NCBI GenBank assembly: GCA_900544825.1
Contig: UQWP01000001.1
Coordinates: 15,881-79,880, forward strand
Origin: an uncultured Prevotella sp.
Lineage (GTDB): Bacteria; Bacteroidota; Bacteroidia; Bacteroidales; Bacteroidaceae
Length of the DNA: 64,000 nt
Reading direction: 5' to 3'
Shown here in pieces: positions 1 through 64,000 of this stretch. Under the pieces are notes generated by a model. It did not search any database. It had not been told where the DNA came from and was given only the letters and a program-made list of their open reading frames with translations. The translations under genes and the position numbers were made by a program. The stretch's first letter is position 1. Each line of letters starts with the position of its first letter.

Positions 1-221
1 AGGGTGTAGGCTCCGTAACGCTCGATTTCTTTAAGGGCGGAAATCTGAAGATCAACAACGATGGCGTGGGTAAGGTAAGCGCCAAGGTTGACTGCCAGGT
101 ATTGAATGTTGATCTGGATGGTGTTGGCGGCGTGCATCTGAGCGGTGTTACCGGCAAATATACCCGTCATAAGGACGGCGTTGGAAGCATTTCTGACGGA
201 GGTCTGAAGGTCGGTAGATAA
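1..221 (+). CDS. 3' end of a CDS entering from the left edge; Gly/Val/Asp-rich repetitive beta-strand-like tail (possibly GIN/DUF4097-like adhesin-head protein)
   Basis: Frame 3 is open from the window edge to a TAA at 219-221 and translates to ...DFFKGGNLKINNDGVGKVSAKVDCQVLNVDLDGVGGVHLSGVTGKYTRHKDGVGSISDGGLKVGR*. It is followed by a long hairpin at 244-341. No M-start ORF of this size on the other strand. Confidence 0.35.
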   Translation, partial: GVGSVTLDFFKGGNLKINNDGVGKVSAKVDCQVLNVDLDGVGGVHLSGVTGKYTRHKDGVGSISDGGLKVGR

Positions 222-243
222 TCGGGAAATTTTTTGAGAAAAA

Positions 244-341
244 GCAACTTTTGCCCCCCGTTACATACTTGTTATATTTTTCTTTTATATATTTTCTTTT
301 TATATATATATAATTAATATATAACGGGGTGCAAAAGTTGC
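244..341. terminator. Long inverted repeat (20-bp stems GCAACTTTTGCCCCCGTTA / TAACGGGGTGCAAAAGTTGC, one mismatch) with ~58-nt AT-rich loop between convergent genes; candidate bidirectional terminator or structured element
   Basis: Stems at 244-263 and 322-341 are reverse complements. Lies between the + strand CDS ending at 221 and the - strand CDS ending at 400. Confidence 0.4.
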
Positions 342-399
342 CTGGATTTGGGCAAGAGACGCTCTTTTTTCTGAATCTCTTGCCTATATTTTCGGAGCT

Positions 400-1146
400 T
401 TAGAAGTCCCACTTTACACCCAGGCAAGGGCGAACCTTTGCTCCATCGGTGCTGCCGAAGTTATTGGTGATTTCTACCTCACCACCCAGGCTCAGGTTCT
501 CGCAGCCGAAGTGCTGACCTACATTGTACCACAACTGTGGCTCGGTGATGAATACTGTGTGGCGGGTCTTTGCCTTGCCGTCGCCATCTACGGTTCCGTG
601 GGTTTCCCACCAGAAATCAGCGAAGCCGTCAAACTTCAATCCCTTTACTCCGAAGAGGTCGTTGCAGGTCCATACGGCTGTCAACTGCATCGGAACATTC
701 TGGTCGGTCTTGCGGATGGTCTTATAGAGTACATCCAGGTTCAAGGTGTTCTTGTAGGTGGCATCGTGAATCAGATACTCCACACCGAAGAGCCAGGCAT
801 TGTTGATAGGGTAGTTCTTGGTGATACCGCCATTGTACTCTACATGCAGGCTCCAGTTCTTCATGCTGCTGTTCTGCCAGAAGTTCAAGGCACGTGAAAT
901 CTCGGTATAGGTGCCGCCCTGTGCTACGTTCGGACTGTTAGGGTCCATCTTGTCGTAGTTGAAGTCGTGGTCAACGAAGAAGTAGGTACTTCCCCATTTG
1001 TCCTGCTTGAACATCTCCAAAGTCAGGGTTACATACTTGCGGTCGGTACCGAAATCATAAAGAATCTGTGCGTTGGTCTGTGCAAGAGTCTTGCTTGCTG
1101 GAAGCAATGCCAATGCCATCAGCAGGAGGCTTTTTAATTTTCTCAT
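400..1146 (-). CDS. Secreted/outer-membrane beta-barrel-like hypothetical protein with signal peptide
   Basis: 248-aa ORF. N-terminus MRKLKSLLLMALALLPASKTLAQ is a typical signal peptide. Aromatic-rich alternating pattern and C-terminal ...GVKWDF are typical of outer-membrane barrels. Family not recognised with certainty. Confidence 0.6.
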   Translation of the reverse strand: MRKLKSLLLMALALLPASKTLAQTNAQILYDFGTDRKYVTLTLEMFKQDKWGSTYFFVDHDFNYDKMDPNSPNVAQGGTYTEISRALNFWQNSSMKNWSLHVEYNGGITKNYPINNAWLFGVEYLIHDATYKNTLNLDVLYKTIRKTDQNVPMQLTAVWTCNDLFGVKGLKFDGFADFWWETHGTVDGDGKAKTRHTVFITEPQLWYNVGQHFGCENLSLGGEVEITNNFGSTDGAKVRPCLGVKWDF

Positions 1147-1221
1147 AACAATGTTTTCTTGTTTTTGATGATGGAGTTTAAAATATGATTTGAAACAAAA
1201 AAATAAAATATGATACGGAAT

Positions 1222-1260
1222 TAAAAAAGACTGCGAACATGATACCCGCAGTCTTTTTTG
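1222..1260. terminator. Intrinsic terminator hairpin (AAGACTGCG...CGCAGTCTT) with A-run before and T-run after; bidirectional, downstream of glyA
   Basis: aaaaaagactgcgaacatgatacccgcagtcttttttg. Confidence 0.6.
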
Positions 1261-1292
1261 TATATATAAAATCGAATTGGTTTTTCCTTTGC

Positions 1293-2573
1293 TTAGTAAG
1301 CGAAGAGAGGATAATCCTTCATGGTCTCGTTTACCTTCTCACGAACGCGGGCGATGACCTTCTCATCCTCAGGTGAATTCAATACTTCCTCGATGAGTTC
1401 TGCGATGAGGTGCATCATATCCTCCTTGGCGCCACGGGTTGTCATGGCAGCTGTACCCAGGCGGATACCTGATGTCTGGAAGGCAGAACGTGAATCGAAT
1501 GGAACCATGTTCTTGTTGACTGTGATGTCGGCTGCAACAAGCGCATTCTCAGCTACTTTACCAGTGAGGTCTGGATATTTACTTCTGAGGTCAACGAGCA
1601 TAGAGTGGTTGTCTGTACCACCGCTTACGATGCCGAAACCACGACCGATGAGATCGTCGGCGAGAATGGCTGCGTTCTTTTTTACCTGCATGGCATACTC
1701 CTTCCAAGATGGCTGCAGGTTCTCATTGAAGGCAACAGCCTTGGCAGCGATGACGTGCTCCAGCGGACCGCCCTGCTGGCCAGGGAATACGGCAGAATTC
1801 AAGAGCATACTCATCTTCTTTACCTCGCCCTTCTTGGTTGTCAATCCCCATGGGTTGTCAAAATCCTTACCCATCAGAATGATACCGCCACGAGGACCAC
1901 GGAGAGTCTTGTGGGTAGTAGAAGTAACGATGTGAGCGTACTTCAATGGGTTGTCGAGCAGACCGGCTGCAATCAGACCTGCAGGGTGAGCCATATCAAT
2001 CATCAGGAGAGCACCCACCTCATCGGCAATCTTGCGCATGCGGGCATAATCCCACTCACGGCTGTAAGCACTACCACCACCGATAATCAGCTTAGGCTTG
2101 TGTTCCAGAGCCAGCTTCTCCATCTCGTCGTAATCCACGCGACCAGTCTCCTTGTTCAGGTTGTAGCCGATAGGATTGTAGAGAATACCAGAAGTATTGA
2201 CGTGGCTACCATGAGAAAGGTGACCGCCGTGGTCGAGGTTCAATCCCATAAAAGTATCACCCGGTTTCAATACAGCGAGCAAAACTGCTGCATTAGCCTG
2301 AGCACCAGAGTGAGGCTGCACGTTGGCATACTCAGCACCAAAGACTTTCTTTACGCGTTCGATGGCAAGGTTCTCTACGATATCCACCACCTGGCATCCG
2401 CCGTAGTAGCGCTTGCCTGGCAGACCCTCTGCATACTTGTTGGTAAGGTAAGAACCCATAGCGTTCATCACCTCGTCACTCACGAAATTCTCAGAAGCAA
2501 TCAGCTCCATGCCTTTCAGCTGACGCTGATGTTCTCTTTCGATTAAGTCGAAAATCTCTTGATCTTTAACCAT
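1293..2573 (-). CDS. glyA: Serine hydroxymethyltransferase
   Basis: 426 aa. [32 protein letters not shown]...YYGGCQVVD... is a canonical SHMT N-terminus, with PLP-lysine region ...[15 protein letters not shown]. Confidence 0.95.
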
Positions 2574-2598
2574 TCTTATTTGTTTTATGTGATTGATG

Positions 2599-3063
2599 CT
2601 ACTTGCAAAGCTCCACTTTGCCCAATTGCTGCTCCTTATCGCAGTAATGGCAGCGTACGATACCGAGTACCTTATCTACGGTGTGGAAGAGGGTCTGCAT
2701 AGGCTCGTTGTTGGTGATGCACTTAGGGTTGTTGCACTTCACGATGCCCTTGAGTGTATCTGGAGTCTCTACGGTCTTCTTCTCCACGATCTCGTAGTCC
2801 TTGATGATACTCAGACCGATGTTAGGAGCCACCACGGAGAGGCGGTTGATTTCCTCATCGGTAAAGTACTTGTTGGCAACCTTGATGATGCCCTTCTTGC
2901 CGATCTTCTTGGAAGGCAAGTTGTAGCCGATGGTAACAGGAGTGTCCATCTTCTCCAACTGGAGCAGGTTGACTACCTGATAGGTCTTCTCGGCTGGTAT
3001 ATGGTCGATTACGGTACCGTTCTCGATAGCCGCAACTACTAATTGACTTTTATTGTTTCCCAT
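2599..3063 (-). CDS. pyrI: Aspartate carbamoyltransferase regulatory subunit
   Basis: 154 aa. C-terminal Zn-binding Cys cluster ([12 protein letters not shown]...CHYCDKE) and PyrI-like N-domain. Immediately downstream of pyrB on the same strand. Confidence 0.9.
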
Positions 3064-3095
3064 CTGTCTATAAACTATAATCTATTAACTATAAA

Positions 3096-4043
3096 CTACT
3101 CAATAATGGTCTTGTCATTCTTCACATCCTCCAGTGTGATACCGAGGCAGTGGCAGAAGATAGCCTCACGGGCGTAGAGACCATTCTGAGCCTGCTGGAT
3201 GTAGTATGCATGTGGATCATCATCTACATCGTATGCAATCTCGTTGACACGTGGCAGCGGGTGCATGATCTTCATGTTCTCCTTTGCCTTGCAGAGCATG
3301 TCGCGCTTCAGGATATACACGTTCTTCACACGCTCGTATTCCATCAGGTCGCTGAAACGCTCCTTCTGTACACGGGTCATATAGAGAATGTCGGCGCCTG
3401 CAATCACATCCTCGTTGAAATCCTCGTGCTCCACGTACTTGATGTTGTGCTCCTTGCAGTAGAGTTTGTACTCCTCTGGCATGGCAAGCTCCTTAGGTGC
3501 GATGAAGTGGAAGGTAGGATTGAAGTGGCGCATAGCGGTGATAAGTGAGTGAACGGTGCGGCCATACTTGAGGTCACCCACAAGATAGATGTTCAAGTTC
3601 TCCAGGGTTCCCTGGGTCTTGAAGATAGAGTAGAGGTCGAGCAAGCACTGGGATGGATGCATGTGGGCACCATCACCGGCATTGACGATAGGCACTGGAG
3701 CTACCTCGCTGGCGTACTGGGCTGCACCCTCGATGAAGTGGCGCATGGTGATGACGTCGGCGTAGTTGCTCACCATCAGAATAGTGTCCTTCAGCGTTTC
3801 GCCCTTGGTAGTGCTGGATGTCTTGGCATCAGAGAAGCCGATGACACGTGCGCCAAGGCGATTGGCTGCTGTCTGGAAACTGAGTTGGGTACGAGTAGAT
3901 GGTTCGAAGAAAAGAGTCGCTACGACCTTTCCCTTCAACAACTCCCTGTTGGGATGCTTTTCAAACTCTTGCGCCATTTCGAGGAGGTACATGATTTTCT
4001 CCTTCGAGAGGTCGGCAATCGTCACAAAATTATGTTTTTCCAT
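3096..4043 (-). CDS. pyrB: Aspartate carbamoyltransferase catalytic subunit
   Basis: STRTQLSF (carbamoyl-phosphate binding), HPLP and related ATCase motifs. Start chosen at [13 protein letters not shown] (4043); the ORF extends to 4079 with an alternative M. Confidence 0.9.
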
Positions 4044-4127
4044 ACGAATTTTGATTGAATGTTCTGAAATCGCCCCCAAAGTTACACATAATTTCTGATT
4101 TATGTGCGATATTTCAAAACTTTTATG

Positions 4128-4135
4128 TAATTTTG
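4128..4135 (+). promoter_or_regulatory. Bacteroidota-type -7 promoter box TAATTTTG upstream of PBP1A gene
   Basis: Matches TAnnTTTG consensus ~24 nt upstream of the ATG at 4159. Confidence 0.4.
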
Positions 4136-4158
4136 CACAAATAAATGAAGAAATAGAG

Positions 4159-6489
4159 ATGAGAAAACATTTTATCTATACATTATGGGGCATTTTTGCC
4201 ACCTTTATCGTGTCGGCTATGCTCGCCTTCTTTGCCATCTGGAACGGATGGATCGGTTACATGCCAGACATCGAGGATCTGCAGAATCCTATCAGCAGAT
4301 TCGCCACTCAGGTGTATTCGTCGGATGGAAAGGTGCTGGGTACATGGAACCTGAACAAGGAGAACCGTATCGTGATACCTTATAAGAAGATGTCACCTTA
4401 TTTAATAAAGGCACTGGTTGCCACGGAGGATGAACGATTCTATGAGCATTCGGGCATCGACTTCCGTGCGCTCGGTCGTGCCATCGTGAAGCGTGGACTC
4501 CTGGGACAGACCAATGCCGGTGGTGGATCTACCATCACCCAGCAGCTTGCCAAGCAGCTCTATTCCGAAAAGGCATCGAGCACCCTGGAGCGACTGCTGC
4601 AGAAACCGATAGAGTGGGTCATCGCCATCAAGCTGGAGCGATACTATACCAAGCAGGAAATCCTGGCACTCTATCTCAACTACTTCGACTTCCTACACAA
4701 TGCCGTGGGTATCAAGACGGCAGCGAATACCTATTTTGATAAGGAACCGAAGGATCTTACCCTCACCGAGGCGGCTACGCTCATCGGTCTCTGCAAGAAC
4801 CCTTCGCTCTTCAACCCTGTACGCTATCCGGAGCGTGCCCGCGACAGAAGAAACGTGGTGCTCTCGCAGATGGTGAAGGCGGGCTATTTGGATCGTGCTG
4901 AATACAGCCAGTATTCGGCAGAACCGCTTACGCTCAACTTCCACCGTACCGACCATAAGGATGGTTCGGCTACCTATCTGCGCGAATATCTGCGCAAGTA
5001 TCTGATGGCTACCCGTCCGGAAAGAAAGGATTATGCATCCTGGAACTATGCCCAGTTTGTTACCGATTCCATCCTCTGGAATACCGATCCTCTGTATGGA
5101 TGGTGCAACAAGAACTTCAAGAAGGACGGTTCTCCATATAATGTGTATAGCGATGGTTTGAAGGTGTTTACCACCGTGGATAGCCGTATGCAGCGATACG
5201 CCGAAGAGGCTGTATATCAGCATGTGGCGCGCTACCTGCAACCAGCCTTCAGCAAGGAGGTTTCCCGCAAGCCAAGTTCACCATACAGCGACAAGCTGAC
5301 ACCAAAGCAGATCAAGGTTATCCTGAACCGCAGTGTTACCCAGTGCGAGCGCTACCGACAGATGAAGGAAGCGGGATGCTCGGCAGAAGAGATTCACGAT
5401 ACCTTCCGCAAGAAGATTCCGATGACTGTGTTTACCTATCATGGTGACATCGATACGCTGATGAGTCCGCTCGACTCCATCCGCTATTACAAGACCTTCC
5501 TGCGCAGCGGATTCATGAGTATGGATCCTAAGACGGGTGCCGTGAAGGCATACGTGGGTGGATTGGACTATACCCACTTCATGTATGATATGGTAAGCCT
5601 GGGAAGAAGACAGGTGGGTTCTACCATCAAGCCATTCCTCTACAGTCTGGCGATGGAGAACGGATTCTCGCCTTGCGATTTGGCGCCTAACCGTCAGCAG
5701 ACCTATATGGTGGCTGGCAGACCATGGACGCCGCGCAATGCCAACCATTCGAGATACGGACAGATGGTTCCGCTGAGCTGGGGATTAGCACAGAGTAACA
5801 ACTGGATCAGTGCCTATCTGATGAGTAAGCTGAACCCATCGCAGTTTGTCCAGCTGCTGCACGACTATGGAATCAACAACCCTGATATTCATGCCTCTCT
5901 GAGCTTGTGTCTCGGACCATGCGAGGTGAGCGTGAGCGAGATGGTAAGTGCCTATACCGCCTTTGCCAACCATGGTATCCGTACGGCTCCGATGTTTGTG
6001 AGCCGCATCGAGGATAACGAGGGTAACACCCTTGCTACCTTCCAGCCACGAATGAACGAGGTAATCAGTGCCGACAATGCCATGAAGATGCTCACCATGA
6101 TGATGGGCGTAGTGGATAATGGTACGGCAGGAAGACTGCGCTACCGCTATAAGCTGGAGGGACAGATTGGTGCCAAGACGGGTACCACCAATAATAACAG
6201 CGACGGTTGGTTCATCGCCTTTACTCCGCAGCTGGTAAGTGGCTGCTGGGTAGGCGGTGAGGAGCGCGATATCCACTTCGATTCCATGAGTATGGGTCAG
6301 GGTGCTACCATGGCGCTGCCTATCTGGGCTATCTTCATGAAGAAGGTGTATGCCGATACCTCGCTGGGCTACAGTCCGGAGGTGAAGTTTGATATCCCTG
6401 CCGATTACAATCCATGCTATCATGTGGGCAGCGGTGGCGAGCAGGATGATTTCGAACAGGTGGACGCCATCGACGAAGTATTCGAATAA
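4159..6489 (+). CDS. mrcA: Penicillin-binding protein 1A (bifunctional glycosyltransferase/transpeptidase)
   Basis: N-terminal TM helix, transglycosylase motifs ([23 protein letters not shown]), transpeptidase motifs (SxxK as GSTIKP; KTGT as KTGTTNN). ORF opens at 4102, but the signal/TM start [13 protein letters not shown] at 4159 is more plausible. Confidence 0.9.
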
Positions 6490-6530
6490 TTCTTCGGGAA
6501 GTGCTCCTGATGCCGTCATCAAAAGGCTAT

Positions 6531-6587
6531 CCGCCATTTTTGCACTCATTTCTTTTAAATAGTGCAAAAATGGCGGATGTTTTTTGC
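6531..6587 (+). terminator. Intrinsic terminator after PBP1A gene: 16-bp perfect stem CCGCCATTTTTGCACT / AGTGCAAAAATGGCGG followed by TGTTTTTTG
   Basis: Perfect inverted repeat at 6531-6546 and 6561-6576, then a T-run. Confidence 0.7.
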
Positions 6588-6606
6588 TTATCTCCATTAT
6601 TTTTTG

Positions 6607-6614
6607 TATTTTTG
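6607..6614 (+). promoter_or_regulatory. -7 box TATTTTTG upstream of pheT
   Basis: TAnnTTTG match ~90 nt upstream of the pheT start. Confidence 0.3.
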
Positions 6615-6704
6615 CAAAGTTTTAGGGCTCTTGTAACACAAATGCGTGATGACGAGGAGGTTCCCAAACACTTGATAAAGAGAAAATAATAAAAAAACAT
6701 TATA

Positions 6705-9173
6705 ATGAACGTTTCATACAAATGGCTTAAAGAATACGTCGATTTCGACTTGACACCACAGGAGACTGCCGATGTGCTGACCTCTTGCGGACTCGAAGTG
6801 GACGCTTTGGAGGAAGTACAGTCTATCAAGGGTGGACTGAAAGGTCTTTACGTAGGTAAAGTGTTGACATGCGAGGCGCATCCTAACAGCGATCACCTCC
6901 ACGTAACAACCGTTGACTTGGGCAAGGGCGAGCCACAGCAGATTGTCTGCGGTGCTCCTAATGTTGCTGCAGGTCAGAAGGTAATCGTTGCCGACCTGGG
7001 CTGCGTGCTCTATGACGGCGACCAGAGTTTTACCATCAAGAAGAGCAAGCTCCGCGGTGTAGAGAGCTTGGGTATGATCTGTGCTGAGGATGAGATTGGC
7101 GTGGGTACATCTCACGACGGTATCATCGTGCTCCCAGAGGATGCTCCTGTAGGTCAGCCTGCTGCCGAGTACTATCACCTGGAGAGCGACTGGCTCATCG
7201 AGATTGATATCACTGCCAACCGTGCCGATGCACTCGGTCATTGGGGTGTAGCCCGCGACCTCTATGCCTGGTTGAAGCAGAACGGTTATGAAACCAGTCT
7301 GCATCGCCCATCTTGCGATGAGTTCGTAGTGGATAACGAGGATCTTCCTATCAATGTAGAGATTGAGAACACCGAGGCTTGCAAGCGCTATGCCTGTGTA
7401 AGCATCACCGACTGCGAGGTGAAGGAGAGTCCTAAGTGGTTGCAGGATAAGCTGAACATCATCGGCTTGCGACCAATCAACAATATCGTGGATATCACCA
7501 ACTACATCATGATGGCATACGGTCAGCCATTGCACTGCTTCGATGCAGATATGGTTACCGGTCATAAGATTGTAGTCCGCACCCAGCCAGAGGGCACCAA
7601 GTTCATCACTCTCGATGGCGAGGAGCATACCCTGGGTGAGCACGACCTGAGCATCTGCAATGCTGAGGAGCCAATGTGTATCGCCGGTATCTTCGGCGGT
7701 AAGGGTTCCGGTACTTACGAGACCACCAAGAGCGTGGTTCTGGAGAGTGCTTACTTCCACCCAACATGGATTCGCAAGAGCGCTCGCCGTCACGGTTTGA
7801 GCACAGATGCCAGCTACCGTTTTGAGCGTGGCGTAGATCCAAACGGACAGATCTATGCATTGAAGCAGGCTGCTATCCTCTGCAAGCAGTTGGCTGGCGG
7901 CAAGATTTCCATGCAGATCAAGGATGTATATCCAGAGCCAATGCAGGATTTCCCAGTTCGCCTGAACTATGAGTATGCGCATCGCCTCATCGGTAAGGAG
8001 ATTGGTGCTGACACCATCAAGAGCATCGCTACTTCTCTCGAGATGAAGATCGTGAAGGAAGATGCTGAGGGCATCGACCTCCTGGTTCCTGCTTATCGTG
8101 TAGATGTTCAGCGTCCTTGCGACGTGGTTGAGGATATCCTCCGTATCTACGGATATAATAATGTGGAGATTCCAACCCAGTTGAAGAGTTCTTTGACTGT
8201 TCAGGGCGATGAGGACAAGGCTTATCACAGCCAGAACCTCGTGGCAGAGCAGTTGGTAGGCGAGGGCTTCATGGAGATTCTCAACAACTCTCTGACCAAG
8301 ACCAGCTACTATACCGACCTGGAGCTGAACAAGTATCCGATGGAGAACGTAGTGAAGGTGATGAACCCATTGAGTGCTGATCTCGGCGTAATGCGCCAGA
8401 CCATGCTCTTCGGCGGTTTGGAGAGCGTAGCCCGCAACATCAACCACAAGAGCCAGAACCTGAAGTTCTTCGAGGTGGGTAACACCTATATATATAATAA
8501 GGAGAAGTGGAGCGAGGAGAGTCCTATCAAGGCTTACTCTCAGGAGGCTCACATGTCACTCTTCATCACCGGTAAGCGCGTAGAGGGCAATTGGGCTCAT
8601 GCAGATGAGCAGAGCAGCATCTACGAGTTGAAGGCTGTGGTAGAGAATATCCTCCGCCGTGTAGGTATGCCACAGAATAATCTCGTAATCAAGCACAGCG
8701 ACAACAATATCTTTGCCAAGGGTGTGAACTACGAGACCCGTGCCGGCAAGGTATTGGTAGAGATGGGTATCCTGAGCCACAAGCTGAAGAAGGCATTCGA
8801 TATTGAGCAGGATGTATTCTATGCTGATGTTCACTGGGATAACCTGATGAAGACCGTGAAGAAGGTGAACCTTACTTACACAGATATCAGCAAGTATCCA
8901 TCTGTGAGCCGCGACCTTGCGCTGCTCGTAGATAAGAACGTAGAGTTTGCCCAGATTGAGCAGATTGCCCATCAGACCGAGAAGAAGCTCCTGAAGAGCG
9001 TGGTACTCTTCGACGTATATGAGGGTAAGAACCTGCCAGAGGGCAAGAAGAGTTATGCCGTAAACTTCATCCTCCAGGATGAGGAGAAGACATTGAATGA
9101 CAAGCAGATTGATGCTATCATGAAGAAGCTCATTGCCAACCTCACAGGTAAGCTCAATGCAGAGTTAAGATAA
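6705..9173 (+). CDS. pheT: Phenylalanine--tRNA ligase beta subunit
   Basis: 822 aa. N-terminus MNVSYKWLKEYVDFDLTPQE... is typical of the tRNA-binding domain. B3/4, B5 and FDX-ACB domain organisation fits the length. Confidence 0.95.
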   Translation: MNVSYKWLKEYVDFDLTPQETADVLTSCGLEVDALEEVQSIKGGLKGLYVGKVLTCEAHPNSDHLHVTTVDLGKGEPQQIVCGAPNVAAGQKVIVADLGCVLYDGDQSFTIKKSKLRGVESLGMICAEDEIGVGTSHDGIIVLPEDAPVGQPAAEYYHLESDWLIEIDITANRADALGHWGVARDLYAWLKQNGYETSLHRPSCDEFVVDNEDLPINVEIENTEACKRYACVSITDCEVKESPKWLQDKLNIIGLRPINNIVDITNYIMMAYGQPLHCFDADMVTGHKIVVRTQPEGTKFITLDGEEHTLGEHDLSICNAEEPMCIAGIFGGKGSGTYETTKSVVLESAYFHPTWIRKSARRHGLSTDASYRFERGVDPNGQIYALKQAAILCKQLAGGKISMQIKDVYPEPMQDFPVRLNYEYAHRLIGKEIGADTIKSIATSLEMKIVKEDAEGIDLLVPAYRVDVQRPCDVVEDILRIYGYNNVEIPTQLKSSLTVQGDEDKAYHSQNLVAEQLVGEGFMEILNNSLTKTSYYTDLELNKYPMENVVKVMNPLSADLGVMRQTMLFGGLESVARNINHKSQNLKFFEVGNTYIYNKEKWSEESPIKAYSQEAHMSLFITGKRVEGNWAHADEQSSIYELKAVVENILRRVGMPQNNLVIKHSDNNIFAKGVNYETRAGKVLVEMGILSHKLKKAFDIEQDVFYADVHWDNLMKTVKKVNLTYTDISKYPSVSRDLALLVDKNVEFAQIEQIAHQTEKKLLKSVVLFDVYEGKNLPEGKKSYAVNFILQDEEKTLNDKQIDAIMKKLIANLTGKLNAELR

Positions 9174-9215
9174 TATTATATTTAAAAAACGATAAACATT
9201 TAAAATTTTATTCCA

Positions 9216-9959
9216 ATGGGAAGAGCATTTGAATATCGTAAAGCTACAAAGCTGAAAAGATGGGGCCACATGGCCAAGACATTTACTAAGTTGGGTAAGC
9301 AGATTGCTATTGCAGTAAAGGCTGGCGGTCCAGAGCCAGAGAACAACCCAACCTTGCGTGCTATCATCGCTAACTGTAAGCGTGAGAACATGCCTAAGGA
9401 CAACATCGCTCGTGCCATCAAGAACGCTTGTGGCAAGGATACCAGCGATTACAAGGAGGTGACATACGAGGGATATGGCCCTCACGGAGTTGCTGTCTTC
9501 GTTGATACATTGACAGATAACACAACCCGTACTGTGGCTGACGTTCGTTCTATCTTCAACAAGTTCAGCGGTAACTTGGGTACAACAGGTTCTTTGTCTT
9601 TCCTCTTCGACCACAAGGCTGTGTTCACATTCAAGAAGAAGGAAGGTCTGGATATGGACGAGATGATTCTCGACCTGATTGACTACGGCGTAGAGGACGA
9701 GTTCGATGAGGATGAGGAAGCAGGCGAAATCACAATCTACGGTGCTCCTACAAGCTTCGGCGAGATTCAGAAGCACCTGGAGGCTGAGGGCTTCGAGGTA
9801 ACTGGTGCTGAGTTCACCTACATTCCTAACGATTTGAAGGAGGTTACTGCTGAGGAGCGCGAGACTATCGACAAGATGGTTGAGAAGTTGGAGGAGTTTG
9901 ACGATGTTCAGACTGTTTACACCAACATGAAGCCAGAGATTCCTGCAGACGCAGAATAA
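9216..9959 (+). CDS. yebC: YebC/PmpR family DNA-binding transcriptional regulator
   Basis: 247 aa. MGRAFEYRKATKLKRWGHMAKTFTKLGKQIAIAVKAGGPEPENNPTLRAIIANCKRENMPKDNIARAI is a canonical YebC N-terminus. Confidence 0.9.
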   Translation: MGRAFEYRKATKLKRWGHMAKTFTKLGKQIAIAVKAGGPEPENNPTLRAIIANCKRENMPKDNIARAIKNACGKDTSDYKEVTYEGYGPHGVAVFVDTLTDNTTRTVADVRSIFNKFSGNLGTTGSLSFLFDHKAVFTFKKKEGLDMDEMILDLIDYGVEDEFDEDEEAGEITIYGAPTSFGEIQKHLEAEGFEVTGAEFTYIPNDLKEVTAEERETIDKMVEKLEEFDDVQTVYTNMKPEIPADAE

Positions 9960-9961
9960 TT

Positions 9962-10240
9962 ATGTTGCAGCAAGAGAAACAGGATAAGTTGACCAAGGTT
10001 ACTTATCAGACTCATGGTACCTGCTCTAAGTACATCTGTATCAGTGTTGATGAGGATGGAAAAGTGCAGGATGCCCAGTTCATCGGCGGTTGCGATGGCA
10101 ACACCAAGGGCGTTTGTGCCTTGATTCAGGGTATGAAGGCAAAGGAAGTCATCGCCCGACTGAAGGGTATCACTTGTGGCAATAAGCCTACAAGCTGTCC
10201 AGACCAGCTGGCGACAGCCTTGCAGGAAATGGGATATTAA
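9962..10240 (+). CDS. TSCPD domain-containing small protein
   Basis: 92 aa with the eponymous motif ...KPTSCPDQLA. Starts 3 bp after the yebC stop, so probably co-transcribed. Confidence 0.75.
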   Translation: MLQQEKQDKLTKVTYQTHGTCSKYICISVDEDGKVQDAQFIGGCDGNTKGVCALIQGMKAKEVIARLKGITCGNKPTSCPDQLATALQEMGY

Positions 10241-10248
10241 TACAATAA

Positions 10249-10286
10249 AGAGGGTGTGTCATCAATCCATGACACACCCTCTTTTC
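10249..10286. terminator. Bidirectional intrinsic terminator (AGAGGGTGTGTCAT...ATGACACACCCTCT + TTTC) between convergent TSCPD gene and lipoprotein gene
   Basis: 14-bp perfect stem with a 6-nt loop. Confidence 0.65.
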
Positions 10287-10672
10287 TAATACTTGAAGAC
10301 ATCATCCAGCAAGATTTCCTTCGGATTCTTAGCCGAATAATAAACGAAGCGGAAGGTGAAGTGGGCATCCTTGTAAATCTTCAGACCAGGGTTGTTGTCC
10401 AATGCCTCTTTCTGAAGCTTGTGGAGCTTATCCTTGTTGGCATCAATCGCCTTCTTGTTGTCCGCTTTGTTGCGAAGAGTCATGTAATAAGAGAACACGC
10501 GGGTGTTCTTGTCAAACACGGCACTATCTGTTCTGCTGTCATTTACGTATGGGGTAGGGCAGTATTTCTCTGTGTATTCCTTAGCCTCACGAACCGCCTT
10601 ATCTTCCAGACTTTCAGTGCAAGATACGACCAAACTAGCCAAAAATAGGCTATAAATAGCTTTTTTCATCAT
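10286..10672 (-). CDS. Hypothetical lipoprotein
   Basis: Signal peptide with lipobox [17 protein letters not shown]. The ORF extends to 10795, but the signal-peptide M at ~10669/10672 is the likely start. Confidence 0.55.
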
Positions 10673-10690
10673 TATTATATAATTTTTTTG

Positions 10691-10718
10691 CAAAGATACG
10701 AAAAAAATACTATCTTTG
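10691..10718. promoter_or_regulatory. Divergent promoter pair: TATCTTTG -7 boxes on both strands (caaagata at 10691-10698 for the - strand lipoprotein gene; tatctttg at 10711-10718 for lepA) forming a palindrome
   Basis: tttttgcaaagatacgaaaaaaatactatctttgcac. Confidence 0.4.
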
Positions 10719-10741
10719 CACTCCAAAGAGAGAAAAATTGT

Positions 10742-12535
10742 ATGGAGAATATAAATAAGATAAGAAATTTCTGCATTATTGCACATATTGACCATGGTAA
10801 AAGTACCTTGGCAGACCGATTGTTAGAGAAGACCCAGACCATCAAGATTACTGAGGGTCAGATGCTTGATGATATGGACCTGGAGAGAGAGCGTGGTATC
10901 ACCATCAAGAGCCATGCCATCCAGATGGAATACAAGGCAAAGGATGGAGATACTTACATCCTCAACCTCATCGATACTCCGGGACACGTCGATTTCTCTT
11001 ATGAGGTTTCTCGTTCCATCGCAGCGTGCGAGGGAGCGCTCTTGGTCGTAGATGCCACCCAGGGTGTCCAGGCCCAGACTATCTCTAACCTCTATATGGC
11101 TATTGAGCATGATCTGGAGATTATTCCGGTCATCAACAAGATAGATATGCCTTCGGCTATGCCGGAGGAAGTGGAAGATGAGATTGTGGATCTCATCGGT
11201 TGCAAGCACGAGGATATCCTCCGTGCATCCGGTAAGACCGGCGAGGGTGTAGAAGATGTTCTGGAAGCGGTGGTTAACCGTGTTCCGGCTCCTAAGGGAG
11301 ATGACAAGGCTCCACTTCAGGCTTTGATTTTCGACTCTGTATTCAACTCATTCCGTGGTATCATCGCTTACTTCAAGATTGAGAACGGTGTGATCCGTAA
11401 GGGCGACAAGGTGAAGTTCTTCAACACCGGTATGGAATACGATGCTGATGAGATTGGCGTACTGAAGATGGATATGATTCCCCGCAAGGAATTGGGTGCC
11501 GGTGAGGTAGGTTACATCATCTCGGGTATCAAGAATGCTACCGAGGTAAAGGTGGGTGATACCATTACCCACATCGCACGTCCTTGTGAAAAGGCGATTG
11601 CAGGATTCCAGGAAGTGAAGCCGATGGTATTTGCCGGCGTTTATCCTATCGATCCTAGCGATTACGAGAATCTGCGTGCCTCATTGGAGAAGCTGCAGCT
11701 TAACGATGCTTCGCTTACCTTCTCTCCTGAGAGTTCGGTTGCCTTGGGCTTCGGTTTCCGATGTGGATTCCTCGGTCTGCTCCACATGGAGATTGTACAG
11801 GAGCGTCTGGACCGTGAGTTCAACATGGATGTCATCACCACCGTTCCAAACGTATCCTATATGGTATATGACAAGCAAGGTGGTGTAAAAGAGGTACATA
11901 ACCCATCGGGACTGCCTGATCCAACGCTCATCGACCATATTGAGGAGCCATATATCCGAGCTACCATCATCACAGCTACCAATTATATTGGTCCTATCAT
12001 GAAGCTCTGTCTGGATAAGCGTGGTGAGCTTATCAATCAGGAATATGTGAGTGGCAACCGTGTGGAGCTGCATTTCATGCTGCCGTTGGGCGAGATTGTG
12101 ATCGATTTCTACGATAAGCTGAAGAGTATTTCCAAGGGATATGCTTCGTTCGACTATCATATCGATTCCTTCCGTCATTCCGACCTGGTGAAGCTTGATA
12201 TCCTCTTGAACGGAGAGCCGGTGGATGCCCTGAGTACTTTGACCCATCGCGACAACTCAGTGAGCTTCGGTCGCAGAATGTGCGAGAAGCTGAAGGATCT
12301 GATTCCACGTCAGCAGTTTGATATTGCTATTCAGGCTGCTATCGGTGCGAAAATCGTAGCCCGTGAAACTGTAAAGCAGGTGCGCAAGGATGTTACTGCC
12401 AAGTGTTATGGTGGTGACGTGAGCCGTAAGCGTAAGTTGCTGGAGAAGCAGAAGAAGGGTAAGAAACGTATGAAGCAGATTGGTAACGTAGAGGTGCCTC
12501 AGAAGGCATTCCTTGCGGTGCTGAAGCTTTACTAA
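10742..12535 (+). CDS. lepA: Translation elongation factor 4 (LepA)
   Basis: [28 protein letters not shown] (G1 motif), DTPGHVDF (G3), NKIDMP (G4) and the LepA-specific C-terminal domain. The start at MENINK is preferred to the upstream M at 10688, which would overlap the divergent promoter. Confidence 0.95.
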
Positions 12536-12579
12536 GAGATTCGACGATATAAATTTTAATAATAGGAGGAACTTGAATT

Positions 12580-13179
12580 ATGAGTGATTTTAAGGTTATC
12601 ACCCCTAAACGCGACATAGCCAGAGAGCTTGCCCGTAGGTATAGTACGATGACTCATGACGAGTTGGATATACTGGAATCAATCCTGGAGCCAATCAAGT
12701 ATGGCAAGGGCGAGAAGATTCTGGTAGAGGGTGAAGTGTGTAGAAACATTTCTTACATAGAGAAGGGATTGGTGCGCCAATTCTATACCAAGTATGATAA
12801 GGAGGTAACAGAACACTTAGGTGTTGACCATTCTATCTTCATGTGTATTGAGAGTCTTTTCAAGGAAACCCCTTCCTACCTCCAGGTTGAGGCTTTGGAG
12901 CCTACCTTGGTATATGCTTTGCCGAAGGCGAAGCTCGAGGCGGCTGCCATTAGAAATGTAAACATCCAGATGCTTTACCGTAAGATTCTGGAAGAGAGTT
13001 TGATTCAGTCACAGGTACATGCCGACCTGATGCGATTCGAAACTGCGCCTAATAAGTATAAGCGTTTGTGCGAGTTGAATCCGCAAGTGGTGCTCCGTGC
13101 TCCGCTTACGTATATCGCAAACTATCTGCAGATGACTCCTGAGACACTGTCTCGCATCCGATCAAACACTTTATTGTAA
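12580..13179 (+). CDS. Crp/Fnr family transcriptional regulator (cNMP-binding domain + C-terminal HTH)
   Basis: 199 aa. cNMP-binding-like region GEKILVEGEVCRNISYIEKGLVRQF and C-terminal HTH LTYIANYLQMTPETLSRIRS. Confidence 0.8.
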   Translation: MSDFKVITPKRDIARELARRYSTMTHDELDILESILEPIKYGKGEKILVEGEVCRNISYIEKGLVRQFYTKYDKEVTEHLGVDHSIFMCIESLFKETPSYLQVEALEPTLVYALPKAKLEAAAIRNVNIQMLYRKILEESLIQSQVHADLMRFETAPNKYKRLCELNPQVVLRAPLTYIANYLQMTPETLSRIRSNTLL

Positions 13180-13190
13180 TTATGATCATA

Positions 13191-13233
13191 AAAAAATGGT
13201 GTAACTTCTTTTTTGAAGCTACACCATTTTTTG
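13191..13233. terminator. Bidirectional intrinsic terminator (AATGGTGTAACTTC ttttt GAAGCTACACCATT + T-run) between convergent crp-like gene and acyl-CoA ligase gene
   Basis: Hairpin with one mismatch, flanked by an A-run and a T-run. Confidence 0.6.
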
Positions 13234-13274
13234 GTATTTGTATCTCTTTTATTCCTTTATCAGGAGTTTTCTTG

Positions 13275-14939
13275 TTATTCAGCTGTATAGAGGAATCGCT
13301 TGATACTCTTCTTAGGAGTCTTTTCAAACTCTTCTTCGTAGATGCGAATCTCGCTTACCTTGCTGTAGGTTGGAACCATTGTATTGAGCTCCTGGCGGTT
13401 CTGCTCCATAATCTCTTCCAGTTCGCTTCTGCCCAGGTTCAGAGACTGAGCCTCGTCGAAGTCAGGATGTACCAGAGCCACCAGCTTGTCGCCCTTCTGA
13501 ACTACCACGCTCTCAGCAACGAGGGCGAGGGAATTGAGCTTATCCTCGATTTCCTCAGGATAGATATTCTGACCGCTGGCGCCGAGCAGCATGTTCTTGC
13601 TGCGTCCCTTGATGAATACATTACCATCTCCATCCATGGTTCCGAGGTCGCCGGAATGATACCATCCGTTCTCATCGATGGTCTGCTTGGTAGCCTCCTC
13701 ATTCTTGTAGTAACCCAGCATCACGTTAGGACCCTTGGCAAGGATTTCGCCTGGTACGTTCTCCGGATCCGGACTGTCGATGCGAACCATCATGTGGAGC
13801 GCAGCCTTACCGCAAGAGCCTGGAACGAAGTTCTTGTAATCCTCATAGCAGATGATAGGTGCACATTCTGTGGCACCATAACCCACTGTATATTTGAAGC
13901 CCACGCCGTGGAGGAATCTTTCTACTTCCTGGTTGAATGCAGCACCGCCGATAATCACCTCGTAGAAGTTGCCACCGAAGGCATTGGTAACCTGGTCGCA
14001 GATCTTCTCTTTCACCTTCTTGCTGATGACTGGCATGTGGAGGAGCATGCGCATACGGTTGTTCTGAATCTTAGGGAATACCTTCTTGCGGATGATCTTC
14101 TCGATAACCAGAGGCACAGCAATGATAACTGCTGGCTTGATGCGTCCGAATGCCTCGGCGATGATGGCTGGGCTAGGGATGCGGGTGAGATAGTAAATAT
14201 GGCAACCCTTGATGAATTCGAAGATAAACTCGAACGCCATACCATACATGTGAGCCATCGGCAGGATACTGATGACAGAATCGCCTGGCTTGATCTTCTT
14301 GCCCAATACATTCTCTGCAAAGTCGGCATTGCCCCACAGCGCACGGTATGGAATCATCACACCCTTGGAGAAACCGGTAGTTCCACTGGTGTAGTTGATC
14401 ATAGCCAACTCTTCAGGATCCTGGTCGATATAATAGTTGACGTGGTTCTTGCGGAAGTACTTAGGGTACTTGATACCGAACATCTCGTTGAGGTGCTCGC
14501 GGGCATAAGTCAACTTGTCGGTACGTGAAACCACGAGTGAGTAATCAGGAATGTAGATGATACCTTCCAGACCCGGCATCTTGGTTGCATCTATCTGTGT
14601 CGCAACAACGTCGCCCACGAAGAGCAGCTTGGCGTCGCTGTGGTTCACGATATTGTGAATCTGTTCTGGCATGAACTCATGCAGGATAGGTACAGCGATG
14701 GCACCATAGGTCAGGGTAGCGAGGAAAGCCACTGCCCAATTGGCACTGTTTCTACCGCAAAGAGCAATCTTGTCGCCCTTTACTACGCCGGAGTTCTCAA
14801 ACATGATGTGCAGCTTCTCGATTTTGCGTGCTACATCGTGATACTGCAAGGTAGCTCCCTTGTAGTCGGTCAAGGCATCCATATCCCAATGGTCTATGAT
14901 GCTCTGCTGGATAAGTGCGTTAAAGCTAGGAATTTCCAT
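13275..14939 (-). CDS. AMP-binding enzyme: long-chain-fatty-acid--CoA ligase-like (paralog 1)
   Basis: Adenylate-forming motifs YTSGTTGFSKGVM (A3) and downstream GYGATE-like core. Start taken at MEIPSFNALIQ (14939), matching the paralog N-terminus. Confidence 0.85.
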   Translation of the reverse strand: MEIPSFNALIQQSIIDHWDMDALTDYKGATLQYHDVARKIEKLHIMFENSGVVKGDKIALCGRNSANWAVAFLATLTYGAIAVPILHEFMPEQIHNIVNHSDAKLLFVGDVVATQIDATKMPGLEGIIYIPDYSLVVSRTDKLTYAREHLNEMFGIKYPKYFRKNHVNYYIDQDPEELAMINYTSGTTGFSKGVMIPYRALWGNADFAENVLGKKIKPGDSVISILPMAHMYGMAFEFIFEFIKGCHIYYLTRIPSPAIIAEAFGRIKPAVIIAVPLVIEKIIRKKVFPKIQNNRMRMLLHMPVISKKVKEKICDQVTNAFGGNFYEVIIGGAAFNQEVERFLHGVGFKYTVGYGATECAPIICYEDYKNFVPGSCGKAALHMMVRIDSPDPENVPGEILAKGPNVMLGYYKNEEATKQTIDENGWYHSGDLGTMDGDGNVFIKGRSKNMLLGASGQNIYPEEIEDKLNSLALVAESVVVQKGDKLVALVHPDFDEAQSLNLGRSELEEIMEQNRQELNTMVPTYSKVSEIRIYEEEFEKTPKKSIKRFLYTAE

Positions 14940-15023
14940 ATTCTTATTATTTAACGATTTTCTAAGTTCATATTTTTCTCGTACTTGTAGTCTCTTTCTT
15001 GAGACCAAGTTTTATGCCATGTC

Positions 15024-16691
15024 TTATATCACGTCCTGGTAGAGGTAACGCTTGATAGACTTCTTGGCTGTCTTTTCAAATTCGGTGTCGTGCAGCTGGA
15101 TGCGTGATATCTTCGCAAAGCTAGGCATCTGCCTATTCAGTTCCTTTCGGTTCTGCTCCATGATGTTGGCGAGGTCTTCGTCTGAGAATCCCAGTTCCTT
15201 GCTCTCTTCCATCTCCGGATGAACGAGTGCCACGAGCTTATCATCCTTCTGCAGCACGATGCTCTCGTTGACCATAGCCATGGAGTTGAGCTTGTCCTCA
15301 ATCTCTTCCGGATAGATGTTCTGTCCGTTAGGACCGAGCAGCATGTTCTTGCTTCTTCCTCTTACGAAGAAATGTCCGTCGGCATCCATTGTAGCCAGGT
15401 CGCCGGTATGGAACCATCCGTCTTCATCAATCACGGCATCGGTAGCCTCCTGATTCTTATAGTAACCCTTCATCACATTGATGCCGCGGCAAACCAGTTC
15501 GCCAGCCACGTTTTCCGGGTCATCGCTCAATACCTTTACCTCCATGTGCTTTACGGCAACACCGCAGCTACCTGCCACATAATTGTCCTGATGGGCGAAG
15601 GTGATGAGCGGAGCTGTTTCCGTAGTACCATAACCCATGGCGATAGGGAAGCCGATGCTGATGAAGAAGTTCTCTATCTCCTTGTTGAGTGGAGCGCCAC
15701 CCACAACCACCTCGTAAGGATGCTCGCCGAACTTGCGCAATACAAATTCGCGAACCTTCTCCTTGATGCGCTTGTTGATGACAGGCATGTTCATCAGCAG
15801 ACGGGCACGGTTGGTCTGGATATGTGGGAACACTTCTTTTCTCACGATCTTATCTACCACGAGTGGTACGGCAAAGATGATGTCTGGCTTGATTTCTGCC
15901 AGCGCCTCAGAGATGAGCGTAGGGCTCGGAAGGCGGGTGAGGAAGAAGATGTGGTTACCCATTGCCATATTGTAGATGAACTCGGTCATGAGTCCATACA
16001 TGTGAGCCATCGGAAGGGTAGAGAGGATGTTGCTGTTCTTGCCGATCTTCGGACTTACCGTATCCATCAGGTAATCGAGATTACCCCAGAGGGCTCTGTA
16101 TGGCAACATCACACCCTTGGAGAAACCTGTGGTTCCGCTGGTGTAGTTGATCATCGCCAATTCTTCCGGATCATCCACATGATATTTCACATGCTCAGGG
16201 CGGAAGTACTTGGGATATTTATGACCAAACATGGCGTTGAGATTCTCGCGGGCATAGGTCAGTTTCTCTGAACGGGAAATGACGAGCGAATTATCCGGCA
16301 GATAGATGATACCTTCCAGTGTAGGCATCTCATCGGGAGTAATCTCTGTAGCCACCACATCACCCACAAACAGGAGCTTGCTCTCGCTATGGTTCACGAT
16401 GTTGTGGATCTGCTCTGGTTTGAATTCGTTCTGTATAGGCACGACGATTGCACCATAGGTGATAATAGCCAGGAAAGCTACTGCCCACTGGCTACTATTT
16501 CTACCGCAGACGGCAATCTTGTCGCCCTTCTTCACATCGCTGTTTTCAAACAGAATGTGCAGCTTCTCTATCTTTCTTGCAACATCGTGGTACTGGAGTG
16601 TAGCGCCCTTGTAATCGGTGAGCGCATCCAAGTGCCAATTCTTGATGATGCTTCTCTCAATATACGAGTTAAAACTTGGTATTGAATTCAT
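15024..16691 (-). CDS. AMP-binding enzyme: long-chain-fatty-acid--CoA ligase-like (paralog 2, tandem with paralog 1)
   Basis: Colinear with the upstream paralog, including YTSGTTGFSKGVM. Start taken at MNSIPSFNSYIE (16691). Confidence 0.85.
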   Translation of the reverse strand: MNSIPSFNSYIERSIIKNWHLDALTDYKGATLQYHDVARKIEKLHILFENSDVKKGDKIAVCGRNSSQWAVAFLAIITYGAIVVPIQNEFKPEQIHNIVNHSESKLLFVGDVVATEITPDEMPTLEGIIYLPDNSLVISRSEKLTYARENLNAMFGHKYPKYFRPEHVKYHVDDPEELAMINYTSGTTGFSKGVMLPYRALWGNLDYLMDTVSPKIGKNSNILSTLPMAHMYGLMTEFIYNMAMGNHIFFLTRLPSPTLISEALAEIKPDIIFAVPLVVDKIVRKEVFPHIQTNRARLLMNMPVINKRIKEKVREFVLRKFGEHPYEVVVGGAPLNKEIENFFISIGFPIAMGYGTTETAPLITFAHQDNYVAGSCGVAVKHMEVKVLSDDPENVAGELVCRGINVMKGYYKNQEATDAVIDEDGWFHTGDLATMDADGHFFVRGRSKNMLLGPNGQNIYPEEIEDKLNSMAMVNESIVLQKDDKLVALVHPEMEESKELGFSDEDLANIMEQNRKELNRQMPSFAKISRIQLHDTEFEKTAKKSIKRYLYQDVI

Positions 16692-16858
16692 TGCACAATT
16701 TACAAAATTTTGTGCAAAGGTACAGAAAATACTGCACACCGCAAAATAAAATGTGCATTATTTTATAGATTAGCGTAAAATATTTTAGAAACTAGGTAAA
16801 AATATATAGTTTTATCCCATTATTGCCATTTACTAGTGACAATAATGGGATAATTATC

Positions 16859-18106
16859 CTATTCGTATCTCATCGATTTGGCTGGATGGATATGAGAGAT
16901 GAGGTAACTTGGCGCTACCAGCATGAAGATGCTGATGAGGAGGGTGGCTATGTTCAGTGCCACGATGAAGAGCCAGTTGAATTCTACCGGTACCATACTT
17001 ACGTAGTAAGTCTGGGCATCGAGCTTCACCATTCCCGTGAAATGCTGCAGGGCAAGAAGTCCCAGTCCGATGATATTGCCCAGTAACATTCCCTTGCCGA
17101 TGATGAATACGGCAAACCAGAGGAAGGTGTGACGGATGGTCTTGTTGCGTGCACCCAGAGCTTTCATCACTCCAATCATCGAGGTTCGCTCCAGGATGAT
17201 GATGAGCAATCCGCTGATCATCGTTACGCCTGCCACGATGAGCATCAGTCCCAGGATAATCCATACATTCAGGTCCATCAGGCTGAGCCATTGGAAGATG
17301 TTCGGGTTCAGCTCCTTGATGGTAGCGCTGCTGTAGGTTTCTCCGTAATGATCTACGGTACGGTTCACCTTATTTATAATATAGTCTTCCGTCTCGTTGA
17401 GCTTGTCGAAGTCCTTCACGGTCAGTTCGGCACCGCTTGCCTGGTCATCTTCCCATCCATTCAGCTTCACGGCTGTATAGAGGTCGGTATAGACCATCAG
17501 TTCATCATACTTCTTGAGATTGGTCTCGTAGATACCCTTGATTGTGAACCGGCGCATTCTCACGCCCTGGTTGTCGATGAAGTAGGCGAAGATGCGCTCG
17601 CCGTTCTTCAGCTTCAACTTGTCTGCCATCAGCTTGGAAATCAGAATCTGATTATGGCTGGCTTTGTCATCAAACTTCGGTATGCTTCCTTCCACCATGT
17701 TCTGATGGATGAAGGTAGAATCGAAGTCCGGTCCCACACCCTTGAGCACCACGCCCAGGAAATCGTTGTCGGTCTTGAGGATTCCTTCTTTCATGGCAAA
17801 GCGCTGCACATGTTTCACGCCCGGAATCTTCTGGAGTACCTTCACCATCGAGTCGTTCATCACCACCGGATACTGGTTCTGCTGCTGCAGGGTCATGAAG
17901 TCGGCCACCTGGATATGGCTTCCGAAGCCAATCACCTTGTCGCGGATGGTGTGCTTGAATCCCAGCACCACGCATACCGACATGATCATGATGGCGAGTC
18001 CGATGGCAACACCGGCTGTGGCAATATGAATAGCAGGGCGAGAAACTTTACGTTTGTCGCCCTGATCACTATATAATCTCTTTGCTATAAACAGAGGAAA
18101 ATTCAT
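16859..18106 (-). CDS. ABC transporter permease, FtsX/LolC-LolE family
   Basis: 415 aa. N-terminal TM helix, large periplasmic domain and a C-terminal cluster of TM helices (...IILGLMLIVAGVTMISGLLIIILERTSMIGVMKALG...) are typical of LolE/MacB-type permeases. Confidence 0.85.
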   Translation of the reverse strand: MNFPLFIAKRLYSDQGDKRKVSRPAIHIATAGVAIGLAIMIMSVCVVLGFKHTIRDKVIGFGSHIQVADFMTLQQQNQYPVVMNDSMVKVLQKIPGVKHVQRFAMKEGILKTDNDFLGVVLKGVGPDFDSTFIHQNMVEGSIPKFDDKASHNQILISKLMADKLKLKNGERIFAYFIDNQGVRMRRFTIKGIYETNLKKYDELMVYTDLYTAVKLNGWEDDQASGAELTVKDFDKLNETEDYIINKVNRTVDHYGETYSSATIKELNPNIFQWLSLMDLNVWIILGLMLIVAGVTMISGLLIIILERTSMIGVMKALGARNKTIRHTFLWFAVFIIGKGMLLGNIIGLGLLALQHFTGMVKLDAQTYYVSMVPVEFNWLFIVALNIATLLISIFMLVAPSYLISHIHPAKSMRYE

Positions 18107-18110
18107 ATTT

Positions 18111-18151
18111 ACATTGAACTTTGAACATTGAACTTTGAACTTTATGATTAG
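18111..18151. repeat. Leader repeat element ACATTGAACTTTGAAC(ATTGAACTTTGAAC)TTTATGATTAG immediately 5' of the lolE-like start (minus-strand sense); second copy at 27373-27406
   Basis: Near-identical ~35-bp sequence found directly upstream of or overlapping the start codons of two unrelated minus-strand genes. Confidence 0.55.
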
Positions 18152-18228
18152 CTTAGACTATTGAATTGGCTTTCCCTTCGGACGCCGAACGTTGTTTCTT
18201 CACTCTTCACTCTTCGTTCTTCACTTCC

Positions 18229-19440
18229 TTATAGTCCTTCATCCTCCACTCTTCCCGGGTAAGCTTCGAGTGCCTTGGCAAGAACAATCAATGCGCGGTT
18301 CAAGTCGTCCTTCTTCAAGACGTATGCCATACGCACCTGGTTGCGGCCGGCACCAGGAGTGGTGTAGAAACCTGAGGCTGGAGCCATCATCACGGTCTCG
18401 CCCTCATATTCAAACTCTTCCAGACACCAGCGGCAGAACTTGTCTGAGTCGTCGATAGGCAACTTGGCTACGGTATAGAAGGCACCCATTGGGATAGGAG
18501 AATAAACGCCCGGAATACGGTTGAGACCGTCGATCAGACACTTACGTCGATCTACGTACTCATCATATACGTCGCGATAGTACTCCTCAGGTGCATCGAG
18601 TGAAGCCTCGGCAACAATCTGACCAATCAGTGGAGGAGAGAGGCGAGCCTGACAGAACTTCATCACAGCCTTGCGAATCTCTGCATTCTTGGTAATCAGG
18701 GCACCCACACGGATACCACACTCGCTGTATCGCTTGGATACAGAGTCGATGAGCACGGTATTCTGCTCGATACCCTCCAGGTGCATCGCACTGATGTAAG
18801 GGCTTCCGGTGTAGATATACTCGCGGTAAACCTCATCCGAGAAGAGGTAGAGATCGTACTTCTTCACCAGGTCGCGAATCTGGTTCATCTCTCTGCGGGT
18901 ATAGAGATAGCCGGTAGGGTTGTTCGGGTTACAGATCAGGATGGCACGGGTGCGCTCATTGATGAGTTCCTCAAACTTCTCCACCTTAGGCAGGGAGAAA
19001 CCTTCCTCGATGGTAGTGGCGATGGTGCGGATCTTGGCACCCGCCGAGATGGCGAACGCCATATAGTTGGCATAGGCAGGTTCTGGCACGATGATCTCGT
19101 CTCCAGGGTTCAAGCAACTCATGAAAGAGAAGAGCACAGCCTCAGAACCTCCCGATGTGATGATGATGTCATCCGGAGTAACGTTGATATTGAATTTCTT
19201 GTAATAATCTACTAGCTTCTCACGATAACTGAGATAGCCCTGACTTGGAGAATACTCCAAGATGGTGCGGTCGATGTGTTTCAGCGCATCGAGACCACAC
19301 TGTGGAGTAGGCAGATCAGGCTGACCGATATTGAGGTGATATACCTTTACTCCACGTTTCTTTGCTGCGGCAGCCAGTGGAGCCAACTTCCTGATAGGTG
19401 ACTCTGGCATTTCAAGACCGCGTACAGATATTTCTGGCAT
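18229..19440 (-). CDS. Pyridoxal phosphate-dependent aminotransferase (class I; aspartate aminotransferase-like)
   Basis: 403 aa. MPEISVRGLEMPESPIRKLAPLAAAAKKRGVKVYHLNIGQPDLPTP is a typical fold-type I aminotransferase N-terminus, with a PLP-lysine region SVSKRYSECGIRVG. Confidence 0.9.
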   Translation of the reverse strand: MPEISVRGLEMPESPIRKLAPLAAAAKKRGVKVYHLNIGQPDLPTPQCGLDALKHIDRTILEYSPSQGYLSYREKLVDYYKKFNINVTPDDIIITSGGSEAVLFSFMSCLNPGDEIIVPEPAYANYMAFAISAGAKIRTIATTIEEGFSLPKVEKFEELINERTRAILICNPNNPTGYLYTRREMNQIRDLVKKYDLYLFSDEVYREYIYTGSPYISAMHLEGIEQNTVLIDSVSKRYSECGIRVGALITKNAEIRKAVMKFCQARLSPPLIGQIVAEASLDAPEEYYRDVYDEYVDRRKCLIDGLNRIPGVYSPIPMGAFYTVAKLPIDDSDKFCRWCLEEFEYEGETVMMAPASGFYTTPGAGRNQVRMAYVLKKDDLNRALIVLAKALEAYPGRVEDEGL

Positions 19441-19774
19441 CTTTTCTAAATAATTCTTTCTGTTATTAACCCTAGCAAGCTGTTTCCCTTCCAGGCCCGG
19501 TACTTACCCAGCCGTATCAGATGAAACAATATCTCGCAAATCGTCTGCAAAGATAAGCAATTTCATTGAAAATACGTAATAGATTGGGTTAAAAATTGAT
19601 TTTTTAGTAAAAAACTCTTTATTCTGTTGCTCTTCTCCATTCTTTTTTATAACTTTGCATCATCTTTCAGCGCTTTCGCCCTGCCTATAATATAATAAGG
19701 TAGAAAGGGGAGAGGTAGTCTGGAAAAGGATAATAAAACAAAGATTTTAAACATTAGTAAAAGGAAAAGAAATT

Positions 19775-20278
19775 ATGAGAAGTAGAACAAGCACTTGGTT
19801 TGAGACAAAGGTTAAATATCAGAAGACGATGGAGGATGGTTCAGAAAAGGTGGTTTCTGAAGCATACGTAGTTGATGCCCTGAGTTTCACCGAGGCAGAG
19901 AGCGCTATTATCGACGAGATGTCTGTCTATGTAAGCGGCGAGTTGAAGGTCAGCGGCATCGGTAAGGCTTGCTATGGAGAAATCTTCTTCAGCGATATTG
20001 ATGATGATGACAAGTGGTACAAGGCTAAGCTCCAGTTCATCACCATCGATGAAAAGACTGACAAGGAGAAGCGTTCTAACGTTACATATCTCGTACAGGC
20101 TAAGTCTTTGGCTCGTGCACTCCGCTATATCGACGAGGTGATGGGCAAGACTATGATCGACTATGATGTAGTAGGCTTGAACGAGACCAAGCTGATGGAT
20201 GTTTTCGAGCACCACGCTCCTGGCGACAAGAAGGAGGAGAAGAACGACGTACCTGAGTACGAGCAGCAGAATCAGTAA
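19775..20278 (+). CDS. DUF4494-like protein (Bacteroidota-specific, conserved upstream of yggS)
   Basis: 167-aa acidic protein in the conserved DUF4494 position upstream of yggS. Preceded by a TAACTTTG -7 box at ~19650. Confidence 0.65.
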   Translation: MRSRTSTWFETKVKYQKTMEDGSEKVVSEAYVVDALSFTEAESAIIDEMSVYVSGELKVSGIGKACYGEIFFSDIDDDDKWYKAKLQFITIDEKTDKEKRSNVTYLVQAKSLARALRYIDEVMGKTMIDYDVVGLNETKLMDVFEHHAPGDKKEEKNDVPEYEQQNQ

Positions 20279-20296
20279 AGAAAGGGAGGAAGAACT

Positions 20297-20968
20297 ATGT
20301 ATGATGTAAAAGGAAATCTTCATGAAGTGTTGGGCAGCTTGCCTGCAGGGGTTAGCCTTGTAGCCATCAGCAAGTTTCATCCCAACGAGTTTATTGAGGC
20401 GGCGTACGCCGAGGGGCAGCGCATCTTTGGCGAGAGCCATGAGCAGGAACTCGCCAAGAAGGTGGCTTCCCTGCCTAAGGATATCCAGTGGCACTTCATC
20501 GGTCATCTGCAGACCAACAAGGTGAAGTATATTGCTCCTTATATCTCCATGATTGAGTCGGTGGATAGCCTGAAGCTCCTGAAGGAGATTAATAAGCAGG
20601 CTGCCAAGCACGACCGCGTGGTGAAGGTGTTGCTGGAACTGCATATCGCCGAGGAAGATACCAAGTCGGGGCTTTCTATCGATGCTTGCCGTGAACTCCT
20701 GGAGTCTGGCGAGTGGAGAGAGATGCCTCATGTGCAGATATGCGGCTTGATGATGATGGCATCGAATACCGATGATGAACAGCAGATTGCCTCTGAATTT
20801 GATGAGGCAGCCAAGTTCTTCGATGAGGTAAAGGCAAAGTATTTCGCCGATGATGATGCCTTCTGCGAGCGAAGCTGGGGTATGAGCCACGACTATCATA
20901 TCGCTGTCAAGCACGGCAGTACGATGGTGCGTGTGGGTACTACCATCTTCGGTCCTAGAATCTATTAA
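20297..20968 (+). CDS. yggS: YggS family pyridoxal phosphate homeostasis protein
   Basis: 223 aa. VSLVAISKFHP (PLP-lysine) and ...HFIGHLQTNKVKYI... are canonical YggS motifs. Confidence 0.9.
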   Translation: MYDVKGNLHEVLGSLPAGVSLVAISKFHPNEFIEAAYAEGQRIFGESHEQELAKKVASLPKDIQWHFIGHLQTNKVKYIAPYISMIESVDSLKLLKEINKQAAKHDRVVKVLLELHIAEEDTKSGLSIDACRELLESGEWREMPHVQICGLMMMASNTDDEQQIASEFDEAAKFFDEVKAKYFADDDAFCERSWGMSHDYHIAVKHGSTMVRVGTTIFGPRIY

Positions 20969-20986
20969 GTATAAAAGGAAATAATA

Positions 20987-21030
20987 AATCCCTAGACGAT
21001 AGCTGATATCGCCTAGGGATTTTTGTTTTG
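20987..21030 (+). terminator. Intrinsic terminator after yggS (ATCCCTAG...CTAGGGAT + TTTTGTTTTG)
   Basis: 8-bp stem followed by a T-run. Confidence 0.6.
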
Positions 21031-21044
21031 TTCCTAATGGGAAT

Positions 21045-21086
21045 TGTTCTTATCCTTAATGATATTTGTTCTTATCCTTAATGATA
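21045..21086. repeat. Perfect 20-bp direct repeat TTGTTCTTATCCTTAATGAT x2 at 22-bp period
   Basis: gaattgttcttatccttaatgat atttgttcttatccttaatgat, in the convergent intergenic region. Confidence 0.8.
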
Positions 21087-21164
21087 ATCTATGTTCATAA
21101 CTGTTGAACACACGTTCAACGACGCTGAACCTAACTTTCTATTCATAGTATAAGCTTTTTCCTC

Positions 21165-23003
21165 TTAGTATATTACCTTCTTTCCTTTATTGGTGATGTA
21201 AAGATGTCCCTTAAGAGGAGTGGCAATCTTCCTGCCTTCCAGATCAAAGTATTCGGTAGGGGTAGAGGTCGCATCCTTATCAATAAGAGTGTTCTCGATA
21301 CCCGTAGCCTTGAAATCCTTGAGGTAGTCGAAGCTGATGATGCCGGTAGTCTCATCCTTTGCGATGTTGTAGAGTGGGCGGGTGGCCATCGTGCTCCAGT
21401 TGAACTTCACTTCAGTCAGACTGTTGATGTCGCTTCCATCCTTTCCTATTTTATAGGCAGGGAATGGGTCGTTCTGGCAGCTCTCCCAATATTGATCTGC
21501 AGTATATTTGTTGTTACCGATATTTGCCTGGTTGATGACCAGACCATCTGCAGGAACAATCGTTACTCTAGGAATACCTACGGTATTGTTTGGGCTGTCC
21601 ATGAGGTGTACTTCATCAATATCGCTGTAATCGATGCGCCATACCAGCAAGCCATATCCTGGAAGCGCCCTGTACCAGCCTTCGTTTCTGATGTTTTGGA
21701 GGAGGAGGAATTCTCCCTTGGCTCTTTCCATCAACTCCTTCTTTTCCTGAACAGTTGGGTTGGTTGTAGGGTAATTCTCGTTGATGCGGAAATTATCTTC
21801 GTTCACATCAGCCTCTATCTGGTAGGATTTTGATGCCTGGTCGTATGGTTCCAGGGTGAGTTGCTGCGCCTGGGTATTATCAAGCGTGGTAGGGGTAGCC
21901 CATCCCATCAGCATCTTCTGCCATGGTGAATAAGGGGTAGGGCGGTAGCCGTTGTCTGTATATTCGCCTGCATCCATCACATCCCAGAACTCTGGTGACT
22001 GGTTGTCGGCATCCTTATACTCGGTATCATAATGATCTGGTAAGCCCATGGTATGAGAGAACTCGTGGCAGAAGAGTCCGATGCCATTGATGGAAGGAAT
22101 TTTTGAATCAGGCGAACCGTTCAACTCGTTGTTGAGACCAAAGCGGCTAACTTTGTAACCATTGTATATCAGGTATTCTTGTGGGGAGAGCTTGTTCCCT
22201 TTTTTATCATATTTTAAAAAAGTGCCGTGACCTGATTTGGGCCAGAGATAGTCATCGGAATTTCCGGCAATACTCTGCGAATAGCCTGCGTATATGATAT
22301 AAACCAAATCTACCAACTTGTCCCCATTGGAATCATATTTAGAAAAATCAACCTTGTCGGCAACCTGAGCACAAGCTTCGCTAATCATCTGCGGGAAATT
22401 CTTATCTTTATCATCTTTATCATCTGCTCCATAGTATGCAGATTTCTGACTGACAGTAACTGGACCTACGATGTCGAACTGTGGGGTGAATTTGCCCATG
22501 CTGCATTCCTTGAAATACTCCTTTACCGAACCGTAGTTGACATCTTCCTGGTTAAATACCTTAGCATCCTGGCTAGGTACTGCTGTGCCGAAATCAGCAT
22601 TGAGGTAATGGTTGAAGGTGGCAACGGGGTCGCTGCTCTTGAACTTCACATCCTGAAAATCTACCAGGATAACCAGCGCCTTAGGCGATCCTGTGTGAGG
22701 AAAATAGGCAGGGGCTATTGAGCCGATGCCGTTTGCTCTAGTCTTGAGGGTATTGATAACTGTAGCTTTTCTGGCATTGAGCGTCTCGGTAGAGATGATT
22801 TCGTATTTCCCGTTATCACTCTTCTTCAGTGGAGTGCCGTCGAGAAGCGAGTAATACGAAAAATGTTCATCTCCATGGAGAGTTGCTGATACGATGGTAC
22901 CATCCACCAGTTGCAACTGGGTGATACCTGGTTTCGCCTTGGCTGCAAACATGGTAGTGGCAGTCATCAAAGCGAGCGTTAGGCATAGGATAATCTTTTT
23001 CAT
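21165..23003 (-). CDS. Secreted M6-family (immune inhibitor A-like) zinc metalloprotease with C-terminal T9SS sorting domain
   Basis: Signal peptide MKKIILCLTLALMTATTMFA. Zinc motif HEFSHTMGLPDHYD (HExxHxxGLPDxYD). C-terminal ~80 aa ending ...YFDLEGRKIATPLKGHLYITNKGKKVIY resembles a Por/T9SS CTD. Confidence 0.8.
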   Translation of the reverse strand: MKKIILCLTLALMTATTMFAAKAKPGITQLQLVDGTIVSATLHGDEHFSYYSLLDGTPLKKSDNGKYEIISTETLNARKATVINTLKTRANGIGSIAPAYFPHTGSPKALVILVDFQDVKFKSSDPVATFNHYLNADFGTAVPSQDAKVFNQEDVNYGSVKEYFKECSMGKFTPQFDIVGPVTVSQKSAYYGADDKDDKDKNFPQMISEACAQVADKVDFSKYDSNGDKLVDLVYIIYAGYSQSIAGNSDDYLWPKSGHGTFLKYDKKGNKLSPQEYLIYNGYKVSRFGLNNELNGSPDSKIPSINGIGLFCHEFSHTMGLPDHYDTEYKDADNQSPEFWDVMDAGEYTDNGYRPTPYSPWQKMLMGWATPTTLDNTQAQQLTLEPYDQASKSYQIEADVNEDNFRINENYPTTNPTVQEKKELMERAKGEFLLLQNIRNEGWYRALPGYGLLVWRIDYSDIDEVHLMDSPNNTVGIPRVTIVPADGLVINQANIGNNKYTADQYWESCQNDPFPAYKIGKDGSDINSLTEVKFNWSTMATRPLYNIAKDETTGIISFDYLKDFKATGIENTLIDKDATSTPTEYFDLEGRKIATPLKGHLYITNKGKKVIY

Positions 23004-23072
23004 CATTATCATGGATAAGTTACTGAATCATTATTATGGATTAGTTTTTGAGCCCACTTCAGAAGCGGGCTA

Positions 23073-23951
23073 TTATTTGAAATAGTATTGTCCCTTCTTC
23101 TGAGTCTGGTTTCCAAACTCGATGGCGTGATGCGGACAATGGTGATAGCAGGTAAAGCAGGTGAGGCAATCCTTATGGTGCAGCCAGACTGGATATTCGC
23201 CATGACCACCCTTGATATCGCCTACCGGACAGACGTTGGCACAGATACCGCACTTCACGCAACGGTCTTTTTCTACGTGGAAGCGCTTGTCGGTGATGAG
23301 TACCTTCTCGAAGAAACCACCCACCACCTTGGTGAAGAACCATGGGATAGGTCCCTTTACCAATCGGGTGATGCCTTCCTTGCGGTCGAAGATCTCCTCG
23401 CAGACTACGGCAAGTTCCTGTGCCGCATTCTCCTTCTTTCGGATTTCACGCTCCTTCGGATCCACATCCATGAACGGCAGACCGATGTACGATTCCGGCA
23501 TGATGAGAGAGTAGGAGGATGATACTTCCGTGATGCCCAGCGCCTGGAGCGAAGGGTTCAGGGAAATCACCTCGTTGAGATTCTCGATGGTAAGTCCGAT
23601 GCTGTCGCCCGCCGTGCAGACGCAATAGGTGAAGGGGCGATTCTCCAGATTGTCATCGGCTTTCGCCTTGTTTTCGATGGTGGCATCAGATGTCTCTCTC
23701 TGAATCAGCTCTCTCTGAATCAGCATCTTGCTGATAAACTCCCTTACCAGTTTCGGCACACGCCATCCATGTACGGGGAAAACGAATCCGAGCCGTTCAT
23801 TCTCTTTCAGAATAAACGGCTCGGCTAAGTTATGGCTTGAATCATCTGCCCTCATGTAAGGAGCGATGGATATCAAGTCTTCACGAGTAGCCGCCGCCAG
23901 TTTCGACGCCGCCCACTTGGTATTTCCTGTTCCAGAAAAATAAAATATCAT
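23073..23951 (-). CDS. EFR1-family ferredoxin (flavodoxin-like N-domain + two 4Fe-4S clusters)
   Basis: MIFYFSGTGNTKW (flavodoxin-like). CVKCGICANVCPV and CLTCFTCYHHCP are 4Fe-4S motifs. Confidence 0.75.
   Translation of the reverse strand: MIFYFSGTGNTKWAASKLAAATREDLISIAPYMRADDSSHNLAEPFILKENERLGFVFPVHGWRVPKLVREFISKMLIQRELIQRETSDATIENKAKADDNLENRPFTYCVCTAGDSIGLTIENLNEVISLNPSLQALGITEVSSSYSLIMPESYIGLPFMDVDPKEREIRKKENAAQELAVVCEEIFDRKEGITRLVKGPIPWFFTKVVGGFFEKVLITDKRFHVEKDRCVKCGICANVCPVGDIKGGHGEYPVWLHHKDCLTCFTCYHHCPHHAIEFGNQTQKKGQYYFK
23694..23723. repeat. Perfect in-frame 15-bp tandem duplication (ctctctctgaatcag x2) inside the ferredoxin gene, encoding LIQRE-LIQRE
   Basis: Seen directly in the sequence. 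The protein reads ...MLIQRELIQRETSD.... Confidence 0.85.
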
Positions 23952-24008
23952 ATCAAGATATCTATCTTATTCTTTCTAATTACTTTCTTGAATTTTGAAA
24001 ATGCAAGA

Positions 24009-24392
24009 TTACTTCTTCTCGTTCATTACGCCCTCGATATAGATGCGAGACATCTCTACATTGCCATTGGTACGAACGGTGATACTCTTCTTGAAATGAC
24101 CAGGGAACATACCCTTGCCATTGTAGGTAACACTGATCTGACCTTTCTGGCCTGGAGCGATTGGCTGCTTGGTATAAGATGGCACGGTGCAACCGCAGCT
24201 AGCGATAGCCTGGTTGATGACGAGAGGCTTATCACCCACATTGGTGAAGGTGAATGTAGCCTTCTGCACTGGAGCGGTCTCATCGAAAGTACCGAAGTTG
24301 TGCACTACCTTTTCAAACTTGATTTCTGCCTGAGCTGAGGCTGTTGCAACCATTGCTACGAGCATAGTCAAAGCCAATATGATTCTTTTCAT
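24009..24392 (-). CDS. DUF1573 domain-containing secreted protein
   Basis: Signal peptide MKRIILALTMLVAMVATASAQA, then FGTFDE...FTFTNVGDKPLVINQAIASCGCTVPSYTKQPIAPGQKGQISVTY, the characteristic DUF1573 pattern. Confidence 0.75.
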   Translation of the reverse strand: MKRIILALTMLVAMVATASAQAEIKFEKVVHNFGTFDETAPVQKATFTFTNVGDKPLVINQAIASCGCTVPSYTKQPIAPGQKGQISVTYNGKGMFPGHFKKSITVRTNGNVEMSRIYIEGVMNEKK

Positions 24393-24519
24393 CTTTATAT
24401 CCTTTCTTTATTAAATTTACTTATTGATGTACCTTGATTATATACTAATTATACGATAATTGTATGCTAATTGGATGCAAAAGTACATATAAAGTTTATT
24501 ATAGCGCTACTTTTTTACA

Positions 24520-27375
24520 TTATTTTATATAATTCTTAAGAAATTTACCAGTTAAGCTCGTTTTGCATGCTGCTACTTCCTCAGGAGTACCAGCTATCAC
24601 GAGGTTACCGCCCTTGTCGCCACCCTCAGGACCGAGGTCGATGATATGGTCGGCACACTTGATGATATCCAGGTTATGTTCGATAACTACCAAGGAATGA
24701 CCACGTTCTATCAGCGCCTGGAAAGCATCGAGCAATCGCTTGATATCATGGAAGTGCAGACCGGTGGTTGGCTCATCGAAGATGAAGAGCGTAGGCGACT
24801 GGTCTTCCTTGCCGATAAAGTAGGCGAGTTTCACACGCTGGTTTTCACCGCCGGAGAGGGTGCTGGAGTTCTGGCCGAGCTTGATATAGCCCAGTCCAAC
24901 CTCCTGCAAAGGCTTGAGCTTGCTGACGATGATGCGGCAGGCATCGAAATCGCCCACATGGTGCTGGAGCTTTTCATCGCTGAAGAACTCTATCGCCTCG
25001 TTCACGGTCATGTTCAGCACATCATTGATATTCTTTCCTCCGTAGTGCACCTCCAGGATATCGTGCTTGAATCGCTTGCCCTTGCATGCCTCGCAGGTAA
25101 GGGTGAGGTCTGCCATAAACTGCATCTCGATGGTTACGTATCCTGCTCCCTTGCATTCCTCGCATCTTCCGCCCTCGGTATTGAAGGAGAAGTATTGTGG
25201 GGTGAATCCCATCTGCTTGGCGAGTGGCTGGTTGGCAAAGAGGGTGCGGATGGCATCGTATGCCTTCAGATAGGTGGCAGGGTTGCTGCGGGTACTCTTG
25301 CCGATAGGATTCTGATCTACAAACTCCACATGCTTGATGGCATCCACATCGCCTTCCAGCGAACTGTATTCGCCAGGTGCATCTGCCACCAGGTCTAGAT
25401 GGCGACGGAGGGCAGGGTAGAGGATTCCCTTGATGAGGGAACTCTTGCCCGAACCGGATACGCCGGTGATGACGGTGAAGATGTTGAGCGGAATCCTAAC
25501 ATCGATGCCGCGGAGATTGTTCATTCGTGCTCCCTTGATCTCGATGGCTCTGTTCCATGCACGATGACTGGTAGGAACGGCAATCTCCTCCTTGTGGGTG
25601 AGATACTGAATGGTATGACTCTCCGGGAATTTCTCCAGAAGGGCTTTCTGCTTCTCTGGGTCGGTGGATGAGTATTCGGATGAAGGACCGGCATATACTA
25701 GTCTTCCACCCAGTCTTCCTGCCTCCGGACCGATATCGATGAGATAATCGGCAGCACGCATAATCTCTTCATCGTGCTCTACTACGACCACGGTGTTGCC
25801 CAACTGCTGCAGCTCTCTCAGAACCTTGATGAGTCGGTCTGTATCTCGGCTATGGAGTCCGATACTTGGCTCGTCGAGGATATACACGCTGCCTACCAGC
25901 GAAGAACCGAGGCTGGTGGTCAGGTTGATGCGCTGGCTCTCTCCTCCGGAAAGGGAGTTGGAGAGACGGTTGAGGGTGAGGTAACCAAGTCCCACATCCA
26001 GAAGGAATTGCAGGCGATGGGTTATCTCTGCCAAGAGTCGCTTGCCCACTTCTCGCTCATGCTCTGTCAGCTCCAGCTTCTGGAACCATGCGCTGAGATT
26101 GGTAATCGACATATCCACCAGTTCGGTGATGCTCTTTCCGCCAATCTTCACATAGTTGGCTTCCTTCTTGAGTCGGGTGCCATGGCAATCCGGACAGATG
26201 GTCTTTCCGCGGAATCGGCTCAGCATCACGCGGTATTGTATCTTGTACTGGTTCTCCTTCACCATTCTGAAGAATTCGTCGATGCTCACTCTGTCGTGTG
26301 GGTCGCGCTTCTTATCTGAAGGCAGTCCATGCCAGAGCCAGTCCTTCTCCTTCTGGGTGAGTTCGTAGTAAGGCTTGAAGATCGGGAAGTTGTATGGCTC
26401 TGCACGTCGGATGAATTCCTTGAGCCACATACCCATCTTCTCTCCACGCCAGCATACCACGCATCCATCGTAGAGACTCATGGAAGTGTTAGGGATGACG
26501 AGCTTCTCGTCGATGCCGATCACGCTTCCGAATCCTTCGCAGGTAGGACAGGCGCCCAATGGGGAATTGAAGGCAAACATATTGTCGGTTGGTTCCTCGA
26601 AGGTGATGCCGTCGGCTTCGAACCGGGTAGAGAAATCGTAGCTGATATTGCTCGGCAGGAAGAGGAGACGGCAGGCACCGTCGCCCTCATAGAAAGCAGT
26701 CTCGGCAGAATCGATGAGGCGGCTGATGTCATCCTTCTCGTCGCTTACCGAAGCACGGTCGATGACGAGGAAGATATCCTCCGGCTTGGCATCGCCCTGG
26801 AAATCGTCGATGCGGATAAATTCACCTTTCACCAGTATGCGTGCGTATCCCTCCTGAAGATACATCTCCAGTTGCTTTTCCAGACTTCTGCCTTCTATGA
26901 TATGTAAAGGGGCAAGGATTACAAACTTGGTGCCCTTGGAAAACTGTCGGGTGCATGCCAGTACATCTTCGGTGGTATGGCGCTTTACTTCCTGTCCGCT
27001 GATAGGCGAATAGGTCTTGCCGATACGGGCGAAGAGCAGGCGCAGGTATTCGTAGATTTCCGTGCTGGTGCCCACGGTAGAACGTGGGTTGCGGGAAATC
27101 ACCTTCTGTTCGATGGCGATGGCAGGAGGCAATCCCTTGATGAAATCACACTCCGGTTTGCTCATTCTGCCCAGAAACTGGCGGGCATACGAAGACAGCG
27201 ACTCCACATACCGGCGCTGTCCTTCGGCATATAGGGTATCGAAAGCCAATGAAGACTTGCCCGACCCGGAGACGCCCGTAATGGCTACAAACTTGCCCTG
27301 TGGTATCTTCACGTCGATATTCTTCAGGTTGTTGGCTCTCGCCCCCTTGATCTCTATATATTTCTCTTTTGACAT
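24520..27375 (-). CDS. uvrA: Excinuclease ABC subunit A (paralog 1)
   Basis: Two ABC ATPase modules ([12 protein letters not shown]..., [12 protein letters not shown]), zinc-finger Cys clusters, LSGGE signatures. Start at MSKEKYIEIKGARANNLKNIDV (27375). The ORF reads through upstream to 27438, but that overlaps rlmH. Confidence 0.95.
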   Translation of the reverse strand: MSKEKYIEIKGARANNLKNIDVKIPQGKFVAITGVSGSGKSSLAFDTLYAEGQRRYVESLSSYARQFLGRMSKPECDFIKGLPPAIAIEQKVISRNPRSTVGTSTEIYEYLRLLFARIGKTYSPISGQEVKRHTTEDVLACTRQFSKGTKFVILAPLHIIEGRSLEKQLEMYLQEGYARILVKGEFIRIDDFQGDAKPEDIFLVIDRASVSDEKDDISRLIDSAETAFYEGDGACRLLFLPSNISYDFSTRFEADGITFEEPTDNMFAFNSPLGACPTCEGFGSVIGIDEKLVIPNTSMSLYDGCVVCWRGEKMGMWLKEFIRRAEPYNFPIFKPYYELTQKEKDWLWHGLPSDKKRDPHDRVSIDEFFRMVKENQYKIQYRVMLSRFRGKTICPDCHGTRLKKEANYVKIGGKSITELVDMSITNLSAWFQKLELTEHEREVGKRLLAEITHRLQFLLDVGLGYLTLNRLSNSLSGGESQRINLTTSLGSSLVGSVYILDEPSIGLHSRDTDRLIKVLRELQQLGNTVVVVEHDEEIMRAADYLIDIGPEAGRLGGRLVYAGPSSEYSSTDPEKQKALLEKFPESHTIQYLTHKEEIAVPTSHRAWNRAIEIKGARMNNLRGIDVRIPLNIFTVITGVSGSGKSSLIKGILYPALRRHLDLVADAPGEYSSLEGDVDAIKHVEFVDQNPIGKSTRSNPATYLKAYDAIRTLFANQPLAKQMGFTPQYFSFNTEGGRCEECKGAGYVTIEMQFMADLTLTCEACKGKRFKHDILEVHYGGKNINDVLNMTVNEAIEFFSDEKLQHHVGDFDACRIIVSKLKPLQEVGLGYIKLGQNSSTLSGGENQRVKLAYFIGKEDQSPTLFIFDEPTTGLHFHDIKRLLDAFQALIERGHSLVVIEHNLDIIKCADHIIDLGPEGGDKGGNLVIAGTPEEVAACKTSLTGKFLKNYIK

Positions 27376-27406
27376 TGAACTTTGAGCTTTGAACTTTATG
27401 ATTAGT
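27373..27406. repeat. Second copy of the leader repeat (CATTGAACTTTGAGCTTTGAACTTTATGATTAG) filling the rlmH-uvrA intergenic space and overlapping the uvrA start codon
   Basis: Near-identical to 18111-18151. Confidence 0.55.
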
Positions 27407-27415
27407 GATCCTCTT

Positions 27416-27886
27416 TTACTCGTGGTGGTAAGGTTCACCTTTTATAATAGTACATGCGCGATAGAGCGCCTCTGTAAAGATGAGGCGTACCATCTGATGC
27501 GAGAAGGTCATCTTGGAAAGGGAGATCTTCTCGTTGGCGCGGTCATATACTGCCTGCGAGAATCCGTAAGGACCTCCGATAACAAACACGAGTCTTCTGG
27601 CTGTAGCCTGCTTGCGCTCTATCCATTTGGCAAACTCGATGCTTCGGAACTCCTGGCCGTGCTCATCCATCAGCACCACGGTATCAGAAGGCTGAATCAG
27701 TTTCAGAATCAGTTCACCCTCCCGTTCCTTCTGCTGCTGTTCGCTGAGACTCTTGGTGTTCTTGAGTTCAGGAATCGTTGTTATGTTGAAGGGCATATAG
27801 TGGGTAATGCGCTCTGCATAATCCTTGATGCCCGCAATGAAATGCTTGTTTACAGTCTTGCCGACTAATATCAGTTCTGTTTTCAT
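27416..27886 (-). CDS. rlmH: 23S rRNA (pseudouridine1915-N3)-methyltransferase RlmH
   Basis: 156 aa SPOUT fold. ...RRLVFVIGGPYGFSQAVYDRANEKISLSKMTFSHQMVRLIFTEALYRA is a canonical RlmH C-terminus. Confidence 0.9.
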   Translation of the reverse strand: MKTELILVGKTVNKHFIAGIKDYAERITHYMPFNITTIPELKNTKSLSEQQQKEREGELILKLIQPSDTVVLMDEHGQEFRSIEFAKWIERKQATARRLVFVIGGPYGFSQAVYDRANEKISLSKMTFSHQMVRLIFTEALYRACTIIKGEPYHHE

Positions 27887-27958
27887 TTTCTAAATGGTAT
27901 CCTCCTTATTATCGCATTAACTCTAAGCAGTAAGCTATAAGCTATTAACTCTAAACTA

Positions 27959-28270
27959 TTAACTCTTATAGTATCCTTTCTTTTCCAACTTCGGGTTCTT
28001 AGGGAACCATCCCTTCTCGCAACGTTGTTTCTGTTCGAAGAGTTCCCCGATGCTCCAGAGACAGGAAGCACCCAGCACACCGAGAAGAGCAGAGCAGAGA
28101 ACATTCGCAACCAGGAAGGCTGCGCCCACGCTGATGATACCCGAAACCAGGAACACCCACCAGTAGCGGGTACCCGTATGATATTCTACCTTGATGACAA
28201 TAGGGTGGAAGAGTCCTATTATTAAAAAGGTGGAAACGGCGATGATGACGCCAGTATAATATAATTCCAT
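27959..28270 (-). CDS. Small integral membrane protein (DUF4491-like)
   Basis: 103 aa with three predicted TM helices. Family assignment is tentative. Confidence 0.5.
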   Translation of the reverse strand: MELYYTGVIIAVSTFLIIGLFHPIVIKVEYHTGTRYWWVFLVSGIISVGAAFLVANVLCSALLGVLGASCLWSIGELFEQKQRCEKGWFPKNPKLEKKGYYKS

Positions 28271-28356
28271 AAGCCTCTTTTTTATTACTTTTTTGTTTCA
28301 ATGTGCAAAAATACAAAAAAAACTCCAATCTTGTTTGGTTTCTCGAATATTTTATA

Positions 28357-28364
28357 TATCTTTG
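28357..28364 (+). promoter_or_regulatory. -7 box TATCTTTG upstream of phosphohexomutase gene
   Basis: TAnnTTTG consensus ~80 nt upstream of the ATG at 28446. Confidence 0.35.
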
Positions 28365-28445
28365 TACGCAAAAAGAGAAATATTGTGCTGTTTTCGGGCA
28401 CAACCCTCTGATTGAATAATATTAATAACAAAATAGAATCAAACT

Positions 28446-30197
28446 ATGGCTAATAACGCAGAATTGATTAAGCAGTGTGAAGAAAGAGCACAGCAGTGGC
28501 TCACACCTGCTTTTGACGAAGAAACTCGTAACGAAGTAAAGGCAATGCTCGAGGCTGAAGACAAGTCAGCGCTCGTAGATGCTTTCTATCAGAACCTGGA
28601 GTTCGGTACTGGTGGTTTGCGCGGTATTATGGGCGCAGGTACCAACCGTATGAACAAATATATCGTTGGTATGGCTACTCAGGGCTTTGCTAACTACATC
28701 CTCAAGGCTTTCCCTGGTGAGGAGAACCTTTCTGTTGTTGTAGGCCATGACTGCCGTAACAACTCTCGTCTCTTCGCAGAGACTGTTGCTGCCATCTTCT
28801 CAGCTAATGGTATCAAGGCTTATCTCTTCGAGAGCCTCCGCCCAACACCAGAGATTTCATTCGCTATCCGCGAGCTCGGTGCCAAGGCTGGTGTCAACGT
28901 TACTGCTTCTCACAACCCTAAGGAGTACAATGGCTACAAGGCTTACTGGAGTGACGGCGCTCAGGTTCTGGCTCCACACGATACAGGTATCATTGAGGAG
29001 GTGAACAAGGTTACTATCGACCAGGTGAAGTTCGAGGCTAACTGGGATAAGATTCAGATTATCGGTGGTGAGATGGATTACGACTATATGACTGCTGTTC
29101 ATTCTGCCATGATTGACCAGGATGTGATCAATCGCCAGAAGGACCTCAACATCGTTTACTCTGCTATGCACGGTACAGGTCGTGTCATCGTGCCTCTCTG
29201 CTTGCGTTCTTGGGGCTTCCAGAACATCAATGTAGTTCCTGAGCAGATGGTTGTAGATGGAAACTTCCCAACAGTGGTTTCTCCTAACCCAGAGAATGCT
29301 GAGGCTATGACTCTCGGTATGAAGCTCGGTACCAAGTTGAACGCTGACCTCGTAGTTGCTACCGACCCTGATGCTGACCGCTTGGCTATCGTTTGCCGCG
29401 ACGACAAGGGTGAGTGGATGATCATCAACGGTAACCAGACAGCTATGATGTTCTGCTACTACATCATCGAGAACAAGAAGAAGTTGGGTAAGTTGAAGCC
29501 AACAGACTTCCTCGTAAAGACCATCGTTACAACAGAGGTTATCGCAGAGATTGCCAAGAAGAACAACGTAGAGTTGCGCGACTGCTACACCGGTTTCAAG
29601 TGGATTGCACGCGAGATTGCAATCTCTGAGGGCAAGCAGCAGTACATCGGTGGTGGTGAGGAGAGCTTCGGCTTCTTGCCATACGATAAGGTACGTGATA
29701 AGGATGCTCCTGCATCTATCTGCTTGATTTGCGAGATTGCTGCCTGGGCTAAGGATCAGGGCAAGACTCTCTACGATCTCCTGATGCAGATCTATGCAGA
29801 GTATGGCTTCAGCAAGGAGTTTACTGTAAACGTGGTTCGTCCAGGTAAGACAGGTGCTGACGAGATCAAGCAGATGATGGCTGACTTCCGTGCCAACCCT
29901 CCAAAGGAGTTGGGTGGCAGCAAGATTGTAACCTGGAAGGATTACCAGAGCTTGGAGGCTAAGCATGCTGATGGCAGTGTAGAGAAGCTCGATATGCCTT
30001 CAACAAGCAATGTACTCCAGTGGTTCTGCGATGACAATACCAAGGTAAGTGTTCGCCCATCTGGTACAGAGCCTAAGATCAAGTTCTATATCGAGGTAAA
30101 GGATCCTTCATTCAAGTGCGCTGGCTGCTACAACCGTTGTACAGCTGCAGCTATGGATAAGATCGAGGCTATCAAGAAGAGCTTGAATCTGGATTAA
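28446..30197 (+). CDS. Phospho-sugar mutase (phosphoglucomutase/phosphomannomutase family)
   Basis: 583 aa. Active-site TASHNPKEYNGYK and metal-binding DPDADR motifs; FGTGGLRG near the N-terminus. Confidence 0.9.
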   Translation: MANNAELIKQCEERAQQWLTPAFDEETRNEVKAMLEAEDKSALVDAFYQNLEFGTGGLRGIMGAGTNRMNKYIVGMATQGFANYILKAFPGEENLSVVVGHDCRNNSRLFAETVAAIFSANGIKAYLFESLRPTPEISFAIRELGAKAGVNVTASHNPKEYNGYKAYWSDGAQVLAPHDTGIIEEVNKVTIDQVKFEANWDKIQIIGGEMDYDYMTAVHSAMIDQDVINRQKDLNIVYSAMHGTGRVIVPLCLRSWGFQNINVVPEQMVVDGNFPTVVSPNPENAEAMTLGMKLGTKLNADLVVATDPDADRLAIVCRDDKGEWMIINGNQTAMMFCYYIIENKKKLGKLKPTDFLVKTIVTTEVIAEIAKKNNVELRDCYTGFKWIAREIAISEGKQQYIGGGEESFGFLPYDKVRDKDAPASICLICEIAAWAKDQGKTLYDLLMQIYAEYGFSKEFTVNVVRPGKTGADEIKQMMADFRANPPKELGGSKIVTWKDYQSLEAKHADGSVEKLDMPSTSNVLQWFCDDNTKVSVRPSGTEPKIKFYIEVKDPSFKCAGCYNRCTAAAMDKIEAIKKSLNLD

Positions 30198-30360
30198 TAA
30201 AAGCTATTGAACTTTATATGAATGTGTGGGGGAGAAATCATCTTCTGCACATTCCTCTGAAAGATATTTTTTGATGCATTATTTAGCTCCAACTTTAAAT
30301 AATGCAATTTCTCGGCGAGAAGTCATCCTGACTTCTCGCCATTTTGAATTTGATAGGTTT

Positions 30361-32802
30361 ATGGATAATAAGAGAAAGATCATTGCCCTTTTAATGGGAC
30401 TTTCGCTAGGAGGTCAGTCTGTCTATGCCCAAGGGTATAGTTGTGGCAACGTGTCTCTGTTTTGCTCGCCCGATACACTCAGGGGTGTTCAGATAGGTGC
30501 CTTTTCCAGTGTGGTTCGACAGCAGATGCGTGGTGTGAGTCTGGCTGGTATCATCAATTCGGTGGGCGATGACATGCGCGGCGTGCAGATATCAGGCGTT
30601 TCCAATGTGGTGAAGGGTGGCAATGGCGTGCAGTTGTCTTTATTTAATAATGTATCCAGTTCTCCGTTCCGCGGCGTGCAGCTGAGCGGACTTTCCAATG
30701 TTTCCATGGGTATGAAGAGAGGCTTGCAGATTGCTGCTGCCAACGTCAGCTCTTCCTATATGCGTGGCTTGCAGTTGGGTGGTTACAATTATGCTGATAC
30801 CCTGAATGGTTCTCAGGTTGGCTTGTTTAATGTTTGCCTTAGCCATCCTCGCGGTGTGCAGATTGGTATCATCAACTATAGTCGGGATACCGTAGCCCAC
30901 AAGATAGGACTGGTGAATGTGAACCCTAAGACGCGTATTGACTATATGTTTTATGGCGGTTCTGCTACCAAAGCCAATCTTGCCATCAGATTCCGCAACC
31001 GGAGTACGTATAATATCCTGGGTATCGGAACCCATTACTTTGGATTGGCTGAGAAGTTCTCTGGTGCCTTGTTCTATCGCATCGGTCAGTATTTCCAGTT
31101 GTCGCCTAAGTTCTCCCTGAGTGGTGATCTCGGATTCTATCACGTAGAATCATTCCAGGAACATTCGCAGGATAAGCCTGAACGGCTCTATTCGCTGCAG
31201 GCTCGCATCAATGCCGACTATCAGTTGGGCAGATATACCAGCGCCTTTGCCTCTGTGGGTTATGGCGATACCTATTATTATCATGGTGGCAGGTATCGCC
31301 GTCGTGCCATCGTAGAAGCAGGTTTGGCTGTGCGTCTCCAGCGAAATTCTTCTTTTACGGATATCTCTGCCAAGAAGGAGAACGAATATGATATGGAGGC
31401 ATGGAAGGAAGGTACAATCTTTGCCTTCGATGATCCGGAGCGACAGAAGAAGCATCCTTGGAAGGCTGCCCTGGAAGCTTTTGCCATCAATGTGGGTGTG
31501 CAATGCTTCGACCAGTTTGTGATGAACGAGGAGTTTGCCAAGATTTCCTTCCATAGCATCAAGCACAATATTGAAACGGGATTTGTCTGGGATAACGACC
31601 AGTTCTCTACCAATCTGTTTGCTCATCCATATCATGGCGGACTCTATTTCAATGCTGCAAGAAGTCATGGCATGAATTTCTGGGAATCGGTACCATATTC
31701 TTTCTGTGGAAGTTTGATGTGGGAGACCACCTGCGAGATAGAACCGCCTGCCATCAACGACCTGATGGCTACTACTTTTGGAGGTGTTGCCATCGGAGAG
31801 GTGACGCATCGTATGAGCAATCTGGTGTTTGATGACCGCCTGTCTGGTTTCCCTCGTTTCATGCGGGAATTTCTGGGCACCCTCATCTGTCCGATCAAGG
31901 GATTGAATCGAATCTTGAGTGGCGAAGCCTGGCGAGTGAGAGGCAAATATTATAAATATCACGATTACCAGCGCAGTCCTGTGAGCTTCTCTGCATCGGC
32001 AGGTTATCGATACCTCGCAGACAACAATACGCTGTTCCGTGGAGAGGGCAATCCATACGTCCGTTTCAATCTGGTTTATGGCAATCCGTTTGATGGTGAG
32101 ACCACCAAGCCATACGACTACTTCACATTGGATGCCACTTTCGGCTTGAGCAGCAACCAGCCTCTGATTACCGGTCTGCATCTTCTGGGAAGATTGTGGA
32201 GCGTACCGGTGGAGGTGAGCAAGGGCACGGAGATGGAGTTCGGTATCTTCCAGCACTTCAACTATTACGATTCGCAGCCGGTGAAGGATGGTACCAGTCT
32301 GGTGCCTTACCGCATATCCGAGGCAGCCTCTTTCGGTCCTGGCATCATCTACCGCTTCCCTCAGGTGGGCAATCTCACCAGATTTGAGCAGCGTGTCTTC
32401 CTGGATGGTATCCTGCTGGGTGGAAGTCTGACTGATTATTATAATGTGATAGACCGCGACTACAACATGGGTAGCGGTTATAGCGTGAAGGCCAGCAGTT
32501 TCATGGAGTTCGGCAAGGTAGCCACCTTCCAGATAGGTGCCGACTATTATCGCATCTTCACGTGGAAGGGATATGAGGGAAAGGATCTGGCGACGACCGA
32601 TCCGCTCTATCTCAACGCCCAGGGCGACAAGGGAAATGCATCTCTGCTGGTGCTGAATGCCCGCTTTGGTCTGGCGCTTTCCAATCGGCTGAACCTGGAC
32701 TTCAATGTGTCCAACTATTGGCGTGATACCCATTACTCCTATCATGATGATGTAACGTCTAAAACCTTTGATATGAGTCTGGGATTGCAATACAAGTTCT
32801 AA
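30361..32802 (+). CDS. Large secreted/outer-membrane protein: N-terminal ~13-aa RGVQxxGxSNV repeats + DUF3943-like domain + C-terminal beta-barrel-like region
   Basis: Signal peptide MDNKRKIIALLMGLSLGGQSVYAQ at 30361 (the ORF opens at 30226). Nine or more repeats (RGVQIGAFSSV, RGVSLAGIINSV, RGVQISGVSNVV, NGVQLSLFNNV, RGVQLSGLSNVS, RGLQIAAANVS, RGLQLGGYNYA, SQVGLFNVC, RGVQIGIINYS). Conserved block ...WDNDQFSTNLFAHPYHGGLYFNAARSHG... resembles DUF3943. C-terminus ends ...LGLQYKF. Confidence 0.65.
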   Translation: MDNKRKIIALLMGLSLGGQSVYAQGYSCGNVSLFCSPDTLRGVQIGAFSSVVRQQMRGVSLAGIINSVGDDMRGVQISGVSNVVKGGNGVQLSLFNNVSSSPFRGVQLSGLSNVSMGMKRGLQIAAANVSSSYMRGLQLGGYNYADTLNGSQVGLFNVCLSHPRGVQIGIINYSRDTVAHKIGLVNVNPKTRIDYMFYGGSATKANLAIRFRNRSTYNILGIGTHYFGLAEKFSGALFYRIGQYFQLSPKFSLSGDLGFYHVESFQEHSQDKPERLYSLQARINADYQLGRYTSAFASVGYGDTYYYHGGRYRRRAIVEAGLAVRLQRNSSFTDISAKKENEYDMEAWKEGTIFAFDDPERQKKHPWKAALEAFAINVGVQCFDQFVMNEEFAKISFHSIKHNIETGFVWDNDQFSTNLFAHPYHGGLYFNAARSHGMNFWESVPYSFCGSLMWETTCEIEPPAINDLMATTFGGVAIGEVTHRMSNLVFDDRLSGFPRFMREFLGTLICPIKGLNRILSGEAWRVRGKYYKYHDYQRSPVSFSASAGYRYLADNNTLFRGEGNPYVRFNLVYGNPFDGETTKPYDYFTLDATFGLSSNQPLITGLHLLGRLWSVPVEVSKGTEMEFGIFQHFNYYDSQPVKDGTSLVPYRISEAASFGPGIIYRFPQVGNLTRFEQRVFLDGILLGGSLTDYYNVIDRDYNMGSGYSVKASSFMEFGKVATFQIGADYYRIFTWKGYEGKDLATTDPLYLNAQGDKGNASLLVLNARFGLALSNRLNLDFNVSNYWRDTHYSYHDDVTSKTFDMSLGLQYKF

Positions 32803-32923
32803 GGGACAGTCGTCTTATTAGTAGAAATTTAGCGGATTTTTAGCAGAAATTAGGGGTGCAAAGGGAAACGATATACATAAAATTGTAGAAAAAACGCAAA
32901 AAGTTTTGCATATTTTCTGGATT

Positions 32924-32931
32924 TATATTAC
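32924..32931 (+). promoter_or_regulatory. -7 box TACCTTTG upstream of purF-like gene
   Basis: tattacctttgcacc ~45 nt upstream of the ATG at 32976. Confidence 0.35.
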
Positions 32932-32975
32932 CTTTGCACCCATATTTCAAACATAAAACATAGAATTATACTCTT

Positions 32976-34415
32976 ATGGGAGGCATTTTCGGAACTATTT
33001 CCAAGAAAAGCTGTGTCGCAGATCTTTTCTACGGCACCGACTACAACTCACATCTCGGTACACGCCGAGGCGGTTTGGCAACCTACAGTAGTGAGAAGGG
33101 CTTCGTGCGCTCTATCCACAACTTAGAAAGTTCTTATTTTAGAACGAAGTTTGAACCTACACTCGACAAATTCGAGGGTGCGACATCGGGTATCGGTGTG
33201 ATTAGCGATACTGATGCGCAGCCATTGATCATGAATTCTCATCTTGGTCGCTTTGCCATTTGTACAGTAGCCAAGATATTAAATAAGGATGAACTTACTC
33301 AGTACCTGTTGGATAAGAACATGCACTTTGCAGAGATGTCTTCAGGAAGTACCAACCCAACTGAGTTGGTGGCTCTTCTCATCATCCAGGGAAAGAATTT
33401 CCGCGAGGGTATCGAGAACGTGTTCCATCATATCAAGGGTTCCTGCACCATGATGATCCTTACAGAGGATGGCATCATCTGTGCCCGCGACAGTTGGGGA
33501 CGTACACCTATTATTATAGGTAAGAAGGAGGGCGCTTATGCAGCTTCCAGCGAGACTACCTCATTCCCTAACCTTGACTTCGAGGCAGCACACGAGGTAG
33601 GTCCAGGCGAAATCGTGAAGATTACTGCTGAGGGTATGGAGCAGATCCGTCCTGCCAACAAGAAGATGCAGGTTTGTTCTTTCCTCTGGGTATATTATGG
33701 ATTCCCAACTTCTACCTACGAGGGCAAGAATGTAGAGGAAGCTCGTTTCACCAATGGTTTCAATCTTGCCAAGACAGATGATGTTGAAGTAGATTGCTGC
33801 AGCGGTATTCCTGATTCTGGTACAGGTATGGCGATGGGATATGCTGCCGGTAAGGGTGTTCCTTATCAGCGTTGCATTGCCAAATATACTCCTACCTGGC
33901 CTCGAAGCTTTACACCTAGCAACCAGAGCATGCGCTCTTTGGTAGCCAAGATGAAGCTGATTCCTAACAAGGCTATGTTGAAGGGTAAGCGAGTGCTGTT
34001 CTGCGATGACAGTATCGTGCGTGGTACCCAGCTTCGCGACAATGTGAAGGTGCTCTTTGATCAGGCTGGTCTGAAGGAGTGTCACATGCGTATCGCTTGT
34101 CCTCCATTGGTTTATGGCTGTCCTTTCATCAACTTTACTTCTTCCAAGAGTGATATGGAGTTGATTACCCGCAGAATCATCGAGAAGTTTGAGGGTGATG
34201 CCAACAAGAATCTTGAGAAGTATGCTACTACAGGTTCTCCTGAATATCAGAGAATGGTAGATGAGATTGCCAACCAGCTTGGATTGACAACATTGAAGTT
34301 CAATACCATCGAGCAGCTTGTTGAAGCTATCGGTTTGCCTAAGTGCCAGGTATGTACCCACTGCTTCGATGGCAGTAGTGCTTATACCTTGAATGAATTC
34401 GCAGACGAAGATTAA
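32976..34415 (+). CDS. Amidophosphoribosyltransferase-like protein (Ntn class-II GATase fold + PRTase domain) with Gly in place of the catalytic Cys1
   Basis: 479 aa. PRTase motif VLFCDDSIVRGTQL and PurF-like core. N-terminus is MGGIFG rather than MCGIxG. An in-frame TAG lies 15 nt upstream, so no alternative start. Confidence 0.85.
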   Translation: MGGIFGTISKKSCVADLFYGTDYNSHLGTRRGGLATYSSEKGFVRSIHNLESSYFRTKFEPTLDKFEGATSGIGVISDTDAQPLIMNSHLGRFAICTVAKILNKDELTQYLLDKNMHFAEMSSGSTNPTELVALLIIQGKNFREGIENVFHHIKGSCTMMILTEDGIICARDSWGRTPIIIGKKEGAYAASSETTSFPNLDFEAAHEVGPGEIVKITAEGMEQIRPANKKMQVCSFLWVYYGFPTSTYEGKNVEEARFTNGFNLAKTDDVEVDCCSGIPDSGTGMAMGYAAGKGVPYQRCIAKYTPTWPRSFTPSNQSMRSLVAKMKLIPNKAMLKGKRVLFCDDSIVRGTQLRDNVKVLFDQAGLKECHMRIACPPLVYGCPFINFTSSKSDMELITRRIIEKFEGDANKNLEKYATTGSPEYQRMVDEIANQLGLTTLKFNTIEQLVEAIGLPKCQVCTHCFDGSSAYTLNEFADED

Positions 34416-34421
34416 AATATA

Positions 34422-34488
34422 AAATCCCGATTTCCTGAACTTTGCATCAGATGAGCAAAGTCCTGGAAATCGGGATTCTTGTTTTTTG
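34422..34488. terminator. Bidirectional intrinsic terminator: long hairpin AAATCCCGATTTCC..GCAAAGT..GGAAATCGGGATT + TTGTTTTTTG, between convergent purF-like and uvrA2
   Basis: Stems at 34422-34435 and 34465-34477, with inner AACTTTGC/GCAAAGT pairing. Confidence 0.65.
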
Positions 34489-34565
34489 TTCTTTAGCTCT
34501 TGCTGTATTTCTAGCGATGAGCTAGATTCTTGCCTTCTCTTTTATTTCTTGCCGGCAAGGAATGA

Positions 34566-37430
34566 TTATTTCTTCTTCAGCAAGGGTGCCAGGAATTTGT
34601 AGGTATAGCCTTTCTTGCTCTTTGCCATCTCTTCCGGTGTGCCGGCAAAGAGAAGCTGACCTCCACCTCGTCCACCTTCGGGACCCATATCAATGAGCCA
34701 GTCGGCGAGCTTGATGACATCCAGGTTGTGCTCGATGATAATCACCGTATTGCCTCTATCTACCAGTTTCTGAAGCACATCCATCAGGATACGGATGTCT
34801 TCGAAATGAAGACCGGTGGTAGGTTCATCCAGGATGTAGAGCGTCTTGCCGGTATCACGTTTGGAAAGTTCGGTAGCAAGTTTCACACGCTGACTTTCTC
34901 CGCCCGAAAGGGTAGTGGAACTCTGTCCCAACTTGATGTAACCCAATCCTACACTCTGCAATGCCTTGATCTTGTTGAGAATCTGAGGCACGTTCTCGAA
35001 GAACTCTACTGCCTGGTTGATGGTCATATCCAGTACATCGGCGATGCTCTTTCCCTTGTATCTTACTTCCAGCGTCTCACGGTTGTAGCGCTTGCCGTGG
35101 CATACCTCACAAGGTACATAGACATCAGGCAGGAAGTTCATCTCGATGGTCTTGTATCCATTTCCGCCACACGCTTCGCATCTGCCACCCTTCACGTTGA
35201 AGGAGAATCTGCCAGGTTTGTAACCACGGATCTTGGCTTCTGGAAGACCCACAAACAGCGAGCGGATATCGCTGAACACACCTGTGTAGGTGGCTGGATT
35301 ACTGCGAGGGGTTCTGCCGATTGGACTTTGATCCACATTCACTACCTTATCGATATTCTCAATGCCTTCGATGCTGTCGTATGGCATCGGTTTCTTCAGG
35401 GAACGGTAGAAATGCTGGGAGAGGATAGGCTGCAGGGTTTCATTGATGAGGGTAGATTTACCCGAACCGCTGACTCCCGTTACTACGATGAGCTTGCCGA
35501 GCGGGAACTCTACATCCACTCCCTTCAGGTTGTTGCCCCTGGCTCCACGGATGGTGATGTTCTTGCCGTTTCCCTCGCGGCGATGCTCTGGAATCTCTAT
35601 TGCCATCTTGCCGTTCAGATACTGGGCGGTGATGGTGTCGGTCTTCAGCATCTCCTTCGGAGTACCCTGGAAAACCACTTCGCCTCCCTTTCTGCCTGCC
35701 TTCGGACCAATATCTACAATCCAGTCGGCTGCTCGCATCATATCCTCATCATGTTCTACAACGATGACGGTATTGCCCAGGTCGCGCAATTCCTTAAGAC
35801 TGTTGATGAGTCGCTCGTTGTCTCGCTGGTGCAGACCGATACTTGGCTCATCGAGGATGTAGAGCACATTGACGAGTTGGCTGCCGATCTGGGTTGCAAG
35901 ACGGATGCGCTGGCTTTCACCACCTGAGAGTGACGCCGACTGGCGATTGAGTGAGAGATAGTTCAGACCCACATCGAGGAGGAAGTTGACACGTGAGCGC
36001 AACTCCTTGATGATCTCGTGAGCCACCTTCGCCTTCATGGCAGGGAGGTGAGCTTCCACCTGTTCGAGCCAGTCGCGCAGTTCGTCGATGTCGAGGTTGG
36101 CAACTTCCGAGATATTCTTGTCCCAGATGCGGAAGGCGAGCGATTCCTTCTTGAGTCGCTGTCCATGGCACTCCGGACATTCGATGGTAGAGATAAACTG
36201 GTCTGCCCACTTCTTTCCTGCAGCACTCTCGTCATTCTCTATCACCTTCTGCAGGTAGTCGATGATGCCATCGTATGCACAGAAGTAATCCGAAGAGGTA
36301 TGCACTTTCTCTTTAACGATTTTCACGTTTTCCAGTGATCCATAGAGGATTTCCTGCATGGCATCTCCCGGAATCTCTGCGATAGGAGTCTTGAGTTTCA
36401 GATCATATTTCTCGAGCAAAGATTCAATCTGCCAGAAAATCATCTGGTTCTTGTATTTGCCGAGAGGGGCGATTCCCCCTTCGTAGATGCTCAGGCTGTC
36501 ATCCGGAATCACCTTCTTGATATCTATCTGGTTTACCTTTCCCAGACCCTTGCAGTGGAGGCAGGCACCTTCCGGCGAATTGAATGAGAACATATTTGGT
36601 GCCGGATCCTGGTATGCCATACCGGTAACTGGATCCATCAGGCGTTTCGAGAAGTTCTTGCCCGTCTTTTCACCTTTCTCTATCACCATCACCATGCCGT
36701 CGCCCTGCTTCATGGCGGTAGCTACGCTCTTACGGATGCGTTCCTCATCAGCTTCCTTCACCACGAGCTTGTCGATGACAACCTCGATGTTGTGCATCTT
36801 GTAGCGGTCGAGCTTCATTCCGCTTACCACTTCCTGGATTTCTCCATCCACACGTACATAGAGATAACCTTTGCGACGCATGCTCTCGAAGAGTTCTCGG
36901 TAATGTCCCTTGCGCTGGCGAACCAGAGGTGCCAGCAGGAAGATTGCTTTTCCGGCATATTCATCGAGAATCATGTCGATGACCTGTTCCTCGGTGTATT
37001 TCACCATCTCTTCACCGCTGCGGTAGCTGTAGGCGGTACCGGCACGGGCAAAGAGCAGGCGGAGATAGTCGTAAATCTCGGTAGTGGTACCAACGGTGGA
37101 ACGAGGGTTCTTGTTGGTGGTCTTCTGTTCGATGCTGATGACCGGACTCAGACCGGTAATCTTATCTACATCCGGGCGCTCCATATTGCCCAGGAAGTTG
37201 CGGGCATAGGCAGAGAATGTCTCGATATAGCGGCGCTGACCTTCGGCAAAGATGGTATCGAAAGCCAACGACGACTTGCCCGAACCCGAAAGTCCGGTTA
37301 TCACGGTGAGGGAGTCGCGTGGAATCTCAACGTCAATGTTCTTGAGGTTATGAACTCTGGCGCCCCATACATTTATCTTTTCTTCTTCAGAAAACTTATC
37401 TTCTTCTATTTTTCCTTCTTCTGAAATCAT
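34566..37430 (-). CDS. uvrA: Excinuclease ABC subunit A (paralog 2)
   Basis: 954 aa. [12 protein letters not shown] and [12 protein letters not shown] Walker A motifs, two LSGGE signatures, zinc-finger Cys clusters. About 20-aa acidic N-terminal extension [21 protein letters not shown] before the conserved start. Confidence 0.9.
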
Positions 37431-37490
37431 AATCTTTACTGTTCCTTCTTTCTAAAACTATAAACTTACCTGCAGGCTATCGTCTTCTTC

Positions 37491-37895
37491 TTAATAGCTG
37501 CTTGTGGATTCTGAGAATCCTCTGAGCAGGTTGACATCTCTTTTGATCTGATAGGTCTTGCCATCTGCTCCTTTTGCCTTGACCAGACAGAAATAGACTC
37601 CCTCCTTGACCGGCTTTCCCTTGTAGGTGCCATCCCATCCCGTGGCAGGGTCGCTCCACTCAATGAGTTTCTGTCCCCACCTATTATATATATAGGCGTG
37701 AAAATCCTTGATGTTCTGGTAACCCTCCTTGGGTTTGTAGATGTCGTTGATGCCATCCCCGTTTGGCGAGAATGCGTTCGGCATCAGAAGGACACTGGTC
37801 TGCGTGCCATCCTCCTCTCCGATTTCTTCCTGTGCCATCATTGGAGGGGTAAAAAGTGCCAATAAGGCACCAAGTAATCCTATTTTTTGTCTCAT
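37491..37895 (-). CDS. Small secreted protein consisting only of signal peptide + T9SS type-B (gliding-motility-associated) C-terminal domain
   Basis: 134 aa. Signal MRQKIGLLGALLALFTPPMMAQ. LLMPNAFSPNGDGINDIYKP...VYNRWGQKLIEW...GKPVKEGVYFCLVKA is the hallmark TIGR04131-type CTD, with no cargo domain. Preceded by a TATCTTTG -7 box (minus sense) at ~37905-37915. Confidence 0.7.
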   Translation of the reverse strand: MRQKIGLLGALLALFTPPMMAQEEIGEEDGTQTSVLLMPNAFSPNGDGINDIYKPKEGYQNIKDFHAYIYNRWGQKLIEWSDPATGWDGTYKGKPVKEGVYFCLVKAKGADGKTYQIKRDVNLLRGFSESTSSY

Positions 37896-38042
37896 TTTGC
37901 AAATTATTTGTGCAAAGATAATAAAAAGCTGAGAGATATTGCGCTAGATGCGAGATTTTTTGTATTTTTGCAGGAGAAAACTTTAATTCATGTCGGTTAC
38001 GGCAGGATTTTTGGAAGATATAAACATTAAAAACAGGAAGAT

Positions 38043-39449
38043 ATGAAAAGAAACATAAGATATTTTTTGATGATTGTGGGGCTGATGCTCAGTGTTGGTA
38101 TCTTTGCTCAGACAACGAAATGGAGAGACATCTACACGGTGAAGAAGAAGGATACTATTTTTGGTATTGCCAATAAGTATAGATTGAGTCTGCCGGAACT
38201 GATGGAGGCAAACCCTGAGATGAAGCAGGAAGGTTACATGCTTCAGAAGGGAACTACCCTCTTTATTCCTTTTGCCAGCGACCAGCAGAATCCTAATGCG
38301 CCTAAAAAGGCACAGAAGGAGGATAAGAATGCAGTTGCTGCCAGCAAACCGGCTGTAGCAGGAACCGCTGCCGCTCAGCAGAAGGTGGCGGCTAGTGATG
38401 CTGTGAAGATTGGCGTAATGTTGCCTTTGCATGATCTGGATGGTGATGGCAAGCGTATGGTGGAGTATTATCGTGGACTCCTGATGGCTTGCAATTATCT
38501 GAAGAAGAAGGGCATCTCTACCGATGTACATGCATGGAACGTGCCGATAGATGCTGATATCCGCGCCACCTTGCTGCAGGAGGGTGCCAATACATGTGAT
38601 ATCATCTTCGGTCCGCTTTATTCCAAACAGGTGGCTCCGCTTGCCGGCTTCTGCAAGACCTATGGCATCAAGCTCGTGATTCCTTTCTCCATCAGCGGTG
38701 ACGATGTGGAGCGCAACAAGGAAATCTTCCAGGTATATCAGAGTCTTGAAACATTGAACGAGTGCACTATCAAGGCTTTCCTGAACAGATTCACCAATGT
38801 GCATCCTATCTTTGTAGATTGCAATGATTCTACTTCGCGTAAGGGAGCTTTCACTTTCGGACTTCGCAAGGAGTTGGAGAAGAGAAACATCAACTATAGT
38901 ATCACTAATGTGAGCTCAAGCATCGACCAGTTTGCCAAGGCATTCCTGCCAAGCAAGCAGAATGTGGTAATCCTGAATACGGGTCGTTCGCCACAGTTGA
39001 CTGCCGTGCTCAACAAGCTGGATGAATTTGACAGCAAGTATCCGGGTGCATCTATCTCTCTCTTCGGCTATACAGAGTGGTTGATGTACGCCAAATATAA
39101 TCTGGAGCGATTCTATAAGTACGATACTTATATCCCTTCTACCTTCTATTACAATCCGGTAGCTGAAAGAACGCAGAACCTGGAGAAGGCATACGAGGGA
39201 TGGTTCCATCAGCCGATGATGATTGCGCAGCCACGCTTCGCCATCACAGGCTATGATCATGGTATGTTCTTTATCCAGGGTATCAAGAAGAAGGGCAAGG
39301 AGTTTACGGGTGAACGCCAGCAAGTGAACTATCAGCCAGTGCAGACTCCATTGCATTTCATGAAAACGGCAAAGGGTGGATACAAGAACAAGAACTTCCA
39401 GTTGATTCACTACACCTTCAACCATCAGATTGAGTCGGTGAATTACTAG
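38043..39449 (+). CDS. LysM domain protein fused to a periplasmic-binding-protein (type 1)-like domain
   Basis: Signal peptide, then LysM (DTIFGIANKYRLSLPELMEANPEM...GTTLFIP), an Ala/Gln-rich linker and a ~330-aa PBP1-like fold. Confidence 0.7.
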   Translation: MKRNIRYFLMIVGLMLSVGIFAQTTKWRDIYTVKKKDTIFGIANKYRLSLPELMEANPEMKQEGYMLQKGTTLFIPFASDQQNPNAPKKAQKEDKNAVAASKPAVAGTAAAQQKVAASDAVKIGVMLPLHDLDGDGKRMVEYYRGLLMACNYLKKKGISTDVHAWNVPIDADIRATLLQEGANTCDIIFGPLYSKQVAPLAGFCKTYGIKLVIPFSISGDDVERNKEIFQVYQSLETLNECTIKAFLNRFTNVHPIFVDCNDSTSRKGAFTFGLRKELEKRNINYSITNVSSSIDQFAKAFLPSKQNVVILNTGRSPQLTAVLNKLDEFDSKYPGASISLFGYTEWLMYAKYNLERFYKYDTYIPSTFYYNPVAERTQNLEKAYEGWFHQPMMIAQPRFAITGYDHGMFFIQGIKKKGKEFTGERQQVNYQPVQTPLHFMKTAKGGYKNKNFQLIHYTFNHQIESVNY

Positions 39450-39494
39450 GACCGGTAGTTTTATAGTTAATCGTTTATAGTAAGAAAAGAAAGA

Positions 39495-40265
39495 ATGAAT
39501 AAAGTCAAGATAGGGACACTGCTAATGGGACTTCTCCTTTGGGGAGGACTCTCGGCACAGGCTCAGATAGGTGAGCATCGCAACGATTTCTCCATCGGAT
39601 TCAACGGTGGCTATGTGCTCAGCTCCGTTGGATTCGAACCGGAGGTTCAGCAAAAACAGCATGGAGGAATGACTGCCGGTCTCTCGATGAAATATACTTG
39701 CGAAAAGTATTTCAAGACCATCTGTTCCATTTATGCAGAGGTCAACTACGCCAAGGTGGGATGGAAAGAGGATATTCTCGACATTGACAACAAACCTGTC
39801 ATCATCACCGAAACCAAGCAGCCGATGGCTTATAGCCGTACCATCAATTATATCCAGGTGCCTGTTTTCGCTCACTTGGCTTGGGGTAGGGAAGAGAGAG
39901 GCTTGAACATCTTCGTGAATGCCGGTCCGCAGTTCGGACTCTATCTCAACGATTCTCAGACTACCAACTTCGATGTGAAGAATATGCCAAAGACAGATAA
40001 TGACCGGGTAAGTATGGTAGTGGCACAAGATACGATGGCGGTTGAGAATAAGTTGGATTATGGTATCGCTCTGGGTTTGGGTGCAGAGTACAGCATCCCG
40101 AAAGTGGGACATTTTCTGGCTGAGGCTCGCTACTATTATGGATTGGGCAATATCTATGGTTCATCCAAACGAGATTATTTCGGAAAGAGTAACTACGGAC
40201 AGATCGTGTTCAAGGTATCTTATCTCTTCGATATCACACGTACCAAGAACGTGAAGAGAAAGTGA
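39495..40265 (+). CDS. Outer-membrane beta-barrel (porin-family/OmpA-like barrel) protein
   Basis: Signal peptide MNKVKIGTLLMGLLLWGGLSAQA, alternating hydrophobic beta-strand pattern, C-terminal ...FKVSYLFDITR. Confidence 0.7.
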   Translation: MNKVKIGTLLMGLLLWGGLSAQAQIGEHRNDFSIGFNGGYVLSSVGFEPEVQQKQHGGMTAGLSMKYTCEKYFKTICSIYAEVNYAKVGWKEDILDIDNKPVIITETKQPMAYSRTINYIQVPVFAHLAWGREERGLNIFVNAGPQFGLYLNDSQTTNFDVKNMPKTDNDRVSMVVAQDTMAVENKLDYGIALGLGAEYSIPKVGHFLAEARYYYGLGNIYGSSKRDYFGKSNYGQIVFKVSYLFDITRTKNVKRK

Positions 40266-40305
40266 CTTCCGGCGATGGTTATGGAAAAATAAGTAATAAT
40301 ATAAA

Positions 40306-41685
40306 ATGAGTACAACAGAAAAAATTCAGATGAAATTGAGCGACTCGAAGTCAGCTCGCTGGACCGCCCTCATCATCGTGAGCGTCACGATGATGTTCGG
40401 TTACTTTTTTACAGATGTAATGTCTCCACTGGAGCCTCTCTTGACAGCTGCCAAGGGGGCTGAGAATGGTCTCGGACTCGGATGGAGTTCGGATGAATAT
40501 GGCTTCTTCTCTGGGGCCTACGGATACTTTAATGTATTCCTCCTGCTCCTCTTCTTCGGTGGACTTATCCTCGATAAGTTCGGTATCCGTTTTACAGGTA
40601 TCCTCTCCACCGTTTTGATGTTTGGTGGAGCCGTGTTGAAATGGTATGCTGTAGGTCATGAGTTTGCCGGATCGGTAGCAGTACCATTCTTCGGTACTTA
40701 TAGTACACAGGTAGTGATTGCTGCTCTCGGCTTTGCCATCTATGGTGTAGGATGCGAGATATGCGGTATCACTGTGAGCAAGGTCATCGTGAAATGGTTT
40801 ACGGGCCATGAGTTGGCTCTGGCAATGGGAGTGCAGGTGGCTACAGCTCGTTTGGGAACTGCCGCTGCCTTGGGCTTTTCTCTTCCTTTTGCAAAGGCAA
40901 TGGGCGGTGTATCTGCTTCTATTGCTTTGGGTGCAGTTTTGCTTTGTGCTGGTGTACTTGTTTATCTTGTATATTGTGTGATGGACAAGAAGGAGGATGC
41001 TTCTGCAGCAGCTGTGGCTACTGAGCCGGAAGAAGGTTTCAAGTTTTCAGACTTGGGTGGTCTGTTCAAGACAACTGGTTTCTGGTATGTGGCATTCCTT
41101 TGCCTGATGTTCTATGCTGGTGTGTTCCCATTCCTGAAGTTTGCCACCAAGTTGATGATTTTCAAGTATGGTGTCGATGCTAATTTGGCAGGTCTGATTC
41201 CTGCGATGTTGCCATTCGGTACCATCTTCCTTACACCAATCTTCGGAAGCGTATATGACAAGTATGGCAAGGGTGCTACACTGATGATTATCGGCAGTTG
41301 CCTCTTGACTCTGGTACACGTAGTATTTGCCCTTCCACTCAACTCTTGGGTGCTTGCCATCGTGATGATGCTCATCCTTGGCGTAGCTTTTGGTCTGGTA
41401 CCATCAGCTATGTGGCCTTCTGTACCAAAGATTATCCCAATGAAACTCTTAGGAACTGCATACGCCCTTATCTTCTATATCCAGAATATCGGACTGGCTC
41501 TTATTCCTGTATGGATTGGTAAGGTGAATCAGGCTAACACGGATGCCAATGGAGTCATTGACTATACTGAGACAATGACCATCTTTGCAGCCTTTGGTGT
41601 GGTTGCTATTGTCATCTCTTTCCTCCTCTTGTTGGAAGATAAGAGAAAGGGCTATGGATTGCAGCAGCCTAATGTGAAGAAATAA
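40306..41685 (+). CDS. MFS transporter
   Basis: 459 aa, about 12 TM helices, MFS-like motif around GGLILDKFGIRFTG. Confidence 0.8.
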   Translation: MSTTEKIQMKLSDSKSARWTALIIVSVTMMFGYFFTDVMSPLEPLLTAAKGAENGLGLGWSSDEYGFFSGAYGYFNVFLLLLFFGGLILDKFGIRFTGILSTVLMFGGAVLKWYAVGHEFAGSVAVPFFGTYSTQVVIAALGFAIYGVGCEICGITVSKVIVKWFTGHELALAMGVQVATARLGTAAALGFSLPFAKAMGGVSASIALGAVLLCAGVLVYLVYCVMDKKEDASAAAVATEPEEGFKFSDLGGLFKTTGFWYVAFLCLMFYAGVFPFLKFATKLMIFKYGVDANLAGLIPAMLPFGTIFLTPIFGSVYDKYGKGATLMIIGSCLLTLVHVVFALPLNSWVLAIVMMLILGVAFGLVPSAMWPSVPKIIPMKLLGTAYALIFYIQNIGLALIPVWIGKVNQANTDANGVIDYTETMTIFAAFGVVAIVISFLLLLEDKRKGYGLQQPNVKK

Positions 41686-41754
41686 TACTAACAGGAGATT
41701 TCCCCTTCAAGTTCAAGGGGGGAATCTCCATAAACAAAAAGAAAGGAAATAACC

Positions 41755-42429
41755 ATGAACGCTACACCTGAATCATTGATTAAGGAATATGCTGACCCTA
41801 TTGAGCAGCAGGAAATAGACAAGTTTATCTGTTCTGAAATGAGCAGGCAGATTCACCGATATATCAAGGGTATGTCGGGAACCAAGCAGGCTATGCTCAA
41901 GTTTGAGGAAAAGCTGGCGAGCCTCTCTGTTACAGAGAAAGAAAAGGCGATTGCCAAATACATCGATTTGAATCGCAAGGCTTTGGATGGACTGGATCTG
42001 AAGATGATTCTCGTCCGTTCGGTGGCTAACTACTGTGATACCTTCCAGTATATGCTCGACTTTGTGAACGACAAGCGTAAGATGGTGTTCTATTATCATC
42101 GCTTGAAGGAGAAGTATATCCGTTACCATGAGGTCTTCGAGGAGAACGGCAAGTTTGGTATGAAGGATCATCAGGGCAACGTGATGCTTCAGCCAGTCTA
42201 TGATTTCCTCCGCACTTGCTATATCTATAATGATGACCTGAGCATCATGCCTGTTATTGCAGAGAAGAATGGAAAGATGGGACTCGTGATGCCTGACGGA
42301 AAGGATACCATCGTGGCTGATTTCCTTTATGATGAAATCTGTCTGAGAGATGAGTATCCATATTTCGAGGCGGTGAGAGATGGAGTAAACGGATTGATTG
42401 ATAAGTTCGGAAACTTCGTTAATAATTAG
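41755..42429 (+). CDS. Hypothetical protein with C-terminal WG-repeat-like motifs
   Basis: 224 aa. KNGKMGLVMPDGK and VNGLIDKFGN resemble WG (KWGxID) repeats. The N-terminal half is unassigned. Confidence 0.55.
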   Translation: MNATPESLIKEYADPIEQQEIDKFICSEMSRQIHRYIKGMSGTKQAMLKFEEKLASLSVTEKEKAIAKYIDLNRKALDGLDLKMILVRSVANYCDTFQYMLDFVNDKRKMVFYYHRLKEKYIRYHEVFEENGKFGMKDHQGNVMLQPVYDFLRTCYIYNDDLSIMPVIAEKNGKMGLVMPDGKDTIVADFLYDEICLRDEYPYFEAVRDGVNGLIDKFGNFVNN

Positions 42430-42447
42430 TTATTAATAGTAAAAAGA

Positions 42448-42495
42448 GAAAGGGCAATCAGATTGGGATGAACCAACTGATTGCCCTTTTTGTTT
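42448..42495. terminator. Bidirectional intrinsic terminator (AAGGGCAATCAG...CTGATTGCCCTT + TTTGTTT) between convergent WG-repeat gene and rpoD
   Basis: 12-bp stem with a T-run. Confidence 0.65.
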
Positions 42496-42612
42496 CAGTT
42501 GTGGGTAACACAACTGAGCTTTATTTATTTTTCTCTCGTCTTCGATATGGATTGAATTCCTGTTTCTAAATTCTAGATTCTTTTTTCAGAATTCTTGTTT
42601 TCTGTTTCAGAA

Positions 42613-43488
42613 TTATCCCAAGTATTTCATCAAGATCTTGATCTTTCCGCTTTCACGGAGCTTGATGATGCTCTTTTCGCGAATCTGGCGTACACGCTCA
42701 CGGGTGAGGTTGAATTCGCTTCCGATTTCTTCCAATCCCTTCTCGTGGCAACCGATGCCATAGCAGTAGCAGAGAATCTTGCGCTCGCGTTCCTTCAATA
42801 CTGTTGCCAAAACGCGCTGGAGCTCGCTCGCCATAGACTCGAAGTCAACACCCTTGTCGGTGCGGCTGTCATCACCAGAAGCCATCACATCTACCATCGC
42901 ATTATCATCGTCGTCGCTACCGAATGGAGCATCAATACTCATGTGGTGGTTGTCTGCCTTGATGGTCTGGTCAATCTTGCTTTCCTCCATCTTGGTAATC
43001 TGTGCCAACTCGGCAACAGAAGGCTTGCGCTGGTTCTCCTGCTCGAACTTGCTGATCTCGGCGCTGATCTTGCTCAACGCACCCACCTGGTTCAAAGGCA
43101 GGCGAACGATACGGCTCTGCTCAGCGATAGCCTGGAGTATGCTCTGGCGAATCCACCATACTGCGTATGAGATGAACTTAAAACCACGAGTTTCATCAAA
43201 CTTCTCTGCAGCCTTTACCAAACCGATGTTTCCCTCGTCAATGAGGTCGGTCAGACCCAAACCCTGATGCTGGTATTGTTTAGCAACAGATACAACGAAT
43301 CGGAGGTTTGCCTTGACCAGTTTCTCTTTGGCACGCTCACCCTCACGACCGCCTTTGCGAATCTTCTGGGCCAGCTCAATCTCCTCGTCGATAGAGACCA
43401 TAGGTTCTCTACCAATCTCCACTAAGTACTTGTCAAGTGCTTCACTGGAACGGTTGGTTATACTCTTGCTAATCTTAAGTTGTCTCAT
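42613..43488 (-). CDS. rpoD: RNA polymerase primary sigma factor (sigma-70/SigA, short Bacteroidota form)
   Basis: Regions 2-4 present (FISYAVWWIRQSI; LTRERVRQIREKSIIKLR). Start at MRQLKISKSITNRSSEALDKYL (43488). The upstream in-frame M at 43563 is less likely. Confidence 0.9.
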   Translation of the reverse strand: MRQLKISKSITNRSSEALDKYLVEIGREPMVSIDEEIELAQKIRKGGREGERAKEKLVKANLRFVVSVAKQYQHQGLGLTDLIDEGNIGLVKAAEKFDETRGFKFISYAVWWIRQSILQAIAEQSRIVRLPLNQVGALSKISAEISKFEQENQRKPSVAELAQITKMEESKIDQTIKADNHHMSIDAPFGSDDDDNAMVDVMASGDDSRTDKGVDFESMASELQRVLATVLKERERKILCYCYGIGCHEKGLEEIGSEFNLTRERVRQIREKSIIKLRESGKIKILMKYLG

Positions 43489-43717
43489 AAATATCCTTTT
43501 ACCTTTCTTTTTTTTAATCCAATTTATACTGTCGGAATCCACCTTTACGGTTTCGGGCTGCAAAGGTACAAAAAAAAACGCAATCTTGTTGTAATAGAAA
43601 TGGAAAACTTTTGCATTATTTGTCTGTTTTTTAGAAATTTAGACGTTTTTGAATATAAAAATGGTATTTGGTATAATGATTTTTAGGCATTAAGTTTGAA
43701 ATATGGAATAATTTGTG

Positions 43718-43725
43718 TATCTTTG
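43718..43725 (+). promoter_or_regulatory. -7 box TATCTTTG upstream of POT transporter gene
   Basis: tgtgtatctttgcacag ~58 nt upstream of the ATG at 43784. Confidence 0.4.
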
Positions 43726-43783
43726 CACAGAATTTGCGAGAAAAGAATAACTAAATAATAAAATTATAAATAAACAAAAAATT

Positions 43784-45310
43784 ATGTTTGAAAATCAACC
43801 AAAAGGTCTATGGGCCTTAGCTTTGGCAAACACGGGTGAGCGTTTTGGTTACTATACCATGCTTGCTGTGTTCCTGCTTTATTTGCAGGCCAACTTCGGT
43901 TTTGAAACCGGATTGGCAAGTACGATTTACTCTACCTTCCTGATGATGGTTTATTTCCTTCCTATCATCGGCGGTATCGCAGCCGACAAGTTTGGCTTTG
44001 GACGTATGGTTACCACGGGTATCTTCATCATGTTCATCGGCTACCTGGTACTCTCCCTTCCTCTTGGCAAGGACACCGTAGCTGTTGCAGCCATGGGAAT
44101 TTCGCTTATCCTCATCGCTTTGGGTACTGGTCTGTTCAAGGGTAATCTGCAGGTGATGGTAGGTCGTCTCTACGATGAGCCACAGTATGCCAGCAACCGT
44201 GATTCCGGTTTCTCTCTCTTTTACATGGCTATCAACATTGGCGCTATGTTTGCTCCTACTGCTGCCATCAAGATTATGAAGTGGGCACAGGAGAGTCTGA
44301 GCGTATCTGTAGAGGATTCATACCATTTTGCATTCGCTGTGGCATGTGCTTCGCTTATTGTCAGTATCGCCATCTACTATGCCTTCAGCTTTACATACAA
44401 GCATGTGCTTGCTTCTGAGACCAAGGGTAAGGACGACAAGACTCCGGTTAAGGAGACTAATGAGCTTTCCAAGGCTGAGACCAAGGAGCGTATCATCTGC
44501 CTCTGTCTCGTTTTTGCTGTCGTTATCTTCTTCTGGATGGCTTTCCACCAGAATGGTAATACCTTGACACTCTTTGCACGCGACTATACATTGAAGACTT
44601 CTGAAGGTCTGCAGTCAATGGCATTCGATGTGACCAACCTCGTAGCCTGCATCTTCGTGGTTTACGGTTGCTTCGGTCTGGCACAGAGCAAGACTGGCAA
44701 GGGTAAGGGCATCTCTCTTGGTGTCATTGTTGCTGCCATCGCTTTCCTCTTCTACAAGTACAACAACCTTGAAGGTGCCGTAGAAGTTGAGGCTCCTATC
44801 TTCCAGCAGTTCAACCCATGCTATGTAGTGGCATTGACTCCAGTGAGTGTTGCTTTGTTCTCTTGGCTCAACAAGATTGGCAAGGAGCCTACATCTCCTG
44901 AGAAGATTGGCTTGGGTATGCTCGTTGCAGCTCTCGGTTTCGTATGGATGGCTGTAGGTTCTATGGGACTTGAGCTTCCTTTGACACAGGGTGATCCTGC
45001 TACAGAGGGTACACGTGTAAGTGCAAACCTGCTCATCTCTACATACCTCATCCTTACATTCGCAGAGCTTCTGCTTTCTCCTATCGGTATCTCATTCGTA
45101 TCGAAGGTAGCTCCTCCTAAGTATGCTGGTTTGATGATGGGTCTCTGGTTCGGTGCAACAGCTATCGGTAACCAGCTCGTTATGGTTCCTGGTATCATGT
45201 GGGGTCAGAACTTCAACCTCGTTACTATCTGGGGTGTTCTCGCAGGCATCTGCCTGGTTTCAGCCCTCTTCATCTTCTCTATCATCAAGAAGTTGAATCG
45301 CGTAAGCTAA
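43784..45310 (+). CDS. Proton-dependent oligopeptide transporter (POT/PTR2 family, DtpT-like)
   Basis: POT signature GERFGYY (ExxERFxYY) at the N-terminus, 12-14 TM helices, 508 aa. Confidence 0.85.
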   Translation: MFENQPKGLWALALANTGERFGYYTMLAVFLLYLQANFGFETGLASTIYSTFLMMVYFLPIIGGIAADKFGFGRMVTTGIFIMFIGYLVLSLPLGKDTVAVAAMGISLILIALGTGLFKGNLQVMVGRLYDEPQYASNRDSGFSLFYMAINIGAMFAPTAAIKIMKWAQESLSVSVEDSYHFAFAVACASLIVSIAIYYAFSFTYKHVLASETKGKDDKTPVKETNELSKAETKERIICLCLVFAVVIFFWMAFHQNGNTLTLFARDYTLKTSEGLQSMAFDVTNLVACIFVVYGCFGLAQSKTGKGKGISLGVIVAAIAFLFYKYNNLEGAVEVEAPIFQQFNPCYVVALTPVSVALFSWLNKIGKEPTSPEKIGLGMLVAALGFVWMAVGSMGLELPLTQGDPATEGTRVSANLLISTYLILTFAELLLSPIGISFVSKVAPPKYAGLMMGLWFGATAIGNQLVMVPGIMWGQNFNLVTIWGVLAGICLVSALFIFSIIKKLNRVS

Positions 45311-45325
45311 TACATTCTATCATAT

Positions 45326-45368
45326 ACAAAAAAGGCTTGCTTCATTTCCGAAGCAAGCTTTTTTTGTA
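45326..45368. terminator. Bidirectional intrinsic terminator (GGCTTGCTTC atttcc GAAGCAAGC flanked by A-run/T-run) between convergent POT gene and S9 peptidase gene
   Basis: caaaaaaggcttgcttcatttccgaagcaagctttttttg. Confidence 0.7.
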
Positions 45369-45373
45369 TTATG

Positions 45374-47539
45374 TTATTTCTTCAACCATTTGTCTAACCA
45401 TCCGAAGAAGGTGCGCTGCCAGAGCACGCCGTTCTGTGGTTTCAATACCCAGTGGTTCTCATCTGGATAGATAAGAAGCTCGGCTGGAATGCCACGCATG
45501 CGAGCGGCATTGAAGGCGCCCATACCCTGGTTGGCATTGATGCGATAGTCCATCTCGCCATGGATGCAGAGGATTGGAGTATCCCACTTATCTACAAACT
45601 TGTGAGGACTGTTCTCGTAAGTCTTCTTGGCGTTGGCACTCTGATCCTTGTTCCAGTAAGCATCATCATACTCCCAGTTAGAGAACCAAGCCTCCTCGGT
45701 ATCTGTGTACATGCTCTCCAGGTTGAAAGCACCATCGTGAGCGAGGAATGCCTTGAAACGCTTGTTGTGATGACCGGCAAGATAATATACAGAGAAACCA
45801 CCAAAGCTGGCACCTACACAGCCCAGACGATCCTTATCTACGTATGGAAGATTGTTGGCTGCATCGTCGATGGCTGAAAGATAGTCGTTCATGCACTGAC
45901 CGGTCCAATCTCCAGAAATCTCCTCGTTCCATGCACTTCCGAAACCTGGAAGACCACGGCGGTTAGGCAATACGATGACGTAACCGTTGGCTGCCATGAT
46001 CTGAATGTTCCAGCGATAGCTCCAGAACTGGCTCACCGGACTCTGCGGACCGCCCTCGCAGAAGAGAAGGGTAGGGTACTTCTTGCTGGCATCGAAGTTA
46101 GCTGGCAACATGATCCATACCAGCATTTGCTTGCCGTCGGTAGTCTTTACCCAGCGCTGCTCGCACTTACCCATGTTCAACTGGCTCAGGATGTGGTCGT
46201 TCTCACGGGTAATCTGTTCTACCTTGGTGCTCTTGGCATCCTTGCCTGGAGTTACGATGTAGATATCGGTAGGGTGGCTCATGCTGGCCTTGGTAGCGAG
46301 AAGCTTGTTGCCGTTGTTGGCAAGAGCGATGCTTCCGTAGTCTGCCCACTCGTTGGTAATCTGCTTTACTTCGCCCTTGAAGTTTGCCTGATAGAGATTC
46401 AGGGTTCCGTGCCATACACCGATGAAGGTAAGGCTCTTGTTGTCCTTGTTCCATACGAAGCCCTCAACGCTGGAGTCGAACTTGTCTGATACATAGTTCT
46501 TCTTGCCGGTAGCAAGCTCATAGACACAGAGGCGGTTGCGGTCGCTCTCGTATCCGTCGCGGGCCATGCTCTGCCAAGCCACGTACTTGCCGTCGGCAGA
46601 GAATTGAGGGTTGATGTCGTAACCAGGATTGTTCTTCAGATTCTCTGGTGCATTCACAGCCTGGTTCTTCATGCTCTTGGTAGCATCAATCTTAGGCTCT
46701 ACATAACCAGCCTCCTTGCAGAGGTTCTTGGTCTCGCGCGTACCTGTATTATATAGGTAGATGTCAGAATCGGTAGAGATGGCATACTGCAAGCCCTCCT
46801 TCTTGCGACAGGTATAGGCGATAGTCTTGGAATCTGGACTCCAAGCCAACTGCTCAATGCCACCGAATGGAGCCATAGGGCACTCGAAAGGCTCATTCTT
46901 CAGGATATCCTCGCCAGCGTTGATGGTGCCATCCTCAGCAACATCTGCCACGAAAGGATGAAGAATGCTCTCTACGTAGTGATCCCAGTGGCGATAGTTC
47001 ATGTCGGTAACGAGACGACCTGTAGCCAGAGGAAGATCAGAAGGATTCTTCTTGATGGTTCCGTGATAAGGCAACTCCTTGATGAGGATTACCTTCTTGC
47101 CATCTGGAGAGAAGCGGAATCCCTGGATGCCCAACTCATCGTTGGTGAGCTGCTTTCTGCCAGTACCGTCTGGGTTCATGCTCCAGAGCTGTCCGCCACG
47201 GATGAAGGCAATCTTCTGTCCGCCTTGAATCCAGGCAGCATCAGTCTCGCTCTTGGCATCAGTAGTCAATGCCTTCTGGTTCTTGCCGTTGGCATCCATG
47301 ATGAAGAGCATCTGGTGCCCCTTGTTCTCCTTTACACTGTAGTAACCTACCTGGTAAACCACCTGCTTGCCGTTAGGCGAAGCTTCTGCGGCACCGATTC
47401 TACCCATAGCCCAGAGAGCTTCTGGGGTCATCAGGTGGTTCTCCACCTTGATGTTGTTTTTCTCAATCATAGTCTGTGCATCGGCTGTATTTGCTCCCAT
47501 GGTGAGAGCTGCTGCAGCCAAAATCATCGCTTTAATCAT
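45374..47539 (-). CDS. S9 family serine peptidase (prolyl oligopeptidase / dipeptidyl-peptidase-like; beta-propeller + alpha/beta-hydrolase)
   Basis: Signal peptide. N-terminal propeller region. Catalytic Ser motif GASFGGFS and C-terminal His/Asp region ...HGEMDYRI...DENHWV. Confidence 0.85.
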   Translation of the reverse strand: MIKAMILAAAALTMGANTADAQTMIEKNNIKVENHLMTPEALWAMGRIGAAEASPNGKQVVYQVGYYSVKENKGHQMLFIMDANGKNQKALTTDAKSETDAAWIQGGQKIAFIRGGQLWSMNPDGTGRKQLTNDELGIQGFRFSPDGKKVILIKELPYHGTIKKNPSDLPLATGRLVTDMNYRHWDHYVESILHPFVADVAEDGTINAGEDILKNEPFECPMAPFGGIEQLAWSPDSKTIAYTCRKKEGLQYAISTDSDIYLYNTGTRETKNLCKEAGYVEPKIDATKSMKNQAVNAPENLKNNPGYDINPQFSADGKYVAWQSMARDGYESDRNRLCVYELATGKKNYVSDKFDSSVEGFVWNKDNKSLTFIGVWHGTLNLYQANFKGEVKQITNEWADYGSIALANNGNKLLATKASMSHPTDIYIVTPGKDAKSTKVEQITRENDHILSQLNMGKCEQRWVKTTDGKQMLVWIMLPANFDASKKYPTLLFCEGGPQSPVSQFWSYRWNIQIMAANGYVIVLPNRRGLPGFGSAWNEEISGDWTGQCMNDYLSAIDDAANNLPYVDKDRLGCVGASFGGFSVYYLAGHHNKRFKAFLAHDGAFNLESMYTDTEEAWFSNWEYDDAYWNKDQSANAKKTYENSPHKFVDKWDTPILCIHGEMDYRINANQGMGAFNAARMRGIPAELLIYPDENHWVLKPQNGVLWQRTFFGWLDKWLKK

Positions 47540-47741
47540 ATTTTTAGATATTATTAATAATTTGTTGCAATCTTCTAAATATTCCGTGCAAAGTTACAGA
47601 AAATTAATGAGATAACAAAATTTATCTTCTTTCTTTACTAGAGTCTGCGCTTTTTTTCGTAAATTTGCAACTGAAATGATAATGTTTAGCTTAAAATGCT
47701 AAATCTACAGGAATATAAGTAAAGATATAAATATTTAGTAA

Positions 47742-48854
47742 ATGAATACATTGTTTCTTGTGCAGTTTGCTTGCTGCATTATAGTGTCGATGTTGGGCTT
47801 GATATTGGTTTTGTCTAAGTTTCAGATTCGCTGGTCCAACCGTCGTTACGAGGTGTCTCGTTGGCTCCTTGCTTTTTCTATGTTTGTACTTGCATGGCAT
47901 TATGTCTTGCAAATGACTTGTGGCTTCCGTGCTAAAGGCGATGAGATAGGAGCTGTTGTCAATGTTCTCTTCTATTCTCCTGTCTCCTTCATCATTTCCT
48001 ATGCGGTCTATAGCCTGGTATGCTATCGGAGCGGGCGGAAGAAGTTTGCCTTGATGGGATGTGTGAGTTATGCATTGATATTGATTTGTTTCTTTTTCGG
48101 ATACCATGATACTCCTAGGGGAATGCATATGGGCGAATGGCTCTATGTGATGCTCGCATTATTTGCTGTTACCATCATATATAGCGTTTATACCACGGTT
48201 ATCGAGATGCGTTATCATCGAAAGATTATCGAAGAAAACACCACGGAAGACTTGCTTCCTTTTGATAGATATGCCTATGCCAGTTATGGAATGGTGGGTA
48301 TTTTGGTTTTGGCGATGGTAGGCGCTATCTGCTATCGTCCGCTTCTTTATTGTGTGGCGCCCCTGATTCTCTTTTCTTTGATTTTCTTTACTATCACTTT
48401 CCTGGGATATGGTTATAATATGATTCCTGCGGAGGTGAGACTGGAGCAGGAAACTGCTGATGAACCTCTTGAGGTGATAGAAGTGAGTGAGGAAGTGGGT
48501 TTGGATTCTGAGAAATTTTCTATCATAGAATCGATGCTTGCCAGCTGGTGTGACAAGGGTGGCTATAGAGACAGTACGGTAAATATGCCGATGCTTTCTG
48601 TTAAGTTGGGCATTCCTCGCAATGAATTGAGCCTGTATTTCGAGAACTATCTGAAGAGCAGTTTCAGAATCTGGCTCAGTGATATCCGTTTCAAGGAGGC
48701 ACAGCGTATGCTGCTGGAAGAATGCAGGTACAGCAATGATACCATTTCTACAGAATGTGGCTTCTCATCCCATGCCCATCTCTATAAGATTTTTAAGGCA
48801 AAGACGGGATTTACACCAGGACAATGGAGAGATTCTGTTCGGAAAAACCGGTAG
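47742..48854 (+). CDS. AraC-family transcriptional regulator with N-terminal multi-pass membrane domain
   Basis: ~220-aa N-terminal region with 6-7 TM helices. C-terminal AraC HTH ...ISTECGFSSHAHLYKIFKAKTGFTPGQWR. Confidence 0.8.
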   Translation: MNTLFLVQFACCIIVSMLGLILVLSKFQIRWSNRRYEVSRWLLAFSMFVLAWHYVLQMTCGFRAKGDEIGAVVNVLFYSPVSFIISYAVYSLVCYRSGRKKFALMGCVSYALILICFFFGYHDTPRGMHMGEWLYVMLALFAVTIIYSVYTTVIEMRYHRKIIEENTTEDLLPFDRYAYASYGMVGILVLAMVGAICYRPLLYCVAPLILFSLIFFTITFLGYGYNMIPAEVRLEQETADEPLEVIEVSEEVGLDSEKFSIIESMLASWCDKGGYRDSTVNMPMLSVKLGIPRNELSLYFENYLKSSFRIWLSDIRFKEAQRMLLEECRYSNDTISTECGFSSHAHLYKIFKAKTGFTPGQWRDSVRKNR

Positions 48855-48870
48855 AATGCTGCGAAAAACA

Positions 48871-48922
48871 GTTTCATTCCTACCAATGAGACACCTATTT
48901 GATAGGAATGAAACTATTTTCT
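48871..48922 (+). terminator. Hairpin terminator after AraC-family gene (GTTTCATTCCTA...TAGGAATGAAAC + TATTTTCTT)
   Basis: 12-bp perfect stem with a 21-nt loop. Confidence 0.5.
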
Positions 48923-49011
48923 TGAGCAATGAAACTGTCAGGTTATAAGATTTTCATTATCTTTGCACAACTGAATAATAGTATTTGATAATGATTCTTA
49001 TTAATTTTTAA

Positions 49012-49272
49012 ATGAATTGCGATATGACAGGCTTTTCTTTATTTCAATCGACTGGTCTAGCCGATATAGTAGGACTATGTATTATATTATCCATTGCATT
49101 GGGGGCTTTTTCCCTGATGTGGATGGATTATAAAAAATATCTTGAAGAGTATGATAGCAAGCATTTTCATGTCTTGGATTTCGTACTCAAGGAGCAGTTG
49201 TATATATTTATCTTCCTCGTCTTTGCCTTCCTGGTAGGGGGTGAGATGTTGCTGAAAGCCTATATGTACTAG
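49012..49272 (+). CDS. Possible small membrane protein (2 TM helices)
   Basis: 86-aa ORF with two hydrophobic helices. No recognised family. Sits in a 500-bp gap. Confidence 0.3.
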   Translation: MNCDMTGFSLFQSTGLADIVGLCIILSIALGAFSLMWMDYKKYLEEYDSKHFHVLDFVLKEQLYIFIFLVFAFLVGGEMLLKAYMY

Positions 49273-49354
49273 TTCTCTTTTATTTTTTAGGATAAAAGAT
49301 TTGTTAGAACGATACTTTTTTTGTAATTTTGCACCGCAAAATATATAAAACACA

Positions 49355-50818
49355 ATGAAAATAGGATTTGACAACGAGAAGTATCTGAAGATTCAGTCCG
49401 AACATATCAAGGAGAGAATCTCACAGTTTGATGGAAAGCTTTACCTGGAATTGGGAGGTAAGCTTTTCGATGACCATCACGCCAGCCGCGTTTTGCCAGG
49501 TTTCCAGCCTGATAGTAAGCTGCGCATGTTTCAGAAGATTAGCGATAGCATCGAGATTGTTATCGTAATCAGTGCAGCTGATATAGAGAAAAACAAGAAG
49601 CGTGCCGATCTGGGTATCACTTACGATGAGGATGTGCTTCGCCTGCGTGGCGAGTTCCAAAACCGTGGCTTCATGGTGGGTTCTGTTGTTATTACTCATT
49701 TTAACGGTCAGCCTGCTGCCATCGCCTTCAAGCAGCGCTTGGAGCGTGAGGGTATCAAGACTTACTGCCATTATCTCATTGAGGGGTATCCTCATGATGT
49801 AGATCTTATTGCTTCTGATGAGGGTTTCGGAAAGAATGATTATGTTGAGACTGAGCGTCCGCTGGTAATTGTTACGGCTCCGGGTCCTGGTAGCGGTAAG
49901 ATGGCTGTCTGTCTGAGTCAGCTTTATAACGAGAACAAGCGTGGGGTGCGTGCAGGTTATGCCAAGTTTGAGACATTCCCTGTATGGAATCTCCCGTTGA
50001 AGCATCCGGTGAACATCGCTTACGAGGCTGCTACTGCCGATCTCAACGATGTGAACATGATCGACCCATTCCATCTGGAAGCTTACAATAAGATTGCCAT
50101 CAATTACAACCGTGACGTAGAGATTTATCCTGTGCTCAATGCGCTGTTCGAGGGTATCTACGGAAGCAATCCTTATAAGTCACCTACCGATATGGGTGTG
50201 AATATGGTGGGCTTCTGCATCTCTGATGATGAGGCTTGCTGCGAGGCATCCAAGAATGAGATCATCCGCCGTTACTATGCGGCTACCAACAAGATGGCAG
50301 CTGGTGCTTGTAACGAGGGTGAAATCAGCAAGATCCAGATGCTCTTCAAGCAGGCTAAGATTACTACCGCTTATCGCAAGGTAACTGTTGCGGCTAAGGA
50401 TCATAAGAAGGAGACGGGCCATACTTCTGCTGCGATTGAGCTGGAGGATGGTACAATCATCTGCGGTCATAGCAGCGAGTTGCTGGGATGTAGCGCAGCA
50501 TTGATTTTGAATGTTACCAAGCATCTGGCTGGTATCGACCACGAGTTGAAGTTGATTCCTCAGTCGATGATTGAGCCTATCCAGCATACCAAGATTAATT
50601 ATCTCGGCGGTCATAATCCTCGTCTTCATACCGATGAGGTGCTCGTTGCTCTCTCTGTTCTCTCGGAGAATGATGAGAACTGCAAGAAAGCTTTGGAGCA
50701 GTTGCCTAAGCTTCGTGGCTGTCAGGCTCATTGCACCGTGATGCTGAGTGATGTAGATCAGAAGATCTTCAAGAAGCTCGGAGTGGATATCACCTGCGAG
50801 CCTGTATTGAAGAAGTAA
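49355..50818 (+). CDS. DUF1846 / UPF0371 family protein
   Basis: 487 aa. MKIGFDNEKYLKIQSEHIKERISQFDGKLYLELGGKLFDDHHASRVLPGF matches the conserved UPF0371 N-terminus. Confidence 0.8.
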   Translation: MKIGFDNEKYLKIQSEHIKERISQFDGKLYLELGGKLFDDHHASRVLPGFQPDSKLRMFQKISDSIEIVIVISAADIEKNKKRADLGITYDEDVLRLRGEFQNRGFMVGSVVITHFNGQPAAIAFKQRLEREGIKTYCHYLIEGYPHDVDLIASDEGFGKNDYVETERPLVIVTAPGPGSGKMAVCLSQLYNENKRGVRAGYAKFETFPVWNLPLKHPVNIAYEAATADLNDVNMIDPFHLEAYNKIAINYNRDVEIYPVLNALFEGIYGSNPYKSPTDMGVNMVGFCISDDEACCEASKNEIIRRYYAATNKMAAGACNEGEISKIQMLFKQAKITTAYRKVTVAAKDHKKETGHTSAAIELEDGTIICGHSSELLGCSAALILNVTKHLAGIDHELKLIPQSMIEPIQHTKINYLGGHNPRLHTDEVLVALSVLSENDENCKKALEQLPKLRGCQAHCTVMLSDVDQKIFKKLGVDITCEPVLKK

Positions 50819-50862
50819 TTTCGGTTTGCCTCGTATAGAAGAAGCAGGTTTGTTTTAAATAA

Positions 50863-50925
50863 TATACCCCAGAAAAGGTATAGTTAATCATATAGTTTGA
50901 TTAATTATACCTATTCGGGGGTAAT
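50863..50925. repeat. Two copies (one inverted, one direct) of the ~22-bp imperfect palindrome ATTATACCyTTTCGGGGGTAAAT, downstream of the hipT-like gene
   Basis: TATACCCCAGAAAAGGTATA (50863-50882) and ATTATACCTATTCGGGGGTAAT (50904-50925). Confidence 0.7.
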
Positions 50926-50947
50926 TCTTTGTATTTTCTACAGAATA

Positions 50948-51889
50948 TTATCTCAGTGCCATGACTCTGCTGAGAATCAGCTTTTTGTATTCCTTCTTCA
51001 TGCCATCAGGCAGGAAAGAGGCATCTATCAGGTCGAGCCATTTCACGATGGAGCGACGGAACTTCTTGGCGATGTTATTGATTACTTTCTCGCTGAGTCC
51101 CGATGCTGTCATCACCTTGATGAAATCTGATTTCAGAATCTTTCTTTTTCTTCCATTCAGTGTCAGGGCGAGTTCCTCGGTATCTTCTGGCATCACTATC
51201 TTCGTGCAGAGTAGGTCGTAGGCTGGGGTCAGACCATAGCCCAGTTTTCTGTTGTTATAGAGTGAGAAGTTCTTGAGGTGCATGTCGGCGTTGCCGGTAA
51301 TCCACGAGAAGATGACTACCTCCCAATAGTTCACAAGATCGAGCTGTGAGAAGGATGAATACTTTTTGATGAGTTTGGCTACCTGTTCGTAGGAACCTTT
51401 GTATTTGTATTCGGTAAGGCGCTCGGACAACTGGCACATATCCTCCATCGGTACTTTGGTTCCATCGTCCAGTCGGTCTATTCTTCGAGTGATGTAACAG
51501 AGTTCACCATCGGAAAAGCGTATCAGACTATGTGGAACCACGGCGATTTTGGCAGCTTCGGCGAGATGCATTGTGAGGTCTTCGATTTCGGGAAGACACC
51601 GATAGCGATCGGTCTGTGGCTTCAGGATGTATTTGCCCCAAAGTCCTACGATGGTAAATCGGGATGGTTCGTTCTTGCCGCCAGGGTTCACATCGAGCGA
51701 GAGTTTCGCCTGCACACCCGTGAGGGTGGTTTGTGCGCGCACTACCTGTTTAGCCAAGTCGCCTATTTCCTTTCTTACATAGGGTAGGACTGGGGCTTCC
51801 TTGGTGCCGAAGAGTTTCTTGGCGCAAGCAGGGTGGTAATCTACCTGTCCTGGCTTGAGCGGTTTATAGCAATATAGACATTTCTCCAT
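50948..51889 (-). CDS. HipA-family Ser/Thr kinase toxin, kinase (C-terminal) part only - HipT-like
   Basis: 313 aa. Gly-rich loop TLTGVQAKLSL, catalytic motif GNADMHLKNFSL (GNxDxHxKNxS), Mg-binding PAYDLL. Lacks the HipA N-terminal subdomain, which is encoded separately just upstream. Confidence 0.85.
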   Translation of the reverse strand: MEKCLYCYKPLKPGQVDYHPACAKKLFGTKEAPVLPYVRKEIGDLAKQVVRAQTTLTGVQAKLSLDVNPGGKNEPSRFTIVGLWGKYILKPQTDRYRCLPEIEDLTMHLAEAAKIAVVPHSLIRFSDGELCYITRRIDRLDDGTKVPMEDMCQLSERLTEYKYKGSYEQVAKLIKKYSSFSQLDLVNYWEVVIFSWITGNADMHLKNFSLYNNRKLGYGLTPAYDLLCTKIVMPEDTEELALTLNGRKRKILKSDFIKVMTASGLSEKVINNIAKKFRRSIVKWLDLIDASFLPDGMKKEYKKLILSRVMALR

Positions 51890-51910
51890 ATTTCTTTTTC
51901 CTTTCTAGTT

Positions 51911-52228
51911 TTATTCTACAGGGATTACGCTGACGGCTCCAATGCAATCCTTGCAGCAGGCGAGGAGGAGCGACATTCTATCCCGCTGGTTGATTTTCCA
52001 ACTGCTTTCTGCGATATTCAGCAGCCATCCTTCGGGTATCAGTCCATCGAAGAAGGGAAACAGCACGGTATCGTGGTAGGGCTCGTCGGATAGCGGGAGC
52101 GTCAGGCTTACGGCTTCCGCACCATCCGATGCCAGATATCCGGCATCATAGGCAAAGGTAAAGCCCGTCTCGTCTTCCGTCAGCAGACCTACGTATTGGT
52201 CGTAGAGATAAATTTTTCCTTGTTTCAT
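51911..52228 (-). CDS. HipA N-terminal subdomain-only protein (HipS-like antitoxin candidate)
   Basis: 105 aa. ...GLIPEGWLLNIA...LLLACCKDCIGAVSVIP matches the HipA N-terminal domain signature (LLPEG...GxDCxGA). 21 bp upstream of the kinase gene. Confidence 0.8.
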   Translation of the reverse strand: MKQGKIYLYDQYVGLLTEDETGFTFAYDAGYLASDGAEAVSLTLPLSDEPYHDTVLFPFFDGLIPEGWLLNIAESSWKINQRDRMSLLLACCKDCIGAVSVIPVE

Positions 52229-52240
52229 GGGATTCTATTT

Positions 52241-52447
52241 TTATTCTTTTTTGATAGGAACGGGACCGATTTCCTGACCGAAGAGGAGGAGAACCTGATT
52301 AACTTTGTCGAGTCGCAGCGTTTCCTTTCCCTGCTCCAGTTCTCTTACGAATCTGAGCCCTACGCCCGATTTCGCTGCTAAATCCACCTGTGTCAATCCG
52401 AATTGCTTGCGCATCTCCTTGACGTATGATGATAATGTATTGCTCAT
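52241..52447 (-). CDS. XRE-family HTH DNA-binding protein (HipB-like)
   Basis: 68 aa. MRKQFGLTQVDLAAKSGVGLRFVRELEQGK is a classic HTH_XRE. 12 bp upstream of the HipS-like gene. First gene of the three-gene operon. Confidence 0.75.
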   Translation of the reverse strand: MSNTLSSYVKEMRKQFGLTQVDLAAKSGVGLRFVRELEQGKETLRLDKVNQVLLLFGQEIGPVPIKKE

Positions 52448-52458
52448 ATATTATTTGT

Positions 52459-52706
52459 TTTATACCCTTTCGGGTAATATGATGATATCTATCTTATAGT
52501 ATTATACCCTATCGGGTAAAATGTATAATGTATAATATCGTATTATACCCTTTCGGGGGCAAATATACGAATAAAAAATGAAAATACCCCCGAAAAGGTA
52601 TAATTTATAATATCATTTAACAAAATTATACCTTTTCGGGGGTAAATCCGTAACGAATCCTTTGGGAAATAAAAAAAAGCGTAACGAACACCTTTTTCGG
52701 GTAATC
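52459..52706. repeat. Regularly spaced array of six copies (five direct, one inverted) of the ~22-bp motif ATTATACCyTTTCGGGGGTAAAT upstream of hipB-like gene; ~42-bp period
   Basis: Copies at 52459-52478, 52501-52520, 52542-52564, 52584-52604 (inverted), 52626-52647 and 52688-52706 (partial, inside the yidC terminator loop). AT-rich spacers. Confidence 0.75.
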
Positions 52707-52723
52707 CATTACGCTTTTATTTT
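52675..52723. terminator. Hairpin (AAAAGCGTAA ... TTACGCTTTT) downstream of yidC; loop contains the last partial copy of the 22-bp motif
   Basis: 10-bp stem with flanking A/T runs. Confidence 0.45.
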
Positions 52724-52736
52724 TATCTAGAAAACT

Positions 52737-54674
52737 TTATTTTCCGAGATTATTCTTTTTCTCGTTCAGTTCTGCCTGCTTACGCTGCATCTCTTCCTGC
52801 TGCTGGCGCTGCAACTCCTGGAGGGCCTGCATTCTAGCCATGAGGCCGCTTGCCTTCTTAGGGTTGTTCTTGTTCTCCTGATAGCGCTTCTCCAGGATGG
52901 CGAGGAGTTTCTCGTCGTTGGTGGTCTTGCGCAGAGTCCACATGATTGCAGCACTGAAAAACAATGAGATGAAGTAGTAGAAGTTCAAACCTGCTGAGTA
53001 GTCATTGAACATGAAGAAGAACATCAATGGCATGAGATACATCATCCACTGCATCATCTTCATCTGCTCTGCCTGCTGACCTACCATCTGGTCACGCTGC
53101 TGGCGCATAGTCATCCATGAGTACAACAGGTTGGCTACGCAGAAGAGGATACAGGTCAAACTCAAGTGATCACCAATCAACCAGATGTTGGTATTCCACT
53201 CGAAGATTGGGTCGAAGGTACTCAAGTCGTCCATCCACAGGAACTTCTCACCACGAAGCTGGATGGCGTTAGGAACGAAGTTGAACATCGCAACCCATAC
53301 CGGCATCTGAATCAGCATTGGTAAGCAGCCAGACAGTGGGCTTACACCATACTTGGCATACTCAGCCATCATCGCCTGCTGCTTCTGCATCTGGTCCTCA
53401 GGCTTGTTGAACTGAGCGGTAGCTGCCTCGAGCTTTGGCTTCAATACACGCATCTTGGCAGAACTCATATAGCTCTTCTTTACCATAGGGTAGGTGATGA
53501 GCTTGAGAAGCAATGTGATGAGAATCAATACGATACCCATTGGGAATACATTGCTCAACCAGTCGAATACGTAGAGTGTGAAGAAACGGTTGATCCAGCG
53601 GATGATAGGCCATCCCAGATATACGAGCTTCTGGAACTCCAGGTCCTTGCCGAAGGTGCTCTCCTTCTCTGTATTCTTCAGAATCTGGAAGTCGTTAGGA
53701 CCGAAGTAGAACTCAAACTCAGACGCCTTCTTGCCAGTTGGGTCGAAGGCTGTCTTCATCTTAGCCTGGAACTGCTTCAGGTAGCCCGAACCCTTCTCCT
53801 GAGGGATAGAGGTCATGAAGGCATCCTTGTCAAAGTTATCCTTAGCTACCATGATAGCTGAGAAGAACTGGTTCTTGAAAGATACCCAGTCGATAGTCTC
53901 TTCAATCTTCTCGTCGATTTTCTCGCTGCCCTCGTTCAGATGGTCGGTGCCGCCCTCTGCCTCATGATAGGTAAGGGTAGTGTAGCGGTTCTCGAACATG
54001 AAGCCACGCTCCTGCTGGCGCGCCTTGTCGCTCCAGTCGATGCTCATCTTGTTGCAGCTAGGTGAGAACAGTCCTGCCATACCTTCTGCCTGCAGACTCA
54101 TGTGGAGCATGTAGTCGTCGCCGAGGGTATAGGTCATACTGAGGGTCTTGCCTGGACCAGCCACAGCAGTCATGGTGACAGACTTGTCGGTCACGTTGGA
54201 TGGTGTGAAATAGAGATCGCTGGTGATGATGTTGGCCTCCTTTGCCTCGAGCATGAACTTGAGGCTCTGGTCGTTGCCGTCGAAGAGAGTAACGTCCTTC
54301 TGGTCGGCAGAGCCATCTTTCACCTTGAGGTTGTGACCCACGTATCCCTTGATGACTGCCTTCTCGACAGTACCACCCTTGGTGTTGAGAGTCAACTCAA
54401 CCTTCTCATTTTTCAAAACTACTTTCTGAGCCTGACCCTTCAGCGCCGAATAGAAGAGGGCTGTAGAGTCTGCCTCAATTTTAGCCTTAGCATCCGCCTG
54501 GCGCTTAACAGCGGCAGCCTTGCTGGCTTTTTCCATCTCGGCGTGCTTCGCCTTGGCGATGGAGTCCTGAACGAATGCCGCTCTCTGCTCTTCGGCTGAT
54601 GGCTGGTTGTACCAGCTAAAGCCTATCAGCACTACGGCAATCAGGAGGAAACCGATAATGTTGTTCTTATTCAT
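52737..54674 (-). CDS. yidC: Membrane protein insertase YidC (long Bacteroidota form)
   Basis: 645 aa. N-terminal TM, large periplasmic domain, C-terminal 5-TM core, basic C-terminal tail. Confidence 0.9.
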   Translation of the reverse strand: MNKNNIIGFLLIAVVLIGFSWYNQPSAEEQRAAFVQDSIAKAKHAEMEKASKAAAVKRQADAKAKIEADSTALFYSALKGQAQKVVLKNEKVELTLNTKGGTVEKAVIKGYVGHNLKVKDGSADQKDVTLFDGNDQSLKFMLEAKEANIITSDLYFTPSNVTDKSVTMTAVAGPGKTLSMTYTLGDDYMLHMSLQAEGMAGLFSPSCNKMSIDWSDKARQQERGFMFENRYTTLTYHEAEGGTDHLNEGSEKIDEKIEETIDWVSFKNQFFSAIMVAKDNFDKDAFMTSIPQEKGSGYLKQFQAKMKTAFDPTGKKASEFEFYFGPNDFQILKNTEKESTFGKDLEFQKLVYLGWPIIRWINRFFTLYVFDWLSNVFPMGIVLILITLLLKLITYPMVKKSYMSSAKMRVLKPKLEAATAQFNKPEDQMQKQQAMMAEYAKYGVSPLSGCLPMLIQMPVWVAMFNFVPNAIQLRGEKFLWMDDLSTFDPIFEWNTNIWLIGDHLSLTCILFCVANLLYSWMTMRQQRDQMVGQQAEQMKMMQWMMYLMPLMFFFMFNDYSAGLNFYYFISLFFSAAIMWTLRKTTNDEKLLAILEKRYQENKNNPKKASGLMARMQALQELQRQQQEEMQRKQAELNEKKNNLGK

Positions 54675-54750
54675 TATTATTTTTATTGTTTTATTTTCTC
54701 TGAAGAGACAGCAAACGTTATGCCATTCTGCTGTCTGAAGCCAGCCAGCG

Positions 54751-56367
<1,617 letters not shown>

Positions 56368-56492
56368 TTAAATTAGAATTATTTGGGTGCAAAGTTACGA
56401 TAAAATTATGAATTAGCCAAAATATTTGTAAAGAATGGCGTTGAATTTAGAATTATTTTGTTACCTTTGTGCCCAAATTAGTATATGAAGGA

Positions 56493-57770
56493 ATGAAAAT
56501 AAGATTTGGATTACTCATTTTAGCTTTGCTTGCGGGTGCTGTGACGGCAGATGCCCAACGTTCCCGCAGGCATAATGTGGTGGTGAAAACTCCATCGATA
56601 GTGAAAAGTTATGTGGACTCGCTGGCTCACATCAGGGAGCGTATCGACTCTACAGAGATGTCTTTGGATGACTCCCGATATGCCATGCTCTTCACCCCAC
56701 TCACGTATTATCGCTCGCCTGCCAATCATTTCCTGCGCCTCCGTCCTGATGGAGGGGTAGGCGATTCGCTTGGCGTGATGCTCGATAAGACCTTGATGGA
56801 TGTTTATCTCAGCCGACCAGACCTGGTGAAGACTACGCAGAGACACCTGGAAGAGGTGGGCGCTCCGATTGTGGCGGATTCTAAAGCCAAAAAGCCGAAG
56901 CGCGACATCATAGAAGAGGTGGCGCCTAAGGTCTTCGAACCGGAAACTGCGCCATCGGACATCGTAATCTTCAAGCCTAATTTCTGGACTTTCGGCGGAG
57001 ATTACTATCTGCAGTTCCTGCAAAACTATGTATCTGACAACTGGTATAAAGGTGGTGAGAGCAACTACTCTCTGTTGGGACGCGTAACGATGATGGCGAA
57101 CTACAACAACAAGCAGAAGGTGAAGTGGGAGAATAAGCTGGAGATGCGATTGGGCTACCAGACTTCCAAGGGAGACTCGGTGCATTCGCTCAAGACATCC
57201 GACGACTTGATCCGATACACCAGCAAGTTGGGACTCCAGGCTTCCCGCAAATGGTATTATACCATCCAGATGGTGGCGCAGACGCAGTTTGCCCATGGTT
57301 ACAAGAGTAATGACAAGAAGGTTTATTCCGATTTCTTCTCACCATTCAATCTGAACCTCTCTGTCGGTATGGATTATACGGTAGATTGGTTGAATCACAG
57401 GCTGAAGGGTAGTGCCCATCTGGCTCCTCTGGCGTTCAACTGGAAGTATGTGGGCCGTGAGGATCTTGCCACAAGATACGGTTTGAAGGAGGGACAGCAT
57501 GGCATGACCGATTACGGTTCTGAGTGTACCTTCGATCTGACCTGGCAGGTGATGGAGAACCTGAAGTGGAAGACCCGTCTCTGGGGATACACTACTTACA
57601 AGCGTGCTGAGATTGAGTGGGAAAATACGATTACCTTCCAGTTCAATCGTTATATTTCATCGAATATCTTCCTCTATCCTCGTTTCGATGATGGAGCAAA
57701 GCGTAAGGATGATCAGAGCTATTGGCAGTTCAAGGAGTTCATGTCTATCGGATTCTCTTACTCATTCTAG
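56493..57770 (+). CDS. Secreted/outer-membrane hypothetical protein (possibly DUF3078-like)
   Basis: Signal peptide MKIRFGLLILALLAGAVTADAQ (the ORF opens at 56469). Tyr/Trp-rich beta-strand pattern. C-terminus ...IGFSYSF is typical of an outer-membrane barrel. Confidence 0.6.
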   Translation: MKIRFGLLILALLAGAVTADAQRSRRHNVVVKTPSIVKSYVDSLAHIRERIDSTEMSLDDSRYAMLFTPLTYYRSPANHFLRLRPDGGVGDSLGVMLDKTLMDVYLSRPDLVKTTQRHLEEVGAPIVADSKAKKPKRDIIEEVAPKVFEPETAPSDIVIFKPNFWTFGGDYYLQFLQNYVSDNWYKGGESNYSLLGRVTMMANYNNKQKVKWENKLEMRLGYQTSKGDSVHSLKTSDDLIRYTSKLGLQASRKWYYTIQMVAQTQFAHGYKSNDKKVYSDFFSPFNLNLSVGMDYTVDWLNHRLKGSAHLAPLAFNWKYVGREDLATRYGLKEGQHGMTDYGSECTFDLTWQVMENLKWKTRLWGYTTYKRAEIEWENTITFQFNRYISSNIFLYPRFDDGAKRKDDQSYWQFKEFMSIGFSYSF

Positions 57771-57838
57771 CAAGAGATTGAGCATATATATGATAAAGGC
57801 TCGTTCCAAATCACTGGAACGAGCCTTTATCATATCTG

Positions 57839-59008
57839 TTAGAAGCGGAAGCAGACTTCTGCATCTGCCATGGAGTAATTGTGCTTGGCGAGGGTCTTGT
57901 CATTCACCAATGCATACTCGGTGAGGATGCTGATTCGCTTGCCGATGTGGAAGTTCAAACCTGCCTCATACTGCGTCTTCTGCATGTTGTTCTTGCCGTT
58001 AGGCTGATACATGTCGTAACGTGCCTTGATGTCGATTCGGCTGTTCTTTGGCAGCTGAGCCAATGGGGCGATGACGAGTCCGTAAACACCCTGAGCCTTA
58101 TCGCCGATATTTGCATTCAGATTGCAGTCCTTGGCGTTGGCGTCGTTGAAGTTGGTGATGCTCTTGGCAAAAGCCTTTCCTGTGGAGTGGATATATTCGG
58201 AGCGAACGGTCCAGCCATCCTGCTTGTATTCGAATGAGAAGGCATAGCGGTTTTGGCTGAGCTTGCGAACGCCAGAGCGTTTCTGAATGTCGGCAGTATA
58301 GGAGGCATCATGCTCGTCGGTCCAGGTTCCCTTTCTTGCATAAGAACCGGTCCATCCGAAGGCACCGATGCGCATGCCGCTTACTGGCATTACCCATACA
58401 CCTCCGATGATGTTCTTCTGATTATCAACGTCCTTTGTGTTGGTTCCCTGTCCGTTGAATACGCCCACCTGATAGTGCAGCAGGTTTCTGCCGTTGGCAT
58501 TCTTGAGGAAATCACCCTGCAGCTGCAGACCGATGTCACGACCGTTGGAAGCATGCTCTCCGGCACGGTCACTGAAGCCAGCCAGCTTACTTACGTTCTG
58601 AGAGTATCCCATGAATCCCTGATCGATAGGGTGCATCGGATTCTCGAAGGTGAATGGGTTCTTGAACTGTCCTATCTTCACCTTGAAGTACTCGTACTTC
58701 TGCCACTCAGCAAACAGGTCCACCATTCTCGGGCTTGAACCGAGGTTGGAAGTATTGCCGTTAAACTGAATCTGGGTCTTCCAGTAGAAGTCGTCTGCAA
58801 TGCGACCTTCTAAGGCGATACGGCCCATTCGGATGTTGAACGAGTTGGATTCAGCGTTCTTCTGTCCGCTATACTGATACTGGGTCATGCCATAACCCGA
58901 CAGCTTTACGTTGCTCAACCACGAAGGCAATTCGATGGTCTGCTTCTTTTGGGCGCTGGCTGCGACCGTAGTCAAAGCCATGAGCGTCAGGATGATACCT
59001 TTTTTCAT
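57839..59008 (-). CDS. Porin (phosphate-selective porin O/P-like family) with signal peptide
   Basis: Start at MKKGIILTLMALTTVAASAQ (59008). Barrel pattern. C-terminal ...AEVCFRF. The upstream extension MRQRNKPKNKIEIK is likely not translated. Confidence 0.7.
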   Translation of the reverse strand: MKKGIILTLMALTTVAASAQKKQTIELPSWLSNVKLSGYGMTQYQYSGQKNAESNSFNIRMGRIALEGRIADDFYWKTQIQFNGNTSNLGSSPRMVDLFAEWQKYEYFKVKIGQFKNPFTFENPMHPIDQGFMGYSQNVSKLAGFSDRAGEHASNGRDIGLQLQGDFLKNANGRNLLHYQVGVFNGQGTNTKDVDNQKNIIGGVWVMPVSGMRIGAFGWTGSYARKGTWTDEHDASYTADIQKRSGVRKLSQNRYAFSFEYKQDGWTVRSEYIHSTGKAFAKSITNFNDANAKDCNLNANIGDKAQGVYGLVIAPLAQLPKNSRIDIKARYDMYQPNGKNNMQKTQYEAGLNFHIGKRISILTEYALVNDKTLAKHNYSMADAEVCFRF

Positions 59009-59033
59009 CTTAATTTCTATTTTGTTTTTAGGT

Positions 59034-60635
59034 TTATTTCTTTGCCGCAAGCTCCTCTGCAGTCAAGTCTTCCGCTTTAGCAGCTTCCAATGCGAGCTTT
59101 TCTGCCTCCTTGGCAGCCTTGGCTTCAGCTATCGCCTTTTCACGCTCTCTGCGCTCCTTCTTCTTCTGCTTGATTTCAGCGTCGCTGCGCTTCTCGAGCA
59201 ATACCACGTTCTCTACGTGAGGAGTATGAGGGAACATATCAACTGGCTGAACAGCAGCTGCTTTGTAGTGGTCGTCCATCAGCTGCAGGTCGCGTGCCTG
59301 AGTAGCAGGGTTGCAGCTTACATATACGATGCGCTTTGGCGCTGCGTTCAGAATCACGTTCACTACATCAGGATGCATTCCGGCACGTGGAGGGTCAGTG
59401 ATGATGACATCTGGGCGACCGTGCTGAGCGATAAAGTCATTGGTCAGGATATCCTTCATATCGCCTGCGTAGAAGAGGGTGTTCTCGATGTTGTTCACCT
59501 GGGAATTCACCTTGGCATCCTCGATAGCCTCTGGTACGTATTCGATACCGATGACCTTCTTTGCTTTGTGAGCCACGAAGTTGGCGATGGTTCCGGTACC
59601 GGTGTAGAGGTCGTAAACCAGCTCGTCGCCGGTAAGGTTGGCAAACTCGCGAGCCACGCAGTAGAGGTGGTAAGCCTGCTCGGTATTGGTCTGATAGAAA
59701 CTCTTAGGACCTACCTTGAACTTCAGGTCTTCCATCAGCTCGAAGATGTGGTCGTTGCCCTTGAAGAGGCTGAGCTCCAGGTCGTTGATGGTATCGTTGC
59801 CCTTTTGGTTATCTACATACATGAGTGAGGTAATCTGAGGGAACTTGTCAGCCACCTGCTGCATCAGCTCCAAGGCTCTCTGCTCATCTCCCTCCTCATC
59901 GTAATGGAACTGGAATACGAGCATCCACTCGCCGGTGTTCGAATTGCGGATCATCATGTCGCGGAGCAAACCGTGCTGCTCACGAAGATCGTAGAAGGTA
60001 TAGTTGTGAGAGTCTGCGTATTCGAAAACGAAGTTGCGGATTTCGTTGCAGAGGTCATCCATCAGCCAGCACTTCTTGATTGGATAAATCTTGTCGAAGG
60101 CACCGGTGATATGGAAACCGATGGCATTCTGGGCATGGCGTTCCTTGAGAGAAGTTACGGTATCATCTTTTTTCTGAGGGAGTTGAGCCAATTCTTCTGA
60201 CGTAAACCAGCGCTTGTTGCTGCATCCGAACTCAATCTTGTTGCGGTACTCCTGGGTTTTCACGCTGCCCATGATAGGGCGGAATTCAGGGAGTTCGATC
60301 TTGCCGATGCGGGTGAGCTGGTCTTCCACCTGCTTCTGCTTCGCCTTGATCTGCTCCTCGTAAGGAAGGTTCTGCCATTTGCAACCGCCACAGATGCCGA
60401 AGTGTTCGCACATCGGTTCCTGTCTCACGTCGCTCTTCTTGATGAAGCGAACTACCTTCGCCTCGCAATACTTATGTTTTTTCTTAACTACCTGCAAATC
60501 TACTACATCGCCAGGCACGCAGAAAGGCACGAAGATGACCTGGTCATCTACGCGAGTGATGCACTTACCCTCGGCTGCTACAGCCTCGATGGTGATGTTC
60601 TCCAAGAGAGGTAATGGTTTACGTTTTCTTGCCAT
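59034..60635 (-). CDS. rlmD: 23S rRNA (uracil-C5)-methyltransferase RlmD-like (TRAM + Fe-S + SAM-MTase) with Lys/Ala/Glu-rich C-terminal tail
   Basis: TRAM domain N-terminus. 4-Cys cluster CEHFGICGGCKWQ. MTase motifs (DLYTGTGTI; PPRAGM). ~60-aa KAE-rich tail ...KQKKKERREREKAIAEAKAAKEAEKLALEAAKAEDLTAEELAAKK. Confidence 0.85.
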   Translation of the reverse strand: MARKRKPLPLLENITIEAVAAEGKCITRVDDQVIFVPFCVPGDVVDLQVVKKKHKYCEAKVVRFIKKSDVRQEPMCEHFGICGGCKWQNLPYEEQIKAKQKQVEDQLTRIGKIELPEFRPIMGSVKTQEYRNKIEFGCSNKRWFTSEELAQLPQKKDDTVTSLKERHAQNAIGFHITGAFDKIYPIKKCWLMDDLCNEIRNFVFEYADSHNYTFYDLREQHGLLRDMMIRNSNTGEWMLVFQFHYDEEGDEQRALELMQQVADKFPQITSLMYVDNQKGNDTINDLELSLFKGNDHIFELMEDLKFKVGPKSFYQTNTEQAYHLYCVAREFANLTGDELVYDLYTGTGTIANFVAHKAKKVIGIEYVPEAIEDAKVNSQVNNIENTLFYAGDMKDILTNDFIAQHGRPDVIITDPPRAGMHPDVVNVILNAAPKRIVYVSCNPATQARDLQLMDDHYKAAAVQPVDMFPHTPHVENVVLLEKRSDAEIKQKKKERREREKAIAEAKAAKEAEKLALEAAKAEDLTAEELAAKK

Positions 60636-60737
60636 AATTCAAATTTGTTTTTTTATGGCTGCAAAGTTAATACATTTTTGTGAGAAATGAAAGAGTTGTC
60701 CCGGATTTTTTCAGTCTTTGTCCCGGATGTTGTGAGG

Positions 60738-60908
60738 TAGGAAGGAATGGAAGAAGGGGAAGATAGGAGGGGAATGGGGGAAGGAGAGGAAGGGAAAAGG
60801 TGAAAAAGTGAAAGTGAAAAGGTGAATGAGGTGAATGGTGAACGAGGTGAATTTGATGAAAATGGTGTATGCAGCGAATTGCAAAAAGGTCAAAAGGTCA
60901 AAAGTGAC
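60738..60908. repeat. Purine-rich (plus strand) microsatellite-like block: GA-rich run, then GGTGAAA/GTGAAAG units, GGTGAAT units, AAAAGGTCA x2-GTGAC
   Basis: ggaaggaatggaagaaggggaagataggaggggaatgggggaaggagaggaagggaaaaggtgaaaaagtgaaagtgaaaaggtgaatgaggtgaatggtgaacgaggtgaat...aaaaaggtcaaaaggtcaaaagtgac. Confidence 0.8.
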
Positions 60909-61150
60909 TTTTCGTAAAAAGACGAAGGGTTGATGACTGGCTCTTGAATATCGTTGATGACAGGTTCTTGTATATTCATGTTGAAGATTTCTTCTATATA
61001 TAATTGTAGTACTTACGCGCGTACATTATTATATGGATTTTTAATAATTAATGGTATTTAATAATCTTAATCTTGGCATATTGATAATTATTATATGATA
61101 TTTAGGATTCGTCTCATTTCTGTTCTTTGAAAAATCACATTCGTAAATTC

Positions 61151-61300
61151 GGCAGATTCACCCAATTCACCATTCACCACATTCACCTTTTCACTTTCAC
61201 CTTCACTTTTTCACCTTCACTTTTTCACTTTCACCTTTTCGCTTTTGTCAAATGTGACTTTTGACCTTTTGACCTTTTGACCTTTTGCCCCTTTTGGATC
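61151..61300. repeat. Pyrimidine-rich (plus strand) block that is the reverse-complement counterpart of 60738-60908: ATTCACC x4, TTTCACC/CTTCAC units, GTCAAATGTGAC, TTTTGACC x3
   Basis: attcacccaattcaccattcaccacattcaccttttcactttcaccttcactttttcaccttcactttttcactttcaccttttcgcttttgtcaaatgtgacttttgaccttttgaccttttgaccttttg. Confidence 0.8.
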
Positions 61301-61387
61301 TTCACCCATGCTCTCTCCCGATGTCCCCTTCGAACCCCAGTTCCAGGCGATTCCATCGCCTGTCCCTTTCCTCTCTCGATGCCCATT

Positions 61388-61453
61388 TTCCTACGTCGCG
61401 ACGTAGCAATTCCTGCGTCCCGACGTAATAATTCCTGCGTCGCGACGTAGGAA
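61388..61453. repeat. Three in-phase tandem copies of a 22-bp near-palindrome (ideal TTCCTACGTCGCGACGTAGGAA); candidate operator/iteron-like array ~265 bp upstream of ppdK
   Basis: ttcctacgtcgcgacgtagcaa | ttcctgcgtcccgacgtaataa | ttcctgcgtcgcgacgtaggaa. GC-rich island in an AT-rich intergenic region. Confidence 0.8.
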
Positions 61454-61649
61454 AAAGAAGGCCTTGAAGGGAACTCAGCCCCTCAAACTGTCAGAATCTC
61501 TTTCTTTGCCAACTTATAATTTCCTCTCAATCGTTGCATATTGATAGTAGATTGTTAAAAATAGCCCCGTGTGTGCGACAACAGTGTGAAATGTAATCTC
61601 GAGATAGCAAAAAAGAGTATAAAAGTTTGGTGGTTTCAGAGAAATGTTG

Positions 61650-61657
61650 TATATTTG
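61650..61657 (+). promoter_or_regulatory. -7 box TATATTTG upstream of ppdK
   Basis: gttgtatatttgcatc, ~60 nt upstream of the ATG at 61718. Confidence 0.4.
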
Positions 61658-61717
61658 CATCATCAAAGTAGTTTGATAATAACTAGAATTATATAATATT
61701 TTTGAACCTATAACAAA

Positions 61718-64000
61718 ATGAACGAAAAAAGAGTTTATACATTCGGTAATGGACAAGCCGAAGGTAATGCGAAGATGCGCGAAGTTCTTGGCGGTAAGGG
61801 TGCAAACCTCGCTGAGATGAATCTTATTGGTGTACCTGTTCCTCCAGGTTTCACCATCACAACCGATACATGTAATGAATATTATGAGGTAGGTGAGGAA
61901 AAAATCAAGGAACTTCTTCAGGATGAAGTAACTGCTGCTGTAGCTCATACAGAGGCTTTGATGAACTGCAAGTTCGGTTCCGTTGAGAATCCTCTCCTCG
62001 TTTCTGTACGTTCAGGTGCTCGCGCGTCTATGCCAGGTATGATGGATACAATCCTCAACCTTGGTTTGAATGATGAGGTGGCTGAGGGTATGGTCAAGAA
62101 GACCGGTAATCCTCATTTCGTTTACGATTCATATCGTCGTTTCGTACAGATGTACGGTGATGTTGTTATGGGTCTTAAGCCAGTTAACAAGGAAGACATC
62201 GATCCATTCGAGGCTATCATCGAAAAGGTGAAGGAAGAGCAGGGCGTTACTCTCGACAAGGACCTCTCTGTAGAGTCTCTCAAGAAGCTCGTTGAGCTCT
62301 TCAAGGCTGCTATCAAGGAGCAGACTGGTCAGGATTTCCCTACCAACCCTATCGAGCAGCTCTGGGGCGCTATCTGCGCAGTATTCCGTTCTTGGATGAA
62401 CGAGCGCGCTATCCTTTACCGTAAGATGGAAGGTATTCCTGATGAGTGGGGTACAGCTGTTTCTGTCATGGCGATGGTATTCGGTAACATGGGCGAGACT
62501 TCTGCTACTGGTGTTTGCTTCTCTCGTGATGCAGGTAATGGTGAGAACCTCTTCAATGGTGAGTATCTTATCAATGCACAGGGTGAGGACGTAGTAGCTG
62601 GTATCCGTACACCACAGCAGATTACAAAGATCGGTTCTCAGCGCTGGGCTGAGCGTGCTGGCATCTCTGAGGAGGAGCGCATAGCTAAGTATCCTTCTAT
62701 GGAAGAGGCTATGCCTGAGCTTTACAAGGAGCTCGATGCTCTCCAGGATAAGCTGGAGCACCACTATCACGATATGCAGGATATGGAGTTCACCGTACAG
62801 GAAGGCAAGCTCTGGTTCCTCCAGACCCGTAACGGTAAGCGTACAGGTACCGCTATGGTGAAGATTGCTATGGATCTCCTCCACGAGGGTATGATCGATG
62901 AGAAGACTGCTATCCTCCGCTGTGAGCCTCAGAAGCTCGATGAGCTCCTGCACCCAGTATTCGATAAGCTGGCTCTCTCTAAGGCTAAGGTCATCACTCA
63001 GGGTCTCCCTGCTTCTCCAGGTGCTGCCTGCGGTCAGATCGTATTCCACGCTGACGATGCTCAGGAGTGGCACGAGGACGGCAAGAAGGTCATCATGGTT
63101 CGTATCGAGACTTCTCCTGAAGACCTCGCTGGTATGTCTGCTGCTGAGGGTATCCTTACCGCTCGTGGTGGTATGACTTCTCACGCTGCCGTTGTAGCTC
63201 GTGGTATGGGTAAGTGCTGTGTATCAGGTGCTGGCTCTATCAATGTTGACTACAAGTCAAAGACTGTTGAGATCGAGGGCGTAGTTTACAAGGAGGGTGA
63301 TTACATCTCTCTGAACGGTACTACAGGTCAGGTTTATGCTGGTCAGATCGAGACAAAGGCTGCAGAGCTTTCAGGCGACTTCAAGGAGCTGATGGACCTC
63401 TGCGACAAATATACAAAGATGGAGATCCGTACCAACGCAGATACTCCACATGATGCTGAGGTAGCTCGTGCATTCGGTGCTAAGGGTATCGGTTTGACAC
63501 GTACAGAGCACATGTTCTTCGATGATCAGAAGATCGTTGCTATGCGTGAGATGATTCTGGCAGACTCTGTTGAGGGTCGTGAGAAGGCTCTTGCCAAGCT
63601 CCTCCCATATCAGAAGGCTGACTTCTACGGAATCTTGAAGGCTATGGATGGCTGCCACGTGAATATCCGCTTGCTCGACCCACCTCTCCACGAGTTCGTA
63701 CCACACGATTTGGCTGGTCAGCAGACTATGGCTAAGGAGATGGGCGTAAGTGTTGAGGAAATCAAGAAGCGTGTGAACTCTTTGGCAGAGAACAACCCAA
63801 TGCTCGGTCACCGTGGTTGCCGTCTCGGTATCACATTCCCTGAGATTACAGCTATGCAGACACGTGCCATCCTCGGCGCAGCTTGCGAGTTGAAGAAGGA
63901 GGGTTACAACCCATGCCCAGAAATCATGGTTCCTCTTATCGGTACTGTTCAGGAGCTCAAGCAGCAGAAGGCTATCATCCTCGCTACTTCTAAGGAAGTA
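61718..64000 (+). CDS. ppdK: Pyruvate, phosphate dikinase (5' ~760 codons; continues past window end)
   Basis: MNEKRVYTFGNGQAEGNAKMREVLGGKGANLAEMNLIGVPVPPGFTITTD is a canonical PPDK N-terminus. Phosphohistidine motif GGMTSHAAVVARGMGKCCVSGAG is encoded at ~63170-63240. The frame is open to the end of the window. Confidence 0.9.
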   Translation, partial: MNEKRVYTFGNGQAEGNAKMREVLGGKGANLAEMNLIGVPVPPGFTITTDTCNEYYEVGEEKIKELLQDEVTAAVAHTEALMNCKFGSVENPLLVSVRSGARASMPGMMDTILNLGLNDEVAEGMVKKTGNPHFVYDSYRRFVQMYGDVVMGLKPVNKEDIDPFEAIIEKVKEEQGVTLDKDLSVESLKKLVELFKAAIKEQTGQDFPTNPIEQLWGAICAVFRSWMNERAILYRKMEGIPDEWGTAVSVMAMVFGNMGETSATGVCFSRDAGNGENLFNGEYLINAQGEDVVAGIRTPQQITKIGSQRWAERAGISEEERIAKYPSMEEAMPELYKELDALQDKLEHHYHDMQDMEFTVQEGKLWFLQTRNGKRTGTAMVKIAMDLLHEGMIDEKTAILRCEPQKLDELLHPVFDKLALSKAKVITQGLPASPGAACGQIVFHADDAQEWHEDGKKVIMVRIETSPEDLAGMSAAEGILTARGGMTSHAAVVARGMGKCCVSGAGSINVDYKSKTVEIEGVVYKEGDYISLNGTTGQVYAGQIETKAAELSGDFKELMDLCDKYTKMEIRTNADTPHDAEVARAFGAKGIGLTRTEHMFFDDQKIVAMREMILADSVEGREKALAKLLPYQKADFYGILKAMDGCHVNIRLLDPPLHEFVPHDLAGQQTMAKEMGVSVEEIKKRVNSLAENNPMLGHRGCRLGITFPEITAMQTRAILGAACELKKEGYNPCPEIMVPLIGTVQELKQQKAIILATSKEV

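Follow-up and report, generated by a model that had tools for sequence, protein, structure and literature searches.

What are the three head-to-tail 22-bp near-palindromes that lie upstream of ppdK, the pyruvate phosphate dikinase gene, in Segatella (Prevotella) copri? Few human gut bacteria are as abundant or as much studied as this species; to our knowledge, its non-coding DNA is almost uncharacterized. An earlier note on the window (the whole 64,000-nucleotide stretch of DNA analyzed here) had proposed either a dedicated operator array for a dimeric regulator or a set of iterons.

The array in the rlmD-ppdK spacer

The array sits in the 1082-bp spacer between the diverging genes rlmD and ppdK (Table 1), and we found the same locus on human-gut metagenome contigs, amid housekeeping genes (pyrG, yidC, and others). 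Database proteins that match exactly or almost exactly bear source names such as "RlmD [Segatella copri]." Tandem Repeats Finder (period 22, 2.9 copies, score 98) and a repeat finder both bore out three near-palindromes without spacers at 61388-61453. The mismatch counts given previously were also right: relative to the ideal palindrome TTCCTACGTCGCGACGTAGGAA, there is one mismatch in unit A, one in unit C, and four in unit B. The repeat finder listed the three units as a family of three members and in addition as a single inverted repeat with 34-nt arms (85% complementary) across the whole array because unit A is approximately the reverse complement of unit C.

The extent of three units, as first described, held for the clear units only. 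The element is longer, with one decayed unit on each side, and the 66-bp array and its two decayed end units together make up 110 bp (61366-61475). These end units could be detected only by comparison with other copies of the family described below. The one at 61366-61387 is the counterpart of a "..GCATCGGGAGG.." flank that adjoins arrays in many other contexts, and the one at 61454-61475 overlaps a weak hairpin at 61463-61487. The "sharp GC-rich island" of the earlier note was not borne out: GC content is 55% in the array and 57% in the 100 nt upstream of it, and just the downstream side (39%) and the AT-rich center further upstream (27%) are lower. Elsewhere in the 64-kb window, the 12-mer core ACGTCGCGACGT had a single match, with two mismatches, which is chance level.

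Table 1. Features of the rlmD-ppdK region, with positions in the window
Feature	Position	Strand	Remarks
rlmD (TRAM/U5-methyltransferase)	59034-60635	minus	
Large palindrome, left arm	60737-60925	.	Purine-rich short tandem repeats GAGGAAGG, GTGAAA, GGTGAAT, AAAAGGTC
Large palindrome, AT-rich center	60926-61147	.	27% GC; palindrome TACGCGCGTA at 61014-61023; 24-bp x2 tandem repeat at 60929-60976
Large palindrome, right arm	61148-61365	.	Pyrimidine-rich mirror of left arm; array at outer end
Decayed in-phase flanking unit	61366-61387	.	Reads AATGGGCATCGAGAGAGGAAAG on minus strand
Unit A, TTCCTACGTCGCGACGTAGCAA	61388-61409	.	Core TACGTC-GC-GACGTA; in 30/30 ppdK loci picked without the motif
Unit B, TTCCTGCGTCCCGACGTAATAA	61410-61431	.	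Asymmetric CC center; most degenerate of the three units
Unit C, TTCCTGCGTCGCGACGTAGGAA	61432-61453	.	Approximately the reverse complement of unit A
Decayed flanking unit, ppdK side, AAAGAAGGCCTTGAAGGGAACT	61454-61475	.	Aligned to GGGCATCAGGAG / GCGCATCGGGAGG of other clades
ppdK promoter-like site, TTTG-N20-TATATTTG	61626-61657	+	Bacteroidetes pattern; context, outside the element
ppdK (pyruvate phosphate dikinase)	from 61718		

To place the array relative to the ppdK promoter, a scan for sigma-70 promoters and terminators was rejected as uninformative for this phylum, and the Bacteroidetes promoter pattern TTTG-N18-22-TAnnTTTG was used instead. This pattern matched 12 times in the window compared with 0.85 expected matches. 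The match at 61626-61657 ends 61 nt before the ppdK ATG, and it therefore puts the array center ∼245 bp upstream of the likely ppdK transcription start.

We obtained 30 ppdK loci via three RlmD protein variants, that is, independently of the motif. All 30 had the three-unit array at a distance of 264-266 nt from the ppdK ATG; it occurred in seven sequence variants, none of which had an indel. Therefore, the ppdK copy is old and fixed in the lineage. An RlmD homologue search for distant relatives returned 98-99% identical S. copri variants alone. Other clades of the S. copri complex, whose PpdK is 99% identical as a protein and ∼87% identical at the nucleotide level, carry a three- or four-unit array at the same position. 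There the cores match and the linkers and surroundings differ, so that the conservation of the array across clades is limited to its cores. Among members of the S. copri clade, conservation of the array is no higher than that of the 265 nt downstream of it. The number of units at ppdK was constant in at least 39 loci, while the adjoining short tandem repeats freely gain and lose units. A different segment of the spacer, a nearly invariant block of ∼110 nt that runs from GATTGTTAA to the -7 box (∼61550-61660) and contains the promoter-like site, is shared by three S. copri clades. Judged by its sequence conservation, this promoter-proximal block is a better candidate than the array for the control of ppdK.

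A dispersed family of phased arrays

We scanned one genome per species for the exact 18-mer TTCCTRCGTCSCGACGTA and retrieved 64 loci, 13 of which were in the S. copri complex or in Prevotella sp.; the rest (∼50) were single matches, roughly as many as chance would give, and came mostly from high-GC taxa. Eight of the 13 Segatella/Prevotella loci were the ppdK locus of different species-level genomes, and the other five lay elsewhere, with three or four units each and the same 22-bp period. By this strict 18-mer, a representative genome holds one or two loci, far below classical REPs, which number tens to hundreds of copies in a genome. A looser two-unit pattern yielded at least 120 loci in a metagenome scan; all those listed were 36%-50% GC and carried exactly one array each, on contigs whose taxonomy comes from GC content and gene similarity only. 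A scan of viral contigs gave four high-GC chance matches and one real match, at a chromosomal-type HU-like locus. Among the genome and metagenome matches listed, the family has so far been seen in the S. copri complex and related gut Prevotella only. The earlier note had named, as part of its refutation, a motif missing both from orthologous ppdK upstream regions and from the rest of the genome. This did not occur, since the motif is in every sampled orthologous ppdK upstream region of the S. copri complex and elsewhere in the genomes.

Pooling the scans gave at least 135 arrays with 98 distinct sequences. The usual array has three to five units and most often four (four units in 52, three in 29, and five in 14); the ppdK copy has three. 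Units were gathered with a core pattern, allowing at most two mismatches. Each 22-nt unit contains a 14-nt palindromic core with the consensus TRCGTC-SS-GACGYA. Of the 393 pairs of neighboring cores in the arrays listed, 389 had a spacing of exactly 22 bp and none a spacing of 21 or 23 bp. With one representative per context, the core carried 1.61 bits per position compared with 0.38 for the linkers, a difference that is partly built in because the units were gathered by the core pattern; this bias does not touch the non-seed units, the invariant 22-bp spacing, or the sharp ends of the arrays.

Three features of the arrays bear on the origin of the copies. First, the array ends of the main subfamily, AAAyTrCG...CGyArTTT, recur across contexts, and those of the ppdK/HU subfamily read TTCCTrCG...CGyAGGAA. 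Second, the outer units are mutually reverse complementary, linkers included (0.65 identity compared with a background of ∼0.43). Third, in four-unit arrays the left units have CCCG centers and the right units CGGG centers (position 1, 21:2; position 4, 0:35), and the CC..GG arrangement in four- and five-unit arrays makes the entire array itself palindromic. The ends, outer units, and centers indicate that the copies share descent and did not arise independently as binding sites.

Grouping the arrays with 100 nt of flank gave ∼45 sequence contexts among the matches listed, partly non-independent, since several are paralogous or have a common flanking "tail" module. All but one were intergenic. 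For the ∼30 contexts in which both neighbors could be called, ∼11 gene pairs were divergent, ∼10 convergent, and ∼9 tandem, and in ∼9 contexts the array lay 2-92 nt past a stop codon. The neighbors included genes for HU-like DNA-binding proteins, SusC-like receptors, hybrid two-component regulators, glycoside hydrolases, ABC ATPases, and orphan AAA ATPases, as well as ruvA together with a diaminopimelate dehydrogenase gene. One array was found between a PglZ-type response regulator gene and dnaE, which are convergent, and another between convergent genes past an ordinary hairpin-plus-T terminator. A Pfam scan of 101 flanking proteins detected no family common to the contexts, whether regulator, Rep, transposase, or any other. 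We also considered whether GAGGCTYAYTTGA, seen beside many arrays, is the end of a conserved protein, and rejected this, as the reading frames have just 5-46 codons. Overall, the distribution of the arrays is that of REP-type repeats and not that of the operator of a regulon.

An in-frame copy was found in a phage gene for a tape-measure protein, where its 66 bp encode 22 residues of the C-terminal linker. The same 22 residues occur in close homologues, and in distant ones a gap of variable length lies there, so an insertion is plausible, not proven. Rickettsia palindromic elements (RPEs), which are 100-150 bp long, can likewise sit in frame in protein-coding genes. The tape-measure copy resembles them in encoding 22 residues of a variable linker; RPEs differ in not being made of phased 22-bp units.

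These contexts bear directly on the proposal of a dedicated operator or activator array, in which a dimeric regulator bound to the three phased palindromes controls ppdK and/or rlmD. Tandem palindromic operators such as paired ARG boxes are bound by cooperative dimeric or hexameric repressors and lie at the promoters of a coherent regulon. The arrays share with them palindromic half-sites (TRCGTC) and a fixed helical phasing (the 22-bp period), both of which suit a dimeric protein. They differ in that ∼10 of the ∼30 scorable contexts are convergent, promoter-less spacers and in that the functions of the neighboring genes are unrelated. The statement of the earlier note that no regulator gene is adjacent at ppdK was right, as the neighbors are rlmD and ppdK, and this too speaks against an operator. 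The same arrays occur between convergent genes, just past stop codons, past a terminator, and inside a phage gene, and at ppdK the array is distant from the promoter-like site while the control region conserved across clades is promoter-proximal. In favor of an operator, the array is fixed at a constant distance from ppdK in all of the motif-independent loci, its cores are kept at this position in three clades with differing linkers, and it lies on the ppdK side of two independent insertion sequence (IS) insertions (see below). Fixation, constant distance, and retention on the ppdK side are also expected of a functional upstream element. Since fixation and position would fit a functional site too, we keep a small probability for the operator reading, which we regard as very unlikely.

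The iteron proposal, in which the array would serve a replication origin or a plasmid or phage partition site beside an AT-rich unwinding region, fared worse still. Iterons are direct repeats of 17-22 bp with a period of ∼22 bp, in three to seven copies and often near an AT-rich segment. The 22-bp period and the three to five copies found here are iteron-like, and a segment of 27% GC lies 240 bp away. The units, however, are palindromic and not directional; no rep or par gene was found within ∼10 kb, where the neighbors are housekeeping genes (pyrG, yidC, rlmD); and no plasmid or phage setting is apparent for an element that occupies dozens of chromosomal sites among the matches listed. No Rep family was found among the 101 flanking proteins of the other copies, and the AT-rich segment is the center of a separate large palindrome that is absent beside many arrays. 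We consider an iteron set exceedingly improbable. The comparisons thus show that the ppdK array belongs to a family dispersed in any gene orientation, and they establish the points that set it apart from an operator and from iterons.

Base pairing and half-sites within the units

A family of this kind could be maintained as a hairpin or as a site on duplex DNA. In the first case, the array would act as a REPIN- or REP-like hairpin, in single-stranded DNA or RNA form, that is moved by an HUH/Y1-type transposase elsewhere or that stabilizes upstream mRNA 3′ ends. The predicted DNA fold of an 81-nt stretch with the array was strong (-27.3 kcal/mol; z = -9.7), was matched by none of 200 shuffles, and consisted of a single hairpin carrying an apical hairpin. 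The palindromes are nested, each unit being palindromic and the outer units pairing mutually. The ∼9 contexts just past stop codons are consistent with a hairpin as well, as is the in-frame intragenic copy, which has parallels in REP and RPE elements.

We examined the stem for compensatory changes. At positions 6 (R) and 17 (Y), the sole variable stem position, the pairs were AT in 80 units, GT in 49, AC in 44, and GC in 30, with a mutual information of 0.02; A-C mismatches are thus about as common as G-T. Watson-Crick pairs numbered 110 compared with 107 expected, and this result was unchanged with one representative per context. Pairings between units within arrays were mixed and mostly null, with no consistent excess. 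There is no sign that base pairing has been preserved, be it within RNA, single-stranded DNA, or a cruciform.

Other observations weigh against the hairpin. In the 101 flanking proteins, the 25 most frequent families did not include a Y1 transposase (PF01797-type). The array past the hairpin-plus-T terminator has that separate, normal terminator ahead of it. At ppdK, the array lies in a divergent promoter spacer, and in the window no T-run follows it on either strand, as an intrinsic terminator would require; the sole terminator-like match nearby is the weak hairpin at 61463-61487, on the minus strand. Rfam gave no significant match on the ppdK spacer and five related loci; its output held a sub-threshold match of a miRNA model to the palindrome and an unrelated cobalamin riboswitch.

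The comparison with known REP elements points both ways. The arrays resemble REPs and BIMEs in being short (20-40 nt) imperfect palindromes that are lineage-restricted and lie between genes of any orientation, in many cases close behind the 3′ end of a gene, with some clusters and an occasional intragenic copy. They differ in that the units are fused at an invariant 22 bp without BIME linker motifs, in that the centers are oriented CC CC GG GG where BIME units alternate in orientation, and in the lack of compensatory changes; their apparent copy number is low (one or two loci per genome by the strict 18-mer). In the REP superfamilies, the stem bears at one end an unpaired tag, GTAG or CGTC (Di Nocera et al., 2013; PMC3733652). 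The units here hold both GTAG and CGTC, but these lie inside the paired stem (CTACGTC..GACGTAG) and not as the unpaired tags of the described families (PMC3733652).

We find a hairpin kept by selection doubtful given the pairing data. Closest to it are the REPIN-RAYT systems, which were reportedly described by Bertels and Rainey in 2011. The likeness lies in the nesting of inverted copies of a small palindrome within a larger one (the outer units are inverted copies, and the ppdK array folds as one long hairpin), in a master-like consensus, and in vertical persistence at loci. The differences are that the usual form here has four units (two plus two) where a REPIN has two, that pairing is not kept up, and that no RAYT, the single-copy Y1/HUH transposase that REPINs typically flank, turned up in the 25 families most frequent in the 101 flanking proteins. 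The literature searched contained no description of a REP-RAYT-type system in Bacteroidota, nor did it contain the core sequences or any REP, MITE, or inverton account for Prevotella or S. copri.

What the units do preserve is the half-site TRCGTC in inverted pairs, with a spacing of two turns. We infer from these features that the arrays carry the signature expected of sequence-specific protein dimers on one face of the duplex. The lack of compensatory pairing makes a phased platform of duplex half-sites more likely than a selected hairpin. The dimeric-protein idea of the earlier note survives to this extent: phased binding on one face fits the kept half-sites, the exact 22-bp period, and the lack of compensatory pairing.

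We therefore favor the view, with a probability of roughly 0.55, that the ppdK array is one copy of a dispersed REP/BIME-like repeat family and likely a duplex platform for a putative dimeric protein; it is the half-site and its exact spacing that are kept, and not the pairing, and so the array is most likely a protein platform. In this model, several dimers of one sequence-specific DNA-binding protein would bind side by side on one helix face of the array, as a spacing of 22 bp, about two helical turns, would align the half-sites. Candidates for the binder are a host protein of the nucleoid type and the enzyme by which the family was spread. The ppdK copy would be an old, fixed passenger ∼245 bp upstream of the promoter, and any effect on ppdK would be generic, for instance that of a roadblock, of a boundary, or of a site where other mobile DNA lands, and not that of a switch specific to carbon metabolism.

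A binding protein would not be needed if the arrays were inert relics of a short mobile or duplicated sequence that was once copied around and is now functionless, at ppdK and elsewhere. Such relics would explain why the neighboring genes have no common function and no evident partner gene, why the outermost units of most arrays have decayed from TRCGTC to TGCATC-type, and why the array is conserved no better than its downstream 265 nt within the S. copri clade. They would not explain why 389 of 393 unit pairs in the arrays listed are free of indels though the linkers differ almost fully between contexts, nor why the unit number at ppdK is constant in at least 39 loci while the adjacent short repeats vary. 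At ppdK, moreover, the cores stay between clades while linkers and flanks are replaced, and in the family as a whole conservation is much higher in the CpG-containing core than in the linkers (in part, as noted, by the way the units were collected). An inert relic thus seems unlikely to us.

Recognition of the family keeps the array from being mis-annotated as a regulator of ppdK. The repeats can be masked or typed with the consensus TRCGTC-SS-GACGYA and its 22-bp period, which also give a means to look for the binding protein. Such a protein, if it exists, would offer a tractable entry to nucleoid organization or repeat mobilization in Bacteroidota. The family may also help to explain intergenic hotspots in S. 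copri, where IS elements and cassettes insert and assemblies break.

The large palindrome and neighboring mobile DNA

The array adjoins the outer end of an imperfect palindrome of ∼650 bp (60737-61385; fold z = -11.2; Table 1). The GC skew of its left arm reaches +0.96, and the inverted partner of this arm is 61148-61365. The motif CGCGCGTAC(A/C)TTATTATAT of its center accompanies arrays in ∼50 of the 135 loci listed, at ppdK, two loci of HU-like genes, and two others. One other clade has arms made of short repeats of quite another kind, and these arms are still 93%-98% mutually complementary; therefore, the two arms evolve in concert. The large palindrome is missing beside many arrays and is therefore a distinct element, albeit a frequent companion of them.

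Another companion of the arrays is a "tail" of 330-430 bp, rich in GTGGCAATA motifs, which adjoins the array in at least 10 other contexts and is separable from it. In one context (L006), the tail and an AAA-ATPase/PD-(D/E)XK gene form a 2376-bp duplicate, one copy of which lies 18 nt from an array and the other without an array. In another, a tyrosine integrase gene ends 36 nt from an array. Two ppdK loci carry IS elements in the spacer: one IS, with 37-nt terminal repeats, is inserted between the right arm of the large palindrome and the array (L048), and a different IS lies in the same spacer in L049. Both are of the DDE type and on the side of the array away from ppdK, and their terminal repeats are their own and bear no relation to the arrays. 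The mobile DNA observed beside arrays thus comprises IS elements, 2.4-kb AAA-ATPase/PD-(D/E)XK cassettes, and an integrase-bearing element. REP elements are known to attract IS insertions, and, given the cassette copy at an array end in L006, array ends here also look like landing sites for mobile DNA.

We looked for target-site duplications at the array ends, and the flanking direct repeats matched those at random positions, with no signal above the control; the ends are fuzzy in this test because the terminal units have decayed. As neither a target-site duplication nor an empty site was found, the mobility of the family is inferred from its distribution and not observed.

The nearest described element in the same bacterial order is the BrickBuilt MITE of Porphyromonas gingivalis; the nearest kind overall is REP/BIME/REPIN. 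BrickBuilt is species-restricted, with 19 copies per genome that are strictly intergenic and lie near normal terminators without replacing them, and each copy has 1-23 repeats with leader and tail segments and IS5-like terminal inverted repeats (Klein et al., 2015; PMC4596501). It shares with the family described here a spacer-less minisatellite (∼23 nt), intergenic placement, and species restriction (PMC4596501). Its unit AGAYCATARTATCCTCTCRTRTG, in contrast, is non-palindromic and has no sequence similarity to the 22-bp family (PMC4596501). The arrays here have three to five units, with no IS5-like termini or target duplications found, and the 330-430-bp tail that adjoins some of them is separable.

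More tentatively, the arrays might be the cis sites of a REP-like but RAYT-less duplex-DNA system in Bacteroidota, in which a single sequence-specific protein would bind the phased TRCGTC half-sites and the array ends would serve as preferred landing sites for mobile DNA. Together with the large palindrome and shared promoter segments, they might then form movable "upstream-region modules" before highly expressed genes such as ppdK and the HU-like genes.

The AT-rich center of the large palindrome was considered as an invertible promoter and rejected, as it has the same orientation in all 42 ppdK loci compared. An apparent flip between two loci (L004 and L020) arises because the core of the center is itself palindromic.

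Palindrome and insertions in the rlmD-ppdK spacer

The array in the spacer between rlmD and ppdK is accompanied by an imperfect palindrome of ~650 bp (see the table). One arm is purine-rich and the other pyrimidine-rich, both are built from short tandem repeats, and the centre (27% GC) holds TACGCGCGTA at 61014-61023. HU-like gene loci show this layout too. The arms found in another clade are wholly unlike those of the window in sequence, yet they are still 93-98% complementary to each other, so the two arms evolve in concert. In one genome (L035), the loop of the small hairpin reads GGAA rather than TCCA (given as the reverse complement). The change amounts to a loop inversion like those that template switching produces.

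The spacer ranges from 984 to 2739 bp across genomes, and in two S. copri strains, different DDE-transposase IS elements were inserted within it. A solo terminal-repeat remnant adjoins the array at two further loci (L053 and L008).

Coordinates of repeat, promoter and IS features (positions in the window unless a locus is named)
Feature	Position	Strand or orientation	Remarks
Imperfect palindrome	60737-61385		~650 bp
Small hairpin CAGGCGAT-TCCA-TCGCCTG	61344-61362
TTGTCCCGGAT... x2	60696-60736		Spacing exactly 22 bp; just upstream of the rlmD promoter
rlmD promoter -7 box TAACTTTG	60662-60669	minus
IS element	L048 5331-6999		DDE transposase, 421 aa; 37-nt terminal repeats
IS element	L049 5579-6556		DDE transposase, 325 aa
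Heptamer repeat CATTGAACTTTGAAC...TTTATGATTAG	18105-18150 and 27373-27405		Two short spacers, near-same sequence
Heptamer run TCTTCAC x4	18197-18225
Small hairpin motif TATACCCTTTCGGGTA and variants	52460-52640	both	Five copies; intergenic

Promoter regions of rlmD and ppdK

The ~110 nt up to and including the ppdK promoter (about 61550-61660) are near-invariant in three S. copri clades, among which the rest of the spacer differs. This promoter-proximal block is likely the real ppdK control region. Promoter segments of rlmD and ppdK (60660-60747 and 61642-61666) also resemble the promoter region, at 2796-2891 of locus L004, of an HU-like gene unrelated to them; the rlmD segment matches it at 77% across 90 nt and the ppdK segment at 92% across 25 nt. 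Since this likeness exceeds that expected from the promoter consensus alone, it suggests that promoter modules were copied from locus to locus. The same TTGTCCCGGAT-type two-unit motif with a 22-bp period precedes HU-HIG gene promoters at three loci (L004, L020 and L145); the motif may be a true regulator site, or else what is left of an array after decay.

RlmD is annotated as 545 aa in most database variants, whereas the open frame in the window (59034-60671) permits only 533 aa. The 545-aa start, which would overlap the predicted promoter in the window, may be an over-extension.

Cassettes and genes adjoining arrays at other loci

In at least six contexts, an array has an orphan AAA ATPase gene as its neighbour, and these genes belong to three families. 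At one locus (L006), a 2376-bp segment is present in two copies (187-2562 and 4799-7174; 97.5% identical), one of which abuts an array while the other does not. The segment consists of a conserved "tail" with GTGGCAATA repeats and an AAA-ATPase_like/PDDEXK_9 gene. At another locus (L023), a three-unit array-like segment (6626-6691) lies in frame inside a phage tail tape-measure protein gene, in a variable C-terminal linker; it encodes ~22 residues, which close homologues retain.

Other repeats in the window

The CATTGAACTTTGAAC...TTTATGATTAG heptamer repeats apparently lie directly upstream of start codons on the minus strand in both spacers. Copies of the TATACCCTTTCGGGTA hairpin span ~180 bp, some arranged as a 41-bp tandem repeat; the cluster may be a separate feature, either operator-like or a repeat.
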